DNA from: an uncultured delta proteobacterium | Lineage (GTDB): Bacteria; Desulfobacterota; Desulfuromonadia; Desulfuromonadales; BM103 | Assembly (NCBI GenBank): GCA_963715335.1 | Contig: CAVQRZ010000007.1 | Location: forward strand, 1 to 45,382 | Direction: 5' to 3' | Length of the DNA: 45,382 nt | Shown here: piece by piece, positions 1 to 45,382 of the stretch | Layout of the letters: each line of letters starts with the position of its first letter | Numbering within the stretch: the stretch's first letter is position 1 | Notes under the pieces: generated by a model | The model's input: the letters and a program-made list of their open reading frames with translations, nothing else | The model's database searches: none | What the model was told of the DNA's origin: nothing | Position numbers and translations under genes: made by a program

Positions 1-103
1 TGTTGCCATAGGATTAATTTTTTTCAAAACAGCCCTGGCGGCCTGTGGCCGAAGCGACGTTGGGGAGAGACATCCCCACAGGTTCGCGGCAAGCCCCCTT
101 ACG

Positions 104-2269
104 TCAATAGGATATTTTGGTAAACGGCGAATTAATTGAAGCGCGCAGAGCGTCATCCAGGGTCATGATGCCCTGGGCTTCGAGCAGGGGGATCAGCTTC
201 AGGAGAATTTCCGCAGTGACCAGGGCATCCCCAAGCGCCGTGTGGCGTCCGACAATCGTGATGTTGAAACGTTCGGCAATGGCGTCAAGCGAGTGCCCCT
301 CCAGGTTCGGATGCACGACAGATGACAACAGCAACGTATCGAGGACCGGGTTATCGAAGTGCAGACCGATAGCGTCTTCTTTCAACTGCAGGAACCGCAT
401 GTCGAACGCAGCGTTGTGGGCCACCAGAACCGAATCTGCAACAAAAGCGTGAAACTTTGGCAGGACTTCGGTGATGACCGGTTGCGACGGCAACAGGTCG
501 GGGTCAATGCCGTGAATTTTCACCGACGACTTCGGTACCGTACGTTGCGGGTTGACCAATTGATCGACGGTTTCATTATGCAGAAGACGACCGTTGAAAA
601 CACGGATGGCGCCAAGCTGAATGATCTCGTCACCTTCAGAGGGGTTCAGGCCGGTTGTTTCGGTATCGAAAGCAACGTAGGTGAGATTGCGCAGTGCGAC
701 CCTCCCCAGAGCCTCCTGGCCGGGTTGATGAAAGAGGTCGAATTCGAAAGAGAGCGGCCGGGGGGCGATCGACGCTTGCAGGTTTACTGTCTCCCTGACG
801 AGGGCGATCGGCAAGGTTATCTCGGCGCCATTGCAGAATGTCTCGTCGGTCTTGCAGATTGTTACGGCCCCGTTGTGCTTGTCTATGATTGCTCCCGGGG
901 AGTCCGTGGTGCCAGAGCTGTCCATGAAAAGCGGCTGCGTTAGCCAATCGCCGATCGACTGGCTTGTTACCTGCCGGTCTGCCCATTGCAACGAGAGGGT
1001 GGCAGAAGAACTGTCCGTCTCTGCTATGTGCAGAGTTATTGAAGTAATGCCGTGCTCGGCTTTGAGCTGGCCGGCCAGGGTCGTGATTGCCTGAAGGATG
1101 GCATAGCTGTCTATCTTTAGCCAGAGATGTCTGCCGGCACTGCCCTTTGCCTGTATGGCAAAGCGCTCGAGGAGGTTATTCACAATCAGGGTCAACAGCG
1201 TGTCGGCCAGAACGTTCTCCCGGTTGCCATAGGCTTGCTGGTGCTCGCTGTAGAGCTGCCTGGCCATAGCCAGGTATTCTTCAAGGTCACTGGTAACCTG
1301 GGCGATCGCCTGCCGATGCCGCTCGCAGTCCTTATCACCGGCGTCCGGCACCTCATGGGTTGGATTGATTCCCCTGTGGAGCTTGCCGAGCGAGTTCTGC
1401 ACGGCATCGATCATTCCCTGCAATCTTTTATCGCGGTCATTGTCGGCATCAATTTCACCGGTAATATCTTCGAGGGTGAGGACGAAGCCGGTGATCTTTC
1501 GAGGTTCCCCACCGTTGCTGGTGACCTGGGCCATATTGATCCGGATGAATCGCTCACCGCATAGCTTGGTCATCAGGCCGAGTGCCGGTTTTGCCTGGCC
1601 CTGTTCAAAGGCGTGATTCATGACTTCCAGGGCGTGTACCAGGGGCGCTCTCTCAAGGGGTCCGAAAACGGATCGTCCGAGACCGATGGCAGCGTCCCTG
1701 TCCTGGCTGTTGTCGGTCTGCAGCATCCTCTGGGCCAGGTTGTTGTAGAGCAGGATCCGGCCCTCCAGATTACAGACCAAGACCCCGTAGGGAAGCTCCG
1801 ACATCAGTGCCGCTAGCCGGTTGCGTTCTTCTTTGAGGGCGAGATTTGACTGGCGGATTTTAATGCCTACCTCGTTCTGTAGTGCCTGGAAGGCATCTGC
1901 GGATTCGTTGATCATGTTGGCCAGGGTGACAAGTTCGCGGGCTCCTTCAGGGGTGATTCGATAGTCGGGGTTGGCCGCGGTGATCAGGCGGGTCTGTTCG
2001 GCCATGCGCAATACCGGGATGATGTAATAGCGGAAGAGCAGGCTGACCATGCTGCAGATGAAGGCGACCAGGATTAGTGAACCGATAAAGGGAAAGGGCA
2101 GTAGCTTGTTGGAGAGGTTTTCGACAAGGGCCTGTTCTTCAAGGGCCAGGTTCAGGAAGGATGCAGTAAAGCTGCCGAATATGACGGTAAAAATGACCGT
2201 AATGATACCGGTCAGAAAGATCCAGTACTTGACGGCTGGTGACAGTCGATCACCGAGACTTTTCTGCAA
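104..2269 (-). CDS. Membrane-anchored sensor-like protein (2 TM, HAMP, PAS, degenerate kinase-like region) fused to a C-terminal DEDDh 3'-5' exonuclease (DnaQ/epsilon-like)
   Basis: 721 aa ORF with TTG start and GGAG upstream. Two N-terminal hydrophobic helices; PAS-like LPYGVLVCNLEGRILLYN; exonuclease motifs FDTETTG, HNAAFD, HTALGDA. Confidence 0.85.
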   Translation of the reverse strand: MQKSLGDRLSPAVKYWIFLTGIITVIFTVIFGSFTASFLNLALEEQALVENLSNKLLPFPFIGSLILVAFICSMVSLLFRYYIIPVLRMAEQTRLITAANPDYRITPEGARELVTLANMINESADAFQALQNEVGIKIRQSNLALKEERNRLAALMSELPYGVLVCNLEGRILLYNNLAQRMLQTDNSQDRDAAIGLGRSVFGPLERAPLVHALEVMNHAFEQGQAKPALGLMTKLCGERFIRINMAQVTSNGGEPRKITGFVLTLEDITGEIDADNDRDKRLQGMIDAVQNSLGKLHRGINPTHEVPDAGDKDCERHRQAIAQVTSDLEEYLAMARQLYSEHQQAYGNRENVLADTLLTLIVNNLLERFAIQAKGSAGRHLWLKIDSYAILQAITTLAGQLKAEHGITSITLHIAETDSSSATLSLQWADRQVTSQSIGDWLTQPLFMDSSGTTDSPGAIIDKHNGAVTICKTDETFCNGAEITLPIALVRETVNLQASIAPRPLSFEFDLFHQPGQEALGRVALRNLTYVAFDTETTGLNPSEGDEIIQLGAIRVFNGRLLHNETVDQLVNPQRTVPKSSVKIHGIDPDLLPSQPVITEVLPKFHAFVADSVLVAHNAAFDMRFLQLKEDAIGLHFDNPVLDTLLLSSVVHPNLEGHSLDAIAERFNITIVGRHTALGDALVTAEILLKLIPLLEAQGIMTLDDALRASINSPFTKISY

Positions 2270-2348
2270 GATCGTTCTCCAGGGCGCCAGATGCGCATGA
2301 GTTTCTTAAGATATTATGCGTTTATTCGGCCAGGTTCAACCGGCGAGG

Positions 2349-3374
2349 TTAATTATGTGCAATTTTGTTCAATGACTCGACGGCTTCCAGGAGAATTTGC
2401 TCCAATTCCTGCGCCTCCTGTTCAGGGCGGTAAGATGAGTCGGGACGGGATAATTGCATCCGCCGCTCTTTTTCGAGGAGCCGGGTTGCCTGGCGGAGGC
2501 AGTCCGCATCATCGTCAAACAGCAGGCCGTTGACAGCATGACGGACCAGGGCGGCATTGCCAGGGTTGTTCCTGGCGAGAATCGGGACGCCCAGGGTTGC
2601 AGCTTCCAGCAGACTGTTGGCAAGGCCCTCGGCATCGGAATTGTTGACGATCACATCGGCTTCACGCATGGCCTCTGCCATGGCTTCTGGCGGAATGACA
2701 CCGAGGTAGCTGGCCCAGGGCCGCGTTTCAATTTCGGCAAGAAATTGCCTGCCGTAGTCTGCATCGAGGATCGGCCCGCAGATGGCAAGATGAAAGGATG
2801 GTTGCCGGGGTTCCAGCAGGTCAAATATTTGCAAAAGCCCGATCACGCCCTTGACGGGGCGAATCCCGGCGGGGAGCAGAAACAGGGTCAGCCGCTGCGA
2901 AATGCCGTGGCTTGCACGCAAAGCGCAGGGTTCATGGCCAAGGGTTATGCCTGGGGAGACCGTCCGCAGCTTGGCTCCAAGTGCCGGTCGCTGCCGCAAC
3001 AACGCGGCGGCGATGATCGGGTTCTGGAGAATGACGCATGCCGCCTGTTCTATCATCGCCTGCATGACGTCGCTCTGTTCCGGGTCATCGAAGCCGTAAT
3101 TGACGTCGGTACCGGTCAGCATGACCACGGTGGGAATCGTTCTGCTGCGGATCTGCTTCAGCCAGGGGCTGCCGGAGCGGTAGGCGTGCAGCAGCAGGGC
3201 GACGTCCGGGGCGAAATCAATCACCTTGTTTCGAAACGATTCGTCCGCATGGAAGCTGATCTCAAGGAGTCTGGTCCGGTGGCCGAACTTTTCGAGGCCC
3301 TGCTGGAACCTTCGCGCGGTAACCCAGTTGCCGCTGGCATGATCCTGTTGCGGGACGACGATCAGGATGCGCAC
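2349..3374 (-). CDS. GT4-family glycosyltransferase, SenB/TIGR04348-like
   Basis: Probable GTG start at 3374 (GGAG RBS, overlaps the upstream stop). Motifs SGNWVTA, LLHAYRS, LTGTD, IRPVKG, EGLANSLLEA. Confidence 0.8.
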   Translation of the reverse strand: MRILIVVPQQDHASGNWVTARRFQQGLEKFGHRTRLLEISFHADESFRNKVIDFAPDVALLLHAYRSGSPWLKQIRSRTIPTVVMLTGTDVNYGFDDPEQSDVMQAMIEQAACVILQNPIIAAALLRQRPALGAKLRTVSPGITLGHEPCALRASHGISQRLTLFLLPAGIRPVKGVIGLLQIFDLLEPRQPSFHLAICGPILDADYGRQFLAEIETRPWASYLGVIPPEAMAEAMREADVIVNNSDAEGLANSLLEAATLGVPILARNNPGNAALVRHAVNGLLFDDDADCLRQATRLLEKERRMQLSRPDSSYRPEQEAQELEQILLEAVESLNKIAHN

Positions 3375-4195
3375 GGCAGGTCTCCGAAGGTACATAGCCG
3401 GATATCAAGGCGCTTGATAACGTCTTTCGCCTCAGCGGAGCAAAGGGCTCGGAGTTCCGTGCGGCGCTGCTCCCCTTCAAAAACGCGGCCCTGCGGGTAA
3501 GGGTAGCCAGGGTGAGTCATCAACTCCCAGCACCCAATCGGCAGCTTTGCGAGGACCTCACAGAGGTTGAGTGTGTCGAGGCTGTGCAGTTGCGGTAAAC
3601 CCCATAGCCCATCGGGTGTCCTGATTCCTGATTCCTCGATAACCTTTCGGGCTTTTTGCCCAAGCGTGTGAAACAGGGCCAGATCTTCGGCCAGTTCCGC
3701 CGGCATTACTGCGTCGGGCGGGTCTGCGGGGCAAGATGAGCGTATGGCGTCAAGGCCGTATTCACGGGCCAATTCGATGACCATTTCAGTCAGGGGAGGG
3801 TAGATCTGGCAATGTTGATGGCCGTCAATATGCGCCGGATTCAGCCCGGTTTCCATGATCTTCGCGATTTGCGCAGAAAGTTCCCGGCGAATGCCGACGA
3901 GGTCACGGTTGCCGCCAAGCAGGTATCGGCGAAGCTGCTGCTTTCCCGGCAGCCTGTGGTCCTGATCGGTCAACCCCATGATCGGTCCGGACAGGGTGAC
4001 CTCGTCGGACAGGTTGAGATGCACTCCGACCGGTAGCCCGACAGCTCTCGCCTGGGCCATTGCGGTTGCGAAGGAAGCCCCGTTGGCAATCATGGTTGCA
4101 CTGGTCACAATCCCGTGCTCGAACGCTTCGATGATGCCGCGGTCACGCTCGGGATTGATGCCAAGATCGTCAGCATTGATAATCAGGGAAATCAT
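3362..4195 (-). CDS. YdjC/ChbG/HpnK-family carbohydrate deacetylase
   Basis: Motifs LIINADDLG, VGVHLNL, HIDGHQH, ELMTHPG. Confidence 0.9.
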   Translation of the reverse strand: MISLIINADDLGINPERDRGIIEAFEHGIVTSATMIANGASFATAMAQARAVGLPVGVHLNLSDEVTLSGPIMGLTDQDHRLPGKQQLRRYLLGGNRDLVGIRRELSAQIAKIMETGLNPAHIDGHQHCQIYPPLTEMVIELAREYGLDAIRSSCPADPPDAVMPAELAEDLALFHTLGQKARKVIEESGIRTPDGLWGLPQLHSLDTLNLCEVLAKLPIGCWELMTHPGYPYPQGRVFEGEQRRTELRALCSAEAKDVIKRLDIRLCTFGDLPCAS

Positions 4196-4271
4196 CAGCG
4201 CATAGTAAAGCAGGACGGCTGAAAGGGCAATTCTCTTGGAGAAGAATGGTTGTCAGGTTAATATCCACGGC

Positions 4272-5520
4272 ATGCAAAGAGCACAGCATAACTCCCGGGA
4301 CCCCGTGGCCGGTCTGCATTACGGCTGGATCATCGTGATGGTCGGGACACTGGTGATTTTTGCCTGCCTCGGCCTGGCACGCTTTGCTTTCGGCATGCTG
4401 TTGCCGTCAATGAGTGCGGGGTTGGGGATCTCATACGAGGAGATGGGTTTTTTGGGGACCGGGAATTTCACCGGCTACCTGGTGGCCGTGGCCATGTCAC
4501 CGTTCCTGCTGCGCCGTTTTACGCCACGCCAGCTGATTGCATCCGGCCTGTTTCTGATTGCTCTCTGCATGTTCGGCATTGCAGCAGGCGACGGCTACGT
4601 GATGATTCTGCTGCTTTACACGGCGGTCGGTCTTGGCAGCGGCTTCGCCAATGTCCCGGTCATGGTCCTGGTCTCCTACTGGTTCCGCAGGGAAAAGCGC
4701 GGTCGTGCGGCTGGGTTGATTGTGGTCGGCAGCGGCTTTGCGATCATTTTTTCCGGATTTGTCATCCCGGTCCTCAACCAGAACTTTGACCAGCATGGCT
4801 GGCGAGTTGGATGGGCGCTGCTGGGGCTGATCGTGGCGCTGGTGGCGGTCGTAGCTGCCGTCCTGGTTCGCAACGATCCGGCGGAGAAAGGATTGTCACC
4901 GGTCGGCCTGATCAGAGAGACCGAATATGATCCGTCGATCGGCAAGGGTCAGTTCAGCCCGCTGGGCATCCTGACTCATCTGGGCGGACTCTATTTTATT
5001 TTCGGTGCAACCTACGTGATCTACGGCACCTTTATCGTCACGACGATGGTCGAAGAATATGCCTATGCCGAGGCCAGTGCGGGAGCCTTCTGGTCATGGG
5101 TTGGTTTCTTCAGTCTCTTCTCTGGTACACTATTCGGCTTGCTTTCAGACAAGATCGGGCGGAAGGGCGGTCTGATGACGGTTTTTACCGTGCAAACCCT
5201 GGCGTACCTGCTGGCGGGTTCCCGGATGGGGACAGTCGGCGCTGTTCGGATCGGTGGTGCTCTACGGTATCGCGGTGTTTGCCATTCCGGCCATCATGGC
5301 CGCAGCGGTCGGTGACTATCTTGGCAAGGCGAGAGCTGCCGCAGCTTTTTCCATCATCACATTCTGTTTCGCCATTGGCCAGACAATCGGTCCGGCGATC
5401 GCAGGCATGATTGCCGAATCAACGGGAACTTTTGCCGGCACTTACCTGGCGGCGGCATTCTTGACAGCGGTTGCGGTAGTCTGGGCAAGGTTTCTGCCGG
5501 AGCCGCATCAGGGCCCCTGA
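4272..5520 (+). CDS. MFS transporter (YbfB/YjiJ-like), split by a +1 frameshift near 5237
   Basis: GLARFAFG and SDKIGRK MFS motifs. ORFs 4236-5315 and 5254-5520 join into a ~12-TM protein if one base is removed in acagtcggcgctg. Confidence 0.8.
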
Positions 5521-5559
5521 TTTCAGTGTCATACTGGGATGGGTTTGCCGATTCAGCAT

Positions 5560-5592
5560 AAAAAAAGGGGCCTTATAACTTCACAAGACCCC
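5560..5592 (-). terminator. Rho-independent terminator on the minus strand
   Basis: Minus strand reads GGGGTCTTGTGAAGTTATAAGGCCCC followed by a T run. Confidence 0.75.
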
Positions 5593-5675
5593 GGAGGCAA
5601 CTTTTTAACCGGCAGGAAATTCGGAGGCTCGCTCGATAACTTTCATCTCTCAACGAACTTCGTGCTCTATTTATG
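5560..5675 (-). ncRNA. Candidate ~115-nt sRNA (or mRNA for the 13-aa peptide MKVIERASEFPAG) downstream of the ColR boxes
   Basis: Bounded by a -10-like TAGAGT (5681-5686) and an intrinsic terminator; contains two GCCTCCG motifs; no long ORF. Confidence 0.4.
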
Positions 5676-5697
5676 GTTGCACTCTAAAGGCTGGGGC

Positions 5698-5735
5698 GTG
5701 AAGGGATTGTGGAATTAATGTGAAAAAAACGTGAA
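5698..5735 (-). promoter_or_regulatory. Array of four OmpR-type direct repeats (ColR box)
   Basis: Minus strand TTCAC-N6-TTCAC-N6-TCCAC-N6-TTCAC with exact 11-bp period. TTCACGTTTTTTTCAC (5720-5735) fits the Pseudomonas ColR consensus as I recall it (YYNASNNYTTTTTSAC). Confidence 0.7.
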
Positions 5736-5738
5736 AAG

Positions 5739-6998
5739 TTATTTTTTGAAAGAAATATTGAAGCAGCAGCCGTTCGGATGATTGTCTTTGACAGAAACCG
5801 TCCACTGCTCCTTCTGGCAGATCCGGTGGACGAGGGAGAGGCCCAGGCCCAAGCCTTGCTGGCTACCCGTTTTGCCGCGATAGAATGGCTTGAAGATTGA
5901 GTCCTTGTCGGTATTTGCAATGCCCGGGCCCGTGTCACAGATTGTGAACCCTGTGGGCCTTGTGACCAGGGTAATCCCTCCCTCGACAGTATGGTAAATC
6001 GCATTGCGCACCAGGTTGTTAATGACAGTGCGCAGCATCGGCACCGGAAACAGCCTGGCCTGCTTACCGTTTGCCCTGGTCTCGTCCCTGACGGTAAAAG
6101 TGATCCCCTTTGCCTCTGCCTGTTGTTGCCATCGTGCCAGATTGTGATTGACGATGTTTGAAAGACTCGCGTTTTCCTGCTCGGTACCCTTGCCCCTGGC
6201 CAGGGTCAGAAATGCGTCGACCAGCTCCTGGATTTCGTTGGCCGCCTGACTGATCGTGTCGATTCGTTGTCGGGAATAGTTGTCAAGCTGGTCCTTGGCA
6301 ATGAGCAGGTCGCAGGAACTTTTGATCACCATCAGCGGCGTGCGCAGTTCATGACTGACATCGCTGGTGAACAGGCTTTCCCGGAGCAAGGATTCCTGCA
6401 GCATGCCGATGGTCCGGTCGAAGGCCTGGGCCAGTCGACCCACTTCATCGTTGGTGTACCCGGTTGAGAGCGGTGGCGCGTCGAGCAGGAGCTGTTCACG
6501 GTTATGCACCTGGTGGGTCAACCGCTGCACGGGCGCGATAATTCTTCTGACCATCATGATGCCGAGGACCATAGAAGCGGCGATGCTCAGGAAAAACCCT
6601 GCAATCACTGTCAGCTGGAGCAGGTTCTCGTGTCGTCGGACAGTGGTCTGCTCCTGCACCAGGTAGAAGGGTCTCTCCTGCTCTTTCTTGATCATGACAT
6701 GGAAGGATATCTCTTCGTCTTCGACCTCGTAAAAACCGGGCTCAAGGTCACGCAGATAATACGGGAGATCTTTCGTGCCGCTGTAGAACTGGGTGCCCAG
6801 GTCAAGGTTGGGCTTTTGTCCCTGCTCGTAATCACCGATGATGTCCGGAAACTTCCTGTTGAGCTCGGCGGTCACCAGGTCCTCCTCGACGATATCGATT
6901 GCAGCCATGATGCCGAAGCTGAAGAGACCGCTGACCACTGCTGTCAGGACCACGAAGGAAAAGATGATTCTTTGGGTCAGGGGAGATTTAAATTCCAT
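5739..6998 (-). CDS. colS: Sensor histidine kinase, ColS-like
   Basis: N-terminus MEFKSPLTQRII resembles ColS. 2 TM, HAMP, H-box SHELRTPL, NLVRNA, DTGPGI, GLGLGL. Confidence 0.8.
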   Translation of the reverse strand: MEFKSPLTQRIIFSFVVLTAVVSGLFSFGIMAAIDIVEEDLVTAELNRKFPDIIGDYEQGQKPNLDLGTQFYSGTKDLPYYLRDLEPGFYEVEDEEISFHVMIKKEQERPFYLVQEQTTVRRHENLLQLTVIAGFFLSIAASMVLGIMMVRRIIAPVQRLTHQVHNREQLLLDAPPLSTGYTNDEVGRLAQAFDRTIGMLQESLLRESLFTSDVSHELRTPLMVIKSSCDLLIAKDQLDNYSRQRIDTISQAANEIQELVDAFLTLARGKGTEQENASLSNIVNHNLARWQQQAEAKGITFTVRDETRANGKQARLFPVPMLRTVINNLVRNAIYHTVEGGITLVTRPTGFTICDTGPGIANTDKDSIFKPFYRGKTGSQQGLGLGLSLVHRICQKEQWTVSVKDNHPNGCCFNISFKK

Positions 6999-7672
6999 CG
7001 TCCGCGGCCTTCAGGCAGTAGCCGATCCCGTGCACCGTGTGCAGCAGAGGGGATTTGAAGGGTTTGTCAATCGTCTGGCGCAGAGTGTGTATGTGGCTGC
7101 GCAGGCTGTCGCTCCCGGGCAGGTGCTCACCCCACAACAGTTCTTCGAGGGCCTCTCTCTTAACCACGTGCGGACTGGCTTTCATCAGTTTTTCCAGCAA
7201 TTTGAGACCGATCGGGCTGAGTTTCAGGAGTACTCCCCTGGCGGCTGACTTCGAGGTTGTTCATGTCGTAGGTCAGATCACCGACGGAGAGCATGTTCTG
7301 CATTCCTGCATGGCCGCGGCGCAGGACGGCTTCGACACGGGCGTGCAGTTCCGGCAGGGAAAAAGGCTTGACCAGATAATCATCGGCCCCGGCCCGGAAC
7401 CCGGTCAGTTTGTCATCGACGCTGTCCCTGGCGGTGAGCATGATGACCGGTGTGCTGACTCTGGCATCCTGACGTAATTTCTTGCACAGGGTGATGCCGT
7501 CCATGCCTGGCAGCATCAAGTCGAGGATGATCAGGTCGAATGGCTGGGTGATCGCAAGGTGCAGGCCGCCCAGGCCATCATAAGCGCAGTCAACCAGGTA
7601 CCCTTGCAGCTCCAGGTAGTCGGCGATGTTCTGCAGAATTTCGGGTTGATCCTCAATGACCAGTATGCGCAT
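6988..7672 (-). CDS. colR: OmpR-family response regulator, ColR-like; +1 frameshift in a G4 run at ~7235-7238
   Basis: Receiver domain (LDLMLP, TARD, KPF) in 7160-7672 and wHTH (SDSLRSHIHTLR..LHTVHGIGY) in 6988-7200. Removing one G gives SRQGVLLKLSPIGLKLLEKL. Confidence 0.8.
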
Positions 7673-7759
7673 TCAGAATCCGTTGTTTGAAAAATGTCTG
7701 AACTGCTATGCTTTTGTCCGATCTTAAACCTGAGAAAACTCAACAGTCAAAACATCTAT

Positions 7760-7856
7760 TTGACGCAAAGACGCCAAGAACGCAAAGTAACATTAAAACA
7801 ATTAAGACATCCTTTGCGACTTTGCGCCTTGAGTGAGCAAAGCGAACGGGCGTTAA
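7760..7856. repeat. REP/MITE-like imperfect inverted repeat built from ACGCAAAG units
   Basis: Left arm acgcaaag-acgccaaga-acgcaaag (7763-7787), AT-rich spacer, right arm ctttgcga-ctttgcgc-ctt (7812-7830), then gagtgagcaaagcgaacgggcgttaa. Confidence 0.6.
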
Positions 7857-7884
7857 TATCCTGTCAGATCATTTGCCGCGTTAC

Positions 7885-9355
7885 TCAGTACAAGAAAGGC
7901 TCCAGGCGTACTGCTGGCAGCAGGCTTTTGCCACCGGTCAGGTATTCGTCGACGCAGCGGGCAACCTCTCTTCCCTCGCTGATCGCCCAGACCACCAGGC
8001 TCTGGCCCCGTCGGCAGTCGCCGGCGGCAAACACCCCCTCGACCGAGCTCATGCGGGATTTCGGGTCGGTTTTGATGTTGGAACGCAGGTCCGTTTCGCA
8101 GTCAATCTGCTTGAGCAGTTTCGATTGCGGGCCCAGATAGCCCATGGCCAGAAGGACCAGATCGCATTTCCATATCTGCCCACTCCCAGGGATCGGCTGC
8201 GGGCGGCCGTTGACCCATTCGACTTTGACGGTCTCGAGGGCGGAGACTTGCCTGTCCCTGCCGATGAAACGCGTAGTCATGATTTCATAAAAGACATCGC
8301 CACCCAGAACCTGCATCTCTTCGACCGAGGTGCTGACCCGCATGATGCGTGACCACTGTGGCCATGGGTTGCCCGCGCCACGTGTTCCCGGGGGCCGCTC
8401 GAGAAGCTCAAAGTTAACGACGCTGGCGGCACCCTGCCGCATCGAAGTGCCGATGCAATCCGAACCGGTATCGCCGCCGCCAATCACAATGACTTTTTTC
8501 CCTTTTGCGCTGATAGGCTGTTTTTTCGGGTGCAGGGCCGCTATGTTACCGTCTCCCCAGTTGGCGCGATTCTGCTGCGGTAAAAACTCCATCGCAAAAT
8601 GAATCCCGTCCAGGTCGCGTCCCTCGATGGGAAGATCGCGCGGCTCCTCGGCGCCCGTGGCGATAACCACCGCATCGAAGCCTGATTTGATCTCGTCAAA
8701 GGCCACATTCTTGCCGACTTCGCAGGAGTAACGGAATTCAATCCCTTCGGCGACAAGCTGGTCGACGCGGCGCTGAACCTTCTCTTTGCGCAGCTTGTAA
8801 TGAGGGATGCCGTACATCAACAGGCCGCCGGCACGGTCGGTTTTCTCAAGCACGGTGACGTGATGGCCAGCGCGGTTGAGCTGCTGGGCACAGGCCAAAC
8901 CGGCAGGACCGCTGCCGATAATGGCAACCCTCTTGTCGCTGCGATGGGGTGGCGGTTGAGGTACAATCCAGCCTTCCTCGAAGCCCTTGTCAATGATCGC
9001 AACTTCATGCAGCTTGATCGTTACCGCGGGCTCGTTGATGCCGAGGACGCATGACGTCTCGCACGGCGCCGGGCAGACCCGGCCGGTAAACTCCGGGAAG
9101 TTATTGGTGGCGTGCAGGGCCTTCAGGGCCTGTTCCCACTGGCTGCGGTAGACCAGGTCGTTCCATTCCGGGATCAGGTTGCCCAACGGGCAGCCGGACA
9201 TGCAGAAAGGTACGCCACAGTCCATGCAGCGAGAGGCCTGGGTCTTGACCTTCTCGTCGCTGGGATAATTATAGTGCTCATCATGATGCTGGAGCCGGGA
9301 GTTAACCGGCTGCAAGGTCTTGTCGCGACGGCCATGCTTTATAAATCCACGTGGA

Positions 9356-9363
<8 letters not shown>
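7885..9363 (-). CDS. gltD: Glutamate synthase small (beta) subunit
   Basis: [52 protein letters not shown]. Confidence 0.95.
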
Positions 9364-13923
<4,560 letters not shown>

Positions 13924-14037
13924 GGTCGGTCCTTGATTGTTAGGTACGAAAAAGCCAAAGCGAGGCGTCTCTTGCGGGACAGGGCGCACGTAGAGCCTCA
14001 ATCCCGAAGGTGAGTCGTCTGAGCCCTCAAATCAACT

Positions 14038-14066
14038 AGAATACCCATGCTGCAGATATCATGCAA
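14038..14066 (-). promoter_or_regulatory. Putative sigma70 promoter of gltBD
   Basis: TTGCAT-17 bp-TATTCT on the minus strand, ~115 bp upstream of the gltB ATG. Confidence 0.5.
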
Positions 14067-14105
14067 GTACTCAGCGCAGTTCTTCCTGTTTGTCCCTTAA
14101 TTTTT

Positions 14106-16547
14106 TTATTCGTCCGGGGGTGATGCCGGCGTTTTCAGCAGCCCCTGGAGACCAGGCTCGATGCTGCGTAAATGCAAGTCCCGCTGCGGGAACGGAATGG
14201 AGATATCTTCCTCGCGGAAAGCCCGGTCGATTGCCTGGCCCATTTCGCTTTTGATCCTGGGGCGCTTGCTGATATCGGAGATCCAGGCGCGCACTTCGAA
14301 ATCGATGGAACTGTCACCAAAGCCGGTGAAAATTGCCGAGGGCTCGGGGTCTTTCAAAATGTCCGGATGGCCCAGCGCAACCCCTTGCAGGATCTCCAGG
14401 ACTTTGTCGAGGGGGCTGCCGTAGGCGACGCCGACGTTTACGGTAACCCGTGATATGTTGGTCGAGAAGGTCCAGTTGGTTACTTTCTGGGAGATCAGGT
14501 CGGAGTTCGGCACGATGATTTCAGACCGGTCGAGCGTCTCGAAAATGGTTGAACGAAGGCCGATCTTGGTAATCGTCCCCCACTGGTCGTCGATGTTGAT
14601 GGTGTCGCCGACCTTGACCGGGCGCTCGAAAAGCAGGATGAGACCGCTGACGAAGTTGTTGACGATGTTCTGCAGCCCGAAGCCGATGCCGACACTCAGA
14701 GCGCCGGCAATGATGGTCAGGCGTTGCAGTTCAAGACCGGCCATGCTGACGGCTACGAAAAAGCCGACCGTGAAAAGAGCGTAGTGCAGCAGTCTCTTCA
14801 TGGCGGTCTTGACACCGAAATCCATCCTGCGTGGCGACATGTAGTAAGCATCGGCCATGGCCTGGGCAACCCAGGACACCAGGTTGGTGAGGTAGAGCAC
14901 CAGGAGGAGGGTGACGACCATGTGGACCGAGATGCTGAATTCGCCGATGGTATATTCGAGATTAAGGAGATGCTCGGTGACTTCTCCCACGTCATTATAG
15001 ATGCCCCACATAACCGGCATGAACAGGCCGGCATGCACCATGATGAAAACGTGGGCGAGGGTTTTTAGCCGCCTCCCGGTCTGGATCCCCAGGCGTTGGA
15101 CGAGCCGCCGGTCTCTCACCCAGTTCAGCCGAAGGACCTCGGTGATGCCGCCATCGGCCAACTGAATCAGCAGCCATGCAATGAAGATAACGATTATTGT
15201 GCCGAGCAGGGTGTCGATGAGATGCATGGCCAGAGTGGAAAAGCCCATCAATGCAGTGATCAGGCCGAGCAGTGCAAATACGCTGAGCAGGTAAAGCGAA
15301 CAGATGTACACGCCGACCCGGCCCGGCTCCTGACGGTGACTTTTGCGGGCAATCAAGAAGCACAGCGGGGCTGCCAGGGCGCAGAGGATGACGATGTAGA
15401 GTTGGTAGGCAGGGGTCGGCAGACCGCTGACATTCAGGGCCTCAGAGAACAGGTAGACAACCGCCAGGGCCGCGACCAGCTTTTTCCTCCGGGTCTTTTC
15501 CGCCATCGAAATAACGAGAACGGCTCCGGCAACCGTAGCGATGGTCAAAAGGAGCCATTCCCATGAAGGGGGAGCCCTGTCGTAAAGGCCGCCGGTCAGG
15601 GCAAGGGTTGCGAAGATTGCTCCGGCAAGCGGGTGTTTGAAGAGAAATCGCCAGTCTCCCGAGATCGGTTTCGGCTGGCGTTTGCGATAGGTCAGCAGCG
15701 CTGCCAGCAAACCGACACAGATCAGTTGCAAAAATACCACCCAGCCCTGACGATACCAGAAGTCGTCCGGCAACCGGATCGTCGAGGTGAAGTTTTTCAG
15801 GTATTCATCGATCAGTTCCGCATTGAATTGCCGGTAGAAGTCGAGGCTGAAGAGTGAGTAGGTGTTGCGACGAAAGGTATCCTGCCGGATTTGGGTAAGA
15901 GCCGTTTCGATCAGCGCGATCCTGCCTGCGAGGGTTTCCTGCTGCGGTGAGAACTCCTTTTGTCTGAGGACCAGTTGAGTTGAAGTCGACGAAATCCGTT
16001 CCAGGAGTGTGTCGATGCCTTGTAAGACCTGCTGGAAAGTATCATCAGGGAGTTTGACTTTTGCCTGAAGCAGAGCATCTTTCCAGTCGCTCCAGTAATT
16101 TCTTTCCGTTGTCCACTTGTAGCGCAAATCTTCCAGGCGGCTGAACTGACCGGACAGGTCATTGACGAGCTTCTGCTGTTGTTCATTGATCCGGGCGTAT
16201 CTGGCCTCTGCGGTTATCAGGCGGTTCAGAGGCCAGCTGTTGACATCCTCCCAGTTAGCGAACTGCTCCTCCAGTCGGGTAAATTCTTCTGTCAGCCCGA
16301 TGAACTCCTGACGCAGGGTCTCGTGCGATCCCGTCCTGTCGATGATTGCACCTGCTTCTGCCAGCCTGGCCGCCGCGTCCGTCGACCTTGGAACGACTTC
16401 GTTGAGCCCGGGATAGGTCTCCTTGGGCGGCACGGCCTCTTCAGCACAGACACCCGCCCAGGCAAACAGGCAAATAGCCATACTCGCGAGAAAGGCAAGT
16501 TTGTTTCTCTGGCCCGCAGGGGCTCGAGACCGGAAAATCATAGCCAT
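14106..16547 (-). CDS. Large MscS-family mechanosensitive channel (MscK/MscM-like, coiled-coil periplasmic region)
   Basis: GIGFGLQNIVNNFVSGLILLFERPVKVGD, IIVPNS, IPFPQRDLH. Likely start ATG 16547 (GAGG RBS), overlapping the corA stop. Confidence 0.9.
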   Translation of the reverse strand: MAMIFRSRAPAGQRNKLAFLASMAICLFAWAGVCAEEAVPPKETYPGLNEVVPRSTDAAARLAEAGAIIDRTGSHETLRQEFIGLTEEFTRLEEQFANWEDVNSWPLNRLITAEARYARINEQQQKLVNDLSGQFSRLEDLRYKWTTERNYWSDWKDALLQAKVKLPDDTFQQVLQGIDTLLERISSTSTQLVLRQKEFSPQQETLAGRIALIETALTQIRQDTFRRNTYSLFSLDFYRQFNAELIDEYLKNFTSTIRLPDDFWYRQGWVVFLQLICVGLLAALLTYRKRQPKPISGDWRFLFKHPLAGAIFATLALTGGLYDRAPPSWEWLLLTIATVAGAVLVISMAEKTRRKKLVAALAVVYLFSEALNVSGLPTPAYQLYIVILCALAAPLCFLIARKSHRQEPGRVGVYICSLYLLSVFALLGLITALMGFSTLAMHLIDTLLGTIIVIFIAWLLIQLADGGITEVLRLNWVRDRRLVQRLGIQTGRRLKTLAHVFIMVHAGLFMPVMWGIYNDVGEVTEHLLNLEYTIGEFSISVHMVVTLLLVLYLTNLVSWVAQAMADAYYMSPRRMDFGVKTAMKRLLHYALFTVGFFVAVSMAGLELQRLTIIAGALSVGIGFGLQNIVNNFVSGLILLFERPVKVGDTINIDDQWGTITKIGLRSTIFETLDRSEIIVPNSDLISQKVTNWTFSTNISRVTVNVGVAYGSPLDKVLEILQGVALGHPDILKDPEPSAIFTGFGDSSIDFEVRAWISDISKRPRIKSEMGQAIDRAFREEDISIPFPQRDLHLRSIEPGLQGLLKTPASPPDE

Positions 16548-17650
16548 CTCTTCCTCTTGAAATAGACCAGCATGCCGATTATGCAGGAGATCATCACCCC
16601 CCAGATCGCGAAGTAACCCCATCGCCATTTGAGCTCGGGGATATATTCGAAGTTCATGCCGTAGATGCCGGCAATGAAAGTCAGGGGGATGAAGATCGAC
16701 GCCATGATGGTCAAGACTTTCATGATTTCATTCATGCGGTTGCTGACGGCCGACATGTAGAGATCCTGCAGACCGGAGACCGTGTCGCGGAATATTTCGA
16801 CAGTGTCCAGGACCTGGATCGTGTGATCATAGAGGTCGCGCAGGAACACGCGGGTGTCCTCCCTGATCAGCGGCGACTCTTCTTTGTTCAGTTCGCTGAT
16901 GACTTCGCGCAGCGGCCACACCGATTTGCGTAGCAGCATCAGTTGGCGTTTGTAATGGTGGACTCTCCCCAGGGTTGACTGCTCGGGGTTGTTGAGCAGG
17001 TCCTCTTCCAGTTGGGCGAGGTTGTCGCCGACCTTTTCCAAAATGTGAAAATAGCTGTCGACGATCGAATCGATGAGCGCATAGGCCAGGTAGTCTGAGC
17101 CGCGCTGCCGGATTCTGCCGTTGCTGCGCTGCAAACGCTCGCGCACGCCGTTGAACACATCCCCCTCTTTCTCCTGAAACGTCAGGACGTAGCGGGGACC
17201 GAGAATCAGGCTGATCTGTTCAGCATCGATACTCTGGGTTTCATCGTCGAAAAATAGCATCTTCAGGATGATCAGGCTGTAGCCATCCATCTCTTCGACC
17301 TTCGGCCGATGCTGGGTGTTGAGGATGTCTTCGAGAGCCAGATTATGGATACCGAAACGCTGGCCGAAGCGTTCGATCAGGCTGATGTCGTGGATGCCGC
17401 TCAGGTTGATCCAGCTGACCGTGTCCGTCTCCTTGTGTGCCGTGGCCTCGCCGACAGTAATGTTTGTTTTGGTGTCCAGAGACTTCTGGTCATAGTCGAC
17501 CAGGCTGATGACCGGTTTTTCAATCTTCTGTTTGCCGACGTGAATCAGCGAGCCTGGCGACAGGCCGACTTCCTTTGCCTTGATGCCGAAAAGTTCGGTC
17601 GTAATAGGGCGCTTCAGAAAGTCGAGATTCAGAATGTTTTTTGGATTCAT
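16538..17650 (-). CDS. corA: Magnesium/cobalt transporter CorA
   Basis: LEDILNTQHRPKVE and GIYGMNFEYIPEL (GMN motif). Confidence 0.95.
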   Translation of the reverse strand: MNPKNILNLDFLKRPITTELFGIKAKEVGLSPGSLIHVGKQKIEKPVISLVDYDQKSLDTKTNITVGEATAHKETDTVSWINLSGIHDISLIERFGQRFGIHNLALEDILNTQHRPKVEEMDGYSLIILKMLFFDDETQSIDAEQISLILGPRYVLTFQEKEGDVFNGVRERLQRSNGRIRQRGSDYLAYALIDSIVDSYFHILEKVGDNLAQLEEDLLNNPEQSTLGRVHHYKRQLMLLRKSVWPLREVISELNKEESPLIREDTRVFLRDLYDHTIQVLDTVEIFRDTVSGLQDLYMSAVSNRMNEIMKVLTIMASIFIPLTFIAGIYGMNFEYIPELKWRWGYFAIWGVMISCIIGMLVYFKRKRWL

Positions 17651-17699
17651 AGCGCTTGAACTCCTGCGGGCCTGGTGCCGAAGTCGGCACAGGTGGCCA

Positions 17700-18731
17700 T
17701 CAACGCTCCAGACCGAAATCTTCCTCGGTCAGGGTTGACGCATAATCATCGAGGGCGACCCCTGCTTCGGTCGGGTCGGCCACTTTGGCGAGATTGACCA
17801 GGGCGTCGCCTTCGTGGACCAACGGCAAAGTCAGCTGGCCGATAATCACGCCGGTAAAGGGTGCCTGGACCGTCTCATTTTCATCCCCCAGCGGATCGGT
17901 AATGATGCCGAGAACGTCCCCTTTGTGAACCAGATTGCCGAGTGTCCTCTTTTTAAAAAATACGCCACTTTTCGGCGCCCGGACCCAGCTGGTTTTGTCC
18001 GAGATGACTGGCTCCTGGCCGCGCGCCTTCCGGCTTCTGGGCAGCATGCCGATCGCCCGCATGACGTTGACAATACCTCTGACCCCGGAACGAATCGCCG
18101 CCTCGTTGAAGTACAGGGCTTCGCCGGCCTCGTACAGAAGGACGGGGATGCCGTGTTCGGCAACGGCTTCGCGGAGAGAGCCGTCCCTGATCCCGGAGTG
18201 AATGACCATTGGTGTGCCGAAGGCATTGGCCAGGCGCAGATTCTCCTCGTCCTTGAGATCGGTGCGAATCTGCGGCAGGTTGCTGCGGTAGTTCGAGCCG
18301 GTGTGAATGTCGATGCCGTGGGTGGATCGACAGACAATCTCCTGCATAAACAGGTGCGCGATCCGGCTGGCGAGGGAGCCTTTCGGCGAGCCGGGAAAGG
18401 ACCGGTTCAGGTCGCGTCGGTCCGGCAGGTAGCGTGAGTGCTGGATAAAACCGTACGGGTTGACCACCGGTACCGCGAGCAATGTGCCCTTGATCCGGTT
18501 GATACTCCGGTTGCGCAACAGGCGTCGGATAATCTCGACGCCGTTGATTTCGTCGCCGTGGATCGCTGCGCTGACGAAAAGGGTCGGTCCGGTCTGTTTG
18601 CCGTGAACCACGTGCACCGGCAAGCCCATTTTCGAATGTGTGTAAAGCCGGGCCATCGGCAGGTCGACGGTGGCCCGTTCTCCAGCCGCAACCACGGTTC
18701 CGTTGAGGGTGAAAGATTTCTGTTTCTTCAT
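17700..18731 (-). CDS. Succinylglutamate desuccinylase/aspartoacylase (AstE/AspA, M14-like) family hydrolase
   Basis: [30 protein letters not shown] overlap with rimK. Confidence 0.9.
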
Positions 18732-19633
18732 CCCTGACCCCGGGTCTTGTTCTTTCCTGGTTTGGCCTGCTTCTCGATGAAGGCAATGATCATGCCGGCC
18801 ACGTTCTTCTCGGTCGCCTTCTCGATCCCCTCAAGGCCCGGGGATGAATTGACTTCCATGACCACCGGCCCATGATTGGACCGAAGCAGGTCGACCCCGG
18901 CCACGTTCAGGCCCATAATCTTGGCCGCGCGGACTGCGGTCAAACGTTCTCCTGGAGTCAGCCTCACGATGGCAGCATTGCCACCGCGGTGCAGGTTGGA
19001 ACGGAATTCTCCTTCGCCGCCCTGGCGCTTCATCGCTGCGACCACCTTGTCGCCGATCACGAAGCAGCGGATATCTGCGCCGCCGGCCTCCTTGATGAAC
19101 TCCTGGACCAGGATGTTTTGCTTCAGCCCCCGGAAAGCCTCGATAACGCTCTCGGAGGCCTTGTCGGTTTCGGCCAGCACCACCCCGATCCCCTGGGTCC
19201 CTTCCAGCAGCTTGATCACCAGCGGGGCGCCACCGGCGAGTTCGATCAGATCATTGGTGTACTTCGTCGAATGGGCAAAACCGGTAACCGGCAGGCCGAT
19301 CCCCTTGCGGGCCAGCAGCTGCAGGCTGCGCAGCTTGTCGCGGGAACGGCTGATCGCCACCGATTCGTTTACACTGTAAACATTCATCATCTCGAACTGG
19401 CGGACCACGGCCGTGCCGTAGAAGGTAATCGAGGCGCCAATCCGGGGGATGATGGCGTCGAATCCCGAAAGTTCCTCGCCCTTATAGTGAATCGTCGGAC
19501 GCTGACTGGCGATTGTCATGTAGCAGAGAAGCGGGTCGATGACACGGACGTCATGGCCTTTTTCTTGTGCTTCCTCGACCATGCGGCTGGTTGAGTAAAG
19601 CTTGGAGTTTCTGGAAATAATGGCAATCTTCAT
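18728..19633 (-). CDS. rimK: RimK alpha-L-glutamate ligase (S6 modification / poly-Glu synthetase)
   Basis: [54 protein letters not shown]. Confidence 0.95.
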
Positions 19634-20088
19634 GATGCCCTCTTCTTCGGTTGATATTTATGTTTAAGCCGACCCGTCAGGTAGGATTTGTCCGGAAATA
19701 CGGACATCCCTTCCATCGCCGTACGACCGAGCAGCATGCGGAATCTCATGTTGTCGCGGTTGGTCAGGGTGACTTCCGCGCGAAAAGCCTGGTCACCCAG
19801 GCAGATTTCGGTCTCAATGACGTAGCGCATCTCCCGGTGGCCGCCCGAGTCGCTGACCGAGCGATAATCCTTGACCGGGGCTTCGCAGACGATTTCCAGA
19901 TCGAGGCGCTTCTGCAACGGGTGCACGCCGAAACGCACCATCTGCAAGCCGTCTTTTGCAAAGGGTTCGACAAAAAAAGCATGCAGCGCAGAGGTCCGTG
20001 CGCCAGTGTCAATCTTCGCCTTGATCGCCGGGATTTGCAGCTCCGGCAGGGCCAGCCACTCACGCCAGCCGATGGTCAGGTTTTCCAT
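19630..20088 (-). CDS. rimB: RimK-associated protease (RimB / 'ATP-dependent Zn protease' family, retropepsin-like)
   Basis: [32 protein letters not shown] overlap with rimK. Confidence 0.85.
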
Positions 20089-20370
20089 GTTTGTGACGAT
20101 CTCCTGTCAACTCTACAAGTTTAACCGATTTTCAGCGATATACATCAAAACCTCGGCAATCTTCCCGCGAGGTTAGCACGGGCGCCAGATAATCTTGCCA
20201 TGATAGTGGACATTCCTGCCACCGCAAAGACAAATTGCCGCATGGCCCCTTGAAAATCCAGGTTCTTGCCGTTTTGGAAAAGACATGTTCGGCAGGCTTA
20301 TTTGTCTGGCTTTACCAGACATCCGATTAGAAAGAGTTATAATTTCCGTAGACGTATCCGGGAGGGGCTT

Positions 20371-21207
20371 ATGATTGTTCTAGCCCATGATGGTTCGATT
20401 TACGGCGATTGGGTCGCTCGCTACGCCCTGCGGTTTGCCGCCGACGAAGCGGACCGTAAGCTGTTTGCTCTTCATGTCCTCGACGGCAAGGTTAACCCGG
20501 ACCTAGTCGAAGCCAAGTTCAACCAGTACGGGCATGAGTGTGCAGAGCGAGGAGTGGACTTCAGTTTCAGACTCCTGCCACTCGGCAACTCCGTTCATCG
20601 CACGTTGCGCCAGGCCGTCCCCCACGATCCTGATGGACTGCTGGTCTGTGGGACCCGGGTCAAGCCTAACCGCAGGGCCTTCCTGGCCGGTTCGGTGGCG
20701 GAGAAACTTTTGCGCATGCACCAGTGCCCGGTATTGGCCCTGCGCGTCGTGCAACCGGGGCTGCTTGGCAACCCCCACGACCTGCTCCTGGCGCTGGCCG
20801 GGCATACGCAAGGAGTTGACCGGGTCTGGCCGGTGTTCCGCCGCCTGGCTCCGCACTTGCGAGCTGTCCACCTGTTCCGGGCTATGCCGGTCCACAACCT
20901 CCTCCACGCACATCTGACTCCGGCTCGTGAACTCGCCATGCGCCGGACCGGGTATGCACATCTGGACAAGATTTGCGCGGCATTCAGTGAACGGCTCCCG
21001 GCAGGTGCTTTCCGGCTCGATCGGCGTGTTGTGGTCACCTCGGACTGGCCGAGCGAGATACTGGTCCACGCCGGCAGGCTCAAGGTGCAGATGATCCTGC
21101 TCGGGGTCAGTGAGCGCAGCCTGGCCCATCGGGTTTTCCACGGTGCAGAACTGGAGCGGGTCCTGCACGAGACACCCTGTGATGTCGGGGTTTATCGCGG
21201 ACCATGA
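20371..21207 (+). CDS. Tandem universal stress protein
   Basis: Start MIVLAHDGS after GGAGG; GSVAEKLL..CPVL; C-terminal LERVLHETPCDV. Confidence 0.85.
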   Translation: MIVLAHDGSIYGDWVARYALRFAADEADRKLFALHVLDGKVNPDLVEAKFNQYGHECAERGVDFSFRLLPLGNSVHRTLRQAVPHDPDGLLVCGTRVKPNRRAFLAGSVAEKLLRMHQCPVLALRVVQPGLLGNPHDLLLALAGHTQGVDRVWPVFRRLAPHLRAVHLFRAMPVHNLLHAHLTPARELAMRRTGYAHLDKICAAFSERLPAGAFRLDRRVVVTSDWPSEILVHAGRLKVQMILLGVSERSLAHRVFHGAELERVLHETPCDVGVYRGP

Positions 21208-23891
21208 ACGAGCGGATGCAGATCCAGAACCTGCCTGCCGACCAAGTCCTGCATGCTCTTGGCAGTACGCCGCAGGGCCTTTCGTCGCCGGACGCCATCG
21301 AGCGGCTGGCCGAAGTTGGCCGCAACAGCATCGAGCTTCATGATCCGTGGCGGACCCTGCGCAGCCTGTTGCGCCAGCTGAGCAATTTCTTCACCTTGCT
21401 GCTGTTTGCCTCCGCAGCCATCTGCTTCGTCGCAGAGGTCCTGCAGCCGGGGCAGAGCATGGCTATCCTCGGCTGGGCGCTCGGCGGCGTTGCCCTGCTC
21501 AATGCCCTGTTCAGTTTCATCCAGGAGTACCGCGCCGAAAAGGCGATGGCAGCATTGCGCAACTTCCTGCCGCAGAAGGTTGAAGTCCTGCGCGATGGTC
21601 AGATCATCACGTTGCTGGCCGAAGATCTCGTCCCAGGCGACCTGATGCTGCTCAAGGAAGGTGATCGGGCGCCCGCCGATGCTCGCCTGATAGCGATCGA
21701 GGACCTGGTTGTCAACAATGCGCCACTCACCGGCGAATCACAACCGGTGATTCTGACTGCCGATGCGGTTGACCAGCGTCTGATCGAAAGTCCCAATATT
21801 GTCTTTGCCGGCTGCCTGATTCTGCGTGGCAGCGCCCGGGCGGTGGTCTTTGCGACCGGTTTGCGTACGGAGTTCGGCAAGCTGGCTCACCTTTCGCAGG
21901 CTATTCACAGGGCACCATCACCACTGGAACGGCAGACTGCGCATATGGTCAGGGTCTTGACCATCATCGCCGTCAGTCTAGGTTTCTCCTTCTTTCTCTA
22001 CGGGGTTCTCAGCGGTCGCTCTCTCTGGGTGAACCTGGTTTTCATGATGGGGATCATCGTTGCCAATGTCCCCGAGGGGTTGTTGCCGACCTTCACCCTG
22101 GCGTTGGCCATGGGCAGCCTGCGCATGGCCCGCAAAAACGTCCTGGTCACCAGCCTGAATGCGGTCGAGGCGCTCGGCGCGGTTCAGGTCGTTTGTACCG
22201 ACAAGACCGGTACCCTGACGCTCAACCAGTTGACAGTCACCTGCGTGGTTCCTCCCCTGGATGGCGGCTCCGGTGCCTTTGCTGAAGAACGGTTGTGCAG
22301 GCAGTTGTCGGAGATGGCCTTTTGTGCCTCCGAGGTCCATGCGACAGACCGTGGTTACGGCGGTGACCCGCTCGATGTCGCCATTGCGACCCGCCTTGAG
22401 CGGGATGGCGGTGATATAGCCTCGATCGACGCGGCGCGACAGGAGTATTTCGCGTTCGACGTGGAGAAGAAGAGGTCTGCCGGCATTGGCCGGATTGCCG
22501 GGGAGCAGTTGTTTACGGTCAAGGGAGCGTGGGAGGTCTTGCGACCGATGGTGAATCACGTGGTCACCTCCACCGGGGATGTCATCGCTGCTGATGAAGC
22601 GGAATTCGATCGGGCGGAAGCCACCCTGTCGGCCCTGGCCAAGGCCGGGTCACGGGTGATTGCTGTTGCCTATCGACCCGTCGATGATCCATCGACAGGA
22701 ACGTTTGAGCAGGAGGAATGCGAGCGGGGGTTGACCCTTGCCGGCTTCCTCGGTATCGAAGACCCGATCAGGACAGAAGTGCCGGCAGCCCTGGCGCAAT
22801 GTCACACGGCCGGCATCGACGTGATCCTGATTACCGGAGATCACCCGGATACGGCCTTGCATGTTGCCATGCGTTGCGGTCTCGTCGATTCCCCGGCCGC
22901 CGTTGAAAAGGTCATGACCGGAGACGTCCTTGAAGACTCCAGTGAACAGAGCCTGGTCGATGCCCTGGAAGGAGGCGTCCGGATCTTTGCCCGGACCACC
23001 CCGGCACAGAAGATGAAAATTATCATGGCGCTTAAGAACATGAATCGTGTCGTGGCCATGACCGGTGACGGTGTCAACGATGCCCCGGCCCTGAAAGCAG
23101 CGGATATCGGCATCGCCATGGGTGCCAGCGGCACCGACGTGGCGCGCGCTTCGGCACAGATCATCCTGCTTGACGACAATTTTGCATCAATCGTCGCCGG
23201 CATCGAAGAGGGCCGTACGGTTTTCCTCAATATCCGCAAGTTCACCAACTACGTGCTGGTTAGCAACGGGCCGGAAATACTGCCCTACCTGGTCTATATC
23301 CTCTTCCCGGTACCGCTGGCCCTGACGGTGATCCAGATCCTGTCGATCGACCTTGGCACCGACATCATCCCATCGATGGCCCTCGGCCAGGAACCTCCCG
23401 AGCCGGAGGCTATGCTTCAGCCACCGCGCAGCAGCGACTTCCGCCTGCTCAGCCCCGGGCTGGTATGTCACAGCTACCTGTTCCTCGGCCTGCTCGAAGC
23501 GGCCTGGTCGCTTGGCCTGTTCTTCTACGTCCTGGTTGACGGTGGGTGGCGTTACGGCATGCCCATGGCAGATGCGGACCCCCTCTATCGTTCTGCAACC
23601 GGCATCGCCCTGGCGACTATCCTGCTGATGCAGATTGGCAACCTGGTTGGCAGGCGCTACACTCGGGCATCCGGTCTTGATCGGGGAATTCTGAAAAATC
23701 GCCTGATGGTCGCAGGCATCATGATCCAGATCATCTTCTCCTGGGCCCTGCTCTACCTGCCGCCGCTGCAGAAGATTCTTGGCACCGGGCCTGTTGGCTG
23801 GCCTGTCTACCTGGCCGCCTGGATCGGTGTGCCGTTGATTTTCGGCGCCGATTATCTGCGCAAGCACCTGACCGGCAAGCTCGGACGATAA
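21204..23891 (+). CDS. Cation-transporting P2-type ATPase with Na+/K+-ATPase-like (P2C) membrane motifs
   Basis: TGES, IVANVPEGLL, DKTGTLT, TGD, GDGVNDAPAL, SNGPEI, IDLGTD. Confidence 0.92.
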   Translation: MNERMQIQNLPADQVLHALGSTPQGLSSPDAIERLAEVGRNSIELHDPWRTLRSLLRQLSNFFTLLLFASAAICFVAEVLQPGQSMAILGWALGGVALLNALFSFIQEYRAEKAMAALRNFLPQKVEVLRDGQIITLLAEDLVPGDLMLLKEGDRAPADARLIAIEDLVVNNAPLTGESQPVILTADAVDQRLIESPNIVFAGCLILRGSARAVVFATGLRTEFGKLAHLSQAIHRAPSPLERQTAHMVRVLTIIAVSLGFSFFLYGVLSGRSLWVNLVFMMGIIVANVPEGLLPTFTLALAMGSLRMARKNVLVTSLNAVEALGAVQVVCTDKTGTLTLNQLTVTCVVPPLDGGSGAFAEERLCRQLSEMAFCASEVHATDRGYGGDPLDVAIATRLERDGGDIASIDAARQEYFAFDVEKKRSAGIGRIAGEQLFTVKGAWEVLRPMVNHVVTSTGDVIAADEAEFDRAEATLSALAKAGSRVIAVAYRPVDDPSTGTFEQEECERGLTLAGFLGIEDPIRTEVPAALAQCHTAGIDVILITGDHPDTALHVAMRCGLVDSPAAVEKVMTGDVLEDSSEQSLVDALEGGVRIFARTTPAQKMKIIMALKNMNRVVAMTGDGVNDAPALKAADIGIAMGASGTDVARASAQIILLDDNFASIVAGIEEGRTVFLNIRKFTNYVLVSNGPEILPYLVYILFPVPLALTVIQILSIDLGTDIIPSMALGQEPPEPEAMLQPPRSSDFRLLSPGLVCHSYLFLGLLEAAWSLGLFFYVLVDGGWRYGMPMADADPLYRSATGIALATILLMQIGNLVGRRYTRASGLDRGILKNRLMVAGIMIQIIFSWALLYLPPLQKILGTGPVGWPVYLAAWIGVPLIFGADYLRKHLTGKLGR

Positions 23892-24018
23892 AGCCTGTGA
23901 AGCCTTGCCCGGGTTTTACCCACGTCCCCTGAATTTCGGTTTACATTTCATGAAAACATGCAATCATAGAGGCTCAGAATCAGCGAACAGAACTGCTCAA
24001 GGAGACAAACAACCCCTC

Positions 24019-24531
24019 ATGGATCAGAAACAAATCGAAACGGTCGACACCCTTGACATAAGGGAAATGACGATCGATGACTTCGCCGAGGTTTTCCACC
24101 TTGGCGAGGAGTTATTCACCTCCGATTACTCCTCCAGCATGTACCGTACCTGGGATGAGTACGAGATCACCACGCTGTACAACTCTGACAGCGAGCTCTG
24201 CCTGGTGGCGGAACTGGACGAAGAGATTGTCGGCTTTGCCCTCGGCACGACTGTGGACAAGAACAATTCCGCCTGGAAGTATGGCTACCTGGTCTGGATC
24301 GGTGTGCGCCCCGGGTTGCAGAAGAAGGGCGTCGGCGACGGCCTGTTCAATGAAATCAAAAAACGGATGATGGAACAGGGTGTGCGTATGGTCATCATCG
24401 ATACGGATGCGGACAACGCAGCCGGGATTCGCTTTTTCAAAAAACACGGATTTGGCAACATCCAGAAACATGTCTATATGACCCTCAATCTGGCAAAAAA
24501 ACCCAGGAAAAAGAAGTTGCGAAAAAAATGA
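24019..24531 (+). CDS. GNAT-family N-acetyltransferase
   Basis: WIGVRPGLQKKGVG (acetyl-CoA motif A), NAAGIRFFKKHGF; basic C-terminal tail; ATGA overlap with the next gene. Start uncertain. Confidence 0.88.
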   Translation: MDQKQIETVDTLDIREMTIDDFAEVFHLGEELFTSDYSSSMYRTWDEYEITTLYNSDSELCLVAELDEEIVGFALGTTVDKNNSAWKYGYLVWIGVRPGLQKKGVGDGLFNEIKKRMMEQGVRMVIIDTDADNAAGIRFFKKHGFGNIQKHVYMTLNLAKKPRKKKLRKK

Positions 24532-25661
24532 ACCAGGAACTCTTGGAAAAAGTCTGGGATGTCATCGATGGTGAGCGTGTACGGCAGACCCTGATCGAAA
24601 TGGTTGATATCTACTCCCCTTCCGGGAAGGAAGAGGATATCCAGCTCTACATCCAGGAGCGGCTTGAGGCTGCCGGCCTTACAGTCATTCGACAGGTTGT
24701 CGAGGATGAACGCTACAACCTGCTTGCCGGCATGGGGGCGGGCATCCCGAGGCTGATCATGGTCGGGCATGTCGATACGGTGCCGGCCTGGAACCTGGAA
24801 GAATATGGTGCCGAAGAGGAGTGGGGCGTCGTCCGCGGCCTCGGCGCCGCAGACATGAAAGGCGGCTGTGCGGCAATGCTCGAGGCCTGGCTGGCCCTGG
24901 CTAAACTGCCGGAGGACCAGCGCCCTCCCGTCGGGCTGCTGTTCGTTGTCGGCGAAGAGGAGAATGGCGACGGCAGCGCCCGGTTCCTCGAAGAGAATCA
25001 GCCACCGTGGGTGGTGATCGGTGAGCCGACTTCGCTGTCGCCTTGCCTGAGTCATTACGGCTATCTCGAGGTGGCCCTGACCACGCAAGGGCGGCGCATC
25101 CATTCATCACTGCCCGAGCTGGGGCACAATGCGGTCGAATCGATGCTGCGGTTCCTGCTGTTGCTCGGCAATGAGCCGCTGTTTAACCGGGAGAGCACGC
25201 AGATCGTCTATTCGATCCGGGAGATGAGTTCGTCACGTGCAGGCTTTGTGGTCCCCGACCAGTGTGAAACCTACATCGACCTGCACCTGCCGCCAGGGAT
25301 GAGTCCGGAGTCTGTCCAGGAGGCGATCCGCGCATGCGTCACCAAGGCCGAGGCCCTGATCGAGGGGCTGAACCTCTCGCTCTCCTTCGACTTCTCCTCA
25401 CAGGGCTATGCCCTTGAGGAATTCGGCAGCTTCTCGGGAATCCTCGAAGATGTCTATACGCAACTCAACCAGCCGCTGCGATTCAGCCCCTTCCGCTCCC
25501 ATTCGGACGGCAACCTGTTCTTCGGTGCCGGCTGCCGGCCGATGATTCTCGGCCCGGGCTCACTGGAAACCGCCCACACCGCCGATGAGCAGACCTCGCT
25601 CTCGGAGGTCGAAGCGGCTGCGCGGATCTATGCGGCGCTCTGTCTGAGCTGTGCTGACTGA
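24528..25661 (+). CDS. M20-family metallo-hydrolase (ArgE/DapE-like deacylase)
   Basis: GHVDTV, GAADMKGG, GEEE, IGEPT, AHTADE. Confidence 0.9.
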   Translation: MNQELLEKVWDVIDGERVRQTLIEMVDIYSPSGKEEDIQLYIQERLEAAGLTVIRQVVEDERYNLLAGMGAGIPRLIMVGHVDTVPAWNLEEYGAEEEWGVVRGLGAADMKGGCAAMLEAWLALAKLPEDQRPPVGLLFVVGEEENGDGSARFLEENQPPWVVIGEPTSLSPCLSHYGYLEVALTTQGRRIHSSLPELGHNAVESMLRFLLLLGNEPLFNRESTQIVYSIREMSSSRAGFVVPDQCETYIDLHLPPGMSPESVQEAIRACVTKAEALIEGLNLSLSFDFSSQGYALEEFGSFSGILEDVYTQLNQPLRFSPFRSHSDGNLFFGAGCRPMILGPGSLETAHTADEQTSLSEVEAAARIYAALCLSCAD

Positions 25662-25767
25662 CCCTTGCTGCTCCCCTGAACATTGACCTTGTCCGGCGGT
25701 ATTTGACGCTCTCCCGGCACCGGCCGGACCTTGTTAAGCAGGCCTTGATCACCCTGGAGGATTCGAG

Positions 25768-27132
25768 ATGACCGAAGTTGACCTGGTAAAGAACCCCTGG
25801 GAACGCTTGCAGGACCTTGTCGAAGCAGGCGACAGCGATCATCTGCTTGAATTCCTCAACAGCATCAACCCGATGGATACGGCACTGGCCATCTCGCGCC
25901 TGCGCCTAGAAGACCAGGGCCGGCTTTTTTCCATGCTGAATCCGGTCGATGCGGCCGATGTCATCGAAGACATCTCCGACACCCAGGCCGCCGACCTGAT
26001 CGAAGAGCTGTCCCCCGGCCAGGCCGCCGCAATCCTCGGCGAGCTGGACAGCGATCACGTCGCCGACCTGCTGGGCGAACTTGACGACGAGGACGCCCAG
26101 GCGATCATTGATGAGATGGCCCCCGAGGAAGCCGAAGAAGCGCGGCAGTTTCTCGAATATCCACCCGACACGGCCGGCGGCCTGATGGTCTCCGAGTACC
26201 TCGATTACCTGGTTGACCAGAAGATTCGCGACGTCCACGCCGATTTGCAGGCTAATCGGCAGGAGTATGTCGACTACCACGTCCAGTACCTTTATGTGAC
26301 AGACCAGGGAGGGCACCTCTGCGGGGTGCTGCGCATGCACGACCTCCTGTTTATGAATCACGCCTCTTTGCTGCAACAGGTGATGATCAGTACGCCGCTG
26401 CAGGTCTCGGTTGACGCCACACTCGAGGACCTGCGCAATTTTTTCGAGGAGCACGACCTGTTCGGCGTACCGGTGGTGGACGCAGAGAACCGGCTGGTCG
26501 GCGTCGTCCTCCCCGAGGCGGTCGAGGAGGCCAGGCGTAAGCGCAGCGTGCACCAGTTCCTCGGTTTTTCGGGGATCGTCGGCGGCGAGGAGTTCCGCTC
26601 CATGCCGTTGCTGCAACGATCCGGCCGCCGGCTCTCCTGGCTTTCTTTGAACATCGTGCTGAACATCATCGCCGCGAGCGTCATCGCCTTCTACCAGGAC
26701 ACCCTGGCCGCGGTGATCGCCCTGGCGGTTTTCCTGCCGATGGTCAGCGACATGAGCGGCTGCTCGGGCAACCAGGCCGTGGCCGTCAGCATGCGGGAGC
26801 TCGCCCTGGGGCTGGTCCGGCCCAATGAACTGGCGCGGGTCCTGGCCAAAGAGGCCGGGATCGGGCTGCTGAACGGGCTGGTCCTGGGGCTGATGCTCGG
26901 TGGAGCGGCCTGGCTCTGGAAGGGCAACCCCTTCCTGGGCCTCGTCGTCGGCGGCGCCCTGGCCCTGAATACCTTCGTTGCCGTCTCGTTCGGCGGCCTG
27001 ATCCCGTTGGTTCTCAAGCGCTTGAAACTTGACCCTGCGCTGGTGTCCAGCCCCTTGCTCACAACGGTCACCGATATGTGCGGGTTCTTCTTCGTGCTGA
27101 GCTTCGCATCGATCATGCTGGAACGGCTTTAG
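25768..27132 (+). CDS. mgtE: Magnesium transporter MgtE
   Basis: Acidic N-domain, TAGGLM CBS pair, MSGCSGNQ, DPALVSSPLLTTVTD. Confidence 0.92.
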   Translation: MTEVDLVKNPWERLQDLVEAGDSDHLLEFLNSINPMDTALAISRLRLEDQGRLFSMLNPVDAADVIEDISDTQAADLIEELSPGQAAAILGELDSDHVADLLGELDDEDAQAIIDEMAPEEAEEARQFLEYPPDTAGGLMVSEYLDYLVDQKIRDVHADLQANRQEYVDYHVQYLYVTDQGGHLCGVLRMHDLLFMNHASLLQQVMISTPLQVSVDATLEDLRNFFEEHDLFGVPVVDAENRLVGVVLPEAVEEARRKRSVHQFLGFSGIVGGEEFRSMPLLQRSGRRLSWLSLNIVLNIIAASVIAFYQDTLAAVIALAVFLPMVSDMSGCSGNQAVAVSMRELALGLVRPNELARVLAKEAGIGLLNGLVLGLMLGGAAWLWKGNPFLGLVVGGALALNTFVAVSFGGLIPLVLKRLKLDPALVSSPLLTTVTDMCGFFFVLSFASIMLERL

Positions 27133-27255
27133 GCCCCGGAGTCGTCTGCTCGGATGGCTTTTGAGTCACCAGGAGAGAAAGAATTCAACGGCCGTTTTAT
27201 GCCATTTTGTCTGCGTGGTTATGGGCATAATATTTGATTGTGTTTTGCGTGGACT

Positions 27256-27264
27256 TGTTATAAT
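27256..27264 (+). promoter_or_regulatory. Extended -10 promoter of the peptidase-ligase operon
   Basis: TGTTATAAT ~63 bp upstream of the ATG at 27328; TTATGCC-N20-GGCATAA inverted repeat at 27197-27230. Confidence 0.5.
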
Positions 27265-27327
27265 AGACCGGCGTCATAAACCGTCATGCCGATTCCGGCT
27301 ATTCGAGGATGTGACGCACAGGCAGAT

Positions 27328-28068
27328 ATGGAGACCCGTCTCTCTCTCGACATCCTCCCGCAGCCGGATGAAGTGACCTGCGGGCCGACCTGCCTGCACG
27401 CGGTCTACCGGTATTACGGCGATGAGATCTCCCTGGACCAGGTGATTGCCGAGGTGCCGATGCTTGAAAGCGGCGGCACCCTCGGCGTCTGGCTTGCCTG
27501 TCATGCTCTCAAGCGCGGCTACCGTGCGACGATCTATACCTTTAAACTGCAAATGTTCGATCCGAGCTGGTTCCAGCCCGGCGCCCCGGACATCGTCGAA
27601 CGGCTCGAAGCGCAACGGGAGGTCAAGGACGATCCCAGGCTGCATACCGCGACGCGCGCTTATCTCGAATATTTCCGCCTCGGCGGCAAGCTGAAGCTCG
27701 CAGACCTGACCCCTGCGTTGATCCGCCGTTACCTGAAACGCCAGCAGCCGATCATAACCGGGCTGAGTGCGACGTTTCTCTACCGCAGCACCCGCGAGTT
27801 CGGTGAAAACTGCGATTACGACGATGTGCGCGGCGAACCGTCCGGACATTTCGTGATCCTGTGCGGCTATGATCGCCAGACCCGGGAGACATTGATCGCG
27901 GACCCGGTGCAAGCCAATCCCATGGGCGTCGGGCAGGTCTATCACAGCCCGATCAACCGGGTGATCAACGCGATCCTGCTCGGGGTGCTGACTTACGACG
28001 GCAACCTGATCATTCTGGAACCGCCAAAAGACAGGGAGAACTCCCATGCCAAGTCTCATCGTCGTTGA
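27328..28068 (+). CDS. Papain-fold C39-like cysteine peptidase
   Basis: QPDEVTCGPTCL (Q..C), GHFVILCGYD (H), IADP (D). Confidence 0.85.
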   Translation: METRLSLDILPQPDEVTCGPTCLHAVYRYYGDEISLDQVIAEVPMLESGGTLGVWLACHALKRGYRATIYTFKLQMFDPSWFQPGAPDIVERLEAQREVKDDPRLHTATRAYLEYFRLGGKLKLADLTPALIRRYLKRQQPIITGLSATFLYRSTREFGENCDYDDVRGEPSGHFVILCGYDRQTRETLIADPVQANPMGVGQVYHSPINRVINAILLGVLTYDGNLIILEPPKDRENSHAKSHRR

Positions 28069-29518
28069 CAACCCCGGCGACTGGCCCCACGCGATAGCCG
28101 ACGCCGAAGTCGTCGAAGCTCGCCAGTACCTGACCGACTCTTGTTATATCAACCGCAAGAATCTCAAGGTCTACAACCTCTGCCGTTCCTATCGCTACCA
28201 GAGCATCGGTTATTACGTGTCGCTGCTCGCTGCCGCGCGCGGCCATCGTCCGCAGCCGGGGGTGCAGACGATTCAGGACCTCAAGTCCTCCGTGGTGATT
28301 CGATCGATCTCGGATGAGCTTGATCAACTGGTCCAGAAGAGCCTGCAGCCGTTGCAGAGCAAGGATTTTACCCTGAGCATCTATTTTGGCCACAACCTGG
28401 CCAAACGCTACGACCGGCTTTGCCATAAACTGTTTGCCCTGTTCCAGGCGCCGCTGATGCGTACCCAGTTTACCTGGAGCCTGCGCCAGAAAAAATGGCT
28501 GCTGCAGAGCATCGCCCCGGTCTCTGTCAGCGACGTGCCTGAAGAGCATCGCGATTTCCTCATCGAGTCCGCGACGAAATATTTTGCCGGTCGCCAGACC
28601 TGGCCGAAGAGCCGCAAACGCCCCAGTTATGACCTGGCGATCCTGGCCAACGCCGACGAGATCGAACCTCCCTCCGGTGAAAGCGCTTTGCAGAAATTTG
28701 AAAAAGCCGCGCTGCGGGCTGGCTTCGCCCCGGTCCGGATCGGTCGTGACGACTATGGCCGGATCGCCGAATTCGATGCCCTGCTGATTCGTGAAACGAC
28801 CAGTGTTAACCACCACACCTACCGGTTCTCGCGCCGCGCTGCCGCCGAAGGGCTGGTGGTGATCGATGACCCGGAGTCGATTCTGAAATGCACCAACAAG
28901 GTGTTCCTCGCCGAGATTCTCGAACGCCACAAGCTGCTGACGCCGCGCACCCTGATCGTGCACCGTGACAATCGCAAAAGTATCGCCGATGAACTCGGCT
29001 TCCCGGTCGTTCTGAAGCAGCCGGACTCCTCTTTCTCGCAGGGGGTCGTCAAGGCCGGCGACAGTGATGAACTGAAACTGTGCCTGGATCGCCTGCTCGC
29101 CAAATCGGACCTGGTGATTGCCCAGGAATTTCTGCCGACCTCATTTGATTGGCGGGTCGGGGTCTTTGATCGCCAGCCGCTTTATGCCTGCCGCTACTAC
29201 ATGGCCAAACAACACTGGCAGATCCTCAAACGAGACGGCGGCGGTTCCAAGACCGACGAGGGACGTTTCGAAACCCTGCCGGTGGAGCATTTGCCGGCGC
29301 AGGTTCTGCGCACGGCAATCAAGGCGGCCAACCTGATCGGCGACGGTTTGTATGGCGTTGACCTGAAGCAGGTCGGTGACAAGGTCTATGTGATTGAGGT
29401 CAACGACAACCCGAATATCGATGCGGGCGTTGAAGACAAGTACCTCAAGAACGAGCTCTACGACAGGATCATGCGCGTGTTCCTGAGGCGCGTGGAGTTG
29501 AAGAGGGGGCGCTTATGA
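28046..29518 (+). CDS. RimK-like ATP-grasp ligase with N-terminal RLAN domain
   Basis: NLCRSYRYQSIGYYVSLLAAARGH (RLAN-like), LKQPDSSFSQGV, FDWRVGV, YGVDLK, IEVNDNPNID. Confidence 0.88.
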   Translation: MPSLIVVDNPGDWPHAIADAEVVEARQYLTDSCYINRKNLKVYNLCRSYRYQSIGYYVSLLAAARGHRPQPGVQTIQDLKSSVVIRSISDELDQLVQKSLQPLQSKDFTLSIYFGHNLAKRYDRLCHKLFALFQAPLMRTQFTWSLRQKKWLLQSIAPVSVSDVPEEHRDFLIESATKYFAGRQTWPKSRKRPSYDLAILANADEIEPPSGESALQKFEKAALRAGFAPVRIGRDDYGRIAEFDALLIRETTSVNHHTYRFSRRAAAEGLVVIDDPESILKCTNKVFLAEILERHKLLTPRTLIVHRDNRKSIADELGFPVVLKQPDSSFSQGVVKAGDSDELKLCLDRLLAKSDLVIAQEFLPTSFDWRVGVFDRQPLYACRYYMAKQHWQILKRDGGGSKTDEGRFETLPVEHLPAQVLRTAIKAANLIGDGLYGVDLKQVGDKVYVIEVNDNPNIDAGVEDKYLKNELYDRIMRVFLRRVELKRGRL

Positions 29519-30747
29519 GCCGCTCGGAAGGGTTGGGCCTGTTCCAGGGTTTCGGGGTCGAACTCGAATACATGATCGTCGATCGCAACACCCTGGCCAT
29601 CCTGCCCGTAGCCGATCTGGTTCTCAGCGAGGTTGCCGGTGAAATGGCCAATGAGGTCAAGCGCGGGGCTTTGCGCTGGTCCAACGAACTGGTCCTGCAT
29701 GTCCTCGAGCTCAAGACCAACGGTCCGGCTCCGACCCTGTCAGGGCTGGCGGATGAATTCACCCGACAGGGGCGACAGGTCAACCAGCTCCTCGGACCCT
29801 TCGGCGGCATGCTGATGCCCGGAGCGATGCATCCCTGGATGGACCCGGACCTGGAAACGCGGCTCTGGCCGCACGGCGACCGCTCCATCTATGCCGCCTA
29901 TGACCGGATCTTCGGTTGCCGCGGCCATGGCTGGAGCAACCTGCAGAGCGCACACCTGAACCTGCCGTTTGCCGGTGACGAAGAGTTCGGTCGCCTGCAC
30001 GCAGCGATCCGGCTGGTGCTGCCGCTTCTGCCTGCGATTGCGGCAGCCAGCCCGGTGGTCAACGGCCGTTTGACCGGCCTGCTGGACAATCGTATCGAGA
30101 TGTACCGCGTCAACCAGGCGCGTATCCCCTCGATCACCGGCCAGGTGATCCCGGAGGCCGCCTTCACCATCGACGCTTATCAGAAAACGATCCTGGAGAT
30201 GCTCTACCGTGATATTGCGCCGCACGATCCGGAAGGGATTCTGCAGGAGGAATGGCTGAACTCCCGCGGCGCAATCGCCCGGTTCGATCGCAATGCGATC
30301 GAGATCCGGCTGCTCGATGTTCAGGAAAGCCCGCTGGCCGACCTGGCGATTATCAGTCTCCTGGTAGAAGTCCTGCGTGAACTGGTCGCCGAGGCCTGCG
30401 CGCCGTGGACGGAGCAGCAGCTATGGTCGGAGACTGCGCTGGCGGAAATTTTTCTCGCGGTCCTGCACGAAGGCCGCGCTGCTCTGGTCAAAGATCCACG
30501 CTACCTGGCGATGTTCGGCATCCAGGCCGACTGTCTATCGGTTGGCGATTTGTGGCGGACACTTGCCGAGCGCCTCTTGAACAGCAGTGACGAGGCATGG
30601 TCTGCTTTGCAGGTGATCCTCGATGAGGGACCTTTGGCACGGCGGATTATCCGCGCCCTGGGACCGGACCCCGACCGCGACCGGCTGGCGGCCGTGTATC
30701 GCGAACTGTGCGACTGCCTGCAAGAAGGGAGAATGTATCATGCCTGA
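29515..30747 (+). CDS. Glutamate--cysteine ligase family 2 (GCS2) carboxylate-amine ligase
   Basis: FGVELEYMIVD, VLELKT, SAHLNL, RFDRNAIEIRLLD. Confidence 0.87.
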   Translation: MSRSEGLGLFQGFGVELEYMIVDRNTLAILPVADLVLSEVAGEMANEVKRGALRWSNELVLHVLELKTNGPAPTLSGLADEFTRQGRQVNQLLGPFGGMLMPGAMHPWMDPDLETRLWPHGDRSIYAAYDRIFGCRGHGWSNLQSAHLNLPFAGDEEFGRLHAAIRLVLPLLPAIAAASPVVNGRLTGLLDNRIEMYRVNQARIPSITGQVIPEAAFTIDAYQKTILEMLYRDIAPHDPEGILQEEWLNSRGAIARFDRNAIEIRLLDVQESPLADLAIISLLVEVLRELVAEACAPWTEQQLWSETALAEIFLAVLHEGRAALVKDPRYLAMFGIQADCLSVGDLWRTLAERLLNSSDEAWSALQVILDEGPLARRIIRALGPDPDRDRLAAVYRELCDCLQEGRMYHA

Positions 30748-31456
30748 TGTGGCCCTGCTGGTTACCTGCGAACATGCCGTCAATCATGTCCCGGAAAAGT
30801 GGTCGTCTCTGTTTGCCGACTGCCCGGAGGTGCTCGACTCTCACCGCGCCTTTGATCAGGGCGCTGCAGAGCTGGCACGGTCGATCGCCACCACCTTGTC
30901 CGCGCCCCTGTTTGAGGCGAAGCTGAGCCGGCTCCTGGTTGATCACAACCGCTCGCCGCATAATCGTTCGCTCTGGTCGGATTTCAGCCGGGATTTGCCC
31001 GCGCATGAGAAAACCTTGCTGCTTGATGAATACTACCGGCCATTTCGCGAGCGGACATCGCTGTGGATTGGCGAACGGCAGCTTGAAGGGAACAGGGTGA
31101 TCCACCTTTCCGTACACTCTTTTACTCCGGTCTTCGAAGGCAAGGTTCGCGATCTCGACATCGGTCTCCTCTATGACACAAACCGGTCTGACGAGGCATT
31201 CCTGGCCGATGTATGGAAGTCACGATTGATGGCCTGCAAACCGGAGCTCAAGGTGAGATTCAACGTCCCTTACCGTGGGCGCAGTGACTGCCACCTGACG
31301 GCCTATCGCGAACGGTACAAAAGCGGCGCCTACCAAGGCATGGAATTGGAGGTCAATCAGAACCTTGTGTCCACTCAATCGGGCCGGAAAGATTTAGCAA
31401 AGCTGATCGCAGGCAGTTTGCGTGACGTGCTGGTCGAGACTGCCTCGGACGAATAA
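30740..31456 (+). CDS. N-formylglutamate amidohydrolase-like (FGase) Zn hydrolase
   Basis: VTCEHA, SRLLVDHNRS, SVHSFTP, ELEVNQ; ATG at 30740 overlaps the previous stop. Confidence 0.85.
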   Translation: MPDVALLVTCEHAVNHVPEKWSSLFADCPEVLDSHRAFDQGAAELARSIATTLSAPLFEAKLSRLLVDHNRSPHNRSLWSDFSRDLPAHEKTLLLDEYYRPFRERTSLWIGERQLEGNRVIHLSVHSFTPVFEGKVRDLDIGLLYDTNRSDEAFLADVWKSRLMACKPELKVRFNVPYRGRSDCHLTAYRERYKSGAYQGMELEVNQNLVSTQSGRKDLAKLIAGSLRDVLVETASDE

Positions 31457-31461
31457 AATCA

Positions 31462-31528
31462 CGATTGCAATCGCTCACAGGCGGGCGTAATATCACGCGC
31501 AGCTGCTCCACCATGGAGCAGCTGTTTT
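31462..31528 (+). promoter_or_regulatory. Putative promoter with palindrome and a strong hairpin upstream of the DMT gene
   Basis: CGATTGCAATCG palindrome over TTGCAA-17-TAATAT; 11-bp perfect stem CAGCTGCTCCA-cca-TGGAGCAGCTG followed by TTTT. Confidence 0.45.
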
Positions 31529-31545
31529 CCGTTGTGGAGCCGGTC

Positions 31546-31887
31546 ATGTCCGCCTTGCTGCAAACCTCGTTCCTGCTGGTCTTGTCGAATCTGTTCATGA
31601 CCTTCGCCTGGTACGGCCATCTCAAGAACCTCGGCCACCGCGCCTGGTACGTCGCCGCCCTGCTCAGTTGGGGCATCGCCCTCTTTGAATACCTGCTGCA
31701 GGTGCCCGCCAACCGGATCGGTTACGGCACCCTTTCCCTTGCGCAGCTCAAGGTTCTTCAGGAGGTGATCACCCTGTCGGTGTTTATCCCCTTTGCCCTC
31801 TATTACATGCAGCAACCTCTCAAGCTCGACTACCTCTGGGCCGGGCTCTGCCTGTTGGGTGCGGTTTACTTCATCTTCCGGAGCTGA
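31546..31887 (+). CDS. Small DMT-superfamily membrane protein (DUF486/DMT_6-like)
   Basis: SNLFMTFAWYGHLK, SWGIALFEYLLQVPANRIG; GGAG RBS. Confidence 0.85.
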   Translation: MSALLQTSFLLVLSNLFMTFAWYGHLKNLGHRAWYVAALLSWGIALFEYLLQVPANRIGYGTLSLAQLKVLQEVITLSVFIPFALYYMQQPLKLDYLWAGLCLLGAVYFIFRS

Positions 31888-32024
31888 TGCGCCCAAAGGC
31901 CCAGCTTGAACGGGGCCGGATCAGGACGTTCGAGCGCCCCTTTTGACCCAACAACCCCTGCCTCAGATCAGGTAAACAAAAGCTTTTTTATGGCGGGGAG
32001 GGGGCGTTGCCCCTGCCAGGTCGA

Positions 32025-32777
32025 TCAGATCCGACCGATCAGACGCAACAGGCCATCGAGGGCCGTATAGGGATGAGGTGGACAGCCCGGGATATAAAGG
32101 TCAACCGGCAGCAGGTCGCCGATCCCGCCATGGGCTTCGGGACTGTGACAGTATGGCCCGCCGCTGATGGCGCAAGCGCCCGAGGCGATCACCAGTTTCG
32201 GCTCCGGGATCGCGGCGTAGGTGTCGAGCAGGGCGATTTTCATGTTCTCGGTCACCGGGCCCGTGACCATGACCCCGTCAGCGTGTCGCGGCGAAGCGAC
32301 AAACTGGATGCCAAACCGGGACAGGTCGAAGACCGGGGTGCCGAGCACATTGAGGTCCGCCTCGCAGGCATTGCAGCCTCCGGCCGACACCTGCCGCAGC
32401 TTTAACGACCGCCCGAACAGCTTGCGGACCTTCTTGTCGAGCTGCTCGGCCAAGCGGTAGGTCGCATCTTCCAGGACCAGGTCTTCGCGACGGCTTGCGG
32501 CCAGCCGGTAATCTTTGCTGAAATTCAGTGCGCCCGTCTCTACCGCAGGGCAGTCGGCGCAGAACAGGCAGCGGCCGAGATCGACCTGGAGCTTGTCGTC
32601 CTTGTTGGTAAGGGCAGAAAATGGACATGTGGCCACGGCTGTTGACAAAAGCTCCGGGGAGATGTCCTGCACAGGTTGCGGCATGCCGCGGAATCGATCC
32701 GGTAATTTTGGCGCTTGCTTCGGGAACCTGCCTGTACGGTGTCCCTGGCGTAGGCGTTCTCTGATGATTGTCAGCAT
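32025..32777 (-). CDS. ehrS: Ehr complex small subunit (HycG/NuoB-like) with N-terminal ferredoxin-like region
   Basis: GGCNACE, ASPRHADG, SGACA, IPGCPPHP; N-terminal TCP and CLFCADC. Confidence 0.88.
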   Translation of the reverse strand: MLTIIRERLRQGHRTGRFPKQAPKLPDRFRGMPQPVQDISPELLSTAVATCPFSALTNKDDKLQVDLGRCLFCADCPAVETGALNFSKDYRLAASRREDLVLEDATYRLAEQLDKKVRKLFGRSLKLRQVSAGGCNACEADLNVLGTPVFDLSRFGIQFVASPRHADGVMVTGPVTENMKIALLDTYAAIPEPKLVIASGACAISGGPYCHSPEAHGGIGDLLPVDLYIPGCPPHPYTALDGLLRLIGRI

Positions 32778-32787
32778 GAAATGCTCC

Positions 32788-34308
32788 CTAAAGGTCAAAA
32801 CCGCAGTACGACAGGTTGAAGCTTTTGTTGCACAACGGGAAATCGGAAATCTGCTCGCCCCTGAGAGCCAAGGCCAGTCCACTCCAGTTATGGAAAGAGG
32901 GATCGACGATCTTGTACCGGGCGATTCGGCCAGCGCGGTCGGTGATGGCCGCATGCACAACCTCTCCGCGCCACCCTTCGCAGAGGGATACAGTCAAACT
33001 CTCCGCTGCCAGGCTGCCAGGCGGCATCCGGCATGATCCTTCCGGCAACTCTTGAAGAAGCTTGCGCAGCAGTTCGTGGGACGCATAAATTTCTCTGCGG
33101 CGCACATCCCCCCTCGAGAAGACATCGCCCTCGGTACCAATGGCCGGGGTGTCGACATGAGCTTTTATACCGCCAAAGGGGTGGTGGAGCCGTGCGTCGC
33201 GCATCAGGCCGCAGGCCCGGGCTGCGACACCAACGAGACCCAGAGCTTCGGCATCATCGGTGGAAACCTGGCCAACCCCTTCAAAACGGGCCAGGACCGA
33301 TGGGCTGTCGAAGCAAAGCTCGATGGCCCCCCGGGTTTCGGGCTCGAGGACCTTCAGGCGTTCGTACAACTTTTCCGCCAGAGCGGGTTCCAGGTCGAAG
33401 TGGACTCCGCCTGGCCGAACCAAGCCGCGGCCGAACCGGCTGCCGCAGAGCTCCGCGGTGAGATTGAGATAATCACCGCGCAGGCGACCACAGTACGATG
33501 CGGTTGGCAGGAAGCCGACATCACCGGCGAGCGCCCCGATATCGCCGACATGATAGGCGAGCCGCTCCAATTCCAGGGCCAGGGCCCGTATCGCAGCGGC
33601 GCGCGGGGAGACGCTTTGCCCGGAGAGGCTCTCGATGACCTGGCTGTAAGCTGTTGCATGACCTATGGTGGTGTCGCCGGCAACCGTTTCAATCTGGGCC
33701 ATGCTGCCCGGATGAGGGCCTCCGGCCAGCAACTGTTCGATGCCACGGTGCTGGAAACCAAGGGAGATCTCCAGGCTCATCACTTCTTCCCCGTGGCACT
33801 GGAAACGGAAATGCCCCGGCTCGATCACCCCGGCATGGACCGGCCCTACCGCTACCTCGTGAACCTCTTCACCTTCAACACGATAGAAATCCATCTCACC
33901 GACTATCGGATGCAAGGTCCTGTCACGCCCCCATAGATCCGCCGCCTCGACCCAATTTTTGTGGAACCGGACCGGTTTCAGCCAGGGATGACCTTCAGGG
34001 CGCACTCCGAACTGCTCTGCCAGCTCACGTTCGAACAGGTGCAGCTGTGGGCAGTCGGGTGTCAGGGACGGATAAGCTTTGCCGACACGGGTGTGAAGTA
34101 CCGTCAACTCCCCCTGCCAGTCGTGAGCGAGAATTGCATACAGGTCGATGTCTTTGCCGGCCGGGTTGCCGAAAAAGCTTGCAACGCGGGCATCGTTGGC
34201 GACCTGCCCGAGTAAAGCATTGCGGAAGTCAACCTGGTCCAGGCATGGCAGCTCAGACAGGGGGAGACACGCGCCGTGGCGTAAATTGATCGGCTTGGTT
34301 TTATTCAA
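32788..34308 (-). CDS. ehrL: Ehr complex large subunit (HycE/NuoCD-like) lacking the NiFe-binding CxxC motifs
   Basis: VGPVHAGVIEPGHFRF, HRGIE, EGWRGE, DPSFHNW. ETVAGD and SFNLSY occupy the CxxC positions. TTG start with GGAGG. Confidence 0.88.
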   Translation of the reverse strand: MNKTKPINLRHGACLPLSELPCLDQVDFRNALLGQVANDARVASFFGNPAGKDIDLYAILAHDWQGELTVLHTRVGKAYPSLTPDCPQLHLFERELAEQFGVRPEGHPWLKPVRFHKNWVEAADLWGRDRTLHPIVGEMDFYRVEGEEVHEVAVGPVHAGVIEPGHFRFQCHGEEVMSLEISLGFQHRGIEQLLAGGPHPGSMAQIETVAGDTTIGHATAYSQVIESLSGQSVSPRAAAIRALALELERLAYHVGDIGALAGDVGFLPTASYCGRLRGDYLNLTAELCGSRFGRGLVRPGGVHFDLEPALAEKLYERLKVLEPETRGAIELCFDSPSVLARFEGVGQVSTDDAEALGLVGVAARACGLMRDARLHHPFGGIKAHVDTPAIGTEGDVFSRGDVRRREIYASHELLRKLLQELPEGSCRMPPGSLAAESLTVSLCEGWRGEVVHAAITDRAGRIARYKIVDPSFHNWSGLALALRGEQISDFPLCNKSFNLSYCGFDL

Positions 34309-35729
34309 GAGCGCACCTCCAGAAGATCTGCGGCTTGCTGCAGCGCCTTTTGCAACACCTCCGGGATATAGAGCCCCAGCATCAACACCAGCAGGATGAA
34401 GCCCAGGGGCGAGATACACAGCAGCCATTTGTCGCGAAAGCTGCTGGTGGTAGGGGCCGCTTCGCCCTGTGTCGAAGCCAGTACGGTCACGCCCATGCCA
34501 ACGAACACCATGGCCAGGAGCAACAGGACCAGCAGCCCCACAACGTAGCGTTGATCGCCAAAAATCCCTCTGAGAATCGTGAATTCACTGAGAAACGGCC
34601 CAAAGGGCGGCGACCCGGTGATCGCCAGGAAACCGGTCAAAAACAGTGTGCCGGAGACCGGCAGCGCGCTGATTGCACCGCGGACTTCGGCGAGGTTCTT
34701 GCTGGAATAGGCCCGCTGGATATTCCCCGCGGCGAGGAACAGTCCCCCTTTGGTGAGGGCATTGTTCACCAGGTGCAGCATGGCGCCGAAGGTTGCGAGG
34801 CCGCCGATACCGACCCCGATGGCCAGCAGCCCCATGTGCTCGACAGAAGAGTAGGCCAGCAGCCGCTTGATGTCCGGTTGGCGGACCATGAAAACGGCGG
34901 CCAATGCCAGGGAAAGCAAGCCCATGCCCAGCAAGGCCTGCCGGGCCATAAGCCCATCTCCGGCTGCGTTCATGAGCTGCACGCCGCGCAGCACTGCGAG
35001 AAAGGCCACGCTGGTCAGTCCGCCCGCGAGAAGGGCGCCGACCAGCCCAGGGGCCTCGCCATAAGCGTCCGGTTTCCAGGAGTGCAAGGGGGCCAGCCCC
35101 ATTTTGGTGCCGAACCCAACCAGCAGGAACACAAAGCCGGCATGCAGCCATGGCTTGCTGAGTTGACGCGCTTCACTCAACAATGTGTCGAGATGCAGGC
35201 TGACAGGTGAGCCGGTGCCGAGCGCTGCGTAGGCGATGAACAGCATGCCGAGCATCGCCAGAGCGATCCCCACGGAGCAGATCATCAGGTATTTCCAGGT
35301 TGCTTCGATGGAGAGGCGGTTGCGGTTGAAGTAGATCAGTGGCGCGCTTGCTATCGTGGTTGCCTCGACGGCAATCCAGATCAGTCCGAGATGGCGTGCG
35401 GCGATTGCCAGGGTCATGACCGAGAGGAACACCAGCAGGCACGGCACCATCGTGCGGTTGCCCCGATCCCGTCGCAGGTCGAGATAGCCGACGGCATACA
35501 GAGCGCAGCCGGCAAAGAGGACGCTGGTTACGATCAGCACCAGCCGCGACAGGGCGTCGAGGCCTATCCAGTCGCCTCCTGCAGGAAACCGGCCCATGAC
35601 GGCCAGGATCGAAAGCAGCAGGTGCACGGCGCCACTGGCCGGAAGCAGCCATGAGCGGACCTGGTACCAGGGGAGAACCAGGCTCAGGATGGCGACCGCC
35701 AGGGGGAAAAAGATGAGGATTTCAAGCAT
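34305..35729 (-). CDS. ehrD: HyfF-like antiporter-type membrane subunit
   Basis: EATWKY, GTKMGLAPLHSWKPDAYGEAP, KRLLAYSSVEH. Confidence 0.88.
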   Translation of the reverse strand: MLEILIFFPLAVAILSLVLPWYQVRSWLLPASGAVHLLLSILAVMGRFPAGGDWIGLDALSRLVLIVTSVLFAGCALYAVGYLDLRRDRGNRTMVPCLLVFLSVMTLAIAARHLGLIWIAVEATTIASAPLIYFNRNRLSIEATWKYLMICSVGIALAMLGMLFIAYAALGTGSPVSLHLDTLLSEARQLSKPWLHAGFVFLLVGFGTKMGLAPLHSWKPDAYGEAPGLVGALLAGGLTSVAFLAVLRGVQLMNAAGDGLMARQALLGMGLLSLALAAVFMVRQPDIKRLLAYSSVEHMGLLAIGVGIGGLATFGAMLHLVNNALTKGGLFLAAGNIQRAYSSKNLAEVRGAISALPVSGTLFLTGFLAITGSPPFGPFLSEFTILRGIFGDQRYVVGLLVLLLLAMVFVGMGVTVLASTQGEAAPTTSSFRDKWLLCISPLGFILLVLMLGLYIPEVLQKALQQAADLLEVRS

Positions 35730-35733
35730 CGGT

Positions 35734-36369
35734 TTATTCCTTAAGTGCAGAGAGGCGCTCGGTATTGAGGGTCGAAAATTCACGGCTGATCTGGTCGATG
35801 ACGATCCCCATGACAAATACGCCAACCAGCAGGTCAAGCAAAACCCCGGCCTCGACCATCAGCGGCAGCGCTTCGCTCAACAGTACGCCGAAGATGAAGA
35901 TGCCGTTTTCCATGATCAGGTAGCCGAGCACCTGCGTGATCGCCTTGCGACGGGTAATCAACAGCAGGAATCCGGTGAAGATGGTTGACAGCGCGGTTGG
36001 CACATAGAGCCCCTCGTGATGCGCCGAAATCAGTGGCAGGAAATCGGCGAACAGGAATGTGGCGACCGTGGTCAGGGCGCCGAGAATCAGGGTCGGAACG
36101 AACCCGACGATCGGCTCCATCTCCCGTCGGATCTTGACTTTCTGGATCGCTCTCAGCAGCAGTAAAGGGATGATGAGCCCTTTGAAGCAGAGGGCACCTG
36201 TCGCCAGAAGGATGGAATGGGTGGTGATACCGTGTGTCGTGATAGGCAGCAGCGCCAGGAGTGCGCCCTGCACCGCCACGATCCTGACGCAGGCCCCGAG
36301 CCGCGCACTGCCAAGCGTAAAAAAATTGATCAGGATCACTGCCAGCAGAATTGAATTGGTTGTTTCCAT
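35734..36369 (-). CDS. ehrC: HyfE-like membrane subunit
   Basis: RRKAITQVLGYLIMENGI, EAGVLLDL. Confidence 0.88.
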   Translation of the reverse strand: METTNSILLAVILINFFTLGSARLGACVRIVAVQGALLALLPITTHGITTHSILLATGALCFKGLIIPLLLLRAIQKVKIRREMEPIVGFVPTLILGALTTVATFLFADFLPLISAHHEGLYVPTALSTIFTGFLLLITRRKAITQVLGYLIMENGIFIFGVLLSEALPLMVEAGVLLDLLVGVFVMGIVIDQISREFSTLNTERLSALKE

Positions 36370-36410
36370 GATGACGGTTGCTCCATCTGTAAATCGTCAG
36401 GTGTTTCGAT

Positions 36411-37325
36411 CTAGCGCATGACCAGAACCAGGGAGAAGACCGACAGCACCGATGTGCCGATCAGAACCTGCGGGATTCTTGGCAAGCGGAGCCGGGCCAT
36501 GGTCGATTCGACCACCCCGATCAACACGGCGACTCCGACCAGGCCTGCCAGGAACACCCCGGCATCGCCGAGCCACCACCCGGTCTGCCATGGCAGGGCC
36601 AGCCGCACCAGCAGCGCGCTCATCACCATCAACTTCATTGCCGCTCCGTACAGGACCATGCCGAGCATCGGGCCGCTGTGATCGAGGATCATGACCTCGT
36701 GAACCATGGTCAATTCGAGGTGGGTGTTGGGGTCGTCGAAGGGGATGCGCGAGTTCTCGACCAGGAGCACGACGAACAGGCAGACCAGGGTCAGGCCGAG
36801 AGAGGCGCCTGCGCCGTTGTGCCAGGATTCCGGCAAATGCGCACCGAACAGCTGGTCGAGCGAAAGGCTGTCGGCCAGTCGTGCCAGAACCAGCAAAGAG
36901 AAGAGTACGGTCGGTTCCGCCAGGCACGAAAATGTCACTTCGCGGGCGGCGCCCATCCCTTCGAAACTCGACCCGGTATCGAGGGCCGAGGCGACGGTGC
37001 AGAACCTTGACAGCGCGAACAGGTACACGAACAGGACCAGGTCGCCTTCGAAAGAGATCGGAGACGGCAGCCCGCCGAAAGGGATCAGTGCCGACGCCAG
37101 GACCGGCACGAGCAGGCCAACGATCGGGCCGGCCAGAAAGACCCAGGTTGTGGTCTGGCTGAAGACAAATCCCTTGCGCCACAAACGAACAAGATCATGG
37201 TAAGGTTGCAGGAACGGCGCGCCGACCCGCCCGCCGAACAGGGCCTTGACCTTGGTTATGATCCCCAACATCAGCGGAGCGAAGGCGAACAGCAGAACCA
37301 GATGCAGAAGCAGTCTGCCAAGCAT
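36411..37325 (-). CDS. ehrB: HyfC/HycD (NuoH-like) membrane subunit
   Basis: GRVGAPFLQPYHDL, FEGMGAARE, ENSRIPFDDPNTHLELTMVHE. Confidence 0.9.
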   Translation of the reverse strand: MLGRLLLHLVLLFAFAPLMLGIITKVKALFGGRVGAPFLQPYHDLVRLWRKGFVFSQTTTWVFLAGPIVGLLVPVLASALIPFGGLPSPISFEGDLVLFVYLFALSRFCTVASALDTGSSFEGMGAAREVTFSCLAEPTVLFSLLVLARLADSLSLDQLFGAHLPESWHNGAGASLGLTLVCLFVVLLVENSRIPFDDPNTHLELTMVHEVMILDHSGPMLGMVLYGAAMKLMVMSALLVRLALPWQTGWWLGDAGVFLAGLVGVAVLIGVVESTMARLRLPRIPQVLIGTSVLSVFSLVLVMR

Positions 37326-37339
37326 GACAGGGATCCTTT

Positions 37340-39307
37340 CTATGCGGTGAAAGCGGTCAAAAGAACGACCACAGCCAGAACGACATACAGCAGGTACTGG
37401 GCCATCGAACCATTGTGAAACCGGGCCCTCAGCTGCCGGCAGAGCCAACTTGCTCCCCGGAAAGCAGGGAGCAGCATACGGTCAAGCACGGCATCCGGAG
37501 TATGGCTTGAAAAGTGCGCAGTGGCCGGGAACAGACCCGTCACCCGTCCACCGTGGCGTTCAGTGCCGAGGCCGAAACGGAACAGCCGCACCAGGAAGTC
37601 AGCGAATGAACTGGCCGTGTATTGCATGCGCGGGGCGGGGAACCGGTAACCACACCCCCATGTCCCGACATTGCGCGGCGCCTGGCGAATTTTCCGGCTC
37701 ACCAGGAACATAACGGTGATCACCGACGCCAGCAGAACCCAGCCGGACAGGCCGATCCAGAACAGCGATGCCATGACCTCGCCCGGCAGGCTGCCCGCAC
37801 TCATGCCGGTCCAATTGGCGACCGCTCCCAGAAGAAGCGGCTGCAGTGTGGACGGCATCAGGCCGATCCAGGCGCAGAGAACCAAGATCAGGACCATCGG
37901 CCCCACCATCAGCGGGGACGCCTCATGAGCATGAGCGGCCCCATCGCTGCGCGGCTCGCCGAGGAAGGCCACGCCGAAAACCTTGACAAAGCATGCCAGC
38001 GCCAGTCCGCCGATCAGCGCCAGGACCGGCGCGGTCAGAACCATCGCGCCGAGACTCGAGGCAGGTTGTTTCAACGACTGGAAGGCCCCCAGGTAGATCA
38101 GCCACTCGCTGACAAACCCGTTGAGCGGCGGCAGGCCGCTGATCGCCACGGCCCCGCCGAGAAACATCGCCCCGGTCCAGGGCTGCCGTTTGAGCAGGCC
38201 GCCATAATGATTGATATCCCGGCTGCCGACCGTATGGATGACTGACCCGGCACTCAAAAACAGCAGCGACTTGAACAGGCCGTGATTCGCCACATGCAAG
38301 AGGCTTCCGGACAGCCCGAGGATGACCAGGGCGGGCATGTTATAGCTGCGTCCCAGCAGGGCGATGCCGAGACCGAGAGCGATAATGCCGATATTCTCGA
38401 CGCTGTGGTAAGCCAGCAGCCGCTTGATGTCGTGCTGTGCCAGAGCCAGGACAACCCCCATCACCCCGGACACGCCACCCAGGATCAGGATCGTCCATCC
38501 CCACCAGGGCGGGATCTCTGCAAACAGCGAGGTCAGGCGCACCAACCCGTAGATGCCGGTCTTGATCATGACTCCCGAGAGCAGCGCCGATGCATGGCTG
38601 GGCGCTGCAGCATGGGCGCCCGGAAGCCAGATGTGCAGCGGCATGAGACCGGCCTTCATGCCGAAACCGAACAACCCGAGCAGGAAAATCAGGGTACCGT
38701 TCGCTGCCGAAAGGGTTCCGGCCGTCGGCAAGTCCAGTGAACCGGAAGCCTGGCCGAGCAGGGCGAACATGGCAAACAATGCCAGCGTCCCCGTATGCGT
38801 GGCGACCAGATAGACGAATCCGGCGCGACGCGCCTCCTCCTTGTGGTCTTCGGTGGTGATCAGGAAGAAGCCGGACAGCGCCATCACTTCCCAGGCCATC
38901 AGGAACATGATGCCGTTGCGCGCAATCAGCAGCAGGATCATCGCGCCGCTGATCAGCCCGAAGAACAGCCTGAGCTTGCGACCGTTGGCCGGGTGGTCCT
39001 GCTGAGGCCAATAGCGGAGACCGTAGATGGTCCCGGCCGCGCTGACAACCAGCAACGGCAGGACAAAACAGGCGGCCAGCGGATCAAGGGCCAGGGCCAG
39101 CGATCCGCCAGGCAGTGACCATTCACGGACCATAGACAGTTCCTGGCCAAGCCACAACGACCGGACAATCATCACCAGCACAACCAGTATCCCCGCAAGG
39201 CTCAGCAAGGCTGACATGCGATCAGCCAGGTGGCTCTCCCGGCGGCAAAAAAGCCCCGGCACGCCGGACAGCATAAGCAGAATCGTTCCGGTCAGGATCA
39301 GCGTCAT
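37340..39307 (-). CDS. ehrA: HyfB/HycC-like (NuoL/MrpA-type) membrane subunit, copy 2
   Basis: KAGLMPLHIWLPGAHAAAPSH, KRLLAYHSVENIG, PPLNGFVSEW, WGCGY. Confidence 0.88.
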   Translation of the reverse strand: MTLILTGTILLMLSGVPGLFCRRESHLADRMSALLSLAGILVVLVMIVRSLWLGQELSMVREWSLPGGSLALALDPLAACFVLPLLVVSAAGTIYGLRYWPQQDHPANGRKLRLFFGLISGAMILLLIARNGIMFLMAWEVMALSGFFLITTEDHKEEARRAGFVYLVATHTGTLALFAMFALLGQASGSLDLPTAGTLSAANGTLIFLLGLFGFGMKAGLMPLHIWLPGAHAAAPSHASALLSGVMIKTGIYGLVRLTSLFAEIPPWWGWTILILGGVSGVMGVVLALAQHDIKRLLAYHSVENIGIIALGLGIALLGRSYNMPALVILGLSGSLLHVANHGLFKSLLFLSAGSVIHTVGSRDINHYGGLLKRQPWTGAMFLGGAVAISGLPPLNGFVSEWLIYLGAFQSLKQPASSLGAMVLTAPVLALIGGLALACFVKVFGVAFLGEPRSDGAAHAHEASPLMVGPMVLILVLCAWIGLMPSTLQPLLLGAVANWTGMSAGSLPGEVMASLFWIGLSGWVLLASVITVMFLVSRKIRQAPRNVGTWGCGYRFPAPRMQYTASSFADFLVRLFRFGLGTERHGGRVTGLFPATAHFSSHTPDAVLDRMLLPAFRGASWLCRQLRARFHNGSMAQYLLYVVLAVVVLLTAFTA

Positions 39308-39308
39308 A

Positions 39309-41300
39309 TCATCGTCCTCCGTGGCCACCGGCCCAGAGACTCCAGGACAGCAGCAGCGCGCTGGTGATGAAAATATAGAGCAGATAGATCGACAGATGAC
39401 CCTGCTGTACCCAGCGCAGCCTCTGACAGCGACCTGCCATCGCGACAAAGATGGGGGAGAAGCACCTTGCCAGGACAACATCCATGGCATGCTGAATAAC
39501 CTGGGACGGTGCGGCGAACAGGCCGTGGACCTGTGTGCCGCTGACCGAGGGTCTCATGAAGTTCGGCAGAAGGTGTCTGGCGACGAGCTCTGTAAAGCTT
39601 GCCCCGGTATAGGCCATGCGAGGCGACGGGAAGCGGTAGCCACAGCCCCACGTGGCCGTTTTGGCCAACGGTCTGCGTCTGCGCAGCACCACCATCACGA
39701 TGGCAAGCATCGAGACGCCGGCGATAATGACCAGGGAGACCAGGCCCAGGGGCGCGACGGTGTGGCCGAGCAGGGGGTCCGCCTGTGCTTTTGCCAGCGT
39801 AGCCAGGGGGGCGGATAACAGCGCCAGCGCGCCTTGCGGGTAGACGCCGATCGCCAGGCAGCCGGCAAATAAAATTGCCATGCTGACCAGCATGACCGGT
39901 GCGCCCTCCCGGGCGGCTGTTACGGACTGGTCGCGAGGTTCGCCCAGAAGGCAGATGCCGATCAGGCGGCTGAACGTGACCAGGGCCAGGGCGCCGACCA
40001 GGCCGAGCAGACCGAACAGCAGCTGCGGTAACAGGGCGATGAAGCCGTTCTGGACTGTGCCTGCGCCGGCAAGGCTGATGAAGATCAGCCACTCGCTGAC
40101 CAGGCCGTTGAGGGGGGGCAGGGCGCCAATTGCCATGCAGCCGCCGATCCAGAGCAGCCCGGCGATCGGCATGCGTCGCAGCAGTCCTCCCATCCGGTTC
40201 ATATCGCACGTGCCGGTGGCCTGCATGAACATCCCTGCGCCCAAAAACATCACCCCCTTGAAAAGGGCGTGGTTCCAGAGATGCAGCAGCCCCCCTGCAT
40301 AAGCCAGCAGGGCAATTTTCGTGTAACCCTGGGCCGTGGCAGCCAGGCCGAACCCGAGCGCGAGGAAGATAATACCTGCGTTTTCGACCGTGGAATATGC
40401 CAGGCAACGCTTGATATCACGCTGCTGGGCCGCCATGGAGATGCCATAAAGCGCCCCGGTCGCGCCAAGCAGCGCGAGCAGCCAACCCCACCATGCCGGT
40501 GCCGGCGGCAGCAGACTCAGGACCCGCAAAATCCCGTAGATGCCTGTCTTGATCAAGGCCCCTGACATCAATGCGGACACGTGGCTTGAGGCGACCGGGT
40601 GCGCCTCCGGCAACCAGACGTGGACCGGGAAAAGTCCTGCCTTGACACCGAAGCCGAACAGGGCCAGCAGGTACAGCAGTGAAGCGCCGCCGGGCGGCAG
40701 CTGCGCAAGCTGGCCGAAATCCCTGAAATCGAGGCTGTTGCAATAACTGCTGGCGATCATGAATAGCGCCAGCAGCAGCGCCATGCCCAAGTGTGTTGCC
40801 AACAGGTAGAGCCAGGCTGCTTTGCGGACTTCTTCGCGTTTGTGGTGCCAGGCGACAAGGAAAAACGAACTGATCGTCATCAACTCCCAGGCCGCCAGAA
40901 AAAGGATCGTATTGGCCGCAGACACCACCAGCAGCATGGCTGCCACCATGACATTGAGCAGGAACCAGTGCAGGCCCAAGGTGCGCGGGCGGTTTTCATG
41001 CTTCAGATAAGCAACAGCGTAGAGTGCACAGACCAGGGCCAGGAGGGAGATCGGTAAAATGAAAAAAGCGGCGAGGGGGTCTACAACCAGTGCAAACTCA
41101 CCGCCCGGTACCGCCCAGGGGAGATTCAGAGACAAGGACTGTCCGCCGATCAGGACTTGTAACGAAGCGATGCTTGTCAAGCAGCTCGCAGAGATGATGG
41201 ACCCGGCGCCTGTCAGGGAAGTCAGGCGGGAACCTCGAGCCAGCAGCGCGAGAAGGCTGCCGGCTGACAATATCAATAATGCCAAGCTCATCAGGCCCAT
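39309..41300 (-). CDS. ehrA: HyfB/HycC-like (NuoL/MrpA-type) membrane subunit, copy 1
   Basis: KAGLFPVHVWLPEAHP, KRCLAYSTVEN, PPLNGLVSEW, WGCGY. Confidence 0.88.
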   Translation of the reverse strand: MGLMSLALLILSAGSLLALLARGSRLTSLTGAGSIISASCLTSIASLQVLIGGQSLSLNLPWAVPGGEFALVVDPLAAFFILPISLLALVCALYAVAYLKHENRPRTLGLHWFLLNVMVAAMLLVVSAANTILFLAAWELMTISSFFLVAWHHKREEVRKAAWLYLLATHLGMALLLALFMIASSYCNSLDFRDFGQLAQLPPGGASLLYLLALFGFGVKAGLFPVHVWLPEAHPVASSHVSALMSGALIKTGIYGILRVLSLLPPAPAWWGWLLALLGATGALYGISMAAQQRDIKRCLAYSTVENAGIIFLALGFGLAATAQGYTKIALLAYAGGLLHLWNHALFKGVMFLGAGMFMQATGTCDMNRMGGLLRRMPIAGLLWIGGCMAIGALPPLNGLVSEWLIFISLAGAGTVQNGFIALLPQLLFGLLGLVGALALVTFSRLIGICLLGEPRDQSVTAAREGAPVMLVSMAILFAGCLAIGVYPQGALALLSAPLATLAKAQADPLLGHTVAPLGLVSLVIIAGVSMLAIVMVVLRRRRPLAKTATWGCGYRFPSPRMAYTGASFTELVARHLLPNFMRPSVSGTQVHGLFAAPSQVIQHAMDVVLARCFSPIFVAMAGRCQRLRWVQQGHLSIYLLYIFITSALLLSWSLWAGGHGGR

Positions 41301-41305
41301 AAAGG

Positions 41306-42010
41306 TTATCCCTGTGTTTTTGCCGGCTGCTGCTTGCCCGGGATCTTCCCCTCGGCGGCGGATAAGGCAGCGAGGAGCTTTTCCCGGCTTGCTTTGGCGT
41401 GCAGGGCTTTCCGAAACGCCACGTCCTGAAGAACAAAGCCCAGCCTGGAGAGAAGGTGAAGGTGCGCCCGCAGGCTCGCGGAGATGATCAACAGGAGAAC
41501 TTCCACGTCCTCCCCGTCCATGGCTTGAAAATCAACAGGGTTCTCCAGGAAACAGACGGTCACCGAAGTCCGGGAGACGTTCAGCAGGCCCGGGCTGCGC
41601 GGATGCGGGATGGCAATCCTGTTGCCTATCGCCGTCGATGTGAGCCTCTCCCGGGCGATTAACACCTGCCCCAGGTATTGCCGGTCGATCTCTTCAGGCA
41701 ACCTCAAATGCCCGACAGCATTTGCCAGAACTGCTTCGCGCGTGTGCCCCTCAATTCGGTAAACAATGCCGCCGACCTCCAGTGCTTCATGAACGGTCGG
41801 CAGCGGCTGGGCATCGGACTCCGGTTCGTTGAACGCTTCAGCGGCCATCCCCCGTCGTTGTGACGTTGCCCATTCCAGGAGCTCCGCACGATTGAACCGG
41901 TAGCTCTCGTTGACCTTGTACGCCGGCAGGATGTCTTGCTTGATCCAGCGATAGATGGTTTTCTCCGAGACCGAGAGCAACTGGGCAGCGTTTTTAACCG
42001 ATAGGTTCAT
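41306..42010 (-). CDS. Excisionase-type HTH fused to a PTS EIIA (Fru/Ntr-like) domain; first gene of the ehr operon
   Basis: LSVKNAAQLLSVSEKTIYRWI (HTH_17-like); STAIGNRIAIPHPR (phospho-His motif). Confidence 0.88.
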   Translation of the reverse strand: MNLSVKNAAQLLSVSEKTIYRWIKQDILPAYKVNESYRFNRAELLEWATSQRRGMAAEAFNEPESDAQPLPTVHEALEVGGIVYRIEGHTREAVLANAVGHLRLPEEIDRQYLGQVLIARERLTSTAIGNRIAIPHPRSPGLLNVSRTSVTVCFLENPVDFQAMDGEDVEVLLLIISASLRAHLHLLSRLGFVLQDVAFRKALHAKASREKLLAALSAAEGKIPGKQQPAKTQG

Positions 42011-42044
42011 ATGTCTCTTATGTGTTAAATATTTCTCTCAGATT

Positions 42045-42087
42045 GGACATCTTAGGACATTTAATTCATACGTGAGACTTTTGTCAA
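42045..42087 (-). promoter_or_regulatory. sigma70 promoter for the ehr operon with a tandem GGACAT repeat over the -10/TSS
   Basis: TTGACA (42082-42087)-17-TTAAAT; GGACAT at 42045 and 42055 (10-bp period). Confidence 0.55.
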
Positions 42088-42143
42088 TAGTCGATTGATC
42101 AAATCGAAGATATCTGTAATGAACCTCCTGGCCCGCCTGCTTA

Positions 42144-42173
42144 TTGACAGTTGAATGTGCCTGCTGGTAGATT
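42144..42173 (+). promoter_or_regulatory. Divergent sigma70 promoter for the second HTH-EIIA gene
   Basis: TTGACA-18-TAGATT with an extended TG. Confidence 0.5.
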
Positions 42174-42217
42174 CCAGAACGCTTCGACGAGTGCTTCTAT
42201 GCTTGGAAGGGGGTCGT

Positions 42218-42895
42218 TTGAATACGTCCGTGAAAGACGCTGCAGGGCTGCTGCGTGTATCAGAGAAAACCATCTATCGCTGGATCAAACAGGAAGTTGT
42301 TCCGGTTTACCGGGTCAATGAACAGTACCGCTTTAACCGTGCGGAGCTCCTGGAATGGGCGACCTCGCGCCGCATGGGCATCTCACCTGAAGCCTTTCAT
42401 GATGCGGAAGACACAAGCTCACCCCTGCCAGGCCTGATCGAATCCCTGGAGGCGGGTGGCATCGTTTATCGCCTGGAAGGCCGGGCCCGGGGAGAAGCTC
42501 TGGCCCGACTCGTTGACGAACTGCGTCTGCCCGAAGAGGTGGACCGCGAATATCTTCTCAGGGTCCTCAACGCCCGGGAAGAACTCTGCTCAACGGGTGT
42601 CGGTGGCGGAATTGCCATCCCTCATCCCCGCAACCCGGTCCTGCTTCATGTCACCAAGCCCAGCATCACGCTCGCTTTCATGGAAGATCCGGTTGATTTC
42701 CATGCCCTGGATGGGCAACCGATCCATACCTTGTTCTGCCTGATCTCACCGACGCTTCGCGCGCATCTTCACCTGCTTTCGTCACTCAGCTTCGCACTGC
42801 ACAACGCGGAGTTCAGAAGCATCCTCGAGAGGCAAGGCAGCCGTGATGAAATCTTTGCTGCTTTGCGGCAGGTCAAGGAAGCCCTTGGCCGTTAA
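42218..42895 (+). CDS. Second HTH-PTS EIIA fusion protein (paralogue)
   Basis: TTG start; SVKDAAGLLRVSEKTIYRWIKQ, STGVGGGIAIPHPR. Confidence 0.88.
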   Translation: MNTSVKDAAGLLRVSEKTIYRWIKQEVVPVYRVNEQYRFNRAELLEWATSRRMGISPEAFHDAEDTSSPLPGLIESLEAGGIVYRLEGRARGEALARLVDELRLPEEVDREYLLRVLNAREELCSTGVGGGIAIPHPRNPVLLHVTKPSITLAFMEDPVDFHALDGQPIHTLFCLISPTLRAHLHLLSSLSFALHNAEFRSILERQGSRDEIFAALRQVKEALGR

Positions 42896-43056
42896 ATTTG
42901 CAGAGGGTTTGCAGCAGAAGAACTCTATCCGGGGTTGCCGGATCAAGCTATAATGCAAAGCTTATTCAAGCTCAGACGGGCAGGACGGAAAGTCTACCAT
43001 GCCGGCACAGTATGGTAGACTATTGAGAATTTTGCATCCCCCCAAACAGGACGTTT

Positions 43057-44031
43057 ATGCTGCTTCCACTGATTTCGATCGTTGTTGGCCTCGGCCTGCT
43101 GGTCTGGAGCGCCGACCGGTTTGTCGGCGGGTCCGCCGCCGTGGCCCGCCATTTCGGTATGCCGCCGCTGCTGATCGGCATGGTGATCGTTGGTTTCGGC
43201 ACCTCGGCGCCGGAGATGTCAGTGTCCGCCCTCGCCGCGTTGCAGGGCAACCCGGCGCTTGCTCTGGGCAACGCCTATGGTTCGAATATTGCCAATATCG
43301 CCCTGATCCTCGGACTCGCCGCGCTGGTCAGCCCGATTGCCGTGCATTCCGACGTGCTGCGCAAGGAGCTGCCGATCCTGACCCTGATCACGTTTCTGGC
43401 CATCGGTCAACTTTGGGACGGCCGGCTGTCGCGGGCCGACGCCTGGATCCTGCTGCTGGTTTTTGCCGGGCTGATGGGCTGGACGATCTGGCAGGGGATA
43501 CGGCGCAGGGACGATAACCTGGCCGTGGAGGTCGAACAGGCGTTCGCAGCCGAGCCTATGCCCCTCAGCCGCGCCATTTTCTGGCTGGTTGTCGGCCTGG
43601 TCGTGCTGGTTGCCAGCTCCCGGGCCCTGGTCTGGGGGGCTGTGGCCATAGCCCGCGGTTTCGGGGTCAGCGACCTGGTGGTCGGCCTGACCATCGTCGC
43701 GGTCGGTACGTCCTTGCCGGAGCTGGCGTCTTCGTTGATTGCCGCGCGCAAGGGTGAGCACGACATCGCCCTGGGCAACGTGCTCGGCTCCAACCTCTTT
43801 AATACCCTGGCGGTGGTCGGTATCGCCGGGACAATCCACCCGATGGCCGTGCCTGGTGACGTCCTGTCCCGGGACCTGCCGGTCATGGCGATCCTGACCC
43901 TGTCCCTGTTTGTGTTCGGTTACGGCTTTCGCGGTCCCGGGCGGATCAATCGCCTGGAGGGCGGCCTGCTCCTGGCCGGCTTCCTGATCTACACCGGCTG
44001 GCTGGTTGTCAACGCCGGGACCGTTTCCTGA
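43057..44031 (+). CDS. Calcium/sodium antiporter (CaCA, YrbG-like)
   Basis: Alpha repeats GTSAPE..GSNIAN and GTSLPE..GSNLFN. Confidence 0.92.
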   Translation: MLLPLISIVVGLGLLVWSADRFVGGSAAVARHFGMPPLLIGMVIVGFGTSAPEMSVSALAALQGNPALALGNAYGSNIANIALILGLAALVSPIAVHSDVLRKELPILTLITFLAIGQLWDGRLSRADAWILLLVFAGLMGWTIWQGIRRRDDNLAVEVEQAFAAEPMPLSRAIFWLVVGLVVLVASSRALVWGAVAIARGFGVSDLVVGLTIVAVGTSLPELASSLIAARKGEHDIALGNVLGSNLFNTLAVVGIAGTIHPMAVPGDVLSRDLPVMAILTLSLFVFGYGFRGPGRINRLEGGLLLAGFLIYTGWLVVNAGTVS

Positions 44032-44036
44032 CCTGC

Positions 44037-44900
44037 CTAATAGATCTTCCTCTTGGAAAAAGTCGAGCCGAGGACGCTGAAGGTGTTCTCAACGATGAAC
44101 AGCGAATAGGGGTCGTTGCTGAAGACGATTTCTTCCAGGCGCTTGAGCTGGATATTGTTGACGACGATCAGCAGGACGGTTTTCTTGATCTTTTTGTAGG
44201 CCCCGACCCCGGGCAGCATGGTCGTGCCGATTTTCATGTCCTGCATGACCTGCTCGGCGATCTCGTCCGGTTTCTCGGAAATCACCAACGCCATTTTGCG
44301 CTGATTGAACATGGACAGGCAATAATCCAGGGTCATCGAGGTGATGAACACGGCGATCATCGATGCAATGACCAGGTCGTTGTCGAGGGTCAGGAAGCTG
44401 AAGCTGAACAGGCTGCAGTTGAAAAAGAAGAAGAATTTGCCCAGGCCGATATTGAATTTCTGGTAGAGGATCACGCCGGCGACATCCAGCCCGCCATTCG
44501 AGCCGAGCGAGCGCAGCACCATGCCGGCGCCGGCGCCGATGATCACGCCGAAGGTCACGGCAGCGTAAAGCTGGTCCTCGATGTTGATCCGGAAATTGAC
44601 CAGCATGAAGAACAGCGACAGGGAGAGCATCGCCAGGGCGCTGTAGCCGAGAAACCTTTTCGAGAGGTAGATGTAGCCGATGATGAACATCGGGATATTC
44701 AGGAGCATGTAGATCATCCCGGTGTTCAACCCGCCGAACAGGTAATGAATCAGCGTCGCTATGCCGAACAGCCCGCCGGGGACAAACCCCTGGACCTCGC
44801 CGAGGGCTTTGTAACCGATGGCCTGGATGAAGGTGCCGACTACGATCAGGCCGCAATTCCATGCGACAGAGTAGGGCAGTTTATGGGCGGTTGCGTTCAT
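44037..44900 (-). CDS. YitT-family membrane protein
   Basis: PGGLFGIA, LLNIPMF, GSNGGLD, C-terminal DUF2179-like DPYSLFIV. Confidence 0.85.
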   Translation of the reverse strand: MNATAHKLPYSVAWNCGLIVVGTFIQAIGYKALGEVQGFVPGGLFGIATLIHYLFGGLNTGMIYMLLNIPMFIIGYIYLSKRFLGYSALAMLSLSLFFMLVNFRINIEDQLYAAVTFGVIIGAGAGMVLRSLGSNGGLDVAGVILYQKFNIGLGKFFFFFNCSLFSFSFLTLDNDLVIASMIAVFITSMTLDYCLSMFNQRKMALVISEKPDEIAEQVMQDMKIGTTMLPGVGAYKKIKKTVLLIVVNNIQLKRLEEIVFSNDPYSLFIVENTFSVLGSTFSKRKIY

Positions 44901-45039
44901 GGTGAAATCTCCGTTGGCCGAGCGTGGGAAAATGATGCGTATCGCTATACCCGACAACTCCGGTTGTCAAACTAATTCGTTATCCGGACAGTCAGGAAAG
45001 ATTGCTGAGGCGATTGAGGAAAGAAGAATAACACATAGG

Positions 45040-45071
45040 AAAAGCCCGTATGGTGAATACGGGCTTTTTTT
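45040..45071. terminator. Intrinsic terminator after phoU (potentially bidirectional)
   Basis: AAAAGCCCGTA-tggtgaa-TACGGGCTTTTTTT. Confidence 0.8.
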
Positions 45072-45090
45072 CGGATGAGGCTTTTTACAG

Positions 45091-45382
45091 TTAAGCGATC
45101 GTGTGCCGGACAATCTCCCCTTCATTGAGGTAGATCACGTCTTCAGCGATGTTGGTCGCCAAATCGGCGACCCGCTCGAGATGGCGGGAGACGGTGAGGT
45201 AACTCAGTAGGATGTCGACCAGCTCCGGTTCCGACGGATGTGGCTCTTGAATACCTGGTAATTCTGGCTATGAATAGTGTCCACCTCGTCGTCAACTCGA
45301 GGACCGTCCGCGCCAGGTTGAGATCGATGTTGACAAGGGAGTCGAGTGCCTTGTCCAGCATGTCGATGACCTTGTTGGCCAT
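45091..45382 (-). CDS. phoU: Phosphate signalling protein PhoU, 3' part (runs off the window; two -1 frameshifts at ~45293 and ~45227)
   Basis: Repaired translation ...LELDDEVD...SRHLERVADLATNIAEDVIYLNEGEIVRH matches the PhoU C-terminal repeat. Confidence 0.85.

Follow-up and report, generated by a model that had tools for sequence, protein, structure and literature searches.

A predicted small RNA gene under a ColR-type box behind colS in Desulfuromonadales, with a porin as candidate target

The 45,382-nucleotide stretch of DNA that was analysed (the window) carries, directly behind a colRS-like gene pair, an element that on sequence grounds is with high confidence a conserved small RNA gene under a ColR-type box. 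The best explanation, which appears probable, is that the RNA is activated by the ColR-type regulator and blocks translation of a conserved general porin. This proposal rests on sequence for the promoter, the seed, the terminator, the paralogues, the porin site and the presence of Hfq; its remaining steps are inferred. The kinase would sense an envelope or metal signal, after which the phosphorylated regulator would bind an array of four boxes and start an RNA of ~115 nt. This RNA would stop at its own terminator and be bound by Hfq at the U tail, and its seed, situated 5' of the terminator, would pair with GGAGGCAA(C) over the porin Shine-Dalgarno, blocking translation. In most members of the family the RNA would have replaced the lipid A/LPS-modifying genes that the same promoter drives elsewhere, so that the output of the strong sites would be RNA only. 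An amtB-linked outer-membrane gene has the same seed in its 3' UTR, as part of an older, order-wide element. The target candidate, the paralogues, the 3'-UTR form and the seed common to other genes go beyond the original prediction of a ColR-activated small RNA behind colS.

The element behind colS

The array begins just behind the colS stop codon (5739-5741, minus strand), and the coordinates in Table 1 bear out the four TTCAC/TCCAC repeats with exact 11-bp spacing that had been described there. The full match to the Pseudomonas ColR box that had been noted agrees with the 16-bp consensus published for Pseudomonas (PMC2689224) and is the sole match in the window, where shuffled sequences lead to an expectation of 0.03. 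A four-box matrix, trained on 16 related sites including the three of this genome, gave a score of 66 for the window site and 63 for two paralogues, while the next site in the 3.3-Mb genome scored 15; weak single boxes may exist elsewhere. No sigma-70 consensus promoter was found by a promoter scan of the element and the -35 is absent, which is consistent with activator dependence. The proposal of TAGAGT as a -10-like element is strengthened by the 34 copies described below, all of which (34/34) have TA at +12/+13 and T at +17 past the fourth box.

Table 1. Features of the element and of the regulator genes in the window
Feature	Position	Strand	Remarks
Four TTCAC-type boxes, 11-bp period	5698..5735	minus	5731-5735 TTCAC, 5720-5724 TTCAC, 5709-5713 TCCAC, 5698-5702 TTCAC
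Full 16-bp ColR consensus	5720-5735	minus	directly behind colS
-10 element TAGAGT	5681..5686	minus	spacing conserved across copies
Predicted small RNA, ~115 nt	5560..5675	minus	5' end predicted from the -10
Internal hairpin, GAAGUUCG with CGAAUUUC	5616..5661	minus	own genus and close kin only; second CCUCC at 5623-5628
Conserved seed GUUGCCUCC, complement of GGAGGCAAC	5593..5601	minus	columns T33 T34 G33 C34 C34 T34 C34 C34 of 34 copies
Intrinsic terminator	5560..5592	minus	stem 5567-5592, seven U at 5560-5566
13-aa ORF MKVIERASEFPAG	5605..5646	minus	rejected, not conserved
ColR-like OmpR-family response regulator	6988..7672	minus	one-base frameshift near 7235 (position by eye)
ColS-like sensor histidine kinase	5739..6998	minus	RRHE where Pseudomonas ColS has metal-sensing FExRE

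The ~115 nt between the -10 and the terminator lack a long ORF, in agreement with the earlier description, and have a predicted folding z of -2.7. The TTGCCTCC motif stands just 5' of the terminator, which is the clean intrinsic one expected and would end the colRS message too. Predicted accessibility of the seed ranges from 0.18 to 0.99 across copies (0.63 in the window copy), and an hfq gene is present in this genome. An Rfam covariance-model search of the element, with OmrA/B, MicF, cuckoo and others included, matched no family. GCCTCCG had been noted twice (5592-5598 and 5622-5628). Both motifs are present, but only the terminator-proximal one is conserved; the second CCUCC is limited to the own genus and reads GTCTCC in G002, L434 and L437. 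In each of two metatranscriptomes (word shares 0.10 and 0.06) one contig overlaps the RNA interval, covering 5413-5655 at 96% and 5558-5630, respectively. They are not taken as expression because they are assembled contigs, maybe of DNA, and one extends into the adjacent gene.

The regulator pair and the RNA family

Synteny and best hits agree with the naming of the two-component system as ColRS-like. The pair is of the OmpR type, with no named family above its cut-off. For the regulator the intact G002 copy was compared, and it is 60.8% identical to its counterpart in a Pseudomonas colRS-type locus, the best plasmid match; the window kinase is 42% identical over its full length to the kinase of that locus (L418). 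The locus, which served as reference rather than P. putida PP0901, carries PAP2, methyltransferase, InaA and DgkA genes. Since gltB, an MFS gene and two porin genes are also split in this assembly, the frameshift in the regulator is likely an assembly error; in all 22 relatives read (of 24) the gene is full length. The split genes are located in the window at 4236-5520 (MFS), 6988-7672 (regulator) and 9356-14001 (gltB), and outside it at C1:59,200-60,465 (porin) and C31:64,700-66,528 (DUF3373), a number that points to uncorrected indels. ExxE is kept in all seven kinases from other families and in some of the own family, whereas the window kinase lacks it; with RRHE instead of FExRE, the sensed signal may differ.

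Among 151 genomes of the order, 25 carry an orthologue of the kinase. At all seven colS loci from other families a box array behind the kinase is followed by a protein gene: EptA (G043, G028), methyltransferase and Kdo kinase (G079), sulfatase (G116), phospholipid methyltransferase (G040) or a gene that resembles EptA by eye (G104, G082). In P. putida, according to PMC2689224, ColR activates PP0903 from a box directly behind colS in a colRS-PP0903-PP0904 layout, and by sequence the arrangement in the other families is the same. The 18 loci of the own family comprise 14 with the non-coding unit, three with protein genes and one (G014) with an array and no seed. A methyltransferase-InaA operon behind colS is absent from the window, and a methyltransferase query found none in this genome (G000); the methyltransferase operon is present behind colS in G079. 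At the G014 locus (L093) array and -10 are intact behind colS, and a convergent ZupT-like gene (by eye) follows immediately, without a seed being found; this is possibly a recent loss or an antisense transcript.

Copies of the unit were collected with a seed-terminator pattern, which matched in 30 of 44 family genomes while controls stayed near zero. Out of 53 sites examined, 34 sites in 26 genomes of this Desulfuromonadales family have a U run and an array of at least 16/20; of the other 19, 17 have neither array nor U run, one has five U and no array, and one is the methyltransferase UTR case. The 34 units are 74-238 nt in length. As had been suggested for inspection in relatives, the repeats, the -10 and the CCUCC by the terminator are all kept, with promoter and 3' end fixed and the body variable. 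The pairing of the terminator covaries as well (97.7% of cells paired and 21 double-sided changes, a level reached in 0 of 500 shuffles). Some variants of the seed pair less well, namely CTGCCTCC in G011, TTACCTCC in G017:C105, G160, G153:C292 and L426/L432/L436, and also TCGCCTCC and ATGCCTCC.

A held-out 3'-end model gave six matches outside training besides two UTR cases. Five of the six have an array at 17/20, where 3,000 random windows scored at most 16; the weakest match has no array. A promoter-only scan of metagenomes returned 26 loci (20 distinct, many near genomes already sampled), with seed and terminator 80-178 nt downstream in 22, a position behind methyltransferase in two, and neither in two. 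In one metagenome contig the four-box promoter lies ahead of a response-regulator ORF (L422), where autoregulation is possible, and in another it lies ahead of an unassigned ORF (L445).

Three copies are present in this genome, in the window and near 92,500 on C1 and 97,300 on C14, with unrelated flanks, and they are its only strong array sites. Because stand-alone copies with the same promoter lie far from colS, the element is not merely the colRS 3' UTR, in line with the separate RNA gene originally proposed. The two stand-alone copies share a 236-bp unit with 86% identity in these unrelated flanks, as the core of a mobile repeat or MITE might, and the window holds the 13-aa ORF that had been offered as an alternative product. 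A repeat or a short peptide gene is nevertheless highly improbable and already largely refuted: copies occur only in genera with colS, at one to three per genome, no larger repeat family of this genome matches the unit, and no ORF is common to the 34 copies. The peptide reading was rejected, the ATG of the 13-aa ORF being missing in the four other own-genus copies examined.

Eighteen of the 34 copies, the long ones (e.g. L034, L074, L089, L053, L063), contain a bulged hairpin with a near-invariant GGCA(Y)UACCAC. Its pairing covaries (85% of cells paired and 14 double-sided changes, which 0 of 500 shuffles equalled) and it is restricted to this family (7 of 19 family genomes, 0 of 130 others). 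Such a structure could be the working part of an RNA that binds protein or acts as a sponge. This is highly improbable, however, as the window copy and both paralogues have no such hairpin and yet keep the seed, and as GGA motifs of the CsrA type are on the other strand, opposed to the orientation that the -10 and the U run indicate. The conserved part of the small RNA gene common to all copies is its promoter and its 3' end.

The porin as candidate target and the sharing of the seed

All GGAGGCAA-N1-8-ATG sites of ten genomes were screened, which yielded 115 ORFs. The widest cluster was a signal-peptide beta-barrel porin in six genomes, or eight when the frameshifted gene of this genome and a GTG start are counted, followed by an OFA-like MFS gene (5/10 genomes) and hemE (4/10), in both of which the site is kept. 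In this genome the porin starts at 60465 of contig C1 on the minus strand. The sequence GGAGGCAA forms its RBS at 26 of 28 loci within the family and at 4 of 13 outside it, against 10 of 2,874 starts in this genome as a whole. The complement GGAGGCAAC, a 9-nt match to the window seed, stands at three starts in this genome including that of the porin, which comes joint second when 2,868 starts are ordered by their pairing with the window seed. These 41 loci do not include G007 (a contig-edge match with another site, AAGGAGCCAG), a second match in G135, and G020, G109, G124 and G027, in which the start is not readable; also read outside the count were G053, G065, G092 and G095, with the site present, and G028 and G075, with the site absent. 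A DUF3373 porin was rejected as target, as the site is present in this genome but variable across the family. A duplex ranking over whole regions in one genome was uninformative on targets.

The porin label is based on one Pfam Porin_4 match above cut-off among four proteins, sub-threshold DESULF_POR1 matches and Atlas look-alikes. OmpJ (GSU3304; PMC1186022) is a possible relative. No solved structure of the porin was found, and a single-sequence fold reached a pLDDT of 31. Its sequence is very variable, yet it occupies one locus in most genomes (shared neighbours in 23/33 and 25/33). The porin leader (G000:C1 60,465-60,530, minus, and orthologues) has a conserved upstream CTCACTGTGGTAGTGGG-like element that is common to very different alleles. 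In G024 one porin allele type is joined to the leader of the other type, suggesting allele replacement at a fixed locus.

Between the seed of the ColR-box RNA and the porin site no covariation was detected (17 genomes, p 0.17-0.29), because both are nearly invariant. Genomes without the ColR-box RNA, and other families too, keep the site, an observation that the seed of the older UTR can account for on its own. The absence of covariation for the RNA itself would also suit an anti-Shine-Dalgarno RNA driven by the ColR box whose main targets are other, or many, mRNAs with strong Shine-Dalgarno sequences, the porin match being inherited from the older UTR element. Any GGAGG is open to pairing with CCUCC, and 450 of 2,874 starts in this genome have one; in several copies there are additional CCUCC motifs (up to three), and the seed variants differ among paralogues. 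This alternative is rather unlikely: three bases beyond CCUCC, for which a generic anti-Shine-Dalgarno RNA has no need, are near-fixed (T33 T34 G33 of 34), and they are the bases kept by the porin site. The porin is retained, with moderate confidence overall, as a main target of the ColR-box RNA. Such repression would fit, by analogy, with P. putida, where ColR represses the porin gene oprQ and fewer porins relieve the lysis of a colR mutant (PMC4074579, PMC3166926).

The seed is not confined to the ColR-box RNA. TTGCCTCC was found ahead of a terminator in the 3' UTR of an amtB-linked Gcw_chp-like outer-membrane gene in G006, G040, G129, G166, G124, G132, G019 and this genome (seed at C22:67,477, UTR near C22 67,450-67,510 on the plus strand, L407). 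This seed-terminator occurs in at least seven families (also L376, L378, L382-L386, L404, L406, L414-L417), and from its sequence the UTR is a candidate for an order-wide 3'-UTR small RNA against the porin. The ColR-box RNA carries the core 8-9 nt of the amtB-linked seed. TTGCCTCC with a terminator also follows the gene for NrfD and two genes named by eye, for an MtrB/PioB-type porin and an OmpA-like protein. Seeds at the tails of other outer-membrane protein messages across the order hint at a shared way to lower the porin. A loose seed-plus-U pattern matched in 191 of 232 genomes, many by chance; among the matches listed, 20 were picked by eye for a hairpin, and 2 of these 20 were reverse complements of an RBS.

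Two other non-coding units were observed. A stand-alone unit of ~70 nt ending in TTGCCTCC and a terminator (L387, L388, L389, L391 and L393 in G034, G038, G036, G168 and G170) has a divergent transporter gene on one side, a histidine kinase gene on the other and an extended -10-like motif; four of its loci were scanned against Rfam without a match. A second multi-copy family of ~230 nt, with ACCTCCT ahead of the terminator and CCTCC in a loop, is found in G000 at C5:53067, C15:30327, C15:11939 and C19:100878 (minus), with more blastn matches on C28 and C14.

For the amtB-linked seed, 15 genomes were picked by their porin site and the UTR was then read. The four genomes with the standard porin site all have the seed (10-12 nt). 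In G044 both sides have changed, the porin site to GGAGGAAA and the UTR seed to TTTCCTCC, within a 14-nt exact complement. Eight genomes with a changed porin site are all without the seed, five of these eight belonging to one family and the porin match of G080 not lying at the syntenic locus. G025 is a counter-example, in which the UTR seed is kept while the syntenic porin site pairs over just 5 nt, and in G018 the amtB-linked gene is absent. Altogether the seed pairs over 10-14 nt with the porin site of its own genome in nine of ten genomes, and cognate pairing exceeded non-cognate pairing in a permutation over these ten genomes that ignores kinship (p 0.0004 for length, 0.007 for energy). 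As cognate pairs beat shuffled pairs in this comparison of sequences, the amtB-linked seed very probably targets the porin site.

A 3'-UTR form of the ColR-driven unit itself is found in G015 and G148, where the order is colRS, box, DUF3413 sulfatase, box, methyltransferase and then the seed-terminator. The seed in the methyltransferase 3' UTR is TTGCCTCC in G015 and TTGTCTCC in G148, in which pairing is kept through G-U. Five other methyltransferase copies in the 44 genomes showed no seed-terminator tail, and the RNA bodies showed no likeness to methyltransferase or sulfatase coding sequences. Gene loss may have turned the UTR into the RNA, or the genes may be an insertion. The methyltransferases of G015 and G148 group as sisters (99), and their divergence (67%) is close to that of their kinases (70%), in agreement with inheritance; G148 is nested among RNA-only loci, so several losses or a re-insertion are needed. 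The same loci, together with G014, in which the array is kept and the seed is not, would be expected if the element were a relic, an orphan ColR promoter and terminator left with an inert transcript by loss of the methyltransferase operon. Relics decay, however, while array, -10 and seed are near-invariant across five genera, duplication has carried the units to unrelated sites, and the genome has no strong array site besides them, which makes a relic very improbable.

With a functional RNA gene as the preferred reading, a wider scheme can be offered tentatively. One seed of 8-11 nt might be reused against one porin RBS across Desulfuromonadales, from separately induced 3' UTRs of envelope mRNAs (amtB-linked channel, MtrB/PioB-type porin, OmpA-like, NrfD) and from stand-alone RNAs; the ColR-type system would have gained the seed via the methyltransferase 3' UTR and then lost the protein genes, leaving an RNA-only regulon. 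If this doubtful scheme is true, inducing any seed-bearing source would lower the general porin, and a small RNA gene would have originated when the coding sequence separating a regulated promoter from a 3' UTR was deleted, with both stages extant. The mRNA-3'-UTR and gene-less forms side by side would be a direct case for the origin of a small RNA gene.

Comparison with known systems

A literature search, with supplements outside its scope (Geobacter start-site and sRNA tables may list a seed-bearing transcript), listed neither a small RNA under ColR nor one in Desulfuromonadales that base-pairs with a target. The element provides for this order a base-pairing small RNA candidate with a named regulator, a seed and a testable target. 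ColRS has long been linked to outer-membrane protein load with no mechanism to account for it (PMC3166926); in this lineage the RNA may be that link. Like the Pseudomonas ColRS regulon, the system has a ColR box directly behind colS, where relatives in the order keep methyltransferase-InaA or eptA, and the repression of oprQ by ColR (PMC4074579) has a counterpart in the predicted porin target. Unlike that regulon, the output here is a predicted non-coding RNA, four boxes stand in a row, and the window kinase is without ExxE.

Several known small RNAs resemble parts of this arrangement. In the GacA-RsmY/RsmZ system the only strong binding sites are small RNA genes, as here, and the RNAs titrate a protein through GGA loops, whereas a single anti-Shine-Dalgarno seed is present here. 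The CCUCC-type RNAs of Alphaproteobacteria, cuckoo/CcsR and AbcR, also aim CCUCC at the Shine-Dalgarno; here there is no Rfam match, and a single motif lies outside hairpin loops. CpxQ is derived from a 3' UTR. The same applies to UhpU, MicL and DapZ (PMC12704781). With these four the present RNA shares a seed and terminator at the end of an mRNA that shares the signal of the regulator. In those cases the RNA is released by cleavage or made from an internal promoter, with the gene retained; here, mRNA and gene-less forms with the same promoter occur in one family, and one seed stands behind unrelated genes. By analogy UhpU would be the nearest evolutionary case, though the gene is kept there.

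MicF and MicC, two small RNAs controlled by an OmpR-family two-component system, act by repressing mRNAs for outer-membrane proteins. OmrA and OmrB are activated by OmpR and repress mRNAs of outer-membrane proteins, according to PMC12692685. Control by an OmpR-family two-component system, outer-membrane protein mRNAs as targets (here predicted) and sibling copies are common to all of these and the present RNA. In contrast to them, it has no sequence or Rfam likeness, carries its seed at the 3' end by the terminator, has a variable body and belongs to another phylum. What would be new, as judged from sequence, is a variant of two-component-activated, porin-repressing small RNA, the kind itself being known from OmrA/OmrB and MicF.
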